This document shows, in pieces, positions 1 to 64,000 of a DNA stretch of 64,000 nucleotides (the stretch's first letter is position 1; each line of letters begins with the position of its first letter). The stretch comes from Yuukianura sp. NJ FZ-2021 (lineage: Eukaryota), in the NCBI GenBank assembly GCA_046563655.1, contig CM102286.1, positions 2,728,001 through 2,792,000 on the forward strand, read 5' to 3'. The position numbers were made by a program, and so were the translations under genes. Below the pieces are notes generated by a model, which saw only the letters and a program-made list of their open reading frames with translations, ran no database searches and was not told the DNA's origin.

Positions 1-3000
1 GCAAGACAAAGCTTTGTCAGAAAAAAAGAACATTTGAGCAAGAATTTCTTGAAAAAGTTTCATGTGTCAATTATTTTGAAAGAAATTGAAAAAAGCATCA
101 TTAGGTTATGAAAGAATTGAAGAATTTTTTTTTCTTTGAAAACAAAAACGCTGGAGAAAGTCACCCGCTGGACTTGTGAATTCTGAGCTTAACAATAGAC
201 TTAGTCTAAGGATCAATCCACAATACGCCCAGGAACGCAGTAACGGAGTGTTTCTCCGAAAACTGAAGATGAAAAATTAAGTTTCATCAAATATGGATTC
301 CAGCGAAGGAGGATGAAGGCGACTCAAGCTCATCCATCACTCAACTCTGATTTTTTTCTTCAGTGATCTTGTTGTCCTTCATCCGAAGAAAGTAGAAAGC
401 TCAGCAGAGACCAAACACAAAAGCCGCTTTTCAAAAACCTTAAGGAATAACAGTTTTTTAGCTACTTGGAGATTTGAAAGAAGATCTGCAAACAAATCCC
501 TTCTCTCCGGTGGTTTTTCGTGGCATTTGGCTTATGAATTTTCCATACATTGGAAATTGAAGCTCTTTTCTGGAATAAATCAAAGTGAGGGGTGTTTTGA
601 ACAGGAGAAAAGCAGTAGGGATAAGGATGCTTTTTAGACGTTTTACCGCGCAGAGATTTTCAAATGTTTCCCGGAAAGAAGAGTAATGGTGTGGTGGTAG
701 TGGTGGGGCAATCGACGGTGGTAGTGGAGCAAGGCGGGTTCGTTACGGGAACGGGAAGATCCAATAACTAGGAAGTTTCCGCATGAAACATGGAACCAAT
801 ATCCGAGAGCAAAGTCGGCCTTGTAGTTCCGTATGCCAAGAGTATGAAGGTTCCCAGTGGCTTGTTTCTACAGAAAAGAGAAAGTGTTGGCCATATCTCT
901 CTTTTCACACTCTCGAATTCACTTTCACTTTTTTAAATTTTCGAGAGCCAGCAGAATGTCCTTGGCTCGGAACAATTTCTTCTCTCCCGCCGAAAGACAC
1001 ACACAAGCTCTGTCTCCTTTTCCCGCTTGCCTGATTACTCGTTCTTATTTAAATCTTGGCGCTTTCTTTCTCTGTCGGATCAACCTACACACCCAATCAC
1101 GCCTCACTTCCTCCAAACATTTTATACCGTCACCAAGAAAATCTACCAAATAACTCAAAGGACCCGCATAAGCCCTAGACGCCTCTCTCCGAAACTTTGG
1201 AGCTTTCTTTTTTAAATTACCCACTAAATTTTTTCTCAAAGAGCTTAAAAATGAGTGCCAGCTTTCAGGAATTACAATTGGTGAGGTGAAACTCAGTCGG
1301 TTTTGTATTTAAAATGTACATGAAAAATTTCAAGAAAATACGACTAAATTATGAGAGGAGGCACATGAATTCTCACGTCACCCCAAAACTAAAATTTTTG
1401 CTTCCGGTGATGCCTAGTTGGAGGAAAAGTACAAGAAATAAGGAGAATAAAATAAATTCAAGTTCTTTGTGCATTTTTCAAAAAATTTTGCGTTCAGGAT
1501 GATGAGTTATGCTTAAAACGAAGTTGAAGGTTAGCTCCTACATAGTAAGTACGTTACTTTTAATGTGACTGCAGTGCAAACTTTCGCTCTAAAATTTTTT
1601 TCAGGTGAAAGTTTTACTTAAACTGAAGTTTCTGCAGGAACAGTACTAACAAGGCGCTGGACTTTTGTTCCAAAAATGATTCAAAAAAAGTATTGAAACT
1701 TAAAGAACGAGAATTCATTACAAATAAAATAGGTTTTGGTTTTTATCAAGAAACCAGAAGGGGGTAACTTGGCCTGTTAAATACGAAGACACAGAGTGAT
1801 TTGAAGTAGAAAATTAGAATTTGCTAGCTTTCTAGGACCCTCTTAGACCATTTCTTAGCAGACTTGAATAAAAGCTAGGTAAGGAGAAAGTGTTCTAACC
1901 AGATCGTATGTGTTCTAAAAGTCTTTCTGGTTTGTGTCCTAACGCAGCCCAAGACAAAGTTAGTCTTTTGTCAGCCATTCAATTCAATATGAACAAAACC
2001 CAAAGTTAGGCAGACGGAAGGAGGAAAGCGGGATTAAAAATTCAATTAACTCTCCTCATTCCCTGCTCTAGAAACTGCTCAGGAAGACAATTCTCTTGAA
2101 TTTCAAAATGTTCATCTCCATTATCTCCTTCACTTGAATTATACAAATAATAGAGTTTCAGTTTTAGAACCTCCTGAGACTCACAAAATTAGGAAATGAA
2201 AGTCAAACTTTCTCTTTTCAAAATCTTCAGAAACCTAAAACTGGAAATTCTTTTCAAGAGAATCTTATGGTTTCTAATCTTCTCAGAAACTCAAAAAACC
2301 TTAGCAAATCGAAAGCTAATGTATCCTTATGTGACAGTTTGCGACATTCCTAGAGGTTAAGCTGTCTGTTCTTTTGAAATTGAGAAAATTTTAGGGTGCA
2401 GTTGACATTAAAAGGAATGACAAGTAGATGGGTTCGTCGTTTTCATTTCGATGCAGAAACTTTCAAGTTGTCAAAAAAGCACTTGAAGAGTGAACATGAA
2501 TTTGGTGGAGTTTCGTGACATTTGACGCTAAAGTGTGCCAATTCTCATGCAATGAACTTTCACTTTTGACAAGGTTTGGAAATCGAAACCTAAGCTAAAA
2601 TTCTATGAAAAGTCATTTGGATTTCAAGTAAGGTCAAAAGTTGAATTTCTTTGTTAATGCAATTATAGTATTCTCAGGGTAGGCTGCTTCTTTTTAGCAA
2701 ATTTCAAAGTTTAGAATTCATTTCCATTGCAAAGTGAAGGAATGAGGTAATCAAAGTCTCAAGTCAGGAAAAGAAAAGTTCTTTTTTCGCTGCAATTTCA
2801 ATTCAAAGTGATCCTCATGCATTTTCAGTTCAGACTTAAGAAAGCCTTTTCTTGCCAAAGAGGGCTAGGAAAGTTAGGAATTGGGCGCATTATAACGCAG
2901 ACGCCAAAACTTTTGAAAAGAATTGCCTTTTCGAATTTGAAAAATGCCAAAAATGAACGGTGAAATGCTGTTATAATTTCCGTCTGGTTGTCAAAAATCA

Positions 3001-3379
3001 CATTTTTTTTTGTAATAGATTTGAATTTGGAGAAGTAATTTTGTTTGAAGTAGTTCGCTCAAGACTATACAATGTAACTGCAATAAAGTTGCGGCGTCTA
3101 TTTGCAAATCTCTTAAAACATCACGCAACCTTTGTTTGCCGTAACAATGGAGAAAAGGAAATCGTAGGTGCCGTTTTCATTCGAATTGTGTCAATATGAG
3201 ACGCTCATTGACAATTAAATTCAACTAGGAGAGCGCTTTTGTCTAGTTTCGAGTATAGAAAGAACTTGTTTTCAAACAAATGCTTGCCGTTGATGCACTT
3301 CAAAACGTTAGTCAATTATAGAGCAAAATCAGGATAGGTTAGGAAAGCAGGTAATCAATTTCCATACCTATCCTGTCTC

Positions 3380-3946
3380 TTGTTCAACCGAATGCACTTC
3401 ATGCAACAATTCACAACTTTCGCTGACCGTTACTACAAAAGTGAAACCGGCCAGGCTGCTGCTCATTTCCTGTTTGATGAAATCCAAAGATCAATAAATG
3501 CCAGTGCCTATTTTTTACCTACGTCCATCCTTAGCTTCTGGACACACAATGACATTTCCAAAGAATGGATCCAACCAAGTATAATTGTTGGACTTGAATG
3601 ATCCGACTCCACTTTGGCCACTGAAGGTGTCATTACCCGAGCCCATTTGGACTCAATTCACAAAGAAGATCGAAGAAGTTCTTCTCGCGGAGCCAATAAC
3701 AATGCCAGTGGTACTGGCGTTGTCATCAAACTTCTCCGAATTCTTCCGGAAGCCAATTTTTGTCCAAAGCTTTCTCTCCTACTGCAATGGTATGCTGCGG
3801 GGGAGGGGCTTCAGGGTTCGCAGCACATTGCCAGTATATAGTACACTGAAGGGGTCAAAACCGTGCTGATGGTGAACTTTGACATTGCTAGCTAGGAATC
3901 CAGAGTATCGCACTTGTTTCGGATGCAATTTACACAAATTCTTAGA
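3380..3946 (+). pseudogene. Decayed peptidase M28 leucyl aminopeptidase (Vibrio Ap1 / fungal Lap1 type) fragment
   Basis: One frame reads FTTFADRYYKSETGQAAAHFLF...WIQPSIIVGLE*SDSTLATEGVITRAHLDSIH...GANNNASGT...WYAAGEGLQGSQHIASI*YTEGVKTVLMVNFDIAS*. This matches the M28 motifs RYYKS, QPSII, GAHxDS, GADDxxSG, WYxAEExGLxGS and MLNFDM in order. In-frame stops at 3599, 3839 and 3893; similarity ends shortly before the MITE at 3948. Confidence 0.85.
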
Positions 3947-3947
3947 G

Positions 3948-4192
3948 CAAGGTCCCTTCACAACGAAAAGTTAATTTTCTTTAATAGGTTGAGTACTACC
4001 TCGCTTGTTGACAAAAAAAAAGAAAAACAAAAATTGGTACCAACTCCCAAAAATTAATGCCAATTTGTATGTAAAATTTAAAAAAAAATTGACTGTATTG
4101 TTAACACTACTATGGTCAGAAATGAAAAGTTGCAAAATAGAAATAAGAATATTACCCAACCTGTTAAAGAAAATCAAAGTCAACAAAGCTTG
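3948..4192 (+). mobile_element. hAT-like MITE, family 1 copy
   Basis: Starts CAAGGTCCCTTCACAAC and ends GTCAACAAAGCTTG. Has the subterminal inverted repeat TTTAATAGGTTGAGTA / TACCCAACCTGTTAAA. Colinear with the copies at 17534 and 18575. Confidence 0.8.
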
Positions 4193-7100
4193 GTTTTAGA
4201 GTGTGGTGGACGATGTTTCGATCAGTTTTCGTGACTAAATTTTGTACGGGAGGTATGCAAATTGATTACTTCCATTTTGCGTTAATTAATAATGAGAAAT
4301 TTTCAGAAATCGAGATGAAGTAGTTTTTTGAATGAAAAATGTTATACAACACCATTAATTTCACTAATCCATTAATATGTTGGAAGATAGATGAGAGTTT
4401 TACAATGGCTTCGGCTTTGTTTCAAGAATTTTGAAACTTTATCTTTTCAAAAATTTCAGGAAGTGAATTTCCAAAGAGATTCCTTTACTTTCAAGGAATA
4501 ATTTTTCCCTTTCATCCTTCCTCGGTAAAGGATTTCTCAAAGACTGGGATTCAGCAGCAGGTTGTCAAATTTTTACATTTCAAAGTAAATCTTCCAGTTT
4601 TTTAAATTCGGAAGAAAATTATCCCAGAAAAGCTCACTCTCAGAATGAAGTATAAATCCCACCATCCTATCAACTTTTCCTCCAGATTTTTTTTTCAATT
4701 TTGTATTAAAAAACTTTCACATGATGATCCTTTTACTCTTCTCTTTTGACAGGATTTTAGCATTTTAGGAGAAGAAAAACGTTTGAGGGATCTTCCATTG
4801 TTCCGTTTTTCATATCAAACCGGATAGAGCTAAAGCTGCAAACATGTTTTTTTTTGTATTTTCCCGCCATTTGAGAAAAGAACGCAGCACACGGTGATTC
4901 TCCAGAGTGAGGTTAAATGGGCTTCATTTATGGCAACGTCGATAAGTTCCTCATCCATTTTTCAGTATGATGCTCACTTCCAAAATTTGAAGACACCTCC
5001 ACGACGATGCCTTTGAAAGTATAGCATCGTGCAAAAAAATACAGCTGTGGTGGGAAAGCTTGTGCAAACAATTTCGCTCGTTTTCGTTCACGCTGAGACA
5101 TTAATTAGAGGTGTGAACTTTCTAACGCTCGGGAGTGGAGCGAGTGAAAGTAGAAAGTGTAGGAACTTAGGCTGGGTTTATTGCCCTAATCTTAAAAGAA
5201 AAACAACACACCGGCCTTGACGGGAGTAACTACGATTCTGTTTTCTCAGCATCGGAAAAAGCACTTTCCTTTTTTGCTAAAAGGCAATCTCAACTACAGC
5301 TACAAAAATGACATCAACATGAGAAAGCAAAATAGTGTAGCTGTATGTTTAAGGATGGGCGGATCATGTTAGCTTTGACCTTTGACCGAATACGACATTA
5401 CACGAGTTGCCGTTCAGAAGGCAACAAAAACAAAAAGAGGAGAAAACTATAAAAAGTCAGTTTAAGTTTCTATTTGATTGCTAAGGGACAATGACATTTT
5501 CAAAGAAAATTGGATCCTTAAAGCCGCCTCGAAAACACTCTTTTCCTGTCTTTATTGTGGGGACATAAACAGGAAGGGAAGGAAATTAAAGGAGGAGATT
5601 TCAGGTTTAGAAAATGCTAATAAAAGACACCGGAATAGGTAAATACTTTTTTAAATTGCAAGCTCAAACAAAAAAAGACTATCACATAACTACAGCGACA
5701 TTAGTAGTTAGTTTGTAGTAGAACTGATTAAGAGTAAATTAAAAATTATACTATGTATAAAAAATATATTACTGTCAAAACAGAAAATGAAAAACATGAG
5801 AGCTGATACGAGCGGAGTAAAATTTTTACAGCAAAACCAGTTTTTAGATAACTAAAATTGTAAGCCGCTTTTTAGTTCAGCCTTCGTTTGAAATTCCTCC
5901 AACAATACATATTATATGCTTTTCCATTTTTAAAGTTATGATTTTTAGTTTTCATTTTTTATTGTGTTAAACTTGAATGTTAGCTGGAATGAGATCAAAG
6001 TGTAATCACAATATCACAACTTTGAGTTCATAAAAACTTTTTAGTTCTGAACTTTTTTTTTTGAAAAGTGCTAATGAATTTAAATAAAAGTTTAAAAGTA
6101 GATTTTGTCTACTAACCAGGCCACGACAACTGTGCCATCTCAACCGCTCTACGAACCTCAACTTTAGTTTTCAAACTTTTTACTTTTTTTGTTAGAAATT
6201 CGTTTTTGGCATAACTGAAGTGAAAAATTTTTTTATTGGATAACTATGATGGAACGAACAGAATTTGGTGAAAGTTCACTTTTTCAGTTTTTCTCGCAAA
6301 AAAATGCCCAAATTAAATAAAATATCTCGCGGTTATATGTAAAATATTGACGCTAGAAAGTTTTTTCAGCTCAAAGGTTCAAACAATTTTTTCCAAGGAA
6401 TCACTGCTTTCCTTTAAAGCTTCAGTGTTGAAAGAGGAGCAAACGAAGACGTATGTATCAATTTAAAAAGAAAATTTTTTGAATGCGAATCACTAGCAGG
6501 TCTTTCTCTCTTGAGACTTTTTGAAAAAAAAAACATTGAAAAGAAGAAAGTTGAGGAAAACGAAACCAAGAAAGAAGCGTAGTAGAATCATTGGCCTTAG
6601 AAGTTCCGTATTTCAAAAAGAAAGTTTTTTTCAAAATGCGCTCTTTGGGCTTTTATATGCGTTCTGGCTCAACGCAAACTACGCTCATCCGCTTTTTCTT
6701 CTTTTTTTAAATATGCAGAGGCGCGGAAAGATTTTTGAAAAAAAAATGGTACAAATAAATCCTACTTTGCTGCTTTGCTCGTCGGGGTTTCATATTTTGA
6801 ACAACAAAAAAGAAGCTTTCACCTTATTCATAATATTTTTCATCATGCTAATGAGTTCCAATTCTTCATGCACATTCATGAGTTACTAAAAAAAAGTTGC
6901 AAAAGTGAAAAAAGTAAAAAAGTGAAAAAGAAAATATAGGCAGAATTTAAATTTTTTGAAAAAAAGAAGAAAACTTTTCCAGCGTTTCGCCCAGATCCTT
7001 ATGCTTACTGACTTCTTAAGGCTTTCTGACACCTTTATGCTTTTCTTTCTCTTCCCTGAGAGTATTACGGTTAAGGAAGAAAGTTGTGGCCTGAGAGACC

Positions 7101-7357
7101 TGGTATGAAAAGTTTTGAAACTTTTTTTTTGACAAAAAAAAATGAAAAAACGAAAACTTTTTTTTATTCATCTTGAGATGGAGAGGGAAACAAAAGAGAA
7201 AGTTTGTGAAATACTTCCAGTTTCAAAAGGAACTTTCACCAAGAGATGCCACTTTGTGCATAATTACATCCTCTCTAAACTATGTGGACGTGAATATACT
7301 AGTGCATGCGTATTACAACAAATATGAAATGTATTTGCTCCTGCTCCATTCATAGTA

Positions 7358-7599
7358 CAGACAACTTTCCAAGTTAGAAAAAGTGCAAAATACAAAACAA
7401 ATGGCAATTGGACCACAGAGGGGTTGGTCCAATCGCCATTGCAATATCGATCATTTGCCATTTCATATGTCATTTTGTCGGTTTACCGCCAAGTAAAGTT
7501 TATTATGTATATATCTGTGTATACGTGTAAGTTATTTTGTAGTCCTCAACTGCCATTTGTTTTGTATTTTGCACTTTTTCTAACCTGGAAAGTTGTCTG
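7358..7599. mobile_element. Tc1/mariner-type MITE
   Basis: About 53-bp terminal inverted repeats (CAGACAACTTTCCA[A/G]GTTAGAAAAAGTGCAAAATACAAAACAAATGGCA[A/G]TTG, 2 mismatches), flanked by TA on both sides (7356-7357, 7600-7601). No transposase. Confidence 0.88.
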
Positions 7600-10595
7600 T
7601 ACATATACGAATATGATCTGTGTTGCTTTTGCACTAACGCCTTAGCACAAACCACAAAATTTGATTTCCTGTAAACAAAATATTACTCAAAAAGCTCGGT
7701 CCTTTTTTGAAATTTTTTAGAAGAATTCTAAAGTTGATAACTAAAATTTGTTTTATTCGAAAGTTGGCAAAGGTCAAAGTTGTAACAGTTCAGCGCAAAA
7801 TTCTTGAAATATTTTTTAGTGGTGAACTGTAGACTATGAATTCACAAAATTGTTATTGCTGTGTGATGTGCATCTCCGATTAATTTTTTTTTTGAATTGA
7901 AAAAGAAACTATCAGACTTCATCATGTATAACGCAATGCGTTGAAAAATAAAAAATAAATCCCCAACTTCGATATTTACTCAATTTAATTGACAACGCGA
8001 AGTCAATAACACGTTTTTTTTCGTTGAGCACAATGACTTAAGTGTCCGCAAATTCGACAGAAATTGCGAAACAAAAAGTCCTTTTCAGATGAAAGAAAAG
8101 TGGTGGATAAGCTTCTTTTTTTGTTTGTCTTGCTCAATTTCTTTCCGGTTTGTTAAAAGCTTCCACTTTTTCTGTTCACTGCTTTTGATAAAGTAACTAA
8201 GGCAACTTCTGTTTAAGTTTTAGTCACAACTAAAAGAAAAACCTCTTAGGCTATTGTTCAAACTAGTCAAAGAGTTGCATGCCTTTTTCTTTTTCAAGCT
8301 TCACTAACTACTCCAACTATTTCGTAGATCGAAAACACGTTTTTTGAAAATGTGTTCAAAATATTTGTTGCGCGTGCAGCTAACACAAGTTTGATTTCTT
8401 TTTAAAAATAGACGCCACCAGAAGCTGAAAAATTTTCTAAATTGAAAAACAATTTGAGAAAATATTGAAAGCTGAAAATATTGGAAGTTGTTTTAAATCT
8501 TATTCCCTGAACTGGTTATGGTGTTGTTGAAATTTTCGAAAGTAGTTGTAAAAACCAGCTTCTACGTAACTTTAGTATCTGGGAAGTTTTTTTTTATCTG
8601 GGAAGAAATTTTTAAATTTTGCAAAGATTCGATTAAGCTGAAAAGGAGGTACTTAGTAGCTAAAAGGCGCGATTTGAAAACTTCGAAAACTTAATTTTTG
8701 TTATTAGATTTCTGCAAAACTAAAAAACTACGTTGGTGACCAAAAACATTAAAAGTCTGAAACCCTATTGCAAAAAAAATCTTTGCAAGCTAAAGTTTTG
8801 TCATTAGTTTGAAACAAGCTAAAAACTATTTTGTGTAAACATTACACAAACTCATTTTACTTTTGGAAGAGGAAAGAGGAATTTTAGGATAGGCGTCAGA
8901 GGTCAACTTAAGAAAACTTTAATTAATCCAATCCCTTAAAGTTTAACATAATTTGGGGGCCCTTAAGCTTTGTCCTGAACCGTTTGACTTCTTTTCTCAG
9001 AAAATTCTCCTCAGAGTCAAGATTTGTTGAGGAAATTTGAGCCAAGGGAGCCCTTTGACATAAAAATAATTAAAACCTTCGACCCGCTTTCTCCTTTCTT
9101 CTGGTGGTTGGACAGAACAGGGCAGGAATGCAACGAGGCGGACAGACAAAGCAGTCAACTGGATAACAAAAAAAGTCTAGTTTAACAAAAGACTAGGATA
9201 GTAATATATTCTTTTGTGAAATTTCTGGAGATGAGAGATCAGGACATCACGCGTCTTTAATCTAAGACCATTTCAATCTTCCAAAGTCAGAAAGTACAAA
9301 ACACGGATGTCAAGATGTTTGAGATTTTAAAAAAACATGTCCAATTTCAGCTGTCTGTTCCAGAGAAAGTTTCAAATGTGGCTCAAGAGCCGACAATTGT
9401 AACTTGACCAAATTTTATCAACTTTGAAACTTCCAATTTCAAAAGCATTACTTTTTAACTGAAGCGTACAAAAACCTGCGCACTTCTAAAATCACTTTTT
9501 GTTTATTTGCTGAATTGTGAGGGGAAAATAGTTTCATAAAAAAACCAAAAACCAAAATGATTGTTTTGCATCAGATTCAGAGTTCTCAGCTAAAAAGTTA
9601 TGTTTTCCCCTCCATACTTTTAGTTGTCACCAGGAAAAAAAATTCGAGTCTGCAGGTTTTCGTGCCCCTCACTGCAAATCTTTGTTCAAACCTTAACTTT
9701 TCATTTTATACTTTTTTGCTTTTGTTTAAAAACTTTTGTTATCTGAAGTCTTTTGAAGAGGTTTGGAGAAGTTTGTCAGTTGGAAGAAATAACTTCATCT
9801 TATAGTTTTCATCGGCTGTTGCGATTTGACCTCAAAGGGGACTACGAATTTCTGGAATTCCTTTGACTTTCACTTTTTTTTTAAAACCCAGACAGCTTTA
9901 TCTGGAGTTTGAAAAAATAAAAAAGTAAAAGTAAAATTCGTCTAAATTCTTCTGTTTATCTTGGAGTTCTTAAATATTCCTCAGCTATTTCCATGTTTGC
10001 TCTTCTTCTAGATTTTGCCAAGTGGAAACTTTAACTAAACCTAACCAAAAAAGTTATCCATTTGGAAACATGAAGAAAATTTCCACGTGAAAGTTCTTTT
10101 CTCCACTTTAGTTATTCTTTCTAAAAACTAAGTGGCGTGTTCACCGTAGCTTAAACGGGAGAAAGTGGAAAAAGCGACACATCATCGCTTATCGACTTGA
10201 TGGGATCATCAAAAGGGCAGTCATTTGTAAACTCATAATGAACCCTGTTAGGCCCGCAGTCACGAGCCCATTAGTGTCACCTCCTTCAGCACAGAAGTGG
10301 AAGTTAGGCTATCAGGTTAGCTTTGTTAGGTTAACTTGAGTACCATACAGATTAAGTTAGGTGTATAGAAAATGATAGGTTGGAATCAGAAACCATTAAG
10401 GCTTATAAAACCAATTTGACCTCCAGCGTTTTCGTTGCCGCAAGCAATTTTGTTTCGCCTTCTTCCGATATCGTTTTACATTGGTTTTTGCTACGGGGCT
10501 ATTCGAGACTTTGGGAAAACTAACTTTTAGGTTATCCGGGTGATTACTTTGGAGGAAAATGAAGTCAAGGGCTTTGTTTCTAGCCTGGATCATAC

Positions 10596-10755
10596 CTTTA
10601 ATAAAGTCCAAGCTCTCCTGGAGTCCGCGTGTGTCCGTGTCACAGTCATCCAGAATGTGGACTCCGAGTTCAATTCCAGGCAGGATTTGTCCATTTTCCT
10701 TTGCGTTGATGTAGTCTACTGTGTACAGCATTGTTTCCAACGCCTGGATTCCGCC
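10596..10755 (-). CDS. mtt: Class C GPCR (mangetout/mXR-like, mGluR family), coding exon 2
   Basis: Bounded by ttgcag| and |gtatg; encodes GGIQALETMLYTVDYINAKENGQILPGIELGVHILDDCDTDTRGLQESLDFIKG. Joins exon 1 in phase 0. GGIQALE and HILDDCD are typical of insect mXR/mtt. Further exons were not found in 1-10595 and probably lie left of the window. Confidence 0.85.
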
Positions 10756-10827
10756 CTGCAATATATCGTAAAAGTTCAGACTCCCGAAGCAGCAACTTGA
10801 CATAGAAACGGAGGAAAAAAAGTTTTG

Positions 10828-11068
10828 CAAGGTCCCTTGACAACCGAATTGTACTTCCTACCACAGGTTTTCCAATAACTCAGGGATTGCAAAAAAAAAA
10901 TTGCTTCAAATAACTGTTTTCCCCAGTTTTCCCTTAATTCCAATTGCTGACATGAAAATAATTACCACAGGAAAAAAGTTTTTCAAATTTTTTAACAAAA
11001 TGAAACACATCGAAAAATTGGACAACCTGGTGTAGAAAAAAACTTTTTTTTTTTGCTTACGAACCTTG
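10828..11068 (+). mobile_element. hAT-like MITE, family 1-related, with perfect 8-bp TSD
   Basis: Termini CAAGGTCCCTTGAC...GAACCTTG, flanked on both sides by AAGTTTTG (10820-10827 and 11069-11076). Confidence 0.85.
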
Positions 11069-14000
11069 AAGTTTTGGGAGGACAAAATGATAAACCGAAT
11101 TAGCCTACAATGCTCTCCATCTCCTGCGCCTTCCTAGGCTAAGATGGAAATCATAAATTCTGTCAAGGTTTTTGAAATATACTACAAGTAAGCCTGCTTC
11201 TACGCGAGTTAATCGATTAATACCAGTGGTTGATTTATATCAGTTAACAATGAAATTGAGCGTAGAGGCAAAGGTTGTCTGTGGTTGAAGTGGAGGCGGG
11301 TGGCGGATCAATTTCATTCGGTTTGATGCGGCTGACACGACGTGAAATTGGGGCTGAGGGCCCTCAGCCCAGCAGACGTGCCACAAACCAAACAGCACTG
11401 CAAGAATAATGTACGAAATAGACAGACTGTGACGTTTGATGAAGCGTGGAACGGAATTTTGTTGACAGGATTCATTAACACTACGGACTTGGAAGTGTGA
11501 GTTCAGGTGTGTTTGTGTACAACTTCATTTTTCCATAGTTAATGAATTCTAGAGTTCGAACCCCACAACTCATTTCAACAATTCAAAATTAAAAAAAAAC
11601 ACATTTCGAGGAAAAACAACTCCAAAAATGTATTTTTCAACGAAATGTATCTGACTTAATTTAGAAGCGTTTTCAGAAAAACATTTCAACACTGCAGGCT
11701 TCGCAGTTTTGAAATTAAACAAAAACAATTTGAAAGTAGCGCACTCCACTGCTGTTCAAAATTGAAATTGACCTGGCGTACATAACTCTGCTCTTAAACA
11801 AATTGTTTTTTATCTTCAAACATTATACTTTGTTCAACGCGAACATTTATTGCACCACAACAACTTTTTTTCTAAGATTTATTAGATTGAACCTTAAAAA
11901 CAAAAGTAGATAAAGACTTCAACGTCAAAAGCATAACAGTTTAGTCCAAAAAGTTAGAATTGTCATCGGATATGGACATGAAGCACGAATTCAGCGGGGG
12001 TTTGCAGAACAAGATTTCACTACAAAATGGCAGCAAATCTTAGAAAAAAAGGAGCAAGAAAACATAAATCTGCCTCCAAGTGGAGAATTATGTAGTTTTC
12101 TAGCTCTTTTATTTAGGTAATTACACATTCTGAACATGGAAAGAGAGATGGAGACGTGGGGTAAGGCTTCAGCTAGCGTTGAAAGTTGCTGTTAAGGGCT
12201 GCAAAAGTGACTCATTCAGCAGGTTTTGGATTCTAAGCACAACAGTCGCAATGCTGGAGCGTTTTGTGCCTGGCAAAAGAATTACGGCCCAACAATTTAA
12301 TCTTGGTGGCGGTTACTTTGTAGGGTGAAATGAAAAGTCGTGGCGGAAATCAATTACTTTTTCTCACAAAATGTTCTTTTGGTGTCACCATTTTAATCTT
12401 TTAATGGCACACAAAACAATTTCAAAAAGTCTTCATTTCCCTAAAGGAAAGCTACTGGGGCACAATTAAGATTTTTTGAAATTTTGAAGAAAAACAAAAC
12501 TTTCACCTTCGTTGTTTCCGTTTCATTGTTCTGCTTTGACGTTAACAGCATTGACAAAAAACTAACTTTCACCAAGGGTAGGCTGGGTGAGTAATAGTTA
12601 TAATTATTTATCCTTGTTTTGGAACGCATTTTTTTTCATATATTTATGATAAACTAAAACGTAGCTCTCTTGGCTTAAGCAACCCACTTTTGAATTTATT
12701 AAAATTTGAAGTTATGAGGAAAAAAATTGTCTAGCGAGTTCTACATTCAAAAAGGTGGGGCTAGTCAAAATGCTCAAAATAATTAAAAAGGAAGCAATTG
12801 TTTTCTAATCATAAAAGTTTTATGATGTAAAAGAAAGTTTCAAAAAAAGTTAATTTTTTTAAACTTTCTTTAACATCATAAGAACTTTAGACAAAAACTG
12901 ACTTTTGATTTTTTCTGTTGCCGATTATTTAGTTTTTAATAATGAAGTTGTTATCTTCATGTTTGTAAAGTTCATACATGTAGGATCTGGAGAAACAACA
13001 GGTAACTAAAATCTTTTATTTCCTTTTAGGTAGGTACACTTTAAATCAAATTTTCTTTCAACTTTGAAGCTTGTTTGTTCTAATTTGATTTACCGAAAGC
13101 CCCGCTTTTGAACTTTTTTAAATTGTGTCTTTTTGTTCATTTTTTTTTTGATTTTCTGTTGTAAATTGTTGGACAGATTGAAAGTCGATGGTTTTGATCT
13201 AATTTATGAACTTGACTCTGCAGTAAAGAGGGTAATACGAACAAAATGAAAATTGGATAGCAATAAGCGGAAAGTTGGTCAGAAGCCAAACTAGAAAAAA
13301 AAGTAAAGTAGACCAATAGGATTACGAGTTCAAGATGAGGATTGGATTTTTTAGAAGGAAAAGAATAAAAAAAAATGAAATCGCGGAACCGGTAAAACGT
13401 TCAAGTTCAATTTTGGGTTGAAAATTGTTAAAAAAACAAAGCCAAAAAATAAATACTTGAGGTACTGTTGCGTATAACAGGCCAAGTCCAAGTCTAAGAA
13501 AATCCAATTTCAAAATATGGCTTTCTACTTTATTAGAAACAAGGAGAAAGTTATATTTTTCAAAAACAAAAAATAAAAGTAAATGTCTCTAGAGAAATAT
13601 GTGAAACGGAGGGAAAAAAGGAAAAAGTAAATAAAATTCATTCATTTTTCTCACTTATGTTTTCTAGCCTAACGAGAAAGTCTGAGAGAGTGAGTTTACT
13701 TTTTCCTCTGTAAATAATTTCAGCACAAGGATTAAGTTCTTGAGGAGATTATAATCACAACTTCTTGTTTTCCTGTAATCAAAACTAAAGGCACACACAC
13801 GGATTCAGTTTCTACTAAAATGAAATACGTGTTAGCATTTTTTTTTGTAAGTCTGTAGGGCTTTAAGATTTCCAAAATCTAGTTTCCTCACTTCTATTTT
13901 TTAAGGGCTAGAAAAGTTTTAGTACACAGGAAATGTTGAACAGAGTTCAAAGTCTCTCTTTTTGTTGCCATTTCCTGTTCAATTCAGTTCCAAAAGTTTC

Positions 14001-14339
14001 TTTCCTTAAGGGCCGGCTGGACAAACAAATCCTGCTCAAATTGAAACTGAAACGAAAACTTTGAAGTGGGAATGCGTGCTTTAGAACCATAATAAAAGTG
14101 TTTCAATAGTGTGAAACTTTACACGCGCTTTTACTCTCATTTTTTTTATCCAAAAGTAAAAGTTTCAAAACCAAACATATAAAAATGTGAAATGATACGC
14201 TGAAGCGGTGAGATAATTTTGAATCAAAAGTTTGTTCATGATTTGCGGTTCATTGGTTAAGGCTTTTTTGAAATATGAAACAATTTTTTCGAAACAAGAT
14301 TAAGGCAGTTTGAAATTTCAAAATTTAAAATTTTCGAAC

Positions 14340-15191
14340 CTGCGGCATAATTGGTCCACACGTAACAGAGTCTGGCCCTCGTTCATGTACCATCATCAGT
14401 CCACCTATGATTATGTCACCGTCGATTTCTGACACTTTTTTGGAAGGACGCGGAGCACTTACACCTTCCAGAAGTAACAACGATGGTGATTGACCTTGAG
14501 CCACCAAAGTTCGATTTTCGGGAAAATTTGACTTATTTTCAAATTTTGATTCTTCCATAAAATGTGGCTCTACATTTTCACTAAAATTTTGAGTTGAATT
14601 TGTCCCTACTAAACTCTTAAGTGACGATCGTCTTTGTCTTGCTCTAAGGCCTTTTAAATTTTCAATCAATTGAGAAATTGTTAAATTTTGTAAACCCCCA
14701 GGATGACTGTAGTCATGAAACAAAATCTGGTCAGCATGGTCCCAGTCACTTTGAAATTTCCCGCCTCGTCGTTCACTGCTGTAGTACCTATTTAACACAC
14801 GCGCAGTGTGTCTAATCAGTTGGTTTCTACGGAAGGTCAAGTTGGGGTCACCAGGGCCCTTCAAGGGGTCAACCGAATCTGTCAGTTGGTTACTAAATGG
14901 AAGTCGAGAGAACAGTTTGTGTCGAATGGCATTGACATGAATCTGGTCCTCAGCGTTCAATGGTCCAAGAAGCAAGTTACTCCGACGGCGTTCATGTCTC
15001 AGAGCCGTCGCTGGACCATTTTCGAACTTTTTCAAGTGATAATTTTTAATTGGCCAATCAGGAGTAGTGTCAGTTCCCTTCAACTTCAAATCCTGATGTT
15101 GCGATGACTTTTTGCCGCCATTTCCAAAACTCCCAGTTAGCACAATCAGAAGAACCAAAACCGCTCGGGAATCTGACATTCCCCGCTTCAT
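14340..15191 (-). CDS. mtt: Class C GPCR (mangetout/mXR-like), coding exon 1
   Basis: ATG at 15191 (or 15179), then a hydrophobic signal (RAVLVLLIVLTGSFG), about 250 aa of extension, and IDGDIIIGGLMMVHERGPDSVTCGPIMPQ|gttcga, the start of the Venus flytrap domain. Confidence 0.82.
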
Positions 15192-17533
15192 TTTGCCCTC
15201 CAAGCAATTTGTTCTGTTTGACACATTTGTCACAACACTTTCACTTTTTAACTTTTTTCTCACTTTTTTTTCTTTCACTTTGGAATTCAATCGAATACTA
15301 AAAAGTTCAAAGGGAAAATAAGATCAAACAACTTTTATTAGAGATGAATCAGTTTGCTCCGTAGATGGAGGAGCCAATCAGACGCAAACGCGGGAAAATT
15401 TAAAAGTTACATTTTTAAGTTGCATTTGTTGTAAATACTTTTCCCTTACTGTCCTTAGTTTTCTTTTCTTTTTAATCCGAAGGAAGAGTGAAACACTAGA
15501 ACTCTTCCCCTGCCAAAGTGTTTGAACTGAATGAAGTGGAATGGAGAAAGCGAACTTTCTCTGCCCAAACTGCGCCTTTCCTCGTCTCACTTTGTAAAGT
15601 GGAATTTCAGAGGTAGGTTTTCGACAATAGTAGGCTAACCTTAGCCTACTGAGCATAACCTAATACACCTTATTTATTCTTACAGTGATCAATTCCAGTT
15701 AAGTCAAAGGTTGACACCTTCAAGCTAAGAAAGTTTGAAGTTACTCGGGCGTGAAACTTTATTTATTTAGGTAGAACAAGAAGGAGCACTTTAGCTGTGC
15801 AGTAAATTAGAGGCTTTCCTTTCTTCTTCTTTTGAGTGAAAGTCGATTTTCAAATTTTCCGCGAAGTAGATTTAAGCCTTTCATTCACTTTGGGGGAAAG
15901 ACTTCGCGGGAAGTTTAAGAAGATGGAGGATTTGTGGTAAAATAGGAAGGAATTGAATAATGTGATTAATCAACGCTATACGTCTTTTGGACAATGCTTT
16001 TAAGGCTGTTCTTTGTTAAGCGCAGAGAATTTTTTAGGTTAGAAGTTCCGCCATTTTTTTTAGAAAACGACTCATGCGTTAGTTAATTTAGAAATTTACA
16101 TAACCTAGTTGCATTTTTGAGAACAAGTGCATATAAATTTATAAAACAAAACTGATTATATCACCACGTAGATAGTTGGGCTAAGTTTTTTAAACGCATT
16201 AGCTTAAAAGTTTTATGGTGCATTGAAATCCGTTTTTCATCTAAAATGTCTTTCAGCAGGTAGAGCCTCTTGTAAAATGTTTTCTTCCAAAGCAAACCTA
16301 ATGAACCAAATCAATATTTCTAAGGCAGAAGAAATTAATAAGCAAATAGTAATTAATTGTAAGTAACGATAAGTAAAGCGACCTTGCACCTCATACACAC
16401 TGAACAGCAGTGTTTTCATTTTGCTTTCCTTTTAATAAGGATTGTTATATTAATACACTTCAAGTGTGGACATCTCATGGGTTCTCCACTGCTACAATTT
16501 CAACCCTGTCCTAAAAATACAGTAAACTCGTAATTAATTTAATTCACAAGTTTGTTTTTTTAATGAAGAAATCTTTAGACTAAGCGCAGTTACTTGCTGC
16601 ATGCCATTTCTAATCCAAATTACACGAAACACTAGAATTGAAAACCAAAACCAACATGTAATTTCTTTGACACTATCGTCAGTTTTTGAAAATAGTTCAA
16701 TTTATGAAGCAAATTTTTTTTGATGACTTTTCACCTGCAATTTGGAAAGTGTAATAAAAATTTACGTTTTCAAGCGACTGTAAAAAGAAATTGAAGGTTT
16801 ATCGTTCAAGGTTACTCTGTCATTCAAAATTTACTGGCAACCCTCACTCATAAACACGAAACCCTAAACATGAAATTTTCGCATTTTTTACATTCATAAG
16901 TAGGAAATGCTGTGCATTAAGATTGTCGACTAAACACAAATCGATGAATTTGAACTACATATTGTACAAGGAACTTATTACCACGTCCACCTATTTTTTT
17001 TTTCTAAAGCGTAACGTTTAGTACTAACTCACAACATTTCTACACTCCCCTCCTCTATTTTCAATCACATTTTAATAATTTAGTTTTCAGCTACTTTTGA
17101 AAAATTGGCAGCAAAACCGGCAAAAATTTTCAGTTCTAATAAGCTTCTCTTTTTAGCGCATTGGCGCCCTGCAGTCTAGCGTTGAAAAGGAAATTGATCC
17201 CCGTGCATCCAACACATACTCAATTGAAGTTGAATAGCTCTCTTTCCCGTTTGATTTCAGAAAGGAATGAAGTAACAGGAAAATAGAGTGAAAATGGAGT
17301 AAATTGAGGCAGAGACGTTTATATTTCCCGCCAAAAAAAGCGAAGGTTCTAGTGGAAAGTGATTCCTTGTTTAGTTTGAGGTCTTCATTTCCAGGGGAAA
17401 AGTCGATGAGGGGTAAATGGTTGGTGTATATATTACTTTTCTGGGTTTCCTCTTTCTAAGGAATCGTATAAATGTGCACTATTCGAGCCAAATGGTTTTT
17501 ATTATACTCCTGGGAAGACGGTGCTACTCGGTG

Positions 17534-17804
17534 CAAGGTTCCTTGACAACGAAAAGTCCATTTTTTAACAGGTTGGGTACTACTTCGCTTGTTGACAAAC
17601 AAAAAAAAACAATAAATTAATACCAATTTATTAGTACCAATCCAAAAAATTGGTACGTAATTGTAAGCAAAATTTAAAAAATTCGGCTGTATTGCTATAA
17701 CTATGATACCCTAAAATGAAGAGACACTTTTTTTTCTTTGCAAAGTCGAAAAAACATGAGGTATTACCCAACCTGTTAAAGAAAATCAAAGTCAACAAAC
17801 CTTG
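17534..17804 (+). mobile_element. hAT-like MITE, family 1 copy
   Basis: CAAGGTTCCTTGACAAC...GTCAACAAACCTTG with the subterminal IR TTTAACAGGTTGGGTA / TACCCAACCTGTTAAA. Homologous to 3948-4192. Confidence 0.85.
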
Positions 17805-18574
17805 TACCCGGGTATCTAGAAAAAACTGGAAGAATCTGAAAACGGATAGACGAAGATAAGGCTCCTTAAGGATTCAAGTCTTATTGCTGCGTGAGGGAAG
17901 CTCCCGCAGAGATTTGCAATTGAGAATTGGACTGTTACCTTTCTTCTGCCAGTATTACTGGCTGACTGGCCGTGAAGGAGGTCACCGGCGGTGGGACAAT
18001 GGTGGGACATTTGCATCTTGAAGGATTCATCGTCAGATAACGCCTGACTCTAATGTTTTGTTGATGGTTATGACCTGGATAACAGTGAAATGGAATAGGA
18101 ACAAACAAGATTCCAATGGAACACACCGTGGAGGAGGAAATTGCAATAAACGGAGAAATTGGCACACTTCAGTGCCAGATTTATATATGATGTTTCACCA
18201 TTTTCAAAAACGTATTTTGAATTGGATCCAGGATTCTCAGAACTTTTTAGTTAAACGGCAACACTTTGGAAAGCAAATACCATTTCCCTAGTGAGATATT
18301 TACTTCTATGCATACGTATAGAGGGTCCAGATAGGATCTGGATGCTAATGAACCAACAAATAACAACTTGGCAACCACCACGTTTTCCTAACAAAACTTT
18401 GCTTCCAAATTTTCCATTCACTTTCGAATTCAGTTTTCCGTTTGTTCTGATTTTCAAACCAAGTTAAGCCAAACCCCGCCCCTCATATTCCTGGGTAAGA
18501 TACTCAAAAAATGTTTTCAAGCCATGCTAAGCCATTCCCTTTCCCACCTCGTTTTACCGGGTAACACTAAAAAG

Positions 18575-18794
18575 CAAGGTTTGTTGCCTTTTTTCTTTAA
18601 CAGGTTAGGTAATAACTCATGCTTTTTCGGTTTTACAACTTTTCATTTCAGACCATCGTAGTCATAACAATGCAGCCATTTTTTTAAATTTTACATAAGA
18701 ATTGGTACCATTTTTTTTTTTACATTTTTATCAAGAAGCAAGGTAGTACTCAACCTGTTAAAGAAAATTAACTTTTCGTTGTCAAGGAACCTTG
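18575..18794 (-). mobile_element. hAT-like MITE, family 1 copy (inverted)
   Basis: Reverse complement of the 3948/17534 element. Flanks CTAAAAAG / CTAGAAAG give a 7/8 target-site duplication. Confidence 0.85.
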
Positions 18795-20734
18795 CTAGAA
18801 AGGATTCAAAAGCCCAATATTTTATCCATGTTGAAGTTAAATTTTTACAACACTTTGAAGCCAGTCAAAGATTTGAGCTCAATTTTTTTTACTACACGTT
18901 GGCTAAAGAGCTAGGCACAAGTTCAATCAGATATGGCGTCGTTTTTAGAGTGACCTTGACATGCACAAGAAAAATTTGACACATTTCAAAAATGAAGTTG
19001 TTAGAAAAGTAGAAATTTTTAATTTTTCATTCGTTTTCTTCTAAGTAAGTAGCAAAAAGCTAAAAAAAAGCCTTAGAATATTGAAAAACTTGCCGCAAGG
19101 TGAATAAAATGTGTATAAAGTGATTTTCTGGAAAGAGGATTAAGAATACCCGGGTATTAGTGAAACCTGTCGCCTAAGGGCTGTATATCCCAAAATTTTG
19201 AGTGCTGGGAAACTGGTTTATAAAGCGAGTGGCCGCAAAAGTAATTTTGCGAATAAATTGATCCGATTTTCTACCAAAATGTGTCTAGAATCGGCCAAAT
19301 TGGGCTTGTGGTCTGAACGGTGCTTTAGTTTATCTTGGTAACCAAGGTGATTTATGAACAGCAGAAAATGGAGGGCAGAGAAGCTCTTTTTTTTGGAAAG
19401 CTGCTTAGACCCGCTTCTCGTCTTCCAAAATTGTGTTTTTGGAGAGAATGAAAGTAATGGAAGATAAGTTGGTTATATTGTTCTTATGGAAATGGATAAT
19501 GGTGACCTTAATGGTCTGAACGTATGTGGAGATGCTTCTTTAGCGCCATTTTGATCCAATGAAAGTAGGATTTTGCCGCATTCAACTTCAAGTTGAAAAC
19601 AAACATGATGATGATGATGATGGTTTGAGGGAGGAGAAAGTGAGACCGCATTTTCCTCCCATTTTCAAGAAAAACAAAAAGTATTAAAAGAAAACAGCGA
19701 GGGATATCGCTGGAGACGTTTTTTCTTACCCGGGTAATTGAAAGTTTGCGCTGCTCGCAGCGTTCCAAAACAAAATAAATGCAATAGATGCAAGAAATAT
19801 CATTTCCTTGGTCATATTTGACCCCGTTCTTCTGCATAATTGAACAATTTTCTCCTATATAAATTATGTTTTGACAAACCAAGTTATTGGTTTGTCCAAA
19901 AATAATCACGATTTGTGATTTGCAAAAACGTCATCTTCAAATTAACTTTCCCTTCTCAACGAAAAAACAACTTAAAAATAAGCCCGACTTTACGTTGGAG
20001 TAATATCTAACGACTCTGTTCTTCCTCAAGGAGCCAAACAGTGTCAAGAACTTGACGTTGACACTCTCAAATTAGAAATCAAGATCCGAGGTCAGGTTGA
20101 TTCTAGCAACTCAAGGTTAAATTGGTTGGAAGTCATAGTCAACACTATTTTCAAAATGAGACATTCAGTTTTAATTAAACTTCGTCTCTAATTGGACTTA
20201 TGAAGCTCTGAACCTACTTTGAACCTAGCGTTAATTTCATGTTTCATGTCTTTTAAGTGAATCCTTTTTTTTAGTATGCAAGAACCACAAAGACACTAAA
20301 TTGTACCACTACGGAAACCAATTGCGTTTAGTATGTAGCTCAATTTGTGACTTCCAACAGTGTTTTCCCCCGATTTTTGTGTGTGCTTTGGAATGTGACT
20401 TTTAAAGTTTAAATCTTCGTATACTGTTCAGAATGTTTCGAGATTACTCACGATCAGTTTAAAATGACGCAAACAATTGCCCTACTTCAGACACGGAAGC
20501 TCAATTTGTAAAAATTTGGCAGTAGTATGGTACAAGTATTCCCTTTAAATTTAAGTAAGTAGACATTGACGTGCGTGGAATGATAACTATGTTATCGCTT
20601 CTACAAACAATGACTTTAGATAAAGCACTTTAAACATTTCACCAGTGTATTCAATGCCACTGGAAGTAAAAGAGTTTGCGCAGAGTTGGTGCAGTTAATT
20701 TCTGAAAGGCGAAAAATATTTTCAAAATTCCAAA

Positions 20735-21751
20735 ATGGCTCATTTTTTGAGCCCAATTGTGTCGTTAGTCCTTATTGTAGCCTCAACCAGTTATGGACAA
20801 CAGTTTGTGCTCCGTAGCAACACAGGCGCAGGAGACTCTTCCACAGTCATAGGAGTTTTAGGCTCTAAAGTCGAGTTGCCATGCGTCGTCGACGTTTCTG
20901 CGCAAGATCAGCACTTCATCTGGCAGAAGAAGCTGAACGAAGATACTTGGCTTGACATGGCCGAACTCTGCGAAGAAAATCAAAGATGCAAAGTCATTAC
21001 AGAAATTGGATCGGGAAATTCAAAAAATATGACCCTCGTTTTTCAAAAATTGCGCCGATCCGATCTGGGCACTTTTTCCTGCGGCGTTCCTCTGGATCGG
21101 TCAACAGCTGATGTCCGTTCGATTGAACTTGATCCAAACGTGTACCTTGTCCTGAAAGAACCGGTTTCGGTAGAACACGAATTTCCTTTCGGTATGACCA
21201 GTCACACGGTACTGGTCGGTGACGACCTAACGTTAAGTTGCCACTTGACACGTGACCATGGACCAGTGGAAGATCAACAATACCGTGTCCGGTGGTGGAT
21301 TCTTGGACAATGGCGGAATCCTTGGGATCTTCCTCCGACACAGTACGGCTACGACGAATCGACGGAATTCTCGAACCTAACACTCAAGAACGTAACGATG
21401 GAGGATCGTGGAGAATACGAATGTATTCTATGGAATGCTCACAAGTTTCCGGAATTCACTCCCGACAAAATTGAAGCTAGGTTGTCCGATCATGAAGAAG
21501 AGCCACCAGTGATCTTGGTTCGAGTCAAGGAGCGCAATCAGTGGGAGCTTCCGACGATTACAATTGGGGTTGAAGTTGCTCTGATTCTCATTATAATGAT
21601 TCTGGTTGAAACGACGAAGTTGCTGCCAGACGGAGACAATAGTAGTGACGGCAGTACTGATGAGGAGCTCAAGGCCATTCGCAAGCACAATACAGCCTAT
21701 TTCGAAGAAGACATCCAACCAATGTCACATGATGAAGGCAAATCCATGTAG
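20735..21751 (+). CDS. Basigin-like two-Ig-domain single-pass membrane protein, intronless, 338 aa
   Basis: Signal peptide; two Ig domains (LPC..W..DLGTFSC and LSC..W..DRGEYEC); VRVK followed by the TM segment PTITIGVEVALILIIMILVE with the intramembrane Glu typical of basigin/neuroplastin; acidic tail. AATAAA follows the stop. Confidence 0.8.
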   Translation: MAHFLSPIVSLVLIVASTSYGQQFVLRSNTGAGDSSTVIGVLGSKVELPCVVDVSAQDQHFIWQKKLNEDTWLDMAELCEENQRCKVITEIGSGNSKNMTLVFQKLRRSDLGTFSCGVPLDRSTADVRSIELDPNVYLVLKEPVSVEHEFPFGMTSHTVLVGDDLTLSCHLTRDHGPVEDQQYRVRWWILGQWRNPWDLPPTQYGYDESTEFSNLTLKNVTMEDRGEYECILWNAHKFPEFTPDKIEARLSDHEEEPPVILVRVKERNQWELPTITIGVEVALILIIMILVETTKLLPDGDNSSDGSTDEELKAIRKHNTAYFEEDIQPMSHDEGKSM

Positions 21752-22284
21752 CCTGAAAAATAAAGTAATAAAATTTTCGTCAAACTGCGAAATTATGAAA
21801 TAATAGGTTTTATGAATCATAAATTTTCGTCTGATCATTGTTAAAAGTGTGGAAATTTTTAACCCTCATGAAACAACAACAAAAATTACGACCAATAAAC
21901 TCTATAAATAAAAAAAAACACTCATTTTAAGTAGTAGTGCTAAATCGGTATAGCCATTCCTGAAAAAAGCAGACCTAAATCGAAGTTTCTGCTTTAGTTA
22001 AAACTGAGCGGTGCAAAAATGTCAGTTTTTACAGTAAATTGTGGTTAATCGTGAGGACAGTTCAATTTTTTCGGCCTGCGCAAGGACATACTACGCTAAC
22101 CACCGGAAACACTACTATAACTTAACAAGGTGGTTTCCAACGGAAGTTACATTGGTCAGCGTTAATTTCGGCAACTACCGTTAATTAATTGCTTATAAGT
22201 TGCAGTTACTCGAATGCAAACTTAGTTTTTTGAAAATTCTTCAAAGTATTTGAACAATATATTGGCTTGCCTTGCATTGTGAAC

Positions 22285-22655
22285 ATGAAGCTGTCCATAG
22301 TTCTGTCATTGGTTGTTGTCGCCGGAATGTTGACAATGTCAGCAGAGGGCATTAAACTATTTAACCGCTACAATACATGTAACCCTCTCGACTGTGGATT
22401 TACCATGGGCAAACTTTGTTGCGACGGAACGCTGTACCACAGTCTCTGTGACCTCTACGACGCTGCATGTGCCGCTGGTAAACTTTTTTTCTGAAAACAG
22501 ACAATACAATTTGAAGTTGAAAGTAAGTTTTAAAATTTAAAATTTTTGTAGGAAACAAATCCTTGGACGAATTTTGCAAAGGGCGTAGTGTCTTTTTGAG
22601 GCCGCAGCAAGGCCAACCCGCACCGACGACGTGCGATTCTGTTCAGTACTACTAA
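22285..22655 (+). CDS. Small secreted atypical Kazal-like protein, 98 aa, 2 exons (22285-22477, 22552-22655)
   Basis: Signal peptide, then CNPLDCGFTMGKLCCDGTLYHSLCDLYDAACAAG|NKSLDEFCKGRSVFLRPQQGQPAPTTCDSVQYY*. Phase-1 GT-AG intron. Cys spacing and DGxxYxxxC resemble Kazal domains. Confidence 0.7.
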
Positions 22656-23346
22656 AAACTTCGTGAAGTAGTGAAGTAATTAGACTGATCTGTACTAATG
22701 TCAACGTTTAAAATGATTTCGAAATAAAAATTATTGAACAAAGGCTTCTCTGAAAGAGAATACAAAGTCAATTTTGTTTTTACTTAGCTTGAGATTAACA
22801 GTTTTGTTTAAATTGTATTTCTAAATGGAAATTATTAAAGGCATTTTAGGAAAAAAGTTTTCAGAAAGACAGAGTTACTGAACTATCAGAGCTTTTTTCT
22901 TACATTTACTACAGTGTCTTAGTACTTTTGAAAGTAATTGAAGTAATGGAGGTGCTACTACGAATTTAGCAATTCATGTCTAGGCGTTTGTTCTGCTGGA
23001 GATTACATTAGAGCGAAGGAGTTGTCACAAGTTTTTAGGTAAGAAATAGTTATAAAAAGGACGTTCAGCCTAATCGTAATGTAGTTCGAAGTTTTTGAAC
23101 TTTAAGTGGAAGTAGGAAATTCATTTGAATCCTACTTAAGTTAGTTACAGAAGAATATTTAAGGTAATCCTATCTGAGCAGACAACCAGAATTAAGTTCT
23201 CTAGCAGTTCTTCTTCAATTTTGGCACTGGGAGTGTTCCAGTTCCAAGTTCATATTTAAGGCACATGATCAGCATAAAGGTTCCTGGTTTGAAAGTTTGT
23301 CAGGTTCGGTAACTTCCGCAATCAACAATTTAAGCTCCGAAACCAA

Positions 23347-25878
23347 TTATTTCTTGATCGTGTTCTGAGGCGCGACTGGTCGAAACTTCTGAGTTCCAAC
23401 TGGACAGAATCTGGAATATTGTGTTCCGCGTGGAAAGATTCTAAGATCAGTCACTTCATCAACGAACTTTGCCGAATATCGGTACAGAAGGTAGTCGATC
23501 TGTTCCTCTGAAAATTTAAGTGAAAAAAATTGTTATCGCCAGTAAGTTTAAACTTTGTACAGCAAAACTTACGATCCAAAGCCCAATCTGGAACAACTTT
23601 GTCAGCTCGATGTTCAAGGGCCTCCTCGTCATAATCCGCAAGTAAAGTGATGTCGTAACAAGTTAGCTTGTTCTCCTTGTTTTCTTTAACTTCTTGATGC
23701 ACTGGAGCCTTAGGTGTAGGCGGAAGCAGAAATAGACCATCCGGTGTCCGTATGTCCGACATAGGCATCTCTTCGTCTTCATGTCCATCATCATTCAAAA
23801 TCATACCGCTCAAATCTTGAACGACTGAGCTGAGCAAACGAGCATCATTTTCAGACTCCTTGATGACACTTTTGGAGCTTGATGGCACGGCATCAGCTGA
23901 GTTAGTGAAAGAAGTCGGTTCTTTTTTAACCATAGCGGGTACAGGCTCCGCCTTCTTTTGAACTGACGGTAAATTGACAGTAATTTCAGCGTTGGGAACA
24001 AGAACAGCAGCAGTTGAACTGGTGGTTTCCACTGGAATAACATAAGTTGCATCCAGTACATCGTTGGCATTGAAGGTTAAGTTGTTGACAGTTGGAACTG
24101 GAACTGACACAGCGGGAGCTACAGGTTCTGGTTCGGGAGTTGGAGCTTCCACAACTGGCGGTGGTACTGGTGATTTGATCTTCTTTGTGACGTTTTTAGC
24201 TTTCTTTGACGCATCGTTACTCAGCTTAACACTGTCACCTCGCTCTTTCAGTTTCTTCTTTACTGGTTTCTTGGAATCCGCATCCATAAAGTTAAATTTT
24301 GGAGCTACAGTTACAGTTGGCTTAACACGAACCGGAGAGTCAACATCAGTGTCGGGTGACCTCATGCGTTTCCTTAGTACATTGTTCATCTTGAGTTTGG
24401 CTCTGGTAACCCGCGATTCATCTAAAAAGAAAGTCAAACACTTTCAAGTCTATATTGTCATTGTCACCTAACGGTCTAAAATTACCATCGTAGAGATACA
24501 TAAAAGTATCAGTTACTTTTACCTTTGAGAGTTGCAACACGTAGTGGCGTTGTTGGGTTGAATCCGGGAGTCATTACTCGGGTGGCCTTAATCTTTTTCA
24601 CTTTACGACCACCTTTGTAGACAAAAGTAATCGATATTCGATAAGCTAACAATTTAAGCAAAAATAAAATTAACTTACTTTTTGCTGCCTTGACCATCAT
24701 TGGACTGTTTTTGAATACATCCTCCCTCTCATCCTTCTTGTTGGTAGCCTTCTCAAGGAGAGCTTCCAGCTCCAGTGTGTTTTTCTGTTTTCATAAAAAG
24801 AAAGTAAGAAATTAAACGGTTTTCGTTTTAGTCACTTTGTAAGTTCGTACTGTTTGTAAGCTTGGCTTCTGGCTTGTGCCAAAAGCAGTGTGAAGTCTGG
24901 TCTTACCTTATGAACTTCCATCATCTCATTGCGGGATGCAGCAGAAGAACATACGTCAGAGTACTCAGTCAGGAACATTCTTAAGTTTTCTCCGTCTCGG
25001 TTCTTTCGGCCGGTTCGGCCTGCCTTAGCCTTGGTTTCACGCCCTCCTGTTTTGGCTGTCGGAATAGGAACAGGATCAGTATCAGCTGTTTGCATTACTC
25101 TCCCACTCGGTCCTTGTTCTTGGGATTCTGCTCTAACATTTGGGTTTGGCTTGTTCGTTGGCTCTGGCTCGTCAATCGCTGGTTTCGACTCGGGTTTAGG
25201 CTTCACAGGCGCCGGTTTATTAAACAGTTCTCCGGTTTTAGTTGGAGCCGATGATCCAGTTGGCTTTTGCTGTGGTAAAGTAAATTTAGATGAAGGTTCC
25301 GTTTGTGCTGGGACTTGAGCAGGTGAAAAGGCTGGTTTAGACGTAGCTTCCTTTGGCAATACTTTTGCAGCAGCGGAGTTGCCCAAATTAGTTGATGAAG
25401 ATGATGATCCTCCACCTTTTGACACAGGTTTAGAGAGCGGTGCTGGTACATTCGCTTTTGATGAAGATCCTGCAGTAGCAAGGTTAGAAAACGATCCGGA
25501 CCCGGCTTTCGTTGCTTTGGATAAGGACCCCTCTTTTACCACCTTATTGGTACCCGCAGTACCTGCTGCAGGCAAATTAGTAGACGATCCCCCTACTCCC
25601 GCGCCGATTTTCAGTTTAGACGAGGGGCCCTTTTCAGACAGACACGGAGATGATACTGCACTGGCTATTTGCGGTAGCCTTGGAGCAGCTATTTTGAAGC
25701 CGGTAGGTGTCCCTGTCGGTGGTGGTAACTTTGATTTGGATGTATTAGTATGATGCTTGGCCTTAGCCGCTGGACGACCTCGCTCGGTTTGTTGACGTCG
25801 CTCGGGCTGTTGACCCCGCTCATTCTGACTCTGGTTGGATGAATCCTGAGCTCGTGACTGTGACCTCGTAACTGGCAT
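23347..25878 (-). CDS. Low-complexity S/T/P/K-rich protein, possibly a divergent INCENP-like protein; about 725 aa, 5 exons (25878-24907, 24784-24679, 24612-24523, 24421-23573, 23507-23347)
   Basis: Phase-consistent GT-AG junctions give one open frame of 2178 nt. Contains a RVTRAK motif, many S/T-P sites, tandem KEN (KENKEN) and YDIT...YDEE...KVVPDWA, which resembles the start of an IN-box. The gene is well supported; its identity is tentative. Confidence 0.6.
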
Positions 25879-26516
25879 CCTTAAGAAAGAAAGCACATAA
25901 TAAGTTTAACCTAAATACATCTAAAATGGAGTCCATATTACTGTATTTTAGTTTATAATTTTGCGAATCAGTCAATCAATCACCATCACGAACTAAATAA
26001 AAGATGGCTGATTACCCGTCACGATAGCTCCCACGGCCACAATATGATCCTCCAAGATTCCGGATTCGGATGACAAGACAGACAGACGACAGCGACAACA
26101 AGAAGATGAAGAACAAATAAAAAATGAACGATCAAATAAGAAATTGGTATTTCCGTGAAGACAGGCAAAGCAACAGGCAATTGGGATTGAGAGGGAAAGA
26201 AAACTGAACCGACAAAGGCTTGGTTCAACTAAAAGTTACTCGGCAGAAAACCAAACTCAATCATAGCTGCGCATCTTTAAATTTATCAAACTTTTTGTTT
26301 GAAATTTTTTTTATAAAGAAACAGTTTTTAAAGTTTCATTTTTTTGAAATTTATGTTTGAAAACATTTAAATGCATTTTTAATTGTACTAATCGGATTCT
26401 AAAAATAACTTTTTATTTTAATGCCGTTCAATCCACTGCTTCAATTCCAAATGGACGCCCGAATTTAAACTGTCACATAAATTTGTAATTTTGATAAAAA
26501 TTGTTTGTCAGTTTTT

Positions 26517-27239
26517 CTAATTAAACTCCTTAATTAAGAGCAGTAAAGATGATAAAAACATCAGTATGGTCATTGAATGTAAACCACATGCAGAAGAACC
26601 ATCATCGTCTTCGATATTAGTACCGTTTCGAATTTCAACTCGGTCCAACATGGCGTAGCCTTTCTTAATCCCAGAATGAATTTGAATATCCACCATCTGA
26701 AATTGAAATATCGCCATTTTAGAAATTTTCAAATTAATACACTTTGCATAAAATGTTAATTGGGGAACCTTTAAATTTTCAGGAAACGTAGACAGGTCAT
26801 AAGTAATGTTGCCCTGAAACAAATTGGATGCTCCGGAAGTAATTTCGTCAACTAAGGTATAATCCGTAACGGTAGCATTCTCTTTCAGTATAATCCGAAT
26901 CATAGCGTCTTCACTAACGATACCTCGGACAAGCATATGAAGCGGCTTATAATCTTCTACGTAAAACGGAAGTCTACAAAATGTAAGTTTGCATGAACTC
27001 CAAAGTCCGGTTTGTCCGGTAAAGTTAACCGGCGTCTCTGGTCCACCGCCACATCCTAATCCATAGTACAGCGCATGCACAGAATCCGCGTAAGTACAGG
27101 TTTCAGATGCCGCCACTTCCATCCAACCTTCTTCGTGGAAGTCTTCGTCGTTGTCCAGTGTAACGTTACCGGACTGGGAACGTCCGAACCGAACCGAAGA
27201 ACAAATTATGAAAACGAACAGAACAAATTTCATTCCCAT
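26517..27239 (-). CDS. Secreted or GPI-anchored protein, possible MAM-like beta-sandwich; about 216 aa with a probable in-frame 72-nt intron (26768-26697)
   Basis: Signal peptide MKFVLFVFIICSS, several N-glycosylation sequons, GYAMLDRVEI resembling the last MAM strand, and a C-terminal small-residue plus hydrophobic tail. An AT-rich gttccc...ttcag segment lies inside the ORF. Confidence 0.65.
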   Translation of the reverse strand: MGMKFVLFVFIICSSVRFGRSQSGNVTLDNDEDFHEEGWMEVAASETCTYADSVHALYYGLGCGGGPETPVNFTGQTGLWSSCKLTFCRLPFYVEDYKPLHMLVRGIVSEDAMIRIILKENATVTDYTLVDEITSGASNLFQGNITYDLSTFPENLKVPQLTFYAKCINLKISKMAIFQFQMVDIQIHSGIKKGYAMLDRVEIRNGTNIEDDDGSSACGLHSMTILMFLSSLLLLIKEFN

Positions 27240-28569
27240 GATTTTCAACTACTGTACTAAATTTTGAACTTTTGGTCAAACTGCGTTTAAAGCCTATGAC
27301 TATTCTAACGTGCCAACAGTAGTCACGACTAATTGAAAACCTTCATTTTTATTTCATTATTTAGTTTCAGATTTTAATCAAAAGGTTCAACTTTTTTGTA
27401 AGAAGATTAGATTAAATTTAGCCATTTGGAATTGTGTCAGAGTAAAGTACAAAGTATTTGAAACCTTTTTATCAAACACTTATATTTTGCGAAACTTTCA
27501 GCTCTATCCAGTTTTAAGGTTTCTACTCAAATGTTAATACAAGCAATTATTATTGAATGATATTTAAATTTTACTTAAAATATTAATGCAAACTAAGATA
27601 AATAGATGCAAACAACTTTCATTTTTAAATTGAAGTTGTTTGTAAATGTGGAAGTTATTGTTTACGCTAATTTCTTACTATCTAGTGCCTAGACTTGGCA
27701 CTTCCGGCAAAATTTTTAACGTAGAGTTTTTAACGTTGCGTGTGTTGGAATAACAATACTGTAAGCACAGTGTTTTAATTTCTAGTAAAGAGAAAGGCAA
27801 AAAAAAATTGGCGAATCGGCGTCACTTTCACTTCGGTGGAATTTGTACTATGGAAGTTAATCATGCAAAATCTTGAGTAAAACAAAACGTTCCAGATTTT
27901 TTTTTAAATTGAAAATTGTATGTAAACACCGTTTTTTGCATTTAATCGTAAAAAATCAAGCATAGAATTACAGAAAAATGCGTGACACAGTCTATCAACA
28001 GATATATTGTTGCAAAGTTTGTTTTTCTTTTTTTCTTAGCGGACTTGTCCTTATATGTCAAGAAAATGTGGGCATGTACAAGTACAATCCAGCTTTAAGA
28101 ATGAAAAGATCGGGCATCGCTACTATAGTGTGGTTCCCTTTCAATAAAGATCTGACCCATTTCTGGTTTGTTGAGACTTCAAGTTACGTATAGCAATCAT
28201 CCAGCAGGCATTTATATTCGCTCGGAAGACAAAAAAGTTGTGTTTGAAAAGCAGGTTTTACTATGGGGGATTACTAAAGTTTAGGGTAAGACATGAAGAC
28301 ATGAAAACATTATGACAAGTCGAAGATTATACAAGGTTAAAGTTTATTTAAAGATAAACAAGTCATACAGTTTAACTCTTCGCTTGATCTGAAGTTTGAT
28401 GCAGTGTCAACGTGTAGGCATTTAGTAGTACAATGTGCAATACGATACAAGACTACATTAATTCCAAAAGACTATAGAAGACTATAAAATTTTCGGAGTC
28501 AAGCTGTAGACGCTAATGCGTTTTCATTTAGAATTCAGTTCAAAGCTACAAGAAACTTAACTGACGACG

Positions 28570-30504
28570 ATGTCGTCCAACTCAGCAACCTCTTCTGAAG
28601 ACGACCAAAAAGTAAGAATTTAAAAAAAAAGTTACAATTCTAGCGTATTTTTGTAGGACTCATTTTGATTTCATTTTCCAAAACTTTTTGTTTTGTATTC
28701 AGAGCGACTTTCTTTCAAACGCGGAATTTGCCGGAAGGTTACCGCTTGTAACCAAACTACGAATAAGAAATTTCATGTGCTTCAGGTCCCTTGACCTGAA
28801 GTCATTGAATCAGACTTCAATTCCTTACGAAGGGGGAGGAGGTGACGGCAAAACAGCTTTTGTCATTTCTATGTTACTAGGACTCGGCTACGACTGCTTG
28901 CTGGAGAATGAAGACACAAAGACGCTTTGTGGGTTTCAAATTGCAAGTAAGGACGTTTTCTTAATCAGAATACAATTTTGTTCAAAAAATTGGAAAAACT
29001 AAATTTGAAAATACATTGTTTTTAACTTTAGATGTTGTACGCCATGGAGAAGCAACTTCTGTCTTAGAAACAACAATTTCCCTACAATGTTCCGAACATT
29101 TGATGTCAATGTTCGGGCCTTACATGACAATTCAGCGTATAATTTTTAAAGGGCAACCCCTTAACAAAAGTCCAATTCAATTGGCAGCTTCGGATTCGGA
29201 GGGAAATTGCTTCGAACCGAAGAAACGAGTTACGGAAACCGAACTTCGGATGACCTTGGACATCCTGGGAATCTCTCCAAAGTGGTTTCGTCTGATGCTT
29301 TTAGACGAAACGAACTTAACTCACCTTATTCACCATCCGTCCGAATGGTTAGTTAAAGTTTAGATAAAGTTTGACCTTTGACATGAAATTTCAATACATT
29401 ACTGAAAACTTAACTGAATTTTACTTACAGGTATGAACTGTATGAACAGAGTTTTCTGTTCACAAAAAGAAAACTTCTCAAAGACTTTCTAGCTTTTGAA
29501 AGTCACATTGAGAAAATGGAAGGCGACCTGCACTGGAGATTGATAGTAAGAAATTATTTGACTTGAAAAAAAATTATTTTTTTAAGAAAATTTTTAAAAT
29601 ATAGCCGTTTTTTATTTTAGGTTGACAATCAGTTGAATACTCAACTGGAACAACCATTCCTGGTGGATTCTCCAATAACCATAAGAGATCGTGAAAACGA
29701 TATACGGGCAATTACCAAAATTAGAAATTCCATGAGAGCCATCGGAACAGAAATTGACGTATGTTTTTCATATTGAAATAATTTAACAATGATTTTAATT
29801 CAAAATTTTCACGAATTTTGAAACTTAAAAAGTGTGGTATTGAAAAGTGTTAATTTCAGTTTTTTTACAGTCATGTCGCAGTGTTCACGAAATTTGCCGG
29901 AATGAATTGGAGGAGCTCCATATTACCTTCCAGTACAGGATCTCCAAAATCTTCAGAAAATTTCTGAACAGTCAGCAATTAAATGCAAGTGCTCTTCAGA
30001 AATTAAAAAAATGCAAAGATATGTTAAATCATCGCTTTTCATTTTCGAATCTTCCAGGGCGACGTAGTAATAGATCTCAACCAGAAGAAAATGGCCATTT
30101 GGATCTCGAATTCGAGTAAGGAGAGTTCACCAAGGACAATGTAAGTTTTCTGAATTTACAAAAATTTGCTGACAGTGACCTTTGAATTCAACTTTTTACT
30201 TGCTTGTTTGGAATTCAACAGAGACGAAACGCAATTGATGTGGGATAAATTGCCAATTTCAAGAAAGAAATTGGCAATGACTGGTCTCTATCTGGCTCTG
30301 TGGGAAGTCAACGAGAGTTGTCCCATCTTCATAGTTGATTCGTCCAGTCAAAGTGCAACGGAATTTAAACTTCCACCGCCAGTATTCAAAATCTTTCGGG
30401 AATTAATGGAAGAAAAAAAGGCGAATACGAGAACAAAACATCAGCAGTTCTTTTATACTACAAATGCCTCCTCAGAAGTTCCACTTATTGAGCTCAGCGA
30501 TTAA
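28570..30504 (+). CDS. Head-only SMC6-like protein, 444 aa, 8 exons (28570-28611, 28703-28946, 29032-29347, 29431-29545, 29621-29758, 29871-29984, 30058-30140, 30222-30504)
   Basis: The spliced frame is open for 1335 nt. N-head: LRIRNFMCF, Walker A GGGGDGKT, LLGLG, VVRHGE, FGPYMTIQRII. C-head: GDVVIDLNQKKMAI, LYLALWEVNESCPIFIVD, QQFFYTT. These match SMC5/6 head motifs, SMC6 best. Confidence 0.8.
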
Positions 30505-30847
30505 CTAATCTTGTCAATACCAATTAGACTTTCATTAAGTTAAGACAAATACAATTACAAATTTGATATTTTTGTACGCGGTAGACCAACGTTTACGCTA
30601 AACTATGCTACTTAATTAAGTACAAAGTTTTATGAATTGTTGTGATCAGATGCAATAAATTAGTCCGTAGATGCACACAAAATAACGTATATTTGACAGG
30701 CCATGCTGACAATACTTTCAGAGACATAGATTCAGTTTCAGTTTTACTTTTTATAGTCTATAAATTATATGTTATTGTAATAATTTGGTAAATTTTATTG
30801 AATTGATGGAAGAAAAAAGTCACGTGAATTGGTTGTTACAACGTAAA

Positions 30848-31304
30848 CTACCCGGAAACGTAGTAGCACCTCCGTCGACGTCGGTAACTATTACAAACAG
30901 TTCCATATCGAATTGGTTTGTATCTTCTGTGACGATATGGAGAGCGGGAATGGTGGCGATTTCGAATTCGTCTATGTTGGCGTCTACTGTCATATCGAAC
31001 ATGGCGTCCCAAGCTTCTCGTAATTCGTTGGAGTACTAGATTACTCTGGAGTACTTTAGAAACAAAATTATATAATCTTACATTTAAAAAAGAAGTTGGC
31101 GCAATTTTTAGAAAGTTAAAATTTTAGAAGTTTACCATTTTCCTTTTCATGCTGGAGGTTTATACCATGGTCGATATCTTTTTGAGGATCAAACTTGTCA
31201 TTTTCGTACTTTTGCGTCGGAAGCCAATTCACTGGAGTAGAAAATGCTGTACAAAATATTGATCCTAGCACGACAGAGAATACTATAAGACCATGTCTCT
31301 CCAT
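30848..31304 (-). CDS. Secreted prepro-peptide with Arg-rich mature region, 124 aa, 2 exons (31304-31136, 31053-30848); candidate antimicrobial peptide
   Basis: Signal peptide, acidic pro-region, G|gtaaac...aag|TA phase-1 splice, furin site RITR, then SLGRHVRYDSRRQHRRIRNRHHSRSPYRHRRYKPIRYGTVCNSYRRRRRCYYVSG*. Confidence 0.75.
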
Positions 31305-31363
31305 TACGAAAAGCGAATTCCAAAGTCTGTAACCTTCGCGCGAATTTTTGTGCTCAACACTCC

Positions 31364-31370
31364 TTTTATA
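31364..31370 (-). promoter_or_regulatory. TATA box of the Arg-rich peptide gene
   Basis: TATAAAA on the minus strand, about 60 nt upstream of the ATG at 31304. Confidence 0.55.
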
Positions 31371-32073
31371 ACGCCACAACAATTGAAAAGTGAATAAACT
31401 CTGAAAGAGTTTTAATACGAAGCTTTTTTTCCAAATCATCTCGACAATCGCAATTTTAAAAGGAAAACAACATAAGGAAAACCTGTTTTTAAGAATTTCA
31501 GTTTCAATGGAATCCTACGCTTGTGCCAAAATTCATAATGTACAAAAGGATCTGTAATTTGTAGATCTATGGGGTTGGTGACCTCTGACTTGTCACTTCC
31601 GAAATAATAACGTACTCAAAATTTCAACAGCGAGAGTTTTTCCGGCAAAGTTTTACTTTCTATAGCATAACATTATTTGAGTGGATGTTGACAGGCATGT
31701 TGCAGGTTACTTCCCTAACCTAAGACTTTCGTACTTAAAAATCCATAAATTGGGATCCGAAAACCGGTTTATGTTCAAAAGTGTGACCATAATTTGTTAT
31801 TGTGGTTTAAGGGGATGATGGATCTTGTTCATTTTCATCTCGGTGGTTCACAGGTTCCTAGTATGTGGGCGGCATAACACGAAAATTTCATACTAAAACT
31901 TTTGTTTTTAATCTTAAAGTCCAATGATCTCTGACTTCTTTGAAATATGAATACTAAGAATGTGCTCAAAAACTAGAAGTTAAAAAATAGGAAATGTCAA
32001 AAAGCAGAGTTAAATGAACTGAAAACTTAAAAATCGTAGTACAGCGCATGAAAAGGTTTATTTGCTTTGTGGA

Positions 32074-32331
32074 TCACTTTCCAACGCAATCGCCATGTTC
32101 GTTACAGTATACTTCTGAAGCACACTCGCAAGCGAATTCCTTCCCTTCATCATCGTTCGGACTGCAGCCATTTTCCGTTTGACCTTCAGTTTCGCACAGA
32201 ATGGCACAGTCTTGACAGTCGTAAATTAGCGTCGTCTGTAAAGATCCACTCACTCTCGGTACAAAGACATTCACTGACGCCAGTACAAGTAGAATGACAA
32301 GTACGAATGCTTTTGAGGACTTCTGCGACAT
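32074..32331 (-). CDS. Small secreted acidic 8-Cys peptide with CS-alpha-beta-like spacing, 85 aa
   Basis: Signal peptide, then DCQDCAILCETEGQTENGCSPNDDEGKEFACECASEVYCNEHGDCVGK (CxxxC ... GC ... CxC). Apparent 5'-UTR intron (donor near 32445, acceptor near 32343) and TATAAAA near 32565. Confidence 0.72.
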   Translation of the reverse strand: MSQKSSKAFVLVILLVLASVNVFVPRVSGSLQTTLIYDCQDCAILCETEGQTENGCSPNDDEGKEFACECASEVYCNEHGDCVGK

Positions 32332-33476
32332 AGTATCTGGCTCTGAAATTTCGTTTTCAGAAAATAATAGATAATGTATTTAGAAATATTATGTACTTTT
32401 TTTTGTAATTTTGAAAATGTAAAAGTGATCAAGTAAAAATCTTACCGTCAGATTCAAGCGTGATATGTGTATTGTGAACAGGAAAAAAATTAAATCTTTT
32501 AAACAGAAATCCGACAGCGAGTTGTGTTTCCACTTAATTAAAAACTGCAATTAAAACCCTGTTTTATACTTTAGGCTACCACTAATTTGCCTTAATTGAG
32601 TGACCTAGTTTAAAGTAAACTCATTTCAAAATATAAACTGGACCTATGCAAACAGAACTAAATATTTTGATGTGTATGCATAACATTTTTGAGTATCGAA
32701 TGAAAATTAATGAGCTATAAGAACTGAATTTATAAATTATTTTTGGAATTAATCGGAATACGATTTAAAAGCATCTAAGAAATTTTTCGAGCTCATTTAA
32801 TTAAGGGTTTGGCGGAAATACAATTTTTGAAGAAAAAAAATTTGAAAATTGCTACAACACTTGACAATAAAGTTTTCCGAAGCTATGTATGCTTTGTTTT
32901 CTACCGACTTTGGTTACATCTTTAGGTAATTCGTACAAATAAGAGACTTGATCCTTCAGCGAAAGCAAAGCTTAGTTCTCTTCCGCTTTCCCTTCGAAAA
33001 GGCCCCACACTTAAGTATTTTGCATAAAACTAACGTGCAGTCTAACAATTTTCATTGCCAACAGTATTGAGCAACGTGACGTCTAGAACTAACAGCGTCG
33101 TAATTTGATCCACTTAAAATTTCGCGATACTGACTCAATTTCACAGCATGTAGGATAAAAACGTGCTTTCTCTCATGTAACCTCCCACACGTTAGAGTTG
33201 TATCATTTCAAATTTAATTAAAAACTAGCAACAGTTTAATTAAGATCAACATGGTTTCGAATTTATTCTGTTTTTTTAAACATATTTTTAAACATATTTA
33301 AACTTTCAGATTCACAGAACTGACATTATGCTTGTCATTCTTTATTTGACTCACTCAGAGAACAGATTAAGTGCAGAATTTTAATTGTTGCGACGTACCA
33401 AAAACTCTTACCTAACAAATTAACATTTAATTTTAACAATTAATTAGTTAAATATAACTACTCTAACTTAAATTAT

Positions 33477-35497
33477 CTAAGAACATTCAATCGGGCTTCT
33501 TTTCTGTGGTGAATTGAAAGTTGAAATACGTGGGCAAGGGAATGAGGATCCGTCAAAGCTACTTTCACTGCTGCTGTCTGAATGCTGTTTCTGGGGACTC
33601 ATGCTCATGCGCCCAAACCGTCTCAGGATTCTGGACATTGAGAACCTTCTCTTCGGTGGTTTACTAACAGCATTCACAATAAAACTGAAACTTTGTTGTA
33701 CTTCGGGTGAATTTTCAGCGACTGACAGTTCGTAAAATTGAATTCCAAATTTCGAGGCCAAGGAGACGCCATCTTCTCGCTCAACGGCTCGCACATGAAC
33801 CAAATCACATTTGTTGGCAACGAGAGTCACTGGAGGCAGTACTGAATAGTGGGCAGAGAGCATCGAAAGTGCTTGAGTGGCAAATTCAAATGAACTTTTG
33901 TCTGTAATGGAGTAGGTGAGAATGATCCCATCACAAGGTACTTCAGACAGAGGAACTCTGGGGGTTGAAATATCAACTATTTCCAGTTCCAAATTAGGAT
34001 TTCCAGGCAGAATCTGATGGTAGACCATGTCTAAAATTTAAACAAAAACAAAATTGTTGATACTTTTTCATCATAAACACAATTAATTTTTAAGACTTGT
34101 TTTTCTGCTGACAGTTCATGAGTTATCACCAGGTTTGTTTCCAAAAACTTTTCTGTTTTTGAGAAAGTTGCAAACTTGTTGACTCATTTCAGTTTTCCAA
34201 AATTTTCCGCAAAAACTAAAACTAGCAGACCACCGGAAAGCATAAAAGTCAGAACTTTTTGATGGATTTGTTCTTCCGATTTGTTTTTGTTACGGTTCGG
34301 TTGAATTTGAATTTTAAGGAGAAAGGTTGTAGGTCACGGGATGTTTTCGTTAGAAAACCTTGTCTAGTGTAGTGTGTTTTTGAAAAAGTTGTTTAAGTTT
34401 TAAAACCTTGGAATTTTTGAAGTTGAGGGACCTTGTACTAAACAAGTATCCAACAAAGAATCCATTCTGCACTTGCTTTGGCATTACGAAAAGAGTTTGA
34501 AGGGGGAGTGACAGAATAGGCGTTTCATGTTGAGGTTTTTCAAGACATTTCAAATCCCACTGGAATTTAGATCAAAAAAATATTGCTTTGCACACTTTGG
34601 TTTGGAAATGATCCAGGAATTTTTGTGAAACGGTGAAGGTTTTCACATGGCGCCGTCCAAGTATGTATGTTACTTTACATATGTTCGAAATGCTACAAAA
34701 TAAATTCAACAGTTGAAAAAAAGAAAATTTCATTCATCCGATTTACAAAATCACGACAACTTTTCAGCCTTCGCAAAAAGTCAAGAATTTTGGAAAACTT
34801 TTTGAATATTGAGAAGCATATGCGGCGCCAGACACAAAAAATTGGGACATCTAAACAAATCTTTCCTCAACTTTTGAAGTTATCATCGTAGTATCAAGAC
34901 GAATGAAAAAAAAACAATTTTTTTCAAGTTTTAAACAATTTTGACGCAATTTTCTCTTAAATGTTGGTAAAATGGGACCACACTGGAGCCTTATGTAAAA
35001 TTCATGAATCTATCATTTGGAAAAAAGAAATTTGGAACCTTTCGGTATAATAAAAGCAAATCTTTAGCTTTTGAACTTTTTTTGACATACTTTTTGAATT
35101 TAGTTTCTTATTGTGTAGTTCTTGCGCGTGTTTAAATCTATTTTGATGTTCAACAAGTTTGCAATAGTAAGACAATTTTTAGAAAACTGCCAAACTTGTG
35201 TATCTTGGTTGAATATAAAATTTTTTCACCTGAATTCGAGTTGTACTCGCCAATGAAGCGTTTTGTGAGGTACCGGACTGTCAAAGCTAAAAATTCAAAA
35301 ATTAAGAATTACAATTTTATACAACTACTTATATACAACTACTTCAGGAAGTGTCAATAAAATTAAAAAAAAAGAGCTCAGCTCAAAATGCATTCAGAGA
35401 AAGTTATTTTGAAAAACAAATTTTTACCTGTTTTTCCAACCTGCTTGCCACCAATCACAGATATCCGAATTTTTGCTTTTTCGTCGGAACCCTTCAT
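33477..35497 (-). CDS. RERG/RASL11/RASL12-like small GTPase, 226 aa, 3 exons (35497-35428, 35286-35230, 34030-33477)
   Basis: MKGSDEKAKIRISVIGGKQVGKT|ALTVRYLTKRFIGEYNSNS|DMVY...ILTYSITDKSSF...VANKCDL...FYELSVAE. ALTVRxLTKRFIGEY is characteristic of this subfamily. No CAAX box. Confidence 0.88.
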
Positions 35498-36779
35498 TTC
35501 CAATGTGTAACTTTGGTTTCTCCAAAAAGTCGAAAATTGTTTCCTTTTTTCAAATGCGCCTTGAAGTTAGCTTGAATTGTCTTGTAGTTTATTTTCAGCG
35601 AATGTTCACAACTTAAGTTGTTATATGATGCACAGCCTGAGAGCAACTGTTCTAGAGGCACAAGCCGACAGCGGGTTAATATCCGAAATTATGAGAAAGG
35701 AATCCGGATTGAAGAGGACCGCGGCGGCGGGGCACCAGCAAGCTGCTCGTGGCGTCACTTCTTTTTGGCAGGCGTTTCTGCTGAAAATGAAAAACAAGTT
35801 GGACATGACGAAACGACAGGGCACAGGGTTCATTAAATGTGTATTCAGACCTACACGCTTTGCGGTACATTTTCCAGCCCACAACCGTTTAATTCTCTAG
35901 AAGCAGTTTTCAATGGCATACTTTTTGTTTCTAACAAAGGATGAACTCAATTCAACTACTTTCTCCACTTTCTTCAAGGAGCCACGCGGAAAGTGATACA
36001 CGCTTTTCCTTTTTCGAAAAAAAAATAGAAAAGCGTGCAAAACTTTTGACCTGAAAGCGCTTAATAAATGAACCTGACTAATATTCAATTTTCATAAAAA
36101 AAAATCAAACTTTTCAATATGGCATCACTTTGTTGGATGTTCTAAATTTTAAATTTTCAAAAACTTTGTTAAAAGTCCACCTTATCCTTGAAATTGTTTT
36201 CTAAATGTGCCAGGTCAGTGCACTTGTGAAAAAATGTAGCAATTGGGTTCGAGGTCACCGGTAATGGTTAGCATGCATCGAGCAGCCGAGTGCTAAATAC
36301 TTCACAAACACGGTTTCAGCTTTACAAAACCCGGGAGAAGTTAACGTGTCAAAAACGGATATAATTGGATCAACACATTATCGATTCTCACAAAGATACA
36401 TCTGCTGGCAATTTCTGATTAGATACGCAGCAAATGTGTTTTTCCGCTGTGGCCCTACTCCAGTTTGCCAGTAATTAATTTTTCCTGCTCTACTCTTCAT
36501 TTTTACATGTCAGTTGGACAGTTCTGGACGTCAACAATTTAATTGAGAGATACATAAAACTACATGTACTTTAGGTGAGGACGAAAGGACGCAGAAATTA
36601 TTTCAAGTGAGAATCTGCCAAGTAGGTGACTTGTAATGTACAAATAAGAGTTTTACGATTTCGATGATTTTTATATTGAAAAGTTTTTCTGAATTCAAAT
36701 AACTTCCTGCATTTTGAATTTTGTTGATTTGGTTTTTGAAATGTACCTAGAAAATTGTAAGTGATGCAAGGAAAATTCA

Positions 36780-36856
36780 AGAAACGGAAAGGAAATTGTG
36801 GTGTTCAATTAAAAAAAAAAGGAAAAGCAGAACTGTGTGGCTTTGATTTCCTATCC
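36780..36856 (-). repeat. Orphan third copy of the type-A upstream element
   Basis: AAACGGAAAGGAAATTGTGGTGTTCAA...TGTGGCTTTGATTTCCT aligns with 37835-37907 and 40590-40660. Confidence 0.55.
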
Positions 36857-36955
36857 AAAAAAAATTACGTCATTCCAGTTTCTCTGACATACATGTTTTT
36901 ATTTGAATAACTTTCTGAACTTTTGAACAATGATAAAATCATATTACCAAAATTT

Positions 36956-37708
36956 TCACAATTTGAAAAATTTGAGTACAACGAATAGGACAGAAAAAGT
37001 TAAAATTGAAGAAGCGAAGACTGATGTTCCACCACAAACACAAAATCCTTCTTTGAGTCTGCGCTGCTCGTATGCTTCGACATTTGACTTTGCAGAAGAA
37101 TCTGACTTTATTTCTTTCTCCACCGCTTTTTTAAATCCATCTAATGTGCATTCTTCACGTGTCGTTTTGATGACACATTTGGCCTTACTGGCACATCGAT
37201 TGTCGTATTTGTCCAATCCAATTACAAATGCCCCTGGTGTTTTACGCACCAAATACAAGAGGTCATCATGTGTACAATGTGATCCAGGGGCAGCCAGGCA
37301 CGAGTCTCCTTCCAATTTAACGGTAACGTTAATTCCTTGTCGTTCTACTTCGCCACAGTCGCAGTAGCCCTTTGAAGTGCACTGGAAATTCTTAAATCCG
37401 TTGCAATAAGAACGTGGATGATTGACAATCGGCTCCAATATGCCCTGGATTTCGTGAAATATTCGTTGAGCATAGTCACTCGACTGGATTCCGGTTTTGA
37501 GCAATTCAACGTTCTCCAAAATTCGTTTTTCAGCATCTTTGACTTGCTGTTCTGCAGCTATGTCGCAGGATTCCTTGTAACCCAGAGTGAGTTTTTTTAA
37601 AATGGCTTCTGCGATGAATTTAAACTGTTGTTCCACTTGGAAATCATCATTAGCAACACAAAAGCCAATCAGTGACACCAAAACTGCAAAAACCAAAATG
37701 AGCTTCAT
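36956..37708 (-). CDS. Cysteine-rich (EB-module-like) surface protein, type A copy 1, 250 aa, intronless
   Basis: Signal MKLILVFAVLVSLIGFCVA; Cys scaffold (YCNGFKNFQCTSKGYCDC...CLAAPGSHC...RCASKAKCV...FCVC); C-terminal hydrophobic GPI-like tail. Paralogous to the next three ORFs. Confidence 0.85.
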   Translation of the reverse strand: MKLILVFAVLVSLIGFCVANDDFQVEQQFKFIAEAILKKLTLGYKESCDIAAEQQVKDAEKRILENVELLKTGIQSSDYAQRIFHEIQGILEPIVNHPRSYCNGFKNFQCTSKGYCDCGEVERQGINVTVKLEGDSCLAAPGSHCTHDDLLYLVRKTPGAFVIGLDKYDNRCASKAKCVIKTTREECTLDGFKKAVEKEIKSDSSAKSNVEAYEQRRLKEGFCVCGGTSVFASSILTFSVLFVVLKFFKL

Positions 37709-37827
37709 TGGAAAAATTGGTTCAGAAAAAAAATTGATTTCGATTTTTGATTTTTTGAAATTGCTCAAACAGTGTGTCTGGAATGAGGAACAGAGGTTAG
37801 CTCAGGATGCATTTTAATTCTGATATG

Positions 37828-37919
37828 GAGCGGGAAAACGGAAACGAATTGTGGTGTTCAAATTCTTCGAAAAATAACCGAACAATACATGCGGCTTTAT
37901 ATTTCCTGTTTTTCAAATT
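37828..37919 (-). promoter_or_regulatory. Conserved upstream element of type-A gene copy 1
   Basis: GAGCGGGAAAACGGAAACGAATTGTGGTGTTCA...TTCCTGTTTT is conserved with 40582-40672, while the surrounding intergenic DNA is more diverged. Confidence 0.55.
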
Positions 37920-38139
37920 CTGAAAACATCAACTGCATTTGCTTAGGTAAAAAGTGCTGTTGTTTTTAAAATTCAGAATCATTGAGCTTTGTCCAATACA
38001 ATTTTTGTTTTTCTCAAGCGTAAAAACTCAAAGCTTAACATTAACATCAAAGTATTCAAAATATGAAAACAGGTCGTTACCTTACGCCACTTGAGTCAAT
38101 TAACTTGAAGTTAATTGGCTAACATGAGTTCTAATAAAG

Positions 38140-38895
38140 CTAATAAACTGCAGATTTCATAAGAACGAACAAGGCCATGATTAAGGTGAGAACTGGAAAT
38201 GCCAAAGTTGAAAAAGGTCCATTGCAGAGGCAAATTCCTTCTCTAAAATTCTCAAACGCGAAATCATGTATGTTTTCAACTTGACCTTCCTCATCCAACG
38301 TTCTCTTGGCTTCGGCTTGCATTGCTTCCACTGTACAAACTTCACCATTACTCTTGACAACACAAGAAGCATTTCCAGCACATCGATAATCAATCTGCGC
38401 CGCTAGAGCCATTAGAGTTCCGAGTGGATTGTCTTGTGATTGGCTCATGAGTTCCGCCGGAATACAAATTGATCCAGAAGCAAGGCGACATGCGTTGCCG
38501 TCTTTTTGGAAACTCATTTTGAATCCATAGGTTTCATCTGCTCCTGCGCAGTCGCAAACTCCTTCCGCAGTGCATTGGAGATTGTGGTTGCCATTGCAGA
38601 AGGTACCATTAATGCTATACATGGTCTGACTAATTGTAGCGAATTTCGTTTCAAATTCTTCCAGAGTAAAAGTTTCCATCCGAATTTTGTTAAACAAATT
38701 CAAAAGTTCTGCGCTATGTTTTCCTTTTCCCTGTTCATTTTCATAGTGGCAGGGACTTCCGTAAGTCAAATTGCTCCTTTCATTCGTAGATGACAGAAGC
38801 AGCTTCGCGACGGTCAGTAATTCATTGGTGTCTAAGATAGGAAGCACGTCGGTTGCAAATATCACGGACAGTAGAACTCCGGCCTTCCAGTACAT
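38140..38895 (-). CDS. Cysteine-rich (EB-module-like) surface protein, type B copy 1, 251 aa, intronless
   Basis: Signal peptide, the same Cys scaffold (FCNGNHNLQCTAEGVCDC...CRLASGSIC...RCAGNASCV...ICLC) and a hydrophobic C-terminal tail. Confidence 0.85.
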   Translation of the reverse strand: MYWKAGVLLSVIFATDVLPILDTNELLTVAKLLLSSTNERSNLTYGSPCHYENEQGKGKHSAELLNLFNKIRMETFTLEEFETKFATISQTMYSINGTFCNGNHNLQCTAEGVCDCAGADETYGFKMSFQKDGNACRLASGSICIPAELMSQSQDNPLGTLMALAAQIDYRCAGNASCVVKSNGEVCTVEAMQAEAKRTLDEEGQVENIHDFAFENFREGICLCNGPFSTLAFPVLTLIMALFVLMKSAVY

Positions 38896-39782
38896 AGTGG
38901 TGGTTGGGAAATAACTTTTAAAAAAAATTTAAAAGAAAAAATGTTAGACTAATTAACTAATTGCGAATACCAGGGTGTCAGAAAAGAATTTTTGAAAAAT
39001 ACAAAAGGAAATTCGACACATTTTTTTTTTATTTCTCCTAGAAATCTAGTTGGTGATTTGTTTTTAATTTTTTTTACAACGTTTTGTTGTTCATTACATC
39101 CTTTAATCCTTAACTTACTAGGTTTGATATGATTCAAATGGTTTGCCTTTCACTTTGAAGAAAGTTTTGTATAGTTATGGCTTCACTTTAGTTTTGAAAA
39201 TTTAACTTCCGCTGAAAGCTGTGGAATATCTTTATGTTTCTTGTCTGCTTTGGTTTAGCTTGGAGAATGTATTTAATCTTACCTAAAGTAAGTCAAAATA
39301 TTAACTTCTATATGCAAGTACCTTAAGCAGTTACCTCGAAAACCACGCAAAAGAACGTAGAAGCGGAAAGTCGACAACAGAGTCCAGCAGTAGCACAATT
39401 AGCGTCAGGTTGAGGAAAAGCTTTCTTTTTAAATAGATGAACCAAAAGGAATTTGTTTGACTAATGAACAAACCAGAAAAGCCGCGCTTCACAATTTTTT
39501 TACAGTGTCAATTTTTTCGTTCACGTAACAATTGCAGTACGACAAGTAGAAGTAGTAGCGTGCGAAGGCATAAATATTAAGCACATGACAAAACTGAAAA
39601 GATCAAATCGATATTGGTATTTATTACTATACTTTCTTTCTCAAAACAAATCTTTTAAATGTTCGGTAACACTGCAATCAAATCCTAATCAACTACTGTA
39701 ATGTTAACAATTTCTCGAAAAATTTTACAACAAGCAAAAATGGTAAGGAACTGAAGCAGAATGTAGAATCCAAAATTGATGT

Positions 39783-40466
39783 TCACGCGCACACGCAGAA
39801 TTGTTCTTTGAGTCTGCGCCTTAGAAATGCTTCAGCATTCGGCAGTTGAGCAGGATTGGCTGCTAATTCCTTCTGAAGCGCTGTAACTATTCCATCAGAT
39901 GTACATTCTTCACGGCTACTTTTGATGACACAGGAAGCCTTATTTGCACATCGAGTTTCAAATTTGTGTGCTCGAAATGCTCCACCCAGTGCTTGCTGGC
40001 CAACTTTTAAAAGTGTAGCATGAGTACATACTGATCCTGGTGAAAGAAGACATTTGTCGCCTTCGGGTTGATGCTTTATCCCAGTTATCCCTCCAACTTG
40101 TTTGTCTGTATCACAGTCGCAGTAGCCCTTAGAAGTGCAATGTAAATTACTGAAAATGTTGCAAAATGGGCTTCGTGATTTTGCAACAGAGTCGAATAAT
40201 TTCCGCGATTCACGAAATGTACGCTGGCTCTCAGCAGTTGATTGTGTGCCGGTCTTGAGCTTTTCAGCGTTCTTGACAATTTTATCTTCAACTTCTGCTG
40301 CTTGTTGTTCTGCACGAAAGTTACATCGCTGGTTGTGACCCAGAGTGGCTTTCTTTTCAATAATGTCCATAAAGAATTGAAGTTGCTGCAAATAAGAAGT
40401 GTTGTCATTTGCAACACAGAAGCCTACCCATGATACCAGAACTACAAAAACCAAAACGAATTTCAT
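39783..40466 (-). CDS. Cysteine-rich protein, type A copy 2, 227 aa, stops before the anchor tail
   Basis: Clear paralog of 36956-37708. Ends FCVCA*; the hydrophobic tail continues in frame after the TGA. Confidence 0.82.
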   Translation of the reverse strand: MKFVLVFVVLVSWVGFCVANDNTSYLQQLQFFMDIIEKKATLGHNQRCNFRAEQQAAEVEDKIVKNAEKLKTGTQSTAESQRTFRESRKLFDSVAKSRSPFCNIFSNLHCTSKGYCDCDTDKQVGGITGIKHQPEGDKCLLSPGSVCTHATLLKVGQQALGGAFRAHKFETRCANKASCVIKSSREECTSDGIVTALQKELAANPAQLPNAEAFLRRRLKEQFCVCA

Positions 40467-40581
40467 TTTTTTTGTAATTGAATCAAGAAAAATTTAAATT
40501 CTAGCGTTTCAGGTTATTAAAAGTTTTCAAATGCTCTTTTTTTTCAAAACTTTTTCGCTTCCAATGCTTTAAATGCTGTTA

Positions 40582-40672
40582 GAGCGGGAAAAGGGAAGTG
40601 AATTGCGGTGTTCATATCCTGCGAAAGTAAGTGAACAATCCATGTGACTCCATGCTTCCTGTTTTACAAATT
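40582..40672 (-). promoter_or_regulatory. Conserved upstream element of type-A gene copy 2
   Basis: GAGCGGGAAAAGGGAAGTGAATTGCGGTGTTCA...TTCCTGTTTT, homologous to 37828-37919. Confidence 0.55.
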
Positions 40673-40975
40673 TTCAAAATTCTGACGAGGAAGGGCGTAT
40701 CCTCCCCAAATTTGAACAAAATATAACTAGAGTTTACAAGTTACATTTAAATTTTGTTATGCCTTAACCACAAAAGTTAATAATTTCAATACATTCCGAA
40801 ATTAATTTTATTAAAAATTAAAATCGCTAATGGTCTCACCATTTTCGATACAAGCAAAACATGCTTTCCTAAATACTAAAAGCTTAGCGTAACATTAACG
40901 ACTTTGGAATAACAAAATATACTATAATGTATACACTTGAAGTAAAGTTAATTAACTAACATAAACTCCATTAAG

Positions 40976-41728
40976 TTAGTAAACTAAACATTTGATAAAA
41001 ACCAACAAGGCCATGATTAAAGTAAAAACTGGAGACGCAAAATTTGAAAAAGTTCCTTTACAAACACAAACGCCCTCTTTGGCTTTCTGGAAAAAGAATT
41101 CAACTGGATTTTCAACTGGACCTTCCTCAGCCTCCAGTCTTCTAAATTCCGTTTGCATTGATTCCAGCGTACAGAGTCCACGGTTACTCTTGACAATACA
41201 AACAGCATTCCCAGCACATCGATACTCATGCTGTACAGGTTTAGTTGTAAATGGATTGTTTAGTCTTGATTTTTCCATGAGTTCTCCAGGAGCACAAAGT
41301 GATCCAGGAGCAATGAGACATACGTTGCCATCCCTTTGAAAACTCATTTTGAATCCATAGGATTCATCTGCTCCTGCGCAGGCGCAAACTTCGTCAGAAT
41401 TGCATTGCAGATTTTGGTAGCCATTGCAGAAAACAGTAGGAATGGAGGCTATGGACTGAATGATTGAGACCAATTTGTTTTTGAATTGTTCCAAACTGAA
41501 CGACGCGTCCATCCGAATTGTGCTCATCAAATTCAAAAGTTGCTTTTCATATTTTTGTTTCTCTTGTTCACTGGCGTAGTTGCATTTGGAACCGTAAGTC
41601 AAAATGTTCTTTTCCATTAGGGATTCTAGCAGCGGCTTTACCTCGGCTATTAGTTGATTGGGATCTAGACTAGAAGCGACGTCGGTTGCAAGCATCAAGG
41701 ACACCAAAATCCACGTCTTCCAGGTCAT
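40976..41728 (-). CDS. Cysteine-rich (EB-module-like) surface protein, type B copy 2, 250 aa, intronless
   Basis: Close paralog of 38140-38895 (shared LTYGS, CAGADExYGFKMSFQxDGN, YRCAGNA, PVxTLIMAL). Confidence 0.85.
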   Translation of the reverse strand: MTWKTWILVSLMLATDVASSLDPNQLIAEVKPLLESLMEKNILTYGSKCNYASEQEKQKYEKQLLNLMSTIRMDASFSLEQFKNKLVSIIQSIASIPTVFCNGYQNLQCNSDEVCACAGADESYGFKMSFQRDGNVCLIAPGSLCAPGELMEKSRLNNPFTTKPVQHEYRCAGNAVCIVKSNRGLCTLESMQTEFRRLEAEEGPVENPVEFFFQKAKEGVCVCKGTFSNFASPVFTLIMALLVFIKCLVY

Positions 41729-42563
41729 AGTGGTAGCTGGAGAATATATTTTTGAAAAATCTGCAAAAGAAAAACGAAATAAAGTTTTAGACAGATGAAG
41801 ACGAACTAACTAAATACAGAACGTGGCACAAAAAGTAGAAAAAGTTAGATTGAAAAATTCGTTTTCGAAGAAATCCGTTCTGAAACTTTTTGGGCTTTTA
41901 GCGGTAACGTAGTTTTCCTTTTCAAACTTCTTTCAAATAGGATCTTACTGCAGAATTTGAATTCTTCAGGTTCCACTTTTTGTAAAACCTGAAAATAAAG
42001 ATTAGTTTTGTTTGACTTTGGCTTCACTTAGGTTCTGACAAATTTATTTCCAATGTTGAAAAGTATAAAACAAATTCTTATCCTTCCGGAATGGTTTGGT
42101 TTAAACCAATTTCTAAAAATCTTCTTTTTTTGAACTTCTTGCACGAAGGTTGTCAAAATATTAGTAATTTGTATCTGTCTGTACGTCGTTACCGCCAAGG
42201 TCAAAGAAAAGTGATTTAACACAAACTGTAACCAATACTCCTCCGCCTGTTCATTAGCAAATCACTTTTCGTTGTTTATGGGTTGGTTTTGCACTGTTTA
42301 ACTTATAACTTTGGAGCTTAATGAAACAAAATGAAAAGTAGCTACCTAAGCTTGTCCTGGAGCTAATGCTGATGAATAATTTAAGCTTTCCTGAGCTCTA
42401 AATGACAATAAAATAGCACATCTACTACGCAAAAGGTTTTGGAGCTACGATTAGTAAAGGTCATGTGCAAAATGTCACCTCGGAATGAGTTTCAGATGCA
42501 CAATGTTGTTCGGCGTCCAACAAAAACTTGTGTGGTAAACAAAAACTGTCACTCTGTGATGAT

Positions 42564-42750
42564 CAGACTTGCCAAAAATATTTAGTTCCCATGCTGTAAT
42601 GGTAGAAAAATAAATATTTCAGGTCTTTTTGTCGCTAAATATTTATTTAATTTCTGATGCCATTAAGTTCGTAAATATTTCGAGCTTTTTTATTAAATAT
42701 TGTACTAATTATATTTCGCTGGGGTTTAGTAAATATTTTTGGCAAGTCTG
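42564..42750. mobile_element. hAT-like MITE, family 2
   Basis: Perfect 21-bp TIR CAGACTTGCCAAAAATATTTA / TAAATATTTTTGGCAAGTCTG. Flanks GTGATGAT / GTGACGAT give a 7/8 8-bp TSD. Confidence 0.88.
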
Positions 42751-44904
42751 GTGACGATGAAAGTTCGGAATTGATTTTCAAATGCCAAAGGACATTAAAA
42801 TGCTTGATGTTTGTCAGAGGACAATGGCTTTTTCACTAGTTTGAACAACTAAAATTAAAAATTGACCAACGCGGACTGTCACGCTAGGTTTTTGACTAAC
42901 CTTGTCTAACATTGGAAACACGTCTATAAAACCGCATGAGGTTGTCTGTTTAGATGCTAATAAAAGTTGTACAATAAGCCTTAAGTGTATCCCGGATGGA
43001 CTAATGACCTTACCTTTCTGCTTCCCACCGGATGGAGAAAGTCGAATTTTAGAATGCTGGCGGAGAAAGCCAGGTCTGTCGTTATGCCAACTCTCTTCCT
43101 GGCGCCTAGAGATGAATTACTGGCTTCCTTCTTAGTGTTGCGGACTGTTTGTAAGGTACAAGAAAAGTAGACGTTAGAAGTACCAGCAAAATAGCACGAC
43201 CAACTTTTTAGAGAGAGAGTATTTTGGGCGAAATTGGAAAACTCCGGGAAAAGGTGAGTTTTAGGCTTCTGCCGCCACCACCGTCATGTTGGAAACTGGG
43301 AACTTTTAAATTTGACTTTCTCTATTACTCTGGACGGAGATGTCAGCTAGCGAGATGCGCTTCGGCTGGAGTCTCCTGGAAAGATTGCTGATGATGAGAT
43401 CTTCCTTACCCTCACGTAAGCACTGGAGCGTTCCGTACTTAGAAGCGTAACATGGCGGGGGTTTTTGGAATCAAGTTAGTTAGGTTGGATCGAAGGGAAG
43501 GCGTTGTTTTGAAGGGATTGTGGCCTATATATGTGAATTAACGGCCTTAGCCTATTCTGCAATTCAATAAGAACATAGCGTCTTTACAAAGGATTTCTTA
43601 GATGAACCGAGATGTGCCAGTTAGAAATGTCTAAATTTTAGTAGAAACCCTGGAGCTAGAGCATAGTTACCCCACGCAACGCTGTTCACTTGGCTGGAAC
43701 TGAGGAATATTAATGCTTTTTTCATGAAATGAATCATGACGATGAGTCAAACCATCAAATCTCAAAACTAGTATAAATTATTGGAGCATAAAAATTTCAT
43801 GGTGTTGGAAAAGATGCGCGTCTTGAGCGTATTCCTGGCAACGTTTCCCCCTCTACTTACTTTCAAGTCAGTTTCTCAATTGAAACGAAGTTGAAGTACA
43901 AAAGAAAACTTCAGAAAACGGAAATAGTGACAAATTGATCTAATCTGTTTCCTTCGAATAACAAATTTCAAAAAACGGAACAATTTTCTGCTATAAACAA
44001 AACACATAAGAAGTTCTTCACGCTAAAAGATGAAACTTTTCAAATTTAAACTTAAAAAATTGTAATTTTAGCATATTTTGAAACATAATTCATTAAACAC
44101 AAACTAAAAACTAACAAAAAATTGGTGCAAAAAGCGCAAAGTTTGGATCAGATTGACTCATTCTGTCAAAACTTATTGAAAAACAACTTTCGCTTTTTTT
44201 GAAACTTTGACGGTTATTACTAGGATCAGTAATGGAGAATTTACATAAACTTTGAAAAGAGCGCTAATAATTCTTTGAGCCCCAGTGGCAGTTCACTTTG
44301 AACATGAAATATTGATAAAAAAATAATTATGATGCTCTCCTGCCGAGTCATTGATGTAGAAAAAATGGCTTCTAGCCATTCCGTTCCCGTAATGATTTTT
44401 GGCACATAATGATGAAGAAAAGCGGCGTTTTTGCAAGTATTTGTTTGCAAACTTTCTCTTAGCTTTTGAAGTTAGAATCCAGGCAGTGCTAAATTTTAGA
44501 CAGCAAAGAGCCGACTTTTAGGAGACTGTTGAAACAGAGAAAAGAACAAAAGGATTTTGTTTGTTCTAGTTTAATTGAATTTTCAAGTAACAGTTTCCAC
44601 AAACCATTAATTGTCCCGGTTTCTAGAGATGCTTTCCCACCGCAGATATTTAGCCAAAAGGCGTGTTCCAACTAACAAATCTATTTGAAGACTGGAGTTG
44701 CCGCGCAATTCAAAATTACAAAAAAGGAACACGAGTTGTTTACGACTTTCACAAAGTCAGAGCATACTGGATGTATCCAGTTCCCTTATTCTGCACATTT
44801 TCTTAATCAAGTTGTTTACAAAATTACATAATTAACTTTTCAATTTTCAAATTAAAGTGAATTAAAAAAACGTTCACTTTTAATGTTTTTTTTTATATAA
44901 TTAG

Positions 44905-45101
44905 CATGCATGCCAAAAATATTCAGTTCACATGCCTGTAATGTTAACAAAATCAGTTATTCAATCTTTTTGTTACTAAATATTTATTTATTTACTATCC
45001 ACTTGATGTTAATTTCTTATTAAATATTTCGAACTTTTTCAGTAAATATTGTATTTATTTAAATATTCCTTTGATTTTCAGCAAATATTTTTGGCAATTA
45101 G
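44905..45101. mobile_element. Degenerate hAT-like MITE, family 2
   Basis: TGCCAAAAATATT...AATATTTTTGGCA ends and internal TAAATATTT repeats, colinear with 42564-42750. Confidence 0.7.
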
Positions 45102-48100
45102 AGTAAAATATTTGTTTGGAATGAATATGTTGAGAAGAGGGGAATGTCACATGTGAATTGTGATTGCGGAACTTTTCCATTACGGTTATCCAGCCATTGT
45201 TCTTAAGTGATGAAGGGACTTGGCAATACTCCATGACACTTTCCTCTCTTGCAAAGTGCCTAACCAAAAAAAAAGTTAACCTAAAATATTTATGGACAGA
45301 AGAGGTCAACCTTCATGGGTTCATGCGCAGAACGCTCCAGCGTCGTCTCGTTCTGACTTGGATTCTTTACTTTTACTTGCGTAGTTCACAAATCATAAAA
45401 TGTAGTAAGAGTTATGAACAGAATTCATTCAACAAAGTATATTTTTGCCTGCACATTTTTAGTGTGCAGTACAAATTGTGTTTCAGTTGTTTACAATTCA
45501 ACAAAAAAGATGATTCGTTTTAGCTTGAACTTGGTTACCGAAACTCAGATTTCAAAACAAAACTTTCACCGTGTCCAGTCTAGTGCAGCAACATCTAGGA
45601 ATGCTCTGTTGATGCTGCTTTCTAGATTATGCTATTTTCTCTTAGAGATGGCGAAGCTGCACTGCAAAATTTTGAGAAACCTATTCAAAAAACTATGCAC
45701 AACACAGAAAACCAGATGGCGACAACGTCGCTTGAAAAATGTTTTGAACAGGGTATTGTACTTCTACAAGGAGCATTTAGATTACTTTTATAGTTTAAGT
45801 TAACGTTCGCATTAATATCGTAAATATTGTTGAATTTGAATTCATATTGTTTGAAAATTTTGATTTTTAAAACATTTGCCATTTGAAATGAGGTGGAATA
45901 CGAAATCTGAAAATATGGGGAAATGTATTTTGTTTGTGCACGTTTCAGAAATTATTTCATAATTTACACAAAACCAGGCGATTTTTAATTTTGTTAATTT
46001 GAAAAAAAAATTTTTTTTGGACTAAACTGTTTACAGCGTCGGAAACACTGAAAGTGCTTGGCAAACGTACAGAGAGTTGCCTCTGACTCTACTACTACCC
46101 GGGTAAAACCCGTTTGAACCTTCAGTTCGTTCCTGGTCGTTGATAGCAGAGGTTCTGCGTTGCTTCTGCACAGTCCCAATGCTGCATGGTGCAAACTCTT
46201 TGAACTTGTTCTTTGCTCACCGACAAACGCCTGTTCCTGTTTCAAATTTACTTTGAAATTGAATGTCTGTCTCTGAGTACTTTTTTAAACGAAAGAAAGT
46301 AACATCATTCCCAGTTCAAATTTTCTCTTTGAATTGAAAAGTTGAAGTGGAGTTTAGGTAGGATGGGCGGTTTTGAAAGTCCCTCAGAAAACGACGGTTG
46401 TTTAGTTATTCGAAACTTGTAGTTGAACTATTTTTGTGCATACAAAGTCCCACCACAGCCACCACTGACTACACTAGTCGAAAAACTTTTATGCCGCCAC
46501 TTTCATGTGTCCCAGTTCAAACGAGAGGAATCTCAAAGCCTAATCCAATTTAATCGAATTTCTCAGATCCAAGTTTACACAAACTCTGCTCCTTTTCATA
46601 AACACAAACAACATACACTTTTCCAAATTTTTCCGCCCAAACAAACGCTTCCTACTGGCCCACGCAACATCAAAGCAAATTCAAAATGACGCAAATTACA
46701 GGTAAAAATATTTGCTCTCTCTGAAATTTTTACATTTCATTTATTTTCAGCACTCGAGTACTAATACGTTGAAATTGTCTAAAAAACTTGAAAAAACTAG
46801 TTACTGCTTTTATTTCAATCAAAGTGCTTCAAGTTCTTAAAAAAACGAAAAAAAAAGTTCTGATTAAAACAAATCGTTTTGAAAAAGATTAAAACATAAA
46901 AGAGAAAAAAAAACTCAAGTGGGTTTGCTTTTACTAAAAGCCTATTCACAAAACTTTGCTTTTGATGTTTGGTTTTTCATTAATTACAAGTCAGTGAAAG
47001 CCGTTTTTAGAACAAAATTTTTCAGTATGTTTAATTTGTGCTAATTAGTACACGTTTTATGTACAAAAAATTTTTTGCTCGTTGTTCAATAGTAGAGAGT
47101 CCAATATGCCTTTGAAGATTTTGGTTTAAATTGCTTAACATCTAAAAAAAAAGTTAAAACATAAAACTGTTGAAATTTTGTACAATTCAGTTTGAACTTT
47201 TGACAAGGTTCCCCTTCAATTGTTGCCGCATTTTAGTTTAACTTTGTGAAGAAAAGGACAAGTATTTTTGTGAATGATGAGATTGGATGAAAAGGAAAAC
47301 TTTTCCATTAGAAAACTTGTTTTTCAAAATTTTCAAAGAATGGAAGAGACAACAGATGGAGAAAGTTGGGCAGTCAGAGCAAGTTCCGCCACGAACTGTT
47401 GCTTTTGTTTTATTTTTTTTTTACTCAAATTCTATTTCCAAATTACTCTCCAGTTTCATCAAGCTTTTCTCTAAAAACATGCAGGGACTTCAAAAGAAAG
47501 GAGAAAGTAGGAGATTTTCTATTCTTTTCCTTCTGTTTCCGGAAGGCCTTAAGGAACTGGCAGGGGGCCCTTACTTTTACTTAAAAGTGTTACCTGCTCT
47601 CTTACTCCTTTGATATCGCGGCAACTTCACAAACACAAAGTGCCTCAAAGCGTAAAATCTTAATGAACTTCCTTTTCCCAAATCCTAATTCCTAGGAAGC
47701 TCATGGTCTAATTTAACTTTCAACTTTGCATTTACTTGAACATCTTACATTAAAAACCCTACACAAATCTTAAGAAATGAAACCAAGATTTCAGATTCAT
47801 GTAACGACTCTGAAAACAAATTTTTGGCAAAGTTTTAATTTTTAACACACAGCTCTTTTTACGCAGAAAAATACCAATTTTTTTGGAAACAATGACTGAT
47901 TTTTTTCTCACAAAAATGTTTTTCGTTTCAAATTTAATTTTTTGGTCCAAATATGCGGTAATTTAATCGAGTATTTATGGCAGTAGAAGATGTCTAATTT
48001 TTTTTTAGACTAAAGACATTTGTTTCTAAATATTTTTTGAAAAAATTGTTTAGGTGAAAAAAACTTTTTGAAACTTTCTGAAAACTTCTTTTTTAGTTTC

Positions 48101-51100
48101 AGGAGAATGAATTGATTTTGGAGCAAAAGTAAATGGAAGCATTCAGCCTGATAACCACAAAAGTGGAGAAAAGCAAACAACTTTTTTTTTCATAGTAAAA
48201 CAAAAAATTCTGAAGAGGATTGTTCAACTTTTCTGTCGTTTCTGAAGTCAGTTGTACTCAAAAAGTGCGTTTCTCTCCCACGGGACAGTTTTGAATCAAA
48301 GTTATTCTCCAAAGTAAATGATTATAACTCAAGTCAACATGAGACAGAGACAAGCTTAAAGTCAACATTTAACTTTCTCCACCGAATCAAATATTCGTTT
48401 AACAATGGCGTAAAGTTACTTTCTCCAGGTACTTCCTAGCCTAACTTTAGTTAGCCTAACATGACTCTCCCAACTGGAACTTTGTCAGAGACAAGGGAAG
48501 TAATGGCCACAGATAACCATGTCCAAAACTCCAACTCCGCCCCATAAACTTTGACCTTTTTTGTTCCTTCCCGCCTTTTCTTCTCCGTTCCCGCCACAAA
48601 GTTTGAATTATTTACCTTGTAAATTGTTCCAGGCCGCCTGATTTGAGGCAAGACGGAACGACAGAAGCCGCTTATCGAAGCCAAGAAACCGTAATGTCAA
48701 GAACTTTGCTTTATGGGCAGAATCCAGAGGTGAAGGTTTTGAACCGTCTCTGACTGGCAGGACTTTGCTAAAAACCGTCGAGCAGAGCATACAAAATGGA
48801 AAAGGCGGCAAGATGGAAATAGTCCAAAAATTGGGAAAAGAATAATAAAAAGGAGGCCTGTTTCCTCGTAGTTCGAAGTGTGGAACGTGATTTCCTCTAA
48901 GGAATTGAAGAATTCGGTCGTGGCGGGAAGATTTTTTGAAATCACGCGTACACAAAAAGAACGTCTAGCTGGGCATCGTACGAAGATTTAAGGTGGTACC
49001 TCCAACTGCGGCGCACTACTCACAGTATACTGTAAGTGGAGAAAGTAAATTAGGATGTAAGAGAGATTTTGGTTGAAATTACTCCAGTCTTGGTGGCCGG
49101 GCGTCCAGAGTCAAAACTTTACGAATCTCCAAATCTTTTCAAATCCCGCGCTCTTCCTTTTTGGAAACTAGAAAGTTCATTTCAGTTTCAGCAGAGAGGA
49201 AAGTAAAGAAAGTCAGTGAAACCTTAGTCAGTATATGGATTTTACTGTAGGTTGAAACCATGTTCAAGGAAGTTTACATTATTGAAACTGTTGTGGTCGG
49301 GATTGTAGACGAACAAAGCCTGATTTGTACATTCCCTGCACAAACCAATCACCTTTAGGTTCACATTGGATTTGAAGTCTGAAGCCGCTGAGGGACAATT
49401 TCAAAAAAAGCCGCCAAAAAGTCCACTTTTGTGTGAAACTTTTTGTCTAGTTTCTAGCTAATGCTGGAGATAGGAAAGAACAGGCATTAGCAACTAACTT
49501 TCAGGTAAGATTAGCATTGTTAGAAACTTTCACTTTTTGAACTTTCTTTTCTGAAAACCAAAGAAACAAAGCAACACTTCCTTCAACTTTTTTTCTGAAT
49601 TCCTTTTACATTTCTAAACTACAGAAAGCATCGAATTATCGGTTTCATCGATTATATTTTGAATGAATTTCAACTCCAGAGGACATTAGAGGTCACGCCC
49701 TTCCTTCAGACAATTGGTTACAGTAATTAAATGCAAAGAGGCGTCAACACCCTGTTATTGTTGTTATGTTAATCAAAGTATAGGTTTTTCGTTTAAATTG
49801 GCCCGAGTACAAACCATTTCCACTGTCACCCATAAACTATTTCCAACATTCACAAAAACCGTCCTTTGGGCCCATTCTTAAACACTTGGTCCATTACTCA
49901 TTCTCTCCAGTTTATCCAAGACAGGACGCTGAGAGAATAAGGGCCCCTGTTCAAAATTACAATTTTGGAACGCTAAAGGGCCCCCTCACTCCAGTGTGTG
50001 TTACATTAAGTTCTTTTTTACTTTAAAGTTAGGTCTCTCGTGTGCTCTACTTTTACGGAATGTTTAAAGTTCTCATTTCCTTGATTGAAATCTATTTTGT
50101 AGGTCATAAATATTAGAGCTGATAACTTTGGGCGGGAAAGCCTTTCTTTCTTTTGTCATTCGGGTACAAAGGGAATTGGGATTGGATCCAAGTGAAAGTG
50201 CAAAGGAGGAACAAGAGTCCTTGTTACACTGTCTATAGGTTCCATAGAAACATGTCTTCTGTGTGCTCATCTTCTACTTTTAAAGCTTATTCCTTATTCT
50301 AAGAATTCACTTTCACTGGAGAAAGCACAGAGGATCTGCTGCTTCTGCTATAAAAAATTTTCATAAAAACAAATTCTCAAGAAAAAACGAAATTTGCATT
50401 CAGATCAGTCCGGAAACTTTTTTTCGTTTTCAAAAGAAGGAAAAAAGTTGGGCTGTGACAAAATTTGCAAAAAGTTGGGCGTGTAACGGAACTCGGAGTT
50501 ACAGTGTCGTAAAACGTGTAATATTCATAAGATTCTTTTTAAGTAAAAAACTGTTATAAATACTTCAGCTGCTTTACATTTTTGCCAAATTTGAACTCAA
50601 AGGTTTTACAAAGTATAATAAGAAAAGGTCACATAAATGTTGTGACTCAAATTTGAGAAAATTCTTTTGACTTTTTTTTAAAAAATGTTTCAAATTAGCT
50701 CAAATAAAATTTTGACAAATACTTTTTTTTTTGCAAAGCTACCCTGGCGTGGCACCTAAAGCATAAGTCAAGTGAAAATATAAGACGGAAGATCCAAAAT
50801 GAAATTTTGGTAAATTTTTTTCAGAATTTAGAGACGTGAGATTGGACAAAATCCAAAAATGACACATGGAAAAAAGACGTATTGTGTTTTTTCTTTAAAA
50901 AATTGTGAAATGTTGTATCAAACACGTTTCATGCTGCCGCCAGTGTAAATTTGGATTCATTTCAAAAGAGAAGCAAAAAAGGGCTTTGAAACTTGCCATT
51001 TTCTTTACTTCCGGATTTCCTTCTCTTTCACTACTTTTTTTCTCTCTGTGTGTCTAATGTCATCTGACTTTTTCTTTGTGGGTTACGAACCAAAGTTTTT

Positions 51101-54100
51101 TCATGTTCTTTTTTTTTTACTAAAATTTTCCCTCCGATTTTCCGTCATACACGTTCGACCCGTCGTTTCCAGTGTTGTACTCTCATAAGAACATGCATTG
51201 GATGTCAGCCCTTCTGCTGGAACTTCCATTCTGTGGTTCCACTTTGGGCAAAGTGTGCACTTAGAAAGAAAAGGAGAAAAACTGACGGCCAAGTTATGTT
51301 TCCTCCATCCGTGCTCAGAATCAAAACTAATTCTCAAACTGGGAAAATGGACATGGCCTCTGCATGGCTCATCCTCTCCAGTCGTGCTAGGAAACTTTCA
51401 TTAGATTAGACACGACTTTCCTCTTCTCCCACAACCGGACTCGGAGTGTCCAGTCTGTCAAAGTCAATGGGCGGACACTGCGTCCAAACTCTGGAGACTC
51501 AATTCTGGAACTGGACTCATTCTCGTCCACCACAAAAACAAATTCCACCGTCCGTAAATTTAGAAACAGAGGTTTTTGGAAAAGCAGCGGTTTCAAACTG
51601 CATCAATTCCAAAAACCAAGTTTCGTTTTCCCTGTCAAAGCCTTAAATTATCCTGCTCTTTCCGGGTTCCGATTAGAGCCTGGGTGAAAGCAAAAAGAGA
51701 AAGTAGCAGAGTGGAAGACGCCAAGAATGGCAGGGAGGAAGACGCCGTGTGAAGAGCAACACCTTTAAATCTTCTGCCATTCACGACCAGCACGAAGAGG
51801 CAGAACAGAAGATTGAAGATTTTGGACTGTGAGAAAATGGGCTCCAAGTGTATGGGAAGCTACAGAGGAGCTAATCAATATCAGATGATCATTGCTTTCC
51901 CTTAGTAAAGGAGAGAGAACGAGGCTAAAGGCGGAAAAAGTAGGAAATCGAAGCTTTTCCAACGACCCACACCTATCCTGTTCCATTTTGAGGAGGTTCA
52001 AGTGCCACTTTTGGAGGGCCTTGGAGCCCTTTGCAAAAGAAAGTGAAAGTGGATTGACTTTGGAGCCAAGTCGAACGGCATTAGGTACACTTGGTTCATT
52101 GGTAAGCAGGAGACATGTCTCGGAGGCCCTTGCACCTACTATTACTCGGAGAAAGCGGATCATCACTTTCACTTCCGATTTTCTCGGTTTTACTGTGTTT
52201 TCAAAAAAATGCTATTTTTTGAATAAAAGTTAGCCTAAAGTACAAGAATCTTGTTGTCTTTTTCTTCATTTCGAAATGAAAACTGGGAGTTTGAGTGAAG
52301 CAACCAGATTTAGATTTTTGTAGAAAGTTTTTCCCAATACTGCCGCAAGGCTAAAAAGTTGATGAAAGGAAATCGAGAAATGTTCATGTCAAATGAATGA
52401 TTCGCTCGGTTTTATGTTTCAGTTTTTTGTTTCCAAGTTTTGTTGGTGTTTTTACGTTTTTTTTTCAATTTGGCGTAATTGTTTCTTCTTTGTATTGCCT
52501 GACCCAAGTAGTACACTTGGAAGCTTATGTTTGGCTTAAAGTGTAGTCTAAAATGAACAGAAGATGCTGTCTGCTTCGGCTTTTCCCCATGGGGGAATGC
52601 GGTGGCACGAGCGGGAAACTTTGAATTATTTAATTGATCTCAATTATTCAGCGAACTGCTTGATTCTGCCCAGCTCCTCTTTGTCTCTCCCAACCCAACA
52701 TTTCTATTCCAATTTTAATTTTTTTGTAGCAAGGGGAAAGCATCCGGATGAATTCGTTTTTGAATCTGGACCGTTTAGAAAAATATTTTTTTCAGAAACC
52801 ATCTATAATCTTGTTTAAGAAACCGAGTTTTTGAAAATAGTTTTCTTATAGGCCTGCCTTTTAAGATTTTTTTTTGCATACTGAATTAAATGAATTGGAT
52901 TGGAGCAACGGAGGGGAGGAGAAATCGGTGATAAGGCACGCATAGCCCTCAACTTTCAAACTTGTAACTCCTGTTAATTGGAAACCTTAATGAATTTTGT
53001 AAGAGTCGTTTTTTTCAAAAAACAGTCTCTCTTCAATTTTGTTCTTGCTGAGGGAAAAGGGCGGCAGTTTTAAAAATTGTCCTAAGTGGTCCCTCCTGTC
53101 TAGACTGTCGTAATGGGATGATAGGAAGACGAGGTTTGAGGCTTGGAACAAACTTGATAAAACTTTTACCCACTTTCTCCTCGGATGCTTCAAAAACGCC
53201 ACGCTAGTGATGCAACTAAGCAGTAGCAATGGCGCAGAACTTTGGCGGTTTTATTTGAACCTGCCAAACTGTTCTCAACCTATCATAGCCAAAACCCATC
53301 AATTCCCATTAGGGCTCTCCACTTTACATATTTCAGCTACTTGTTACTGTTCTCCTCAATTGGGCTTTCACTGGAGAAGGAAAATAATGTTACTCTAAGA
53401 ACTTTGTGAGCTAGTATACCTGTCATCACAAAGTATCAGTGAAGGATAATAATGTAGAGTGGAAGGCTCTGATCAAAATAAATGTTGACATGAAGGTTTG
53501 ACAGGAAAACAAAAAACAATGGCCAAAATAGGGCAGTTGACATGCAAAACATGCCAAATTATGTTGACTCGTGAGGTCAAATAATGATACGTGGACAGAA
53601 ATTTGAAAGCCAAACCAAGACAGGTCAAATTTGGACAAGAAAATGCCTAAAAGAGCCAATTTCGGTGAAAGCGGAGCACTGGAAAATGACACTAGTGGGA
53701 GCAGTTAACAAACCCAATTAAAGTAATTTGGGTAAAGTTGTTCAACTGTGAACAAAACCAAAGTTTGAATTTGAAACTACTTATGCTACGTGTCTGTTTG
53801 TAGTGACTTAAATGACGTCAACTTTTTCAAAACTTTCACTCTTACCCTTTTGCCCAATAATTTTTCCGAAAAATAATTTAACATTTTGAAAAAAAATGTT
53901 CTGTAATTTATTCTTCTCTGTTACATCTTGAGAAAAAGTAAAAAACAAATTTGCCCAATTAGCTAAAATGAAGTTTTTCAAATTAGTTTACTTTTTCACC
54001 TGACATTTCACACTTTTGATGATTAACTCAAATCTTAAGATTGGCCACAAGTGAGTTTGTTCACACCAATTTCGAGCTTAATTAACTCAATTACTAATTT

Positions 54101-57100
54101 AGTTTGATTGTTCCTAATGAGTGAAACATTGCTTAACCTATTTGCTTTTCTTATCCATTCTACAATCATTTGTACACCTACGTTTAGAAAATAATTTTGC
54201 ACAAAAAGAATAAAAACTTGTTCGTTTTGTCCAATTTATTTTTGAAATCAAACGACCTAAAAGCGGCACAAAAGTCTTATCATCGAAATCAAACACTTTT
54301 GTATTCTCCTTTGAAACGGTACGTTACTATGCAAAAGTGGAACACCATGGAAACTAGCATACACAGGAACTGCTTTCACCATAAGCCATGGGAGTGCCAT
54401 TCCACTTTCTCTGTCGCCTTTTTGTGTGACTTTCTGATCAACTGATTTGGTTTCCCTTCTGGACAACCGTCGTTTTGCAAAATGTGTAACAAAAAGCTTC
54501 ATGTTCCAAAGCTCCTAGTCAACTACGTTAGGAATGGCCGAGGAGAAAGGAATAAATTTGGAAATGTTCCACTCGCTTTTCCCGGGAAAAGTTTGTTCTA
54601 ATCTTGCAGTAGTGTTAGAAGGCTTAATTAACCAAAACCAAACACACCCGCCCACCAGCAGAGGCGCCAGAAATTGCCGTGCCTTTTCAAACCACGAGTC
54701 CACGATGACACGACATACAACGAATGAACCAATAATTCATTGAAGGCTGGCCCATTACGCCTTGCTGTAACACTTTCTTTGAATCAATTTCATCTCCAAA
54801 TTGAGCAAGAAGGTTTACTTAATTTTTACTACGCAATTCTGTAAACTGTGCCACTTTCAACACATACACACACACACACAATCTATATAAACAAAAAAAA
54901 AGACAGTAACAAAAAGAAACACAAAAGGGGTGAAAGCAAAAAAAAAAAAAGAATCTCAATTTATAAAAAGAAACTTTTACGCTCACAAAACGGCGAATTT
55001 GGAAAAATCGGTGCAAATTGTTCTAAATCACGCCAAATTTTTTGACTTTTCACACCTAAAACAATGTTTAACTTTAATTGTAGTTTTCCACTTTCCAGAG
55101 TAATTGAACATGCCATGATCCATTTTAAGGCTTAGAACAAAAACACTATTTGCAAAGATTTAGCTACAAGATACAAAAGCTAAAAGTTTCTCTTATCGAC
55201 AGAGACTGGAAATCCATTAGAAGTTAATAGAGCCATTTCTTTTTTCTTTTAGACAGAAGGTGGAGTAGACCTTGGAGACATTGATTAAGGGCTCACGGCC
55301 CCTTGGACTTTTTTGGCCAAGGAGAATTGGTTTCTAGTGCCGTTTTCAGTTTTCGTTAGTGGAGCAGTGTGAACTAAGAGTGAAAGTCCTTACACTTTGT
55401 TTTTATTACTTTCTCCTGATAGAGATTGAGATTGCATGGATAGGGGAAATTGTAGAATCAATTAGGAACAACTTCCACGTACGAGAAACGGAGCAAAGGA
55501 GAGAAGGTTTACCTGGACTTTGGCTGGAGAAAATTTTTTATTGCCAAAATCCCATGCACTTTACTGTGCTAAGTTTTAGTCTTTTCCTGGCTTGTGGAGA
55601 AAGTTTGAGTAAGTACCGGTAGGTTGGGATGAACGGGAAAAGTTGGAACAAACTCATGTTAACGCGTTCTCGAGCAAGTTCTTTACTCCATGTACTATAG
55701 GTTGTGAAAGCGATAAGAGTTTTAGGTTAGTGTGGTACACTAGAGTAATGAAAGCCGGAGATTGTGTCATTCTTTTGATTTCTTCCTTTTTTGTAGTTTA
55801 TGTTAGGCTCTAGCTTAGTATTAGGTTTTAACCTATTAGGTTCTTGTGTAAGGTTCGTAGGATTTGTAGGGCAGAGATGGAACACACTTTCTCCAGCACT
55901 CCAGTAACTTCCTTTTTTCCTCCAGGGAGAAATCAGTGTTAGGTTAGGTTAACCTAACATAGTACTACCCGTGTGTTACTATGTGGTCGGTGTGTTTGTG
56001 TGTGTGGAAATTTGTCCGTGAAAGTGGGTTTCTTGCTAGAGTGTGTCGACTTGAAGGGCCTTTGGAGCGCCGAGTGGAGCAGATCCATAGTTTTTGCATG
56101 TCAGAAATGATTGTTTACGACGAGACTACCAGAAAATGGCAGGCGGGGAGAAAGTTATTTCCTCCCGAGCTTTCTCAACTAAAAAGGAGAATTTGAAGTA
56201 ATCCTGCTGTGAAAATTGACTCTTTCTTTTGGTTGCGTTCGTGCAAGGTTTTATGGAAGATTGATTTCTGCTTTCTTCAGACTTCTAAAGAAAATGTAAG
56301 ATTTAAGTTCCATCTTTGCTTTGAATTTTTTTTCAATAAATTATTACCACCAGTGTTTTTTTATAGCTAGAATAACAAAATTATGTGACCTAATTTCACA
56401 AACTTGAAACATTAAAAACCGATTTCATCATAACGCGCATATACAAATTCAACAAAAGCTACCTTCCAAAAATTTTTGAAATTTTTGGCACTGCAATCAA
56501 AATTAGACAAAATTTGTATTAGTCGTGGCACACCTAGACGCAGCTAATGGGAAAATGTCATCCGAAGATACTAAACTTAGGGGAATTTCCAGTTGAAATC
56601 CGTAGCTTAAGATCAGGTTCAACTCTAATCCGTGTCCTCTTGTGAGTATGACGCGAAGGCTTTGCGTCGTTTATACCTCTGCGACATACCCTAAGTTAGA
56701 ATTTCACATAGCCTAACATTTTTTCTACTCTGGACTTATCCGCATTTTGGCACTGGCTCTGATACCTCCCAGATTATTTTTGAGCATCAAAGGCTCTACG
56801 TTTCACACAGGAGAAAGTAATTGACCAAAATCTCCAATTTTCCTCACGTCAAACTTTGAGTATCTTCCAACCACCAAAATACTTTTTTGCGGTGGCCTAA
56901 AACAAGACAAAAGTTTTTAGGCTTATACAGTCGACCACATACTTTCACCAGAAAAAAAACTTACAAAAACTTAGTTTTTTGTGGATGTGAAAACCAAATT
57001 TCAGTATTACTCGTTTTTTACTCGTCCAAATTTGGAAACTTTTGAGCTATCCAAAAGTTTGAAGTTTAAGGTTTGAAAATAACCCAAAAGCGAAGGCAGA

Positions 57101-58969
57101 CGGTAGTTTTGAGAAAATTGAATTGTGGTATTTAATATGATCCGGGATTCAAATTCGTATTTAAAAAAAATGATAAAATAAAATGACTGAGCTTCCTGTT
57201 TGGTTTCTTTTGAGTTAGATTTATTTAAAATTGAAAAAATGAGAATGTCTTGGAACATGTTTTTTTTGTAAGTTTTCCGCCATGTTTCCGTTTCCTGTAA
57301 GCCGTTCCGTATTCGGCGTTCTGTTTAAAATTGAAAAATTTTACTTTTCAAATTGAATTTGAAAACTCTGAAGATTGAATTTCGGAAATGGGAACTTAAA
57401 AAACTTTGTTTCAAAAAGCACTTTGAATTGAAAGTGTTCTTATATGACATTTGTCTTCTCCATTTCGTTTTTTCTACTTTTATATTTACGACTCTAAGCT
57501 TCTCCTTTTTGCCTTAAAGTGATATCCTGCAGGGACATGCGTCAAGTGACAAGCGTCGCAGTTTTTGGTTGGTCTGACCTGCTGCTCTGTCCGTGTCGTT
57601 TCTGACAGTGCTGACTGGCACTTGGAAGTGATGGAGTACAGTCTGTTTTTACACGAAAAAGGGCTGCTTTTTGTACAAGATGAACCGAAACGCTTTCTTT
57701 ACCAGGAGAAAGTTATCTTAATTTAGGATTCGAAGAAAGTAGATTTCCAGAATACAGTGTACTATGCTGTACATTGTGTGATTGAAACCAGGTGAAGGTT
57801 TCTGTGAGCGTGACAGGGAGTGGAGATGCGTATCATCTCCAAAGTTGGTTTAATTCAAAAGTAGAAGACAGGTGAAAAGATTCCCGCGCCCAAAAACTAG
57901 TCCTTTTTTTGGTGACTGCGTGTGTCTACTTTCACTTTAGTGTTTAGAAAGTTCCAAATTTAAAATTCCCCCGGGCGACTTTTCCCGCTCTGTGTGGTTT
58001 CTTCGCACAGTCAATTCCAGCTTGAAGCTGTTCCCAGCCAGAGTCGTTTTCCAATTCCCTGTGCCCGAAAGAACTGCCATTATGAGCCATTTACATGCAG
58101 ACTTTCCGTCCGGAAACAAAGGCACCTCATAATGGAAATGCTATGCATGAATAGTCTACTGTGCGAGCAGAGGGAGGATCGACCTGTCTTTTCACTTTTT
58201 TTGTGGTTTTTTGAAAATGTAAGAAAGGACACGCACAGTGTCTGAAGTCGCATGTCGTGGACTGCCTGTGACCTTAATACTAAGAAATATGACCTTTGGA
58301 ATTGTTTTCAAAAAGCGCGCGTAACTCGAAACCTGCCTTTTCCAGCTAAGTCATAAACAGGTCGTAGACCTTACGTCAACTTTTGATAAATTATGGGGTA
58401 ATTTTATCCAAATTTTGAAAATTGATAATAAAAATTTGAGAAAAAGGCTACGCAGGTTGCAGCTTATAGTACTCGCTGTGTTATTCACATTTTGACAAAA
58501 TTTCACATAATTCAATCCATTTCAATTTGTGAAAAAAGGCGTTTTTTTTAACGCATCAATTTTAAAAATCGGAGAAAGCGCGTTTGAGGTCCCTCAGAAA
58601 CACATTAAAACAATTGAAAATTCAATTTTGAAAAACGCTAAAGAAGAAAATGAAAGTTTTTGTTTCATTTTGTTTTTATTTTTTATACCGTTATTTCTTT
58701 TTCTTTCAAGCTTTATTTCATCGTCCATGTATAAGGATTTCCTCAGCCACATTCTTTTTTTTAGTCCGAAATGAGAAAGCTGGAGAAGTTTTTTTTTCTC
58801 ATGAAATTGTTTCTTTTTTTTCAGAATGAGGAGCTTTCCTCTTATGCCCAATTTTCTCAATGCCCTGAGACAGCAGTTTTTGTTTCTTTGCTTTTCCATC
58901 CGGAATGTAATCAGTAATCAGAAAAATTTAACATGGGCAAGAGTAGTACGAGTGGTTAGGTTAGTGTAG

Positions 58970-58993
58970 GGAGGAGGAGGAGGAGGAGGAGGA
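58970..58993 (+). repeat. (GGA)8 microsatellite
   Basis: Eight perfect GGA units within a longer G-rich purine tract. Confidence 0.9.
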
Positions 58994-61900
58994 GGGAGGT
59001 TGGAGGAGAGAGCCTCCGAGGAAAATCGAGATGAAAAACTTTGTTATCTTTTCCCCACTTTCTTTTTCCTCAACAGCACAGCCCATATATCCTTTCCCGC
59101 CAACTTTTCTTTTCCTTTGGAGAACCCCCGTAATTGAATTGTTTGTTTGTTTCTTTTTGCTGGACGGATTTTCAAGTTATCTCCCATTTCCCGCTCTTTT
59201 TCTTCCTCTTTTGGACATAATGATGATTATTATCAGCGCCGGAATGGAGCGCGTTTTTTAAAAAAATGTTTGTTCAGTTCTCTCCATTGAGTCTAAAAGG
59301 AAGAAAAAGCGGAAGTGAAGAATTTAATTAAGCTTTGGCTATGAAGCACACTGAACAAGCGGAACTGCAAGACCCAATATCTTAGAAAAGCAAGAACTGC
59401 GCGTTTTAAGCTAGGTTGGCTAGACTGAAAATTGTTCTGCTCGAAGGCCCATCCAAGATTAGCCTCAGAGTAAACGGAGCTAATTTCCTTTATTAAGAAG
59501 TTTTTGTGGTTTGAATCAACCCGGGACGGGAGCAAAGGAGTTTGAGCCTGTGTAAACAGAAGGAAGAGATTGATGATGTTATTAGAAGGGATGAATTGGA
59601 TGGTTTAGATCTGCCTCACTTCAACCAAAAACCAAAACTATCCTAAAGTTAACCACGATCCAAACTTTTAGCTTCGTCTTAAAAATATCTTCTTCCAGTC
59701 TATTGTCCAGCCTCGGAGGAATTTTCCGGAGAGAAGCGCGGTTTTAAGCCAGAGAAAGTCGGCGGGAACTCTAATTTGTTTGGATGGTTTAACGAGGCGA
59801 ACTGATTAATAAAGTTAGGCGAGTTTTCGATATCTTCCCACCAAAACTAGTGAAAGTTAGGCTAGTCTCGATTGCATGTTCATAGTGAAAGTAGGAGTGG
59901 AGCGATCTGAGAAGTGGCGGTTGAAATCAAAACCAAGAGAACGCTTCTGTATCTAATTTCAGCGTTTCAGCTAGTGCTAAATGATTCCTTGTTATGAGAA
60001 GAATTTTGTCTCGTCAGAGCGTTTTGTGTCGAAGTGATCAAAATTTAGATTCAAATTAAACGAGAGGCATTGGAGGAGGGTGTGGAATTAGGCGATGATG
60101 CCATTGGAGGTTTTAGTGGGAATTTGTTCTGGATTTTAGTTTTCGCGGGCTTTTTGGTTTGGTTTTACGAGAGTTGAAATGAATTTTCCATTAGGGAAAA
60201 CATTGTGGGAAGAAGGAAAGCTGGCTGGGGAAGCAAGTCACTCTAATCCCAACCTGGACTTAAATTCCCAATTTCAAAATCCTTATTAGGCAGTGTTTCT
60301 AAAGTTGAAATTGAAACTAGAATTACAAATTGAATCAAAGTTAGGGATTTGAAATTATAAAATTACAAGTCTCTGCTTTGCTAATTGCCAAAACTGGAAA
60401 AAAAAGTAGTCCAAAAATGAAATTTTTAAAACAGAAGCACACTTTTTCTAGAATTTTTCTATTTGCTAGAATTTTAAAACAAAAGAACAACAATTAGTTT
60501 AACAGAAATAATCAAGTTTGACAAAAACCGGAGATAGTTGAGAAAAGTTAAAAAAAAAGTAGAGCATGACTCGAATTTTTTTTTCAACACTTTTTAAAAA
60601 ATGATAATAACGTTTTTGGATACTTTTTTTTTGAAAAAGTAGCGGTGAAAGTTTGGAATGAAAAGAATGAGCCACTTTCTTCTGCATCCGAAGCGTTATT
60701 TTTTCTCCTTTCGCCTTTCACCACTTTTCTACTTTTCTTTGAGCAAAAGTCTTGTTTACTTTGTCTCAAATCCATGTCTGACTGGATTCTGAAGCGTGAC
60801 ACGATGAAAGTGACTAGGAAATGTATTTACAGTGACTAGGAAAAGCTTAGAAAGTGGAACTATTTTTTCTGCTAGCTGAATATCTTTCGGTATAAAAAGC
60901 CAGCAAAGGAAGCAACAGCGGAAGTACGGGACTTTGTAAAGAATTTCCTTATTTCTTCCTCTTTCCGCCCCAGCTCTTCTCCAGTCACGCTTTCTGTATA
61001 AGTCTTCCTTCCAAGAAAAAACTGAAAAACCCGCCAAGTTTAAATCTGAATGTTGTTGATATTATCACTGCTTTCACCACCACTGAAGTCAAAAGAGGCC
61101 AATCCAAAATTCCTTTCAAGCACCATCATCTCCTTCTACTATGCTTTTTCATGGAATCCAAAATAGGAAAGTTAGTATTTTCAATTTGAGGTTCTCGAAA
61201 GCCAAAACCCTTCATTTCCATCTCAAAATCCGAGAAAATGAAATGTTTGAATTCTTGAATTTTCCCGCCAAAACCAAATTCCCTATGGTAGAACAAGCTT
61301 CAAATTTTGAGTCTTTGAAAAGGAAGCAACACAGCAAGTAGAATATTATTAGATTGAACGCAAAAGGGCAAAGGAATTTGACAGACAGGTAAAACGAAAA
61401 GAGATTTTTTGTTTGTTGTATTTTGTCAATTCTGAAAATCATTTCCGCATCAAAATTCAACTTAAGACTTTCAATTTGCTGAGCCTTACGGATGTTTGAG
61501 TTCGAAATTTAACGTTCCAAACAAGACTAGCTTGGAGCCAAAATTCAAAATTTTGAGTTCAACGCTGCCTTTGGGAATTGAATTTGAGAAACATTTCATT
61601 CACCTTTTGCCTTTTCCTACTTTCTTACTACTTCCTTTATTAGTCTTTCTCAAATTCAATTTCCTCTTTTCACAGTTTAACTAAATTTAAATTTTGATTA
61701 AACTCAAACGCTAGTCGTTCAACTAAATTTTTAGTACCGTTTTTCTAGAATTTGAAAAAATTGTAAATTTTTTAACGCGGAAAATGCACTGCGCTGCGTT
61801 ATTGTAAAAACTCACAATTTTCAAACAAAAATTCCGAGTTTTTCAAATTTTCTAACAATTCATAAAATTGTGAAAGTTTTTTGGTGCTTCGCGCATCCTG

Positions 61901-64000
61901 TATCTGAGTATGACGCAAATATTTTTTGTCCAAAAGTGAAAATGTGCAGGGGGGAGCCTTTTCATTCTATTTGAAGTCGTTGTTCCTAATATTCAATCAT
62001 AAAATTTCTCCATTGAATTTTATGTTCCTACCATGTAGTATGTAAATTTCAATCATATTCTTTCCTTTCTCTTTACTTTCTCCATGTCTCATGTCTTTCA
62101 CAAAAAAAAGTCGTGTGCGTGTAACCCAGCCTAAACCTACGGATAAGTTCTTAGCAAAAAAAAGTTATTGTGAAACCTTGGAAGAAAGTAGTTTGTTGAA
62201 GACTAAGGAAAAAGAAGGAGGCCACATTTGCATTGACTAGATCACCCTTTGGCTTCACCTTCTTCCAGTAATGCCCAACTGTAGGAGCATTGTCATCTAA
62301 CACCTTGCCCTGTGGTAAAGACAAAATGGAAAAGAGAATGAGTTGAACCATAGCGGCATTTCCATAAGTAACATAAAACATTTCTCCTGCTTTTCTCAAA
62401 ATTTCCCAAGTTTCCTTAGCTTTTCCCCAAAATTTCCTCAGTTTTTCTCAGTTTCCCCCCAAAATCTACTCTCAGTTTTCTGCTGCAGACTTTCTCCAGC
62501 ATAAAAATACGACGCGCTGTTGATTCCGTTGCAGCCTTTTGTTTTCAGCAGGCTTTCTCCCAGTAAATAACACGCTCCACTCCAACTTGTTTTTTTTTTC
62601 CCCTTTTGAAATTTCCAATTTGCTTCTTCAACCTAACGTAAATTTTAAACTAAAAAATTAAACTATCCTGGACCTGGTTACAAACTGGCCGAAAGTTGGC
62701 CAGTTTTTGGCTCTGAGCTTATTGACAGAAATGTTGAGCCCAATACAGAATATTATATGAAAAAAAAAAACTACCAATGTGCGGGCGTGACACCTCTAGT
62801 GCGTTACAAGTTCTGCGAAAATGTTACCTAGCATCTTCCAGAAGATTGGGTTTTTGTGTCCTGGCGGGAAAACCGAGAGAATAAAGCAATTTGAAATACA
62901 TAAGGGTCAGGGACTAGGTTAGGGTAGGCCTAAAACCTAACCATTGGAATGGGATTGGAACTCTAAAGTCAATTCCTAACCCTGCCGAGGGAGTCACACA
63001 ATGGAACGGGAGAAAGTGGAAGTGGAGCGTTTGGAAGGCGAAGAGTCATCAGTATTCTGTAGTACACTTTCCATTTGAAACTTATTTAAAATCAAGGGGC
63101 TTCGTTTCGCGGGCTTTTCTTCTTCCTTTCGCGTTTGTGTGAAGAAGAAAGTGCGTTTCTAAAGCTGACAAATTATTTGTTTCGTCTCATTGACTTCAAA
63201 AAGTCAAAGAAGAAAGTCCCCTCCATTTCTTTCCGCCTTTGAAAATGGTTCTCCAATTAGACTCCGCTGCTTCTCGGTAAAATTAGGGTTTGAAAATGGG
63301 CGGGAGAGCACACGCGAAATGAAAATTTTAAATTGACTTTTTGGCCCGCCAAAAACAGTCGACAGTATTTCACACACTGTGCTGTGTGTCAACCCTCGTC
63401 TTGTTTCATTAACGAAATTCAATAAGTGGAAAATCACTTAAAACAGTCACACTTAAAAATTTGGAAAGTGTAGTTAGCGGGAAAATTGAATTTTTTGAAA
63501 ATACGCGTGGTGGTTTCTTGAACAAAGGGGTTCCATGTTTCTTTTTTAAATTAAAAATGTCTTTTGGGTAGAATACAAAATGGTCTCACGTTTTCACTAA
63601 TTTCAAACGCTTTTAGAATGTTCCTCTTTGAGGATAATGGAACTTCAATTTCATTTGAAATTTTTCTTTTTTGAAAAAGAAAGATTCGAAAGAGTGAGAG
63701 ACTCTCCTTATGGCTTTTCCCTTGGAAATTAAATAAGAAATATGAACATCTTTTTTGAACATGGTTTCTACTTAAAAAGAAAAGGAAACTTTGCATTTCC
63801 AAAAAGTAAGTTCAAAAAGAACCGCGGCGGCAGCAGGGGAGTGCTGAAGCAGCTTTCTCCACTTTCTCTTGATGAGAATTTTATATTCCCATAAATTAGG
63901 CCCATCTTAAAGAAAAATTGAGCAGAAAGAGAAGCTAATGATTCCCCTTTTTCTTTTTTGAATTTTCAGGTTTCTAGAACAAACTTTTGTTCAAACAGGA

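Follow-up and report, generated by a model that had tools for sequence, protein, structure and literature searches.

Compact heads of the SMC type with a short coiled coil, or none, are familiar from prokaryotes: bacterial RecF and RecN are catalytically competent, with the signature and Walker B motifs intact. For eukaryotes, the most relevant described case is an SMC-like protein of Caenorhabditis elegans, SMCL-1 (C44C10.4), which regulates condensins negatively (PMC5373644). As portrayed in that report, SMCL-1 is short, consists of the N- and C-terminal halves of an SMC ATPase, is devoid of hinge and coils and keeps Walker A, while its signature motif is imperfect and the Glu of Walker B is missing; it binds condensin SMCs and was proposed to act as a 'poison head'; a condensin hypomorph is partly rescued when SMCL-1 is lost, and over-expression of SMCL-1 proves lethal (PMC5373644). 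SMCL-1 is recorded there only from a subset of Caenorhabditis, and its authors consider that similar partial SMCs may have arisen independently in other species (PMC5373644). The same source names SMCHD1 as another truncated SMC relative (PMC5373644). No other head-only SMC derivative regulating an SMC complex had been described, and SMCL-1 was regarded as bound up with the presence of three condensins in some Caenorhabditis. For the SMC5/6 complex, a 2024 review (PMC10954462) describes the N-terminal domain of NSE4 as binding the neck of SMC6, where NSE6 competes with it and thereby regulates the ATPase.

The locus analysed here encodes a predicted 444-aa protein, hereafter mini-SMC, that resembles SMCL-1 as characterised in PMC5373644: it is short, has a Walker A motif and no hinge, and carries an imperfect signature and a Walker B without the Glu. 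A preliminary description of this DNA had held that no eukaryotic protein of such architecture was described, and in this it was mistaken, as SMCL-1 precedes mini-SMC (PMC5373644). In contrast to SMCL-1, however, (i) the mini-SMC family matches SMC6 and SMC5 and no condensin SMC, a difference drawn against the published description of SMCL-1, (ii) it keeps a helix-like stalk of ~120 aa, SMCL-1 being described without predicted coils, (iii) its signature position is without GG and (iv) it is found in at least two other, metagenome-sampled organisms, where it is probably fused to zinc fingers. Full-text searches of the literature yielded no SMC6-derived head-only protein, SMCL-1 being the sole relevant case.

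The other systems stand further away. SMCHD1 likewise derives from part of an SMC and has a role outside the canonical ones, but it represents the hinge only, whereas the mini-SMC family represents the head only. The compact heads of RecF and RecN are similar in build; in mini-SMC the signature and Walker B motifs are degenerate, and its closest matches by sequence are SMC6 and SMC5 of eukaryotes. Canonical SMC6, as represented by yeast and human Smc5/6 structures (7tve, 7qcd, 8i4x, 9lwi), has an N-head that by sequence is homologous to that of mini-SMC, including the NFMC strand and the Walker A region. However, these SMC6 chains are 1091-1157 aa long, with hinge and long arms, against 444 aa and a 122-aa linker, and mini-SMC is without the signature motif, without the Walker B Glu and with a C-half that is unrecognisable. 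Finally, NSE5/NSE6 (SLF1/SLF2) are neck binders of unrelated folds, whereas mini-SMC would mimic the neck and head; like them, it is proposed to modulate ATPase activity and loading at the interface between the SMC6 head/neck and the kleisin (NSE5/NSE6 as described in PMC10954462).

Gene model and protein anatomy

The mini-SMC gene occupies 28570-30504 on the + strand of the window, i.e., the whole 64-kb stretch of DNA that was analysed. Eight predicted exons (1335 nt), separated by predicted introns of 73-112 nt, encode 444 aa with zero internal stops. The features of the locus are as follows.

28570..28611, + strand: exon 1, aa 1-14; ATG at 28570, donor AAA/GTAAGA, in-frame TAA 12 nt upstream
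28703..28946, + strand: exon 2, aa 15-95; first strand RNFMC at 28766-28780, Walker A GGGGDGKT at 28832-28855
29032..29347, + strand: exon 3, aa 96-201; remainder of the N-half, with MLLDE at 29295-29309 in the presumed Q-loop position
29431..29545, + strand: exon 4, aa 202-239; short stalk (neck), putative ascending helix, 115 nt
29621..29758, + strand: exon 5, aa 240-285; putative end of the first helix, Pro-containing turn QPFLVDSP at 29651-29674, start of the return helix
29871..29984, + strand: exon 6, aa 286-323; stalk, putative descending helix, 114 nt
29985..30057, + strand: intron 6, GC-AG (GCAAGT...CAG), 73 nt; the homologous introns of the L001 genes have GT donors in the same phase
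30058..30140, + strand: exon 7, aa 324-350; predicted beta-hairpin, opening of the C-half
30222..30504, + strand: exon 8, aa 351-444 and stop; LPISR at 30250-30264, IFIVDSSSQS at 30325-30354, C-terminal QQFF strand at 30442-30465
30654..30659, + strand: AATAAA, possible poly(A) signal by pattern match only, 150 nt past the stop

The 444-aa frame depends on the GC-AG intron 6, whose donor (AAT/GCAAGT) lies at 29985. Two alternative splice models in which all introns are GT-AG are likewise open and encode 437 aa (model B) and 460 aa (model C). Both were rejected, as their reading of exon 7 is unmatched in relatives. The frame of exon 7 is fixed by two metagenome ORFs, P0001 and P0006, in which the counterparts of exons 7 and 8 run on unbroken in one frame, matching the frame-0 exon 7. 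In addition, both gene copies of the metagenome locus L001 (see below) have an intron, with a GT donor, at a position and phase homologous to intron 6 of the window gene. Exon 6, moreover, is 114 nt long in all three genes. As these relatives support its exon 7 frame, its intron 6 position and its exon 6 length, they settle the choice in favour of the 444-aa model. The eight exons joining into an open 444-aa frame that the preliminary description reported are therefore borne out, given the GC-AG intron 6, which was unstated there. Searching the 64-kb window with the mini-SMC protein (tblastn) revealed no second copy of the gene.

All the motifs quoted in the preliminary description were found in the predicted 444-aa protein. 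The Walker A motif GGGGDGKT (aa 58-65) fits GxxGxGK[ST], MLLDE is at aa 184-188, LPISR at aa 361-365 and IFIVDSSSQS at aa 386-395. MLLDE is presumed to be the Q-loop and LPISR to occupy the signature position; both assignments are positional, because no alignment to an SMC extended to those residues. From the end of the N-half (W201) to the first strand of the C-half (G324) the linker measures 122 aa, close to the ~120 aa said earlier to join the head halves. No hinge or other Pfam family was found at E<=10 in the translations of seven exons, and the introns do not exceed 112 nt; the earlier statement that the protein has neither hinge nor long arms thus agrees with the present model.

Relatives of the same build in metagenomes

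Word-based protein searches with exon 2 and exon 3 returned no homologue, and the atlas offered no usable match to exon 8. A full HMMER search of exon 8 against 1.84 billion protein representatives gave seven matches at E<=1e-3, three of which are true relatives, 35-43% identical: P0001 (112 aa), P0002 (72 aa) and P0006 (130 aa), all unnamed ORFs on metagenome contigs. The remaining four, in which ~20-30 query residues were matched in several stretches each, were set aside, P0003 as a 508-aa repetitive protein and P0004, P0005 and P0007 as long proteins matching 20-22 query residues. This search of 1.84 billion representatives thus yielded three short ORFs and no full-length relative.

Scanning metagenome contigs with alignment A1 identified one locus, L001, with two tandem gene copies. 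It covers 8425 of 9906 bases at 43% G+C and comes from another organism. The splice models of the two copies give head parts of 414 aa and 406 aa, which are 30.4% and 32.2% identical to the window protein and 35.0% identical to each other; exon 3 aligns over its full length with both. The intron positions that the L001 copies have in common with the window gene are identical in phase, including a phase-0 intron before the first head exon, and exon 4 (115 nt) and exon 6 (114 nt) have the same size in all three genes. The L001 linkers are 129 and 116 aa long. In the three genes, the linker consists of two Pro-free stretches of ~50 and ~65 aa flanking a Pro-containing turn, which falls at the same place in the exon 5 region; this suggests that the linker forms a short helical hairpin, i.e., a neck. 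As paralogues at 30-35% identity keep the build, the intron positions and the exon sizes, the comparison indicates an old family whose compactness is ancestral. On these comparisons, mini-SMC is a real, conserved animal gene with homologues of the same architecture elsewhere.

The three genes also show which motifs the family retains. The window protein and L001 copy 1 have a complete Walker A, and that of copy 2 is shortened; LLLD at the presumed Q-loop is common to all three. The signature position varies within the family (LPISR, TPQGK and TPHDF), and the pattern [LFIVM]SGG is absent from the C-half of the window gene and of both L001 copies. The Asp of the hhhhD strand (Walker B) does not vary, and in the five members seen it is followed by Ser or Ala, never by Glu, in line with the earlier remark that the catalytic Glu of Walker B is missing.

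Ahead of each L001 copy, and in the same orientation, lies a C2H2 zinc-finger ORF whose Pfam zf-C2H2 matches are mostly below the cut-off. The two finger ORFs are homologous to each other (31% identity, E 8e-14). They end in phase-0 consensus donors, 792/GTAAGT and 5101/GTTAGT, from which it is 98 and 79 nt, respectively, to the acceptor, likewise of phase 0, of the first head exon. The first head exons have no start codon at their beginning, the residues ahead of the first Met being conserved between genes. Because donors and acceptors match in phase, the head exons are without start codons and the pre-Met residues are conserved, a zinc-finger-head fusion is likely in both L001 copies. The window gene begins instead with a separate exon of 14 aa, and no zinc-finger ORF was found in the window with the L001 finger ORFs (tblastn, E<=0.01).

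Kinship of the two head halves

When exon 2 was compared with the PDB (phmmer), five of the six sequences at E<=10 were SMC6 (E 0.12-0.14), in alignments spanning the NFMC strand and Walker A; the sixth was a designed repeat protein. Exon 3 gave one unrelated match (E 1.9). The N-half of L001 copy 1, which is a single 177-aa ORF, matched yeast SMC6 at 2.3e-4 and SMC5 at 5.6e-3. A profile built from the N-halves of the window gene and both L001 copies (A2) reached E 1.2e-9 with yeast SMC6, 3.1e-6 with human SMC6 and ~8.5e-5 with SMC5. The 15 PDB sequences found with it at E<=10 comprise 5 SMC6, 4 SMC5 and 6 others at 0.16 or worse, the latter including OLD, PtuA and Rad50 (Rad50 chains at E 0.43-0.82); no chain of SMC1-4 was among them. 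On this sequence evidence the N-half is homologous to the SMC6 head, and the SMC6-like head of the preliminary description is upheld for this half, with 1.2e-9 for yeast SMC6 against 8.4e-5 for SMC5.

Structure prediction was applied to each half alone. The AF2 model of the N-half is of low confidence (pLDDT 51.6); used as a Foldseek query, it retrieved chains of Smc5/6 entries in 10 of the 11 top rows (best E 1.4e-3, TMq 0.33-0.38), a weak agreement of predicted fold. The C-half alone was modelled at pLDDT 54.0. In the L001 equivalent of exon 7, strands were predicted, with low confidence, at E2-6 and E11-15. The 7 rows that Foldseek returned for the low-confidence C-half model were all unrelated (E 3.2 or worse).

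Sequence searches with the C-half were also without SMC matches. Exon 8, exon 7 and P0006 had no match in the PDB (phmmer), the C-half profiles A1 and A4 found there only a carbonic anhydrase (E 0.17 and 0.85), and Pfam recognised no family in 8 members of A4. The element order predicted by AF2 is a hairpin, helices, an hhhhD-containing stretch and a helix. From its position, this predicted order and the invariant Asp of hhhhD, we infer that the C-half (~120 residues) may be the second half of the SMC head, a proposal weakly indicated by fold and unaccompanied by any SMC sequence match. The C-half keeps the hhhhD strand, while the signature motif, the catalytic Glu and the D-loop are missing.

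Origin and possible role of mini-SMC

The compact build recurs in DNA contigs from public sequencing runs. One of 26,104 bases (X2 record 8) covers 27698-32000; it shows 114 substitutions and 63 gap letters but is free of any large insert, so a second haplotype or individual carries the same compact gene, and contigs from another study, under another organism label (X5), cover most exons at roughly 90-99% identity. Two contig joints (28327>29474 and 28690>28937) were taken as spurious, their sides being 34 and 22 letters long and borne by single small contigs. Among 40 listed of the 500 differences, 12 are exon variants (exons 2-5), 10 of them synonymous and 2 non-synonymous, where 78% non-synonymous changes are expected if changes in those exons are random; the synonymous excess among the listed variants has a binomial P of 1e-5, or of 7e-4 when only transitions are counted. 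None of the 12 indels listed, of 108 found, is exonic, and the three within the gene span are in introns 2, 4 and 5. Since the listed exon variants are mostly synonymous and the listed indels spare the exons, the mini-SMC frame is under purifying selection, as judged from this partial variant list. The preliminary description had deduced selection from the open frame, and the 10:2 ratio among the listed exon variants is in agreement.

These observations bear on whether mini-SMC is a functional gene with a short middle. The most improbable explanation is an assembly artefact that removed the exons for hinge and arms from an ordinary SMC6 gene, a deletion that the preliminary description had itself brought up against its reading: nothing was found to speak for it, and it is contradicted by the insert-free 26-kb contig of the other haplotype and by the second study's contigs, and it also fits poorly with introns of at most 112 nt and with the two L001 genes, which have linkers of 116-129 aa on an unrelated metagenome contig. 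It is also very improbable that the gene is what remains of a duplicated SMC6 whose middle was lost, now in decay and open by chance. Such a relic would account for the loss of the catalytic motifs and for the lack of Pfam matches; however, the listed variants are 10 synonymous against 2 non-synonymous with no listed indel in an exon, the compact build and intron positions persist in paralogues that are only 30-35% identical, and the Walker B Asp and 13 other exon 8 columns are invariant in a 4-sequence alignment. Equally remote is an origin from another ABC-type ATPase of the Rad50/SbcC/RecF/RecN kind, without SMC descent. Language-model look-alikes of the N-half are Rad50/SbcC/SMC_N-type N-terminal fragments, with Rad50/SbcC/AAA_23 clusters at 0.95, and the best Pfam family is AAA_23 at 8e-5, under its cut-off (SMC_N, the RecF/RecN/SMC family, has E 0.25), but profile A2 separates SMC6 at 1.2e-9 from Rad50 at 0.43 or worse, and it is with SMC6 that the NFMC strand aligns. 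An orthologue or family member of SMCL-1, i.e., a condensin regulator instead of a protein of the SMC5/6 side, is improbable, although less so: mini-SMC has the features listed for SMCL-1 in PMC5373644, namely a short chain with Walker A but no hinge, an imperfect signature and a Walker B devoid of Glu. However, among eukaryotic SMCs its N-half matches SMC6 and SMC5 only and never SMC2 or SMC4, although condensin structures were searched, and the exon 8 search of the whole library gave three short metagenome ORFs and no full-length relative. Moreover, SMCL-1 is limited to some Caenorhabditis according to PMC5373644, where the search pattern required the GG that mini-SMC has not at the signature position.

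We favour, with moderate confidence and largely by analogy, the reading of mini-SMC as an SMC6-derived head that would act as a non-catalytic binder or regulator of SMC5/6 components. Binding to these components is proposed because of the analogy with SMCL-1 and because NSE4 and NSE6 dock at the SMC6 neck. Both halves would fold into one SMC6-type head bearing a coiled-coil neck of ~50 residues per strand. At least for the window protein and L001 copy 1, a nucleotide may still be bound by the Lys/Thr of Walker A and the Asp of Walker B; mini-SMC is predicted to be incapable of ATP hydrolysis and of the canonical signature-to-ATP sandwich. Likely partners would be the NSE4 N-terminus, NSE5/6-like loaders or the SMC5 head, and binding would titrate, cap or redirect the SMC5/6 complex. 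The family would then be an SMCL-1-type protein on the SMC5/6 side, apparently from a different parent. Of the preliminary reading, an intact and selected gene with an SMC6-like N-half and without hinge, arms and catalytic Glu stands; the claimed lack of precedent falls with SMCL-1.

A competing explanation, unlikely but to be taken seriously, is that the SMC6-derived pseudo-ATPase head has been neofunctionalised as a protein- or DNA-binding module outside SMC5/6, e.g., in a zinc-finger-tethered chromatin factor, the window gene being a finger-less member. The homologous C2H2 ORFs ahead of both L001 copies, their phase-0 consensus donors, which lie 79-98 nt ahead of a phase-0 acceptor at the first head exon, and a C-half diverged past recognition speak for it; against it, the window has no such zinc-finger ORF, the L001 fusion is deduced from splice signals alone, and the conserved SMC6 features of the N-half imply that an SMC-type surface is still in use. 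A further reading is decidedly speculative: the family would be one of SMC6-derived dead heads, parallel to SMCL-1 on the SMC5/6 side, some of whose members are fused to zinc fingers as sequence-specific DNA binders carrying a mimic of the SMC6 head and neck; at selected loci, these could bring in SMC5/6 or poison it locally, or else trap its NSE4 or NSE5/6-like partners, with the window gene as the untethered form. If so, candidate target loci would be repeats, foreign DNA or germline-specific chromatin.

Returning to the favoured reading of an SMC6-derived, non-catalytic regulator, mini-SMC would, if this is true, found a second family of regulatory heads, traceable to SMC6, and poison or decoy heads would be a recurrent evolutionary means of controlling SMC machines. 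It would also be a natural probe for the SMC5/6 head/neck-kleisin gate, the regulation of which is still being worked out (PMC10954462). The family is duplicated and may be joined to zinc fingers, and its conservation is at the level of 30-35% identity.

Neither an Rfam scan nor a tRNA scan of the window gave a match. The DNA of the window is animal, with ~36% G+C, and ORFs neighbouring the mini-SMC gene carry immunoglobulin, Ras and ANF-receptor domains.

Zinc-finger ORFs and tandem copies in a related locus

The metagenome contig locus L001, from another organism, carries two tandem copies of the hinge-less, SMC6-like head gene (mini-SMC), each preceded by a C2H2 zinc-finger ORF:

L001:19-792, + strand, C2H2 zinc-finger ORF upstream of the mini-SMC copy at L001:891-2575 (copy 1)
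L001:4562-5101, + strand, C2H2 zinc-finger ORF upstream of the mini-SMC copy at L001:5181-6843 (copy 2)
L001:3415-4561, more finger ORFs

The finger ORFs ahead of the two copies are homologous to each other, and the tandem duplication comprises the whole zinc-finger-plus-head unit; the two copies share 35% identity. Both of these finger ORFs run up to a consensus donor in phase 0, and the acceptor that opens the first head exon, 79-98 nt further downstream, is in phase 0 too. This agreement in phase suggests that L001 encodes zinc-finger-SMC6-head fusion proteins. Among unnamed metagenome ORFs related to mini-SMC, each on another contig, P0002 resembles copy 1 and P0006 resembles copy 2; from these sequence likenesses, the duplication seems to predate the split of the organisms carrying them.

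Sequence variation over the mini-SMC locus

Runs of one sample yielded contigs covering window 27400-32000. In set X1 (n=206), 72 contigs showed identities of 99% or more, 64 of 95-99%, 54 of 90-95% and 16 of under 90%, a spread indicating that several diverged haplotypes or individuals are represented in this sample. Among the differences listed, 12 fall in intron 2 versus four each in exon 2 and exon 3. In one small contig of run X2, position 28690 is joined to 28937, skipping 246 bases, almost exactly exon 2; this joint is probably spurious, because its shorter side spans only 22 letters.

Other ORFs in the window

Five further ORFs were considered:

24832-25905, - strand, long ORF in the raised-G+C stretch
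23451-24443, - strand, long ORF in the raised-G+C stretch
20699-21751, + strand, immunoglobulin domain (V-set/Ig_3)
33477-34037, - strand, Ras-family domain
10396-10857, - strand, ANF-receptor domain

By their domain content, the last three, neighbouring ORFs mark the window as animal DNA; they have no apparent connection to mini-SMC. The 357-aa translation of 24832-25905 (-) matched no Pfam family; it is of low complexity and rich in Ser, Pro, Lys and Ala. The stretch holding both long ORFs is the only one of raised G+C in the window (0.445) and has a strong AT skew (-0.16).
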